The position numbers and the translations under genes are program-made. Shown here one piece after another: positions 1 through 13,909 of a DNA stretch of 13,909 nt. Below the pieces are notes generated by a model. That model was given only the letters and a program-made list of their open reading frames with translations, did not search any database and was not told the origin of the DNA. The stretch spans positions 1-13,909 of the forward strand of contig JBKHIT010000088.1 of assembly GCA_046538485.1 (NCBI GenBank), read 5' to 3'. This DNA is from Candidatus Brocadiia bacterium. GTDB taxonomy: Bacteria > Planctomycetota > Brocadiia > SM23-32. Every line of letters begins with the position of its first letter. Within the stretch, counting starts at the first letter, position 1.

Positions 1-1
1 C

Positions 2-1576
2 GTTCCTGTGGCGTGGCTCCGGAAGCTGGATCAGCCCGTCCCGATGCATCGCCAGATCGCTCACCCAGAAGGGAGAATAGGAGACCAGGCTACCCGTTTT
101 GCCCTGGAATTCCGCATTCGGTGCGGCCACGATATGGTAGAATCCCGGCTCCTCAGGGATCTCGGGCGGCGCCAATACGGTTTCACGACTCTGAAAATCA
201 TCGGTGGACTCCAGCTGTTCAGACCACTGCGATACCGGCTCGGCATCGAGTATTTTCTCACGCCAGTTGCTATAGCCGGTTTCGGGATGTCTTTCCGGAT
301 CCTCCTCCAGATACTCGTCCCAGTCCGACCGGACGATCTTGAAATGCAGTTCGGTCAGGTTTTTGTAATCCACATGGATCTTGGGACCGCATTCATTCCA
401 CACACGTTCGGCATTAATCGTTGCGCCGGGCGCTTCTATCTGTGCAATAAGCCTGTCGCAGTGGGCCGCCCCCCGGCTGTCGGGGTGATCCTCTCTGGCC
501 CGGTCGGCTATCTCGCGTGCCTCCACCAGCTCGCCCTCGTTTCTCTTCCGGGAGGCCAGGCGATACGCCGCGCGGGCCGATACCGGATGTTCGGAATGTT
601 GTTCCATAAAATCGCGCAGTGCTGCTTTATACCGCTTCTCTTTCAGCTCACCGGCGGCCTGATTGTAGCCGAAACGCAGCCGGTTCAGATCCCAGTCGAT
701 AAGCGCGTCCTCGTTCCCCGCCTCCCGGTGGAACGACAGCACATCCTGGTAGAGCCGGGCGGCCCTGTAGATCGGCGAGTCCTGATCGGTACTCTCGATA
801 TCCCAGGCGAGGAAATCATCAAGTGGGTCGAAAACCGGACTTTCAGGGCGAAGCACAAACGGATCCTGCGGCAGCGCGGACGCCTGCTCGCCGCTGCAGT
901 AGAACTCCAGGGCCTCCGCCACGAGGAAGTCATAGAGGGTCGGCCGATAACGCTCGGGCATGTTCCCCTTTTCCATGAGGATCTCATATTTCCCCACAGG
1001 GATCCGCTTCAGTCGATCTTCCGCATCGAGTGCGCGGGTGTAGTTTTTGTCGATCTCGGCGAACAGCCGGGGCAGATCCCACGTTTTGATATCATCGCCG
1101 GGCGACTGCTCGGTCTCGGTGCGGTCCAAAAAACGGTGTTTGTTGCTGCTGAAATACTGCCAGTACCAGTGCGCCAGGACGGCGTGCAGGAGGGGATGTG
1201 TCTCATCCGGTGCCTCCTTGATTTCCTCTTCCAGCCGGACGATCACTTCCTCCGGCTTGTATCCCTCCACTTTTCCCTCCATCCTGATCTTCATCCCGAT
1301 GGCGCGGACGAGCTCCGCGTTTGCCTCCTGTTGCGTCGCGCGTTCAATGATCACCTCAAGATGCTCCACAGCCGTTTTGGGAAGCCCCTCGCGCCCGGCC
1401 TCCTTCACTTTCTCCCAGAGCTCATCCAGCCCGCGGTCGTCCTCCCCCTTTTCGGCGGCACGCACGTTCCCAATAACGCCGTGCTCTCCCCGGTCTCTCC
1501 ACAGAGTAATGCCCGCCACTGCTATCGTAATCACCGCCACAACCGTCAGAGTCAGCCTGGAAAATCGTCCAATCAT
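2..1576 (-). CDS. Bacterial alpha-2-macroglobulin family protein, 5' portion (runs off the left edge of the window)
   Basis: Minus-strand frame read by hand: ATG at 1576 with AGAGGAG RBS (1584-1590). Translation MIGRFSRLTLTVVAVITIAVAGITLW (signal/TM)...GLPKTAVEHL...LAHWYWQYFSSNKHRFLDRT...TWDLPRLFAEIDKNY...RPTLYDFLVAEALEFY...GFYHIVA...WVSDLA resembles the N-terminal region of Planctomycetes/Bacteroidetes-type A2M proteins. The listed + ORF 8..1882 is its codon-register antisense shadow. Confidence 0.85.
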   Translation of the reverse strand, partial: MIGRFSRLTLTVVAVITIAVAGITLWRDRGEHGVIGNVRAAEKGEDDRGLDELWEKVKEAGREGLPKTAVEHLEVIIERATQQEANAELVRAIGMKIRMEGKVEGYKPEEVIVRLEEEIKEAPDETHPLLHAVLAHWYWQYFSSNKHRFLDRTETEQSPGDDIKTWDLPRLFAEIDKNYTRALDAEDRLKRIPVGKYEILMEKGNMPERYRPTLYDFLVAEALEFYCSGEQASALPQDPFVLRPESPVFDPLDDFLAWDIESTDQDSPIYRAARLYQDVLSFHREAGNEDALIDWDLNRLRFGYNQAAGELKEKRYKAALRDFMEQHSEHPVSARAAYRLASRKRNEGELVEAREIADRAREDHPDSRGAAHCDRLIAQIEAPGATINAERVWNECGPKIHVDYKNLTELHFKIVRSDWDEYLEEDPERHPETGYSNWREKILDAEPVSQWSEQLESTDDFQSRETVLAPPEIPEEPGFYHIVAAPNAEFQGKTGSLVSYSPFWVSDLAMHRDGLIQLPEPRHRN

Positions 1577-2046
1577 TGGTCGTCTCCTCTGTATGAGATT
1601 CTCGTTCACCAGCCGGATCGTGTATTCCGACGACCGACCACATTATCATGTCGGACGGGTATTTTCGCCCGGCCGCAAGCACGAACTGAACTGAGGTCAA
1701 ACTCCTGTGCTTTATTGGACGCGACCGGACGGCAAATGTTCCGAAAAAAACTGGTACAGTGCCTTTTGGTCCCAACTGACCGTATGACCATAAACACAGG
1801 GCCAGTTACCTCCGCGCGGCAACGCAACGGTCCCGGAAACTTTTGCCCGCGGACAACCCCGACGCGGTCGATTCAGGCGTAGCCGTGCCTGAGGCTGCAT
1901 CCGTTCCCATCCGGCACCTGCGTAGGATACCGCGCCCGGGCATTGTTTGACAATCCGGATCTGGATTCGACCGGTTCCACTCAGACCCCATCGTGTCATT
2001 TGCGATGATTGCGAAAGTAAGCCTCGGGCGGGGCCAGCAAACTGGG

Positions 2047-2082
2047 CTTTGTCGTAGACTTTGTCGCGCCCTTTGTCATCCG
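2047..2082. repeat. 3 x 12-bp tandem repeat CTTTGTC-N5
   Basis: ctttgtcgtaga ctttgtcgcgcc ctttgtcatccg. Confidence 0.8.
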
Positions 2083-2145
2083 TTCACCGTTGGCCGATGC
2101 ACTTCCATGTTGAGAGCTGAACGTTCGATGTTCAATCTGATACTT

Positions 2146-2180
2146 CGCATCCCGTATCCCGCATCTCGCATCACGTATTC
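2146..2180 (+). repeat. Heptamer array (CGYATCH) x5; degenerate copy D of the dispersed element
   Basis: cgcatcc cgtatcc cgcatct cgcatca cgtattc, preceded by TCAATC-N10-CATC as in copies A and C. Confidence 0.8.
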
Positions 2181-2216
2181 CGCCCGCTCTACCGGTAGCG
2201 GTTTCGCAGAACGACC

Positions 2217-2951
2217 TCAGCTCCAGGTAACGCGGATAAACACAATGTTTTCATCATCCCGCACGACTACGATCCCCCAATTATGTCCATTCACAGCAGG
2301 TATTTCATACAACCGTCCCGAGTTTCTCAGCTCCTCGGAAAACCAGCTCGGGGCTATTGTATCGCGGTGAAAATAATCATGCGCAGTTTGCAGCGAACGC
2401 GGAGATCCGAAATCATCCGGATATGGAACATGCATATTTTGTTTCGAAAAACGCTCGGGCTCAACCTTTGAGAGGCTCGGAGAGTTGTTGATAAAGCGGT
2501 CTATACTTTGCGAAGAGGCTCGAAATCTTAGATACTTTGCCCCGGTAAAGATGCCGGACCACAAATAAACCCTGACATCCGTTGCATCGGCAGGCAAACG
2601 CGCCAGTCGCCCCGCTTTCAACACTCTCTGAACCTGCACCGTTGATGAAGAGGCATATATCATATGCGAACAAACTGCGATGGACGGAAGCAAAAAAAGT
2701 GACAACCAGACAGTTTTCCACTTCACAATCCTATGGAGCAATTTGTAGAGGAGTCCCTGGTAAATCAGTGACCCGAGCACAACAACAAACACACCCGGCA
2801 GGGTAAAAAGCAGAAGAAAAAAGAAGGCGTCTATCCCCTCACTTACCGAGTCCACCACCGGAATCACTGACCTATTTATTCTGTCCACAGCAAACGCCAT
2901 TAGTACAAGCAATGTATTCAGGCCGGCATATTTCCACGGAAAAGTCTTCAT
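2217..2951 (-). CDS. Hypothetical membrane protein (about 3 N-terminal TM segments + soluble C-terminal domain)
   Basis: 244-aa ORF with ATG start and AAGGA upstream; hydrophobic N-terminal ~100 aa, then LARLPADATDVRVYLWSGIFTG...; visibly more AT-rich than its neighbours. Confidence 0.8.
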   Translation of the reverse strand: MKTFPWKYAGLNTLLVLMAFAVDRINRSVIPVVDSVSEGIDAFFFLLLFTLPGVFVVVLGSLIYQGLLYKLLHRIVKWKTVWLSLFLLPSIAVCSHMIYASSSTVQVQRVLKAGRLARLPADATDVRVYLWSGIFTGAKYLRFRASSQSIDRFINNSPSLSKVEPERFSKQNMHVPYPDDFGSPRSLQTAHDYFHRDTIAPSWFSEELRNSGRLYEIPAVNGHNWGIVVVRDDENIVFIRVTWS

Positions 2952-3147
2952 ATCCTTATCCTAAAAAAGCCTAAACCGCATTTCTCACGAGATAACTATG
3001 GGTGCGAACCATAACATGTCGTTGCTGGTCATTATTTTACACCTCAACTCTTCAGGAACCGCATCTAACGCCATATACGTCCCCATGTTTTGTCGTATCT
3101 AATTACCAACACTGCATTTGTTTTGGTCCGCTCCCATTACTTGGTTG

Positions 3148-5880
3148 TTAAAACCCCCAAAAGAGCTTCAGCTCTGCCATAGCACGCACAAATGAATTGT
3201 TGTCCTCTCGTGCAATACTGCGGACCACTTCGGCGTCCTCCAGCTTTGATACGGCATGCATGCGTACGGACCAGTCCTGGTCGTTACGCGCAATCCTTTC
3301 CAGCAAGCCCTGATCGGTGAGTTTTTTAACAGCGGATTCACGAGCGGACGCGCTTTCATCCTTCAGCGCCACGTCCGCAATGACATCCTGGTCCGTTACC
3401 CTTTCGACTGCGGCCGCTCTTACGCGTCCGTCTTCATCGTCGAGGGCGATTCGTTCAAGTACCGATTCATCCCCGACTTTCCGTACCGCCTCCAGCCGTA
3501 CCTCCCCGTCTTCGTCCTCTTTTGCTATGGACATGAGAAGGTTTTCATCGTTCACTCTTTCCACCGCCACGCGCCGCACGGCCGCGGCCGCATCTTCGGC
3601 TGCCACCTTTCGTACAACCCCCCGATCCTCAATCCTCTTAACCGCCGCAGATCGAACGCCGGGATCCTCATCATTCAATGCCATCTCGACAAGCCTGGCT
3701 TGGTCCGTAAGATTTTCAGCCGCGACGCGGCGCAGGGCGGCGACGTTTTCCATCGCTGCCAGTTTCTCGAAAAGCTCATCCCTGGACAGTCCCTCGGTCT
3801 CCACATATTGTTCGATAACCTCTGCTTCTCCAATCCTCTGTGCCGCGCTGTCGCGCATCTTTTCCGCCATGCGTATCTCGCGAGGCTTCCGGCGAGCTGA
3901 TTGTCGTCTTGGATACCGTTCAGGTCTCCGATGTCGGCGAGAGCTTCTCCGTCTTTCCCCCCTCAATCTGTCCTGAGCTTTTTCGTCGGCCTCCGCCGAC
4001 CTGCCCTGCCCTTTATCGTCGGCGTCCTTCGACCATTCCCGCACTTTTTCATCGGCATCCGTCGCAATCTCAATAAGCATGTTGAGGTCTTTGAGCCCGC
4101 GGACGGCGGAGCGGCGAATTGCCGGATTGTCTTCTTGTCGAAGGACGGCTTTAATGACGCTCTGGTCCGTCAGGTTTTTCGCCGCCTCGCTGCGCATTTC
4201 CGTATCATAGTCGCCCCGAACGATTTCGGTGAGCAGCTGCTGATCCGTAACGTGCTTCACCGCAAGGCGCCGCATCTGCTCATCCCGATGATGCTTTGTA
4301 ATATCCGCCATCTTTTCCCTGAAGTGCTCGTCCCTGATACCGATGGCGAATACGAAATCATCGCCCTGGCGCCACTGCCAGTCCTCTTCTCCAAGCGCCC
4401 GCAGCACGTCTTTTCCGCCATTATCCTCAAGGTTTTCACCGACCGAATATACGACGTCAAGTGAACGGTCATAGCGGAACAGTTCGCCGTCGTACGGATC
4501 CGTCGGTATCTTATCGAGATACCGCGGCACGAGCGCATCGAGGTTTTCCGGAAGATGTTTCTCGGACCGATGATATGCATGAAGAGCAACGATGAGACGG
4601 GTCGCTTTCAGTTCAGATTCCAGCTTCAACTTTTCTTGTAAGGTTCGGTCAAAAGCGCTCGCAAGCAGTGGTACACACATTCTTCCAAGAGGATTTGGAC
4701 GCAGGGGCAATTTAATTAAATTCACAATCCCTTGCGTATCCGGTTTTTCTGCATCTTTAAGCGTCAACTCCGCGTAGCACCGCTCGGAGTTAGCGATTAA
4801 TTCTCGAAACACGCCCGCAAGTGCCGCTTTTGTCCTGTTGCGATGCAGGACGTAACTGGAAATCCACCTGTTCTGCAGAGCCAGCTCAACTGGTCGCGGC
4901 AAGGATTGTCCGCCCGCCATTTCGATAATGTTTGCGGGATCCTCTGCAGCCGAGTCCAGTTGAATTGCCGTGAAGCGATATTCTCCCTTCATCGCATGCA
5001 CAAAGCCCGATTCCGCCGGGCTCAAATCTGCAAGCGTCTTGAAAAGTTTGTCGAGCTGTTTATCATTTAGCTCCGCATCATCCACCAGTTTTCGCGTCTC
5101 ATCAAGTCCTATCGCCTGCACGGCTATACCGACAAGGTAGTGAATAAGCGTGTTGGGATGGTTCTTTATCATATCTCCGAACCGAAGCAGGGTAACGCAT
5201 GCTTCGGTCGCCTCCTCATACTCTCCTTCGTTTCGACTGAACCTGGCTTTCACGGCCAGCAGCCTGGCCATATCCCGCCACTGACCCAGATAGGAATAAT
5301 GCGGAATTGGCTCCGTTTCCAGCGGAGCCAGACATACCTCCCGACGCACCCCCTCACGCAGGTGCTCGAACGTTTCGGCATTCCGCTCCAGCGTTCGCCG
5401 CACAAAGTCCTTTCCGAATGCACAATCATCCTTGAGATAATCTGTTACACATTCCTCATCGTGTTCAGCCGGCCAGTAACGTGCAGAGATAGCTTTCCCA
5501 AAAACAGTGAAGGCGTTTTCATCCGGCGCCACTTCGGGCCGATCGAGTTTCAGATCGGCCACATCCGGTGCAGGGGCGTCGCGCCCCCCGATGAAAACGT
5601 AAAGAATGGACGCCAGGATAAGGACACCTGTAGCTGCGCCAGCACCGATCAATATGTTTTTTATCACTTTTTTCATTCTGATCTGCCGCGTATCTGAATC
5701 CACAGTGGGAGGGTTTTGTGCATCGCCGGGGGATGTTGCATTACTTGTTTTGTCCACGCTGATTTCCGTTTCTGGCCCGGAGGGTTCTCCGTCGATTGAT
5801 GTGCACTTGTCTGCCGTTATGTGCAACCACAAAAGATAAGGAAACACGACTGTATACACTATAAGGAACGGGATATTCAC
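3148..5880 (-). CDS. Membrane-anchored protein: helical domain ending in a GspG/pseudopilin-C-terminal-like motif, fused to about 11 HEAT-like 26-aa repeats (start may be ATG 5676)
   Basis: 910-aa ORF; TM segment MKKVIKNILIGAGAATGVLILASILYVFIGG from Met69; motif ALHAYH...LPENLDALVPRYLDKIPTDPYDGELFRY...YSVGENLEDNGG; repeats of consensus DQxxLxxIAxxDxDxxVRxxAVx(K/R)LT. Confidence 0.85.
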   Translation of the reverse strand: MNIPFLIVYTVVFPYLLWLHITADKCTSIDGEPSGPETEISVDKTSNATSPGDAQNPPTVDSDTRQIRMKKVIKNILIGAGAATGVLILASILYVFIGGRDAPAPDVADLKLDRPEVAPDENAFTVFGKAISARYWPAEHDEECVTDYLKDDCAFGKDFVRRTLERNAETFEHLREGVRREVCLAPLETEPIPHYSYLGQWRDMARLLAVKARFSRNEGEYEEATEACVTLLRFGDMIKNHPNTLIHYLVGIAVQAIGLDETRKLVDDAELNDKQLDKLFKTLADLSPAESGFVHAMKGEYRFTAIQLDSAAEDPANIIEMAGGQSLPRPVELALQNRWISSYVLHRNRTKAALAGVFRELIANSERCYAELTLKDAEKPDTQGIVNLIKLPLRPNPLGRMCVPLLASAFDRTLQEKLKLESELKATRLIVALHAYHRSEKHLPENLDALVPRYLDKIPTDPYDGELFRYDRSLDVVYSVGENLEDNGGKDVLRALGEEDWQWRQGDDFVFAIGIRDEHFREKMADITKHHRDEQMRRLAVKHVTDQQLLTEIVRGDYDTEMRSEAAKNLTDQSVIKAVLRQEDNPAIRRSAVRGLKDLNMLIEIATDADEKVREWSKDADDKGQGRSAEADEKAQDRLRGERRRSSRRHRRPERYPRRQSARRKPREIRMAEKMRDSAAQRIGEAEVIEQYVETEGLSRDELFEKLAAMENVAALRRVAAENLTDQARLVEMALNDEDPGVRSAAVKRIEDRGVVRKVAAEDAAAAVRRVAVERVNDENLLMSIAKEDEDGEVRLEAVRKVGDESVLERIALDDEDGRVRAAAVERVTDQDVIADVALKDESASARESAVKKLTDQGLLERIARNDQDWSVRMHAVSKLEDAEVVRSIAREDNNSFVRAMAELKLFWGF

Positions 5881-5938
5881 CCATCCAGCAAAAACAAAAT
5901 GGTTAGAATTTGACGAAGGCGTTTTTAACGCCCAACTT

Positions 5939-6209
5939 TCATTGTTCAGCTTCCCGCCGCTGATGTTCCTTCAGCGACGTCCCGTCTTTTGTTTTCCAGC
6001 TGGTTCGGCCGTTCATCGCGACCGTCCTGCCCCACCAGAAGGTAGACGCCGCTCCGGAAGAATTCCTCGCGCTCTTTCACCGCCGGGTAGCGTCCACGCG
6101 GGCAGACAATACCCAGTCCGATCCAGTTTGATTTCTCGACGAACCGCAGACCGTCCGGCATACCCTCGGCCACAAAAATCTGAATTTTGAAAGGACGTTG
6201 TTGATCCAT
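5939..6209 (-). pseudogene. Internally deleted GIY-YIG nuclease / DUF4357 gene
   Basis: ATG 6209 with GGAG RBS gives [31 protein letters not shown]...[11 protein letters not shown] (family-typical N-terminus). A different frame from ~6016 gives [29 protein letters not shown] (DUF4357-like C-terminus, TGA at 5941-5939). The middle, including the YIG motif, is absent. Confidence 0.8.
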
Positions 6210-6369
6210 CGTAATCGCTCCGTTGCCATTGGCTATCGACCTGTCCACAAATGTTGCTGTGTGCAGTATAACGTCGTTCGTGGTGAGTTTTCAGCAACAG
6301 CCGTTAAACATCCCTTCTCGTTCTTGCGATCCCCCCACCATGCCCGAGAGAGGAAAGTTGTAACTGGCC

Positions 6370-6474
6370 CCAGCGTCTCAATCCGTCCACCAGCATCACG
6401 CATCCCGCACCCCGCATCACGCATCCCGTATCCCGCATCTCGTATCCTGCACCCCCATCCCGCACCCCGCAACT
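6370..6474 (+). repeat. Dispersed element copy C: conserved leader + about 12 heptamers (CGYAYCH)
   Basis: ccagcgtctcaatccgtccaccagcatc matches the leaders at 9723 and 10571; heptamer array at 6392-6474. Confidence 0.85.
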
Positions 6475-6493
6475 CGTCGGGGATGTCCTCAGT

Positions 6494-6499
6494 TAACAT
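6494..6499 (+). promoter_or_regulatory. -10 box (TAACAT) of the IS circle-junction promoter
   Basis: Joining the right end to the left end at CAG gives TTGACA-aagggctacatagcagt(17 nt)-TAACAT. Confidence 0.75.
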
Positions 6500-6568
6500 G
6501 TAAGCCCTTCCCCCGATCCGTTAGTGTAAAAGTGAATCAATTTTACTTCAGACCAAGGAGGAAGAGCT

Positions 6569-7696
6569 ATGGGTAAGTGTAATGTTTCTCAGTGTGGAAA
6601 TAAATCAGAACAGATCGCCGATGATGCGGGAGATCACCCGGTCAGCATTGGGATGGATGTTCATAAGAAATCTGTTCATGTGGCCGTGTGTATAGATGGG
6701 CAAATAACCTCAACGTTTGTGATTGGCGGAGGAGAGGGGCCCTGCGGGACGCAGGCTGTGATAAGCTCCCTTGAATCTTTGAAATCCGAGAACCATCGCA
6801 TCGTCTATGAGGCTGGCCCCACCGGATACGAGCTGGCCCGTCGCCTCCAACAGGAAGGTTTCAATGCCTGGGTCATTGCTCCCGGCAAAACGCCCCGGGA
6901 GGCCAATCAGGGAAACAAATCCGACCAGATGGATGCCGCGGACCTGGCTTACTACCTTGATAAAGATATGCTGACGAAAGTTTCTATTCCGACCCGCCAG
7001 GAGGAAGCTGATCGGCAGGTAACGCGGTTGAGGGAACAGCTGCAACAGAAACTATCCTGCGTCAAGAATCAGATCAAGGGTTTTCTGCTTCAGCATAACA
7101 TAGCCGAGCCGGAGGGACTATCCCGGTGGAGCAACAAAGCGGTAAAGGAGCTGTCGGATATTGAGCTCTCGGAGGAGCTTCAGTTTTCTTTGAACATGCT
7201 GCTGGAGGAGCTGAAGGCAATGAAGCAGCGTCTGCGCAAGGTGAACAAAAAAATACGCGAGATGTCCCGGAGTGACCGGTATCGGGAAAAAGCCAGGATT
7301 GCACAGACTCATCCCGGGGTCGGTGAGATAACATCGATGACATTTCTGACCGAAATTTTTCGCCCCGGACGCTTTGATGTTCCTGGATCTGTATCCAAAT
7401 ACTCGGGTTTGGCTCCGCATGTAAGGGAAACTGGTGGCAATCGAATTGAAGGTGGGCGTCTGCCGGGTGGACGGAAAGGACTCAGGAGACTGCTGGTTCA
7501 GGCGGCTTGGGTGTGGATACGACATGACCCATGGGCCAGGGAGAAATACAAGCATCTTCTGAGCAACACAGGCGAATCGAACAAAGCGATAGTGGCGATG
7601 GCGCTGCGAATGGTGGTGAATCTTTGGTGCATGGTGACTCGCGGGGAAGAATATATTCAGGGAGGAACCCGGCAAAAAAAAGCAGAAGCGCAATAA
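6569..7696 (+). CDS. IS110 family transposase/recombinase (RuvC-like DEDD domain + Tnp20 domain)
   Basis: AAGGAGG RBS; IGMD30VHK, YE81AGPTG, KSD119QMD122A, PGVGEITS, YSGLAPHVRETGG, RRLLVQAAW, KAIVAMALR motifs. Confidence 0.96.
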   Translation: MGKCNVSQCGNKSEQIADDAGDHPVSIGMDVHKKSVHVAVCIDGQITSTFVIGGGEGPCGTQAVISSLESLKSENHRIVYEAGPTGYELARRLQQEGFNAWVIAPGKTPREANQGNKSDQMDAADLAYYLDKDMLTKVSIPTRQEEADRQVTRLREQLQQKLSCVKNQIKGFLLQHNIAEPEGLSRWSNKAVKELSDIELSEELQFSLNMLLEELKAMKQRLRKVNKKIREMSRSDRYREKARIAQTHPGVGEITSMTFLTEIFRPGRFDVPGSVSKYSGLAPHVRETGGNRIEGGRLPGGRKGLRRLLVQAAWVWIRHDPWAREKYKHLLSNTGESNKAIVAMALRMVVNLWCMVTRGEEYIQGGTRQKKAEAQ

Positions 7697-7789
7697 GGAG
7701 AGGATCAGATGTTTATGATGGACCGATAACAGACAGGACACATTCATCAATGAAGAAGCAAGAGTTCTGGCAACAGGCGAACAGATGGC

Positions 7790-7990
7790 ACATTTTCGAA
7801 GATGACCTCGCTCCGGCGCAGTTCCGCTGAGAACGTTCTTAGTTTGAGGCTCTTCACAGGCTGGATGTCGGATACATATCTTGTGGCTTGACCACGAATA
7901 GCAGCTGGAAGGATGCCGCTTTCGCTTTTGGCGTTGTCAAAGTTTTTGCAGAAAGGTAGATAGCTGGATTTTTTGCAAAATGTAACGTTT
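7790..7990 (+). ncRNA. Candidate bridge RNA / seekRNA in the IS right non-coding end (limits approximate)
   Basis: TCCGGCGC (7812-7819) is the reverse complement of the right target flank 8185-8192. ATAGCAG (7898-7904) equals the donor right-end/core sequence 8179-8185. Each abuts a hairpin (7820-7851; 7881-7897), and there is a further hairpin at about 7944-7980. Confidence 0.6.
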
Positions 7991-8075
7991 TGAATGGACG
8001 CAGACGATGACCACGATTTAAGGGAGCCACAGGCTTTCGTTTGAGGCGTCGTCTTCCCCATTCATTTTGATAAAA

Positions 8076-8186
8076 AGCAGCCCCACACGCGGGGGATGGT
8101 ATGGACGATTTGACAAAGGGCTACATAGCAGCAGCCCCACACGCGGGGGATGGTATGGACGATTTGACAAAGGGCTACATAGCAGC
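8076..8186 (+). repeat. Perfect 2 x 54-bp tandem duplication of the IS right end
   Basis: 8076-8129 is identical to 8130-8183 (agcagccccacacgcgggggatggtatggacgatttgacaaagggctacatagc). Confidence 0.97.
8164..8169 (+). promoter_or_regulatory. -35 box TTGACA in the IS right end (second copy at 8110-8115)
   Basis: Consensus -35 that lies 17 nt from TAACAT only in the circularised element. Confidence 0.75.
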
Positions 8187-8299
8187 GCCGGATAGTGCAG
8201 CAGGAAAAGCCGGGACATCCCTCTGGTATTTGCTTTACATATGGTCTTTGATTGAATAATTTGGCATGTGGTCAACTTTCGTTTTTTCAGGAACATACA

Positions 8300-9190
8300 A
8301 TGAAACCTCGCACCGGACGCAACGACCCGTGTCCCTGTGGCAGCGGGAAAAAATACAAGAAGTGCTGTCTGCCCGAAGACCGGAAAAAACCAGAACCAGA
8401 TTCTCCCCGAGATGCCTCACCTTCTCCCCCGGAACCAGCGCCCCCTGCACCGGAGACCGGCGAGGAGATAACGATCACGGCGGGTGCTCAGCAAATAGGA
8501 GAATTGGGATTTCTCTCGTGCATCTGCCTTGGCGTTTCACGCCAGTCCGGGCAGACCGATGAGGCCGGTACGCTTGTGGACCCGGATAAACTGTATGCGA
8601 CCCGGGATGCAGCGGAGAGAAAGGGGGAAAACCAAATCGGCGGAATGTCGCAAAAGGTACCCGCAGCGGCCAGGGAAGAAATTCGGGAATCCCTGCGGGA
8701 TCTGGGCTACATGCCCATCCGCCACATGGAGAAGGACTGCGCGGATTTCCAGGCAGAACTCCCGTCCTCCGGGGATGGCCCCCGCCCCAGATGTGGGCTG
8801 TGCGGCAATCTGATCGGGCTGACCAAAACCATGTGCTGCGATGAGTGGATCTGCGACGATGAAGGTGACTACGTCGTGTTTTCATACGCGCGCAACAGCT
8901 GTTATCGCAATCATCGAAGATACACCCTCTGCGGTTTGCACCACGCGGAAAGACACGACGGAGACTGGCAGGATTGCCAGCAATGCCGGGAAGATGTACT
9001 CAAAACAGAAATGTACGTCTGGCGGGGGACGAACGAATACAACTTTGAGAAACTTGACGATCCGCCCGATTTCGAACCCACCCACTGTGCGGAATGCGGC
9101 CAGCGGATCAACTTCGGCGAGGGAGGATTCTCCTTCAACGGTGATTCCTACAAATGTGATGAGTGCACCTCCTTTCCCGAATTAGGCTGA
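8300..9190 (+). CDS. SEC-C motif protein with C-terminal Cys/His-rich putative metal-binding domain
   Basis: ATG 8300 (AGGA upstream) gives [23 protein letters not shown]; Pro-rich linker; C-terminus CGLCG...CCDEWICDD...[21 protein letters not shown]...CQQC...CAECG...CDEC. Confidence 0.88.
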
Positions 9191-9322
9191 GCGGTTCGGC
9201 CAAACGGCGGGATTCGTGTGTGATGACCGCTCGTAGTGGCGAATCAAAATCCCACCGGCAGAGGGCACGGTGATGGTTCACAACGTATTTTACCGAATGC
9301 TTACCATCGGGAGCCGGGGGAT

Positions 9323-9570
9323 TGGTGGCGTGCCACCAGATGACCCGCCCCGACGGGGCGGTTGAGCATGGGGAATGGCAAATTAACATTTTGTTCCGTC
9401 AGAAAGGTGGAGTGATCCAGTCCGTCACCAGCTCCCCCCCGACCAGCAACCCGCTCTCTCTCAAGCGCCCCATCGGGACGCGTTTTTACACATTGCCCCT
9501 TTTACCCCGAACTCCGGCGGCAGGCGCCCCCTCCGCACGGGGCTACGCTCTCAATCGGCCCTCCGGGCCG
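9323..9570. repeat. Cluster of short GC-rich REP-like palindromes
   Basis: TGGTGGC-gt-GCCACCA (9323-9338), CCGCCCC-gac-GGGGCGG (9345-9361), GCGCCCC-atc-GGGACGC (9465-9481), CGGCCC-tcc-GGGCCG (9556-9570); the last two are both preceded by cgctctc..tcaa. Confidence 0.6.
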
Positions 9571-9722
9571 TCATCAACACCCGATCACCGGTCGTTCGCT
9601 TTACCCCGCCGTTTTTCGTTCTTCGACTTTTTCCCCGCAGTCGCGTGTCCAGCAAGCTGGCGCCACGTTGTTTCTTTTCTCGTTCCTCGATTTTCTCGTT
9701 TCTCGACGATACTCAACTCACT

Positions 9723-9837
9723 CCAGCGCCTCAATCAGTTCATCTCCATCTCGTATCCCGTATCACGCATCCCGCGTTTCCTATCGCGTCACAAACTCAC
9801 AACTGCCGTCCCGCCAGCAACCACTTTGGTCGGTCCG
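9723..9837 (+). repeat. Dispersed element copy A (leader + heptamers + conserved tail ending GGTCCG)
   Basis: 9723-9812 aligns with 10571-10646 (length difference 14 nt = 2 heptamers); 9814-9837 matches 10729-10752 at 20/24. Confidence 0.9.
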
Positions 9838-9850
9838 TTATCAGAATGCG

Positions 9851-10186
9851 TTAATTCCGCATATGGTGGGTCTCGTTCGTCGAGACTTTTTTGCATGGTT
9901 TGATAGCGGCGATTTCGTCGGATTCTTCCTCTTTTGACCGGTACAAATCCCACCGGAGCTGAAGATTCATCCAGAATCCCGCCGTATTCCCAAAATATTT
10001 CGACAGACGCAGTGCCGTGCTGGGCGTCACACCCCGTTTGCCATTGATCACTTCATTCACGCGCTGATAGGGAACATGGATGGACTCCGCCAGCTCGCGC
10101 TGGGTTATATCCATCGGCCGGAGAAACTCTTCGCGCAACATCTCCCCCGGATGGGTCGGCTCTCTGTCTGTTGGTATTCTAACCAT
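9851..10186 (-). CDS. higA: HigA family antitoxin (XRE HTH)
   Basis: PTHPGEMLREEFLRPMDITQRELA...VNEVINGKRGVTPSTALRLSKYFGNTAGFWMNLQLRWDL; GGGAG RBS; directly downstream of higB. Confidence 0.95.
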   Translation of the reverse strand: MVRIPTDREPTHPGEMLREEFLRPMDITQRELAESIHVPYQRVNEVINGKRGVTPSTALRLSKYFGNTAGFWMNLQLRWDLYRSKEEESDEIAAIKPCKKVSTNETHHMRN

Positions 10187-10197
10187 TTTAATCTCCC

Positions 10198-10491
10198 TCA
10201 GTGATAATCAACTATTTCAACCTGGCGCGGTCCCACATCTGACCATAGGAAACAAATCCGATATTGGCTATTAATCCTTATACTGTATTGACCGGATCGT
10301 CCACCTTTCAGGGCTTTCAATCGGTTTCCAGGAGGTATCCGTAAATCCGCCAAACTTTCCGCTGAATCCAACTGGTCCAGTTTTCGTGTGGCTTTCTTCC
10401 AGATGGATCGGGGACAGAGCTTCCGGGCCGCCTTCGTATTACGACCGTTGAAGATGTCCTCGGTGGCAGAATTGTTGAACGATTGAATCAT
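10198..10491 (-). CDS. higB: HigB family toxin (RelE/ParE superfamily, plasmid-killer type)
   Basis: MIQSF...TEDIFNG...DLRIPPGNRLKALKG...GQYSIRINSQYRICFLW...VEIVDYH; toxin-before-antitoxin order. Confidence 0.95.
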   Translation of the reverse strand: MIQSFNNSATEDIFNGRNTKAARKLCPRSIWKKATRKLDQLDSAESLADLRIPPGNRLKALKGGRSGQYSIRINSQYRICFLWSDVGPRQVEIVDYH

Positions 10492-10497
10492 AAATAC

Positions 10498-10526
10498 ATG
10501 ATATCACGGAAGGCATGTTATGGCAA
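10498..10526 (-). promoter_or_regulatory. Sigma70 promoter of higBA with overlapping putative HigA operator
   Basis: Minus strand TTGCCA (10526-10521), 17 nt, TATCAT (10503-10498), with an extended -10 TG; imperfect palindrome TAACATG-N5-CGTGATA over the spacer. Confidence 0.75.
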
Positions 10527-10570
10527 CTTTTTGATCTTTCTTGCTCGTGAAAAATCGCGACCTCCCCGCC

Positions 10571-10752
10571 CCAGCGCCCGAATCAGTTCACCAGCATCTC
10601 GTATCACGCACCTCATATCGCGTCACCAACTCTCAACTGCCGTTCCCTTCCGCTTAGCCCCCCCATTTCCCCCACAAAATGCCCCGTCTAAGCCATATAT
10701 GAGGGATCTTTTTGTCCTATCCCAAGCTCCACCAACAACTTCGGTTGGTCCG
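10571..10752 (+). repeat. Dispersed element copy B (carries an extra ~82-nt segment, 10647-10728)
   Basis: Direct repeat of copy A in two blocks; its end abuts the truncation point of the sialidase-like gene. Confidence 0.9.
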
Positions 10753-11402
10753 ACCCGGATAACAACGGTTTCGCCCTGATCCCGCGAGATGAGAGGACGC
10801 GACGGGAACCGTCGGCGTGATTCTTTGAGATCGGCATCCTCCCACCGGATCCAGCAGCCGGTGGGGAAAATCCATGTGCCGTCCCGGAGCACCGTCGGCC
10901 GGTTGAGCATGTTCTGCTCATCGACGAGTTTGTGCGGAGCGCTCCATTGCCGGTGGTTATCATCCGGGTTGTCGCACGTGATCGCCCACAGCGAGGAGCG
11001 CCGTCCAATAAGAGTTTCCGGATACTGATTGAACATCACCCACAGCACGCCGTCCGGCGCGGTCCAGACCACCATGTGATCGGTGCGGATCGGCCCCTCG
11101 CCGTCGGTATCGACGACCAGTTGTGGCGAGGTCCAGCTCTCCCCGTCGTCATCGCTAAAAACCACCATTCCATAGTTCAGATGCCCTTCCCCATCTCCAC
11201 CGCCGGAGAACCCGCACCAGAGCCGTCCTCCCGGAGTTTTGGTGATAGTCGTGACATTCGCAAAACGCCTGTTGGCGTCCTGATATTTCGGTCCCGGTTC
11301 AGTTATGATCTTCGGGACGGGTTGTTCCGATCCCGCCACATCCACAAACGCATGACCCGGGGATTCGATGCTGTCGGTGCCGCGTTTTCGTTGTTCAGTC
11401 AT
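10623..11402 (-). pseudogene. 3'-truncated BNR/Asp-box (sialidase-like) gene
   Basis: Likely start ATG 11402, just after the upstream stop codon. Paralogous to domain 1 of 11404..13608 (EPGPKYQDANRRF, NYGMVVFSDDDGESW, RPTVLRDGTWIFP). Similarity ends mid Asp-box at SRDQGET (10767); the last 47 codons read through repeat copy B. Confidence 0.8.
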
Positions 11403-11403
11403 G

Positions 11404-13608
11404 TTATTTCGGTTCAACCCACCAGTGGCACTCGTTGACCCGGCTCCCGTCGTAAGAGACGCTCGATTGGATGAGCAGACGTTTCGCGCAGGAAGGGGTG
11501 TATTGACCGACAACCGTATTGGCCGAATAGCAGTCGCCGCCGGGAGTTCTTTTCTTAAGAATAATTCCATCGTCCCAGTTGATGCCGTCTTCAGAGGAGT
11601 AAAGGACAAAATTGCTCGGATTATCACCCTTGCTGCCGCTGCGGCCGTGGATGAAGTAGAGATCACCGATTTTTTCCGAAAGCTGAGGGTTTCGGATCCT
11701 GCGGGCAAAATGGGTTGTCCTGACCTCCGACCAGGTGCGACCGTCGTCGGTGCTGGTCACGTAGGGGATGTCGTGTTCGTTGATCTCGTCGTCGGCGCGA
11801 TACGGGTACGAGTAGACGATGATCTCCCCCGAATCAAGCACACCGCCGGTCACATAATAGTTTTCAGCATGAAACGGCAGCTCACTGCGCCGCTCGAACG
11901 TCTCGCCGTTGTCCTCCGAGACATACAGCGCGTAGGGGCCGGGGCAGTAGTTGGCCGAACCGGGCATGTAGACGATGTATATCTTCCCATCGCGAACAAA
12001 AACCGCATCGAAGGTCAGCGAGACCTCTTCAACCGTGGCATCGGGATCCAGCGGGCTCGGTTCGCTCCAGGTGTGCCCGTGGTCGTGACTCCGCAGCACG
12101 GCGGGCGGGGACTGTTTGACCCACAGGCCCTCCCTGGCAAAATGGCTCACGAAAGCGACCAGCGTGCCGTCCGGCGCGGTGGTGGTGGCGAAGACAAGTG
12201 CCGAGCCCACCTCGTCCCCTTCATACACCCGCCGTGAATAATCGAGCGTGACCGGTTCGCTCCAGGTCTCGCCGCCATCGGTCGAGCGCCGGTACTCGCT
12301 CCAGCCACAGGTGCCGTGGCCCCCGTGAAGCTCACCCGACACATTGCTGTAAAAAGCCACGATATCGCCGTTGGTGCACTCGGTCAGGCAGTTGCCGCCG
12401 TGTCCCGAACGACCGTCCTTCTCGTGATCGACAAAGAGAATACCGTTGTTGGGGATATCGTCCGGGGTCACCCGGTAGGGACGCGCGGTCGCGCTGTTGA
12501 TCAGCTGTCGCCGACGCACGGATTCGGCGGCGGCTTCGCCGGCCAATACATCCTCCTCCCGAAAAGCCGCCATCAGAATGTCTCGGTCCCCCTTGCGTTC
12601 GAAGTCATATGTGATGTAGATCGTGCCATCCTCCGCCTGATCGCCGTCGGGATAGGACACGCCGCCCCGTTCATCCAGCAGCAGACCGCCCGTCCAGGTG
12701 GCCCCCTCGTCGTCGGAAAGGAAAGCCGTCAGATGCGAACGGCTTCCCCTCGATTCCCCGTCGGCAAAGTCCCCGTCAGGCGGATCGTGGCGCACCAGCA
12801 AAAGACGTCCGGAGTCCAGACGACGTATGAAGAATCGGCTGACCACGTGCGGAATGTCCGATGGCCGCAGTTCACTCCACGTGCGCCCCTGATCATCAGA
12901 AACACTCTCCCCGATGCCGTATTTTGTGCGAACCAGCATCCACAACGAGCCATCATTCCGTTCCACAATCATGTGTTCATCATGATCGCGCACATCCGGC
13001 GGCACATCACACGCGCCGCGCTGATGAAACGACTGTCCGTCATCGGTGGACACGAACATTGCCGCACTTCCGGCCTCCCGTTTATGCCACAGCGACACCG
13101 GCAGTGCCCAGTCGCCGCTGGAGAGCACAATGGGCTTGCACATCATCACTCCGTCACAGAGCCGCCGGGGTTCCGACCACGTGGCGTCGACGCCGTCCGC
13201 CTCATTCGCCGTCATGGCCCAGACACCCGAGGGGCCTATTTTCCCGTGATCCTCGACGCCCTGGGCCCAGAACATCCACAGCTTCCCATTCGGGTCCAGC
13301 CATATCTCAGGGTCAAACGCCCGCACCGATCCCCCCCCATCGGGATCCACGACCAGCCGTTCATCGGACCATGTCCGTCCCGCGTCGTTGCTCATGGCCA
13401 TAATGACGTAATTATTCCTGTCCTCTCCGGGGGTTTCCCCACCATACCACACGGCCCAGCGTCGGTCCCCACCGCCGCATGCAAGGCTCGCTATGCCCTG
13501 GAACGCTCGCCTGCTCGCCTCGTATTCCGGTCCGGGATCCCGGATGACCTCGGGGGGATCCAGATACGCATCATTTTCGGGAATTATCACTTTGTCTTTT
13601 TCGGACAT
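11404..13608 (-). CDS. Tandem two-domain BNR/Asp-box beta-propeller protein (sialidase/GH33-like)
   Basis: 734 aa; Asp boxes SNDAGRTW, STDDGQSF, SDDQGRTW, SDDEGATW, then STDGGETW, SHDHGHTW, SEDNGETF, STDDGRTW, SEDGINW; DEHMIVER..GSLWMLVRT and SYPDG motifs; GAGGA RBS; no signal peptide visible. Confidence 0.9.
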   Translation of the reverse strand: MSEKDKVIIPENDAYLDPPEVIRDPGPEYEASRRAFQGIASLACGGGDRRWAVWYGGETPGEDRNNYVIMAMSNDAGRTWSDERLVVDPDGGGSVRAFDPEIWLDPNGKLWMFWAQGVEDHGKIGPSGVWAMTANEADGVDATWSEPRRLCDGVMMCKPIVLSSGDWALPVSLWHKREAGSAAMFVSTDDGQSFHQRGACDVPPDVRDHDEHMIVERNDGSLWMLVRTKYGIGESVSDDQGRTWSELRPSDIPHVVSRFFIRRLDSGRLLLVRHDPPDGDFADGESRGSRSHLTAFLSDDEGATWTGGLLLDERGGVSYPDGDQAEDGTIYITYDFERKGDRDILMAAFREEDVLAGEAAAESVRRRQLINSATARPYRVTPDDIPNNGILFVDHEKDGRSGHGGNCLTECTNGDIVAFYSNVSGELHGGHGTCGWSEYRRSTDGGETWSEPVTLDYSRRVYEGDEVGSALVFATTTAPDGTLVAFVSHFAREGLWVKQSPPAVLRSHDHGHTWSEPSPLDPDATVEEVSLTFDAVFVRDGKIYIVYMPGSANYCPGPYALYVSEDNGETFERRSELPFHAENYYVTGGVLDSGEIIVYSYPYRADDEINEHDIPYVTSTDDGRTWSEVRTTHFARRIRNPQLSEKIGDLYFIHGRSGSKGDNPSNFVLYSSEDGINWDDGIILKKRTPGGDCYSANTVVGQYTPSCAKRLLIQSSVSYDGSRVNECHWWVEPK

Positions 13609-13798
13609 GTTTTTTTGTCCTCTCTGCTGGAAACCTGTCAGAATATTGCGGGCAGATCATACCATATATCATGCACGTACGAAACTAAAGCTGCCTTCCC
13701 TGGGGGGGGCGGAACCAGGGCAGAATCCCGCCCCGCGGTCCTGCACCGCGGGTGAACAGGATTATCACGGCTCCCGTACTTTTTGCCCGGATATTTCA

Positions 13799-13896
13799 CG
13801 AGCCGTCAGCACGCCATTTATAAGAACAGACAAGGGCGCTCGTGTTCTTACACCGCAACTGCAGGCTGTTCTTATAAATGGCGTGCTGACGGCTCG
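13799..13896. repeat. 98-bp hairpin/MITE-like element with perfect 31-bp inverted arms
   Basis: cgagccgtcagcacgccatttataagaacag (13799-13829) is the exact reverse complement of 13866-13896; 36-nt spacer. Confidence 0.9.
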
Positions 13897-13909
13897 GTCC
13901 CGCGACTGC

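Follow-up and report, generated by a model that had tools for sequence, protein, structure and literature searches.

A putative IS1111-type bridge RNA in the non-coding right end of an insertion sequence from a Candidatus Brocadiia bacterium

The insertion sequence and its target site

The window, i.e., the whole stretch of DNA that was analysed, comprises 13,909 nucleotides (positions 1-13,909, + strand, of contig JBKHIT010000088.1 in assembly GCA_046538485.1, Candidatus Brocadiia bacterium). Positions 6493-8185 of the window are an intact insertion sequence (IS) of the IS110 family and of IS1111 type. The transposase gene lies between a non-coding left end of 76 nt and a non-coding right end of 489 nt (435 nt without a duplication), and the element thus has, 3′ of its transposase gene, the long non-coding stretch that is typical of IS1111 elements. 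The features of the locus are summarized in Table 1.

Table 1. Features of the insertion sequence, its flanks and the putative guide RNA (window coordinates)
Feature	Position	Strand	Evidence or remark
Left target flank (LT) GGGGATGTCCT	6479..6489	+	Empty-site contig of run X2, ...GATGTCCT directly before 8183
Shared CAG, left copy	6490..6492	+	AG at 6491-6492 taken as core from family comparison
IS left end (RD)	6493..6568	+	Includes -10 box TAACAT (6494-6499) and sub-terminal inverted repeat ATGTAAGCCCTT (6498-6509)
Transposase / bridge recombinase, 375 aa	6569..7696	+	Pfam PF01548 and PF02371; alignment
Putative bridge/seekRNA, target module then donor module	7797..7911	+	Covariance model R1, 86 bits, E 3.6e-19; helix covariation
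Outer stem of target module, 5′ strand	7798..7809	+	Encloses GATGACCTC of the initial annotation; T7803 and A7805 bulged
Right-target guide (RTG) UCCGGCGC (DNA TCCGGCGC)	7812..7819	+	Pairs with top-strand G8185 and CGCCGGA (8186-8192), 8/8
Inner hairpin 1, GUUC / GAAC, loop CGCUGA	7821..7834	+	Helix 2; changes on both sides in 4/4 pairs
Left-target guide (LTG) GUUCUUAG (DNA GTTCTTAG)	7835..7842	+	Family guide-flank tests; unoccupied genomic sites
Handshake-like UU	7843..7844	+	Equals TT starting the IS left end (6493-6494)
Outer stem, 3′ strand, GAGGCUCUUC	7846..7855	+	Overlaps CTTCACAG of the initial annotation
Position homologous to the right-donor guide (RDG), CAUAUC (DNA CATATC)	7875..7880	+	3/6 match to the reverse complement of G+TTAAC
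Inner hairpin 2, GUGG / CCAC, loop CUUGA	7883..7895	+	Helix 3; covariation
Left-donor guide (LDG) AAUAGCAG	7897..7904	+	7898-7904 identical to the final 7 bases of the right end
Handshake-like C	7905	+	Equals first base of right target flank, C8186
Right end, first copy of 54-bp duplication	8078..8131	+	Depth doubles in run X1; right end single-copy in run X2
Functional right end (LD), second 54-bp copy	8132..8185	+	-35 box TTGACA (8164-8169), inverted repeat AAGGGCTACAT (8170-8180), core copy 8183-8185
Right target flank (RT) CGCCGGATAGT	8186..8196	+	Junction sequence and empty-site contig

The left junction reads GGGGATGTCCT-CAG-TTAACATG (6479-6500), and the right junction reads CTACATAG-CAG-CGCCGGA (8175-8192). 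Population data, all of them in the form of contigs, confirm the ends of the element: in a contig of run X2 (depth 37.3), 6429 is linked to 8183 through the 12 letters CGGAGATGTCCT, and the uninterrupted target in it reads ...GATGTCCT/CAGCGCCGGATAG, i.e., ...GATGTCCT/CAG/CGCCGGATAG. The empty target reconstructed in an initial annotation of this locus is therefore a real sequence, and the target spanning both flanks of the insertion point is GATGTCCTCAGCGCCGGATAG. The element is single-copy, with no further copies in its own genome assembly. No syntenic empty site was found in the 40 relatives in which one was sought; the matches in that search were heptad repeats and a short conserved stretch of the downstream gene only.

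The two sub-terminal inverted repeats, ATGTAAGCCCTT (6498-6509) and AAGGGCTACAT (8170-8180), match at 11 bases with one extra base. Such repeats are also found in relatives, and they agree with the 7-17 bp sub-terminal inverted repeats with short terminal extensions by which IS1111 elements are recognized. If joined, the two ends would give TTGACA (8164-8169), 17 nt and TAACAT (6494-6499). In the relatives L084 and L008, the right and left ends abut and have one core copy in common.

The transposase

The transposase consists of an N-terminal RuvC-like DEDD domain (PF01548, 8.9e-14 over residues 27-176) and a C-terminal Tnp domain (PF02371, 3.6e-19 over residues 243-328). In an alignment of 30 sequences (the window protein and 29 homologues), residues D30, E81, D119 and D122 are invariant, and the nucleophile column holds S in 25 sequences and T in five. 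The nucleophile motif of the window protein is GLAPHVRETG, with T288-G289 (GLAP----TG), and corresponds to GL-P----S(t)G, the motif reported for transposases of the IS1111 group. The protein thus has the domains, the D/E/D/D residues and the S/T-G motif of an IS110-family DEDD recombinase. Its length of 375 aa exceeds both the 356-364 aa of close relatives and the 330-350 aa that hold for IS1111 transposases, including those of ISEc11, ISPa11, ISKpn4 and ISPst6 (PMC11187229). The identity to any protein found is at most 62%, the closest proteins being P0002-P0007 (53-62% identity); the comparison described here rests on relatives that are 25-46% identical.

A conserved RNA structure downstream of the transposase gene

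The sequence 3′ of the ORF can be aligned with its counterpart in 11 relatives that have 39-46% identity in the transposase. In the consensus, two hairpins are seen besides an outer stem (GATGACCAC...GTGGC). One variable stretch precedes the first hairpin and another follows it; after a linker comes the second hairpin, and then the invariant AATAGCAG. RNAalifold, applied to a trimmed and independent MAFFT alignment, recovered hairpin 2 as well as the outer stem, and 10 of the 15 pairs were compensated. A covariance model (R1) was built from the 11 relatives, hairpin 1 being put in by hand. The search of 100 sources with R1 gave 46 matches at E ≤ 1, of which 26 had E < 1e-4 and 45 were on the + strand; matches with a mapped ORF lie just 3′ of the transposase ORF. 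In 63 further sources, 13 weak matches were obtained.

In the model alignment, which leans towards the structure because it is fitted to the model, 89.7% of the cells are paired, compared with 67.8% in shuffles, and pairing drops to 27-49% when the partners are slid. Changes on both sides are seen in 18 of 19 pairs, all three helices covary, and the G-U pairs that they contain are compatible with + strand transcription only. The non-coding right end thus carries a conserved, covarying RNA structure of two modules, as is expected of a bridge RNA. No closing stem conserved across relatives was found for the donor module; folds of the individual sequences gave donor-module stems in L081, L087 and L007, but their positions differed, and the window sequence gave no such stem. 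When 6300-8400 was scanned against Rfam 15 (E ≤ 10), a chance match to DnaX was the sole hit, and with default filters R1 gave no match at E ≤ 1 to ISSso6, ISEc45, a Klebsiella IS110-family element or a Tritonibacter element. None of the listed runs that hold the element is on record as RNA. A possible internal promoter, TTCACA-18-TATCTT (7853-7882), was rejected as a single weak match within the chance expectation of 1.4 for the non-coding region.

Guides to the target flanks

The initial annotation had drawn attention to a number of short strings in the right end, namely GATGACCTC (7801-7809), TCCGGCGC (7812-7819), CTTCACAG (7852-7859), TATC (7877-7880) and ATAGCAG (7898-7904), as well as to CTGGA at 7861-7865 and 7905-7909 and AGCTGGA at 7962-7968, within the loop that a 7-bp stem (7944-7950/7974-7980) closes. 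All of them are present at these positions. It is important to note that matches in the window alone are within chance: in shuffles of the 435-nt non-coding region, an exact target match of at least 8 nt occurred in 56 of 300 and an exact donor match of at least 7 nt in 184 of 300. The comparison with relatives gives significance to some of these segments only.

For this comparison, four loop strands per element were taken from the model alignment, and left ends were located by the inverted repeat and the -10 box. When the 5′ strand of loop 1 was set against the reverse complement of the core and right flank (n = 28), the mean longest run was 6.79 nt, compared with 3.10 nt in 752 mismatched pairs, and none of 5000 permutations reached the observed mean. 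Runs of at least 7 nt occurred in 18 of 28 elements but in only 2 of the 752 mismatched pairs; in L081, L041, L009 and L005 (4/28), the right-flank runs are at most 4 nt. This upholds the assignment of TCCGGCGC as the right-target guide. The 3′ strand of loop 1, compared with the left flank and core (n = 24), gave a longest run of 5.46 nt versus 3.13, and 4.0 of 6 Watson-Crick pairs versus 1.76 in a fixed register, both with 0/5000 permutations; since the permutations in all guide tests, here and below, treat related elements as independent, their significances are overstated, but the effect sizes are still large. In the relatives, the guide positions change together with the DNA flanks.

In the window, the left-target guide forms six Watson-Crick pairs and two wobbles with GTCCTCAG over eight positions (four and two, respectively, over the six of the fixed register). 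Both mismatches are a U opposite a bottom-strand G, so that all eight positions can pair; the exact run is 2 nt only, and the match relies on the two U.G wobbles. Independent support for this guide comes from other sites. Two unoccupied sites in the same genome (C67:184588 and C110:36002) read GTTCTCAG/CGCCGGATATG and fit both target guides with one wobble, which is better than the occupied site. In run X2, where the window locus is empty, the single-copy right end is followed by CGCCGGATAT, unlike the window flank (...ATAG). In 24 of 25 elements, the dinucleotide after the left-target guide is the one with which the IS left end starts (TT, AT, GT or TC).

The target loop therefore contains two segments that are complementary to opposite target strands and overlap at the core. 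They stand in the IS1111-type order, 7812-7819 before 7835-7842, and the same order is found in all aligned relatives. A further string, CGCTGAG (7825-7831), is the reverse complement of CTCAGCG across the target core; because the loop of hairpin 1, to which it belongs, is semi-conserved, it was treated as a coincidence and rejected as a guide.

Donor guides and the core

Right ends were located as the next copy of the 7 bases following hairpin 2. In 31 of 33 loci, the element's own 7-mer is copied exactly at the right end, and a TTGAC box precedes the copy in every case; L087 shows a single mismatch, and L010 has a truncated right end. Four classes of the 7-mer vary jointly in RNA and right end (ATAGCAG 15, ATAAGAA 8, ATATCAG 7 and ATAGGAA 3), which bears out the earlier reading of ATAGCAG as a guide for the donor left flank and core. 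This test is partly circular because the right ends were searched via the donor 7-mer, but the finding is strong, since 700 nt would be expected to contain any one 7-mer about 0.04 times; three further features, namely the TTGAC box, the inverted repeat and the flank-guide match, do not depend on that search.

For the right-donor guide (RDG), the six bases ending 2 nt before hairpin 2 were compared with the reverse complement of the last core base and RD1-5 (n = 16). The agreement was 4.19 of 6 versus 3.04, a value reached in 0/5000 permutations, and the position opposite RD1 matches in 4/16 only. The initial annotation had proposed TATC for this role. Its register is the one in which relatives pair with the IS left end, but the match of CATATC in the window is only 3/6, and all three matches are at positions that hardly vary in the family. 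Of the two IS ends, the right one is thus matched by the donor loop in the window itself, and the left one in the family register. An alternative donor pairing, of UACAU (7873-7877) with left-end bases 6-10, is a candidate.

The core dinucleotide of the RNA equals that of the DNA in 25 of 25 elements (AG in 15, AA in 10), and the base preceding AG varies in the left flanks of relatives. These observations support a family core of 2 nt (AG or AA), not the 3-nt CAG proposed before; for this single element, 3 nt would be possible. The base after the donor-guide core is the same as the first right-flank base in 13 of 24 elements, compared with a permutation mean of 6.9 (0/5000), and in all six elements with a base other than A at this position it matches the flank. 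The second base shows no signal (8/24), so the first base alone is informative. As for the CTGGA repeats, the copy at 7905-7909 coincides with a position that is semi-conserved (the donor guide is followed by nnnGA in the consensus), and the other copies are without a counterpart in relatives.

Variants in the population data

A variant in run X3 differs at 7812 (T>A) and 7813 (C>A), at the far end of the right-target guide; it also lacks one base at 7797 and has C>T at 7887, in a loop. This natural variation at 7812-7813 is suggestive only as regards the programmability of the guide. A piece from run X5 (7239-8095) carries 31 differences. Among the 21 that are listed, 17 fall in the spacer at 7927-8031, three in the ORF and one, at 7887, in a loop of the RNA; the other ten are not listed. 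The pattern in the two runs fits selection on the RNA, with the spacer apparently free to drift.

Proposed mechanism and alternative explanations

Taken together, the covariance model and the guide-flank covariation agree with the earlier proposal that the right non-coding end holds a bridge/seekRNA with target and donor modules. We consider it highly likely that the element's own DEDD recombinase is guided by an RNA of about 115 nt, encoded in the 3′ non-coding region (7797-7911, + strand). As judged by comparative sequence analysis, this is a real bridge/seekRNA and a further example of the IS1111-type arrangement already described (PMC11187229, PMC11208160), and to call it a new bridge recombinase system, as had been done, would be an overstatement.

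In the proposed mechanism, the outer stem of the target module (7798-7855) encloses an internal loop that would present the guides to the target flanks, and the UU after the left-target guide would act like a handshake guide toward the IS left end. In the donor module, CAUAUC occupies the position at which relatives pair with the left end, with a poor match here. By analogy with work on IS621, ISEc11 and ISPa11, excision would give a circle junction, ...CTACATAGCAG/TTAACATG, which would assemble the promoter TTGACA-17 nt-TAACAT; this junction promoter would transcribe the transposase gene and then the RNA. The RNA-protein complex would finally join the circle junction and the target, with strand exchange at the 2-nt core.

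The layout first proposed for this locus differs in the left-target guide, taken to be either CTTCACAG (7852-7859) or GATGACCTC (7801-7809), in a hairpin at 7820-7851 and in a 3-nt CAG core. Eight of the nine positions of GATGACCTC do agree with the left flank, CTTCACAG does end in CAG, and CAG stands at both junctions and once in the empty site, as a 3-nt overlap in this one element would require. However, 7801-7809 belongs to the 5′ strand of the conserved outer stem, is nearly invariant (consensus GATGACCAC) in relatives with unrelated targets, and pairs with 7846-7855, including the first four letters of CTTCACAG, with compensatory changes; within CTTCACAG, CTTC is an outer-stem strand and ACAG is linker. 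The supposed hairpin resolves into a hairpin at 7821-7834 and a single-stranded guide at 7835-7845, after which the outer stem begins. The covariation with flanks that had been suggested as a check fails for both strings: the segments homologous to them do not track the left flanks of relatives (3.38 versus 3.07, 244/5000 permutations, and 3.33 versus 3.27, 1981/5000). At the two unoccupied look-alike sites, the left flank ...GCGTTCTCAG fits GUUCUUAG and not GATGACCTC; the 8/9 likeness of GATGACCTC is absent there and is thus read as a coincidence. Together with the variable base before AG in relatives, this makes the first layout very improbable, and an experiment based on its left-target guide would mutate a structural stem instead.

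The guide at 7835-7842 being preferred, the question is whether the structure serves as a guide at all, and whether it still does so in this copy. It might be a cis-acting element (for mRNA 3′ stability or as a terminator) or a protein-binding DNA site, with guide matches that are incidental. Such a role would be consistent with exact window matches within chance and with the single-sequence fold, in which the folding energy of 7780-7990 was no better than that of shuffles (z = 0.24). But the hypervariable positions are the loop strands, not the stems, and they follow their own flanks in four separate tests (each 0/5000); no terminator-like site was found within 7697-8080 on the + strand; and the arrangement is that shown experimentally for IS1111-type seekRNAs in PMC11187229. 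A cis-acting or protein-binding role is, in our view, extremely unlikely. There is a somewhat larger, though still small, chance that the bridge RNA is genuine by descent and that this copy is decaying and no longer mobile. The 3/6 match of the RDG to the left end, the tandem duplication of the right end and the single copy in the assembly would fit such decay, as would the spacer between RNA and right end, which measures 274 nt, compared with about 52-127 nt in relatives, and contains a degenerate right-end-like stretch. Continued activity is favored by the intact ORF with its catalytic residues, by the cognate target that still flanks the outer right end, and by variants that keep the RNA conserved while the spacer drifts. 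In addition, the insertion is polymorphic in run X2, in which the empty site (depth 37) occurs beside IS contigs at depth 11-25 and the right end adjoins the different flank CGCCGGATAT.

Comparison with known systems and implications

IS1111-type seekRNAs, such as those of ISEc11, ISPa11, ISKpn4 and ISPst6, are described in PMC11187229 as products of a long non-coding region downstream of a DEDD transposase gene, in elements with sub-terminal inverted repeats and a circle-junction promoter; a segment complementary to the top strand lies 5′ of one complementary to the bottom strand, and the two overlap at the insertion point. The present element has the same organization, its junction promoter being a prediction. 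Its target module (about 60 nt) corresponds to the short seekRNA of that study and both modules together to the long form. The targets are different, and the RNAs are likened by arrangement, not by sequence. The donor guides and handshake-like positions found here lie outside the seekRNA description in the available text of PMC11187229.

The bridge RNA of IS621 likewise has two internal loops, for target and donor, in each of which a pair of guides is directed at opposite strands, with a 2-nt core as their overlap (PMC11208160), and the dinucleotide 3′ of the 3′ guide matches non-cognate DNA as a handshake guide (PMC11208160, PMC11208158). The IS621 RNA differs in lying 5′ of the gene, whereas it lies 3′ here, and in the element's own frame the order of the guides is reversed; long sub-terminal inverted repeats are a feature of the present element, and the candidate nucleophile is Thr here and Ser in IS621, the proteins being distantly related (PMC11208160, PMC11208158). 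The handshake guides of IS621 follow the top-strand guides, whereas the equivalent bases here follow the bottom-strand guides (PMC11208158).

When the family is read on the strand opposite to the transposase gene, the RNA would show a CT (or TT) core, a left guide of 7+2 nt, an inner hairpin and a right guide of 2+6 nt, with a two-base handshake guide in both loops; the CT core and the guide order would be those of IS621 (PMC11208160, PMC11208158). From this core and the IS621 order of guide and handshake, we infer that the gene body may be inverted relative to the crossover site. That IS1111-type bridge RNAs are the exact mirror image of the IS621 bridge RNA is a serious possibility, against which we lean only slightly. 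If it is true, the "reversed order" of IS1111 seekRNAs would reflect gene-body inversion rather than a different mechanism, the first strand exchanged would be the bottom strand in the element's own frame, and the element would add a compact recombinase with Thr at the nucleophile position, a 115-nt RNA and naturally varying guides. In the literature available for search, no account was found of handshake positions in IS1111-type RNAs; they may be shown in Extended Data Fig. 10 of PMC11208160, which is outside the text available. The comparison suggests that IS1111-type and IS621-type RNAs may share one geometry, and the general understanding of how bridge RNA systems work is unchanged by the results.

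The map of guides, stems, core and handshake-like positions, with a verified empty target and a predicted junction promoter, is ready for experiments. The guide-flank correspondence in about 30 elements from several phyla also defines an RNA family that is absent from Rfam. A named element that may be related is ISSso6, an IS110-family element from a Shigella sonnei plasmid, whose protein is 29% identical to the window transposase. Its target module does not align convincingly, and no match is seen between its candidate right-target guide and the flank in that copy. With filters off, ISSso6 alone among the four named elements gave an R1 match, a weak one at the expected place 3′ of its transposase (L160:2384-2487, 9.4 bits, E 0.14), which is below significance. 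In this match, hairpin 2 is followed by AAUAUCAG, and the donor guide equals the right end TTGACACGGAAAGTCATATCAG, which belongs to the ATATCAG class as in seven of the relatives.

Duplication of the right end

The right end of the element, 54 bp in length, is perfectly duplicated in tandem, the layout being CAG plus 51 nt, repeated once, followed by CAG and the target (the coordinates of this and the other features are collected in the table). In sequencing run X1, the unitig of the repeat has a depth of 57.6 versus about 28-29 in its flanks, that is, twofold, and a 57-mer spanning the copy-to-copy junction has a depth of 29.2. In run X2, the right end is present as a single copy. The duplication may have arisen by slippage on the 3 nt of homology or, alternatively, by exchange at an internal AAAAAG-CAG-CCCC site, which is unlike the guides.

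Coordinates of the features described
Feature	Location	Coordinates
Duplicated right end	window	8076-8186
Right-end-like stretch, GTTGTCAAAG...GGTAGATAGCTG	window	7930-7966
Right-to-left-end joint, ...CATAGCAG / GTAATATG	relative L084	1386-1420
Right-to-left-end joint, ...CATAAGAA / ATACCATG	relative L008	2700-2740
RNA-model match, first	relative L004	2658-2797
RNA-model match, second	relative L004	3093-3204
Unoccupied site, AGCGTTCTCAGCGCCGGATATG	own genome, contig C67	184588
Unoccupied site, AGCGTTCTCAGCGCCGGATATG	own genome, contig C110	36002
Heptad array (GCATCCC)	window	6393-6471
Comparable heptad array	window	2146-2172
Inverted repeats, GGGGATGTCC and GGACATCCC	window	6479-6488 / 8213-8221
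AA for TC in run X3	window	7812-7813

Right-end-like sequence and relatives

Between the RNA and the right end lies a stretch that is similar to the right end (TTTGACAAAGGGCTACATAGCAG) apart from an 11-nt insertion, and that overlaps the hairpin with an AGCTGGA loop (7944-7980) described in the initial annotation. It occupies the position of the right end in relatives, about 55 nt past the RNA, and may be an older right end, now decayed.

In two relatives, the right end abuts a left end directly with one core copy between them, which marks either copies in tandem or a circle junction that was assembled. In a third, on a Planctomycetaceae chromosome, the RNA and the right end lie about 400 nt apart, and there are two RNA-model matches 3' of the transposase, the second being a weak one that overlaps with the right end.

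Insertion point, target-like sites and guide variation

About 11 heptad repeats stand immediately left of the insertion, in an array whose length varies among runs (a joint goes back 53; run X2 has other letters), and comparable arrays occur elsewhere in the window and on several contigs of a relative's genome (G005). At the empty site, the inverted repeats would pair into a 9-bp stem enclosing the insertion point; the element thus sits between two divergent genes, within intergenic sequence predicted to form a hairpin.

Two unoccupied sites in the same genome have about 22 nt in common, plus more bases downstream, and both target guides fit them; the site on C110 is immediately upstream of a long minus-strand ORF. 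Run X3 contains a natural variant of the element in which the distal end of the right-target guide reads AA rather than TC.
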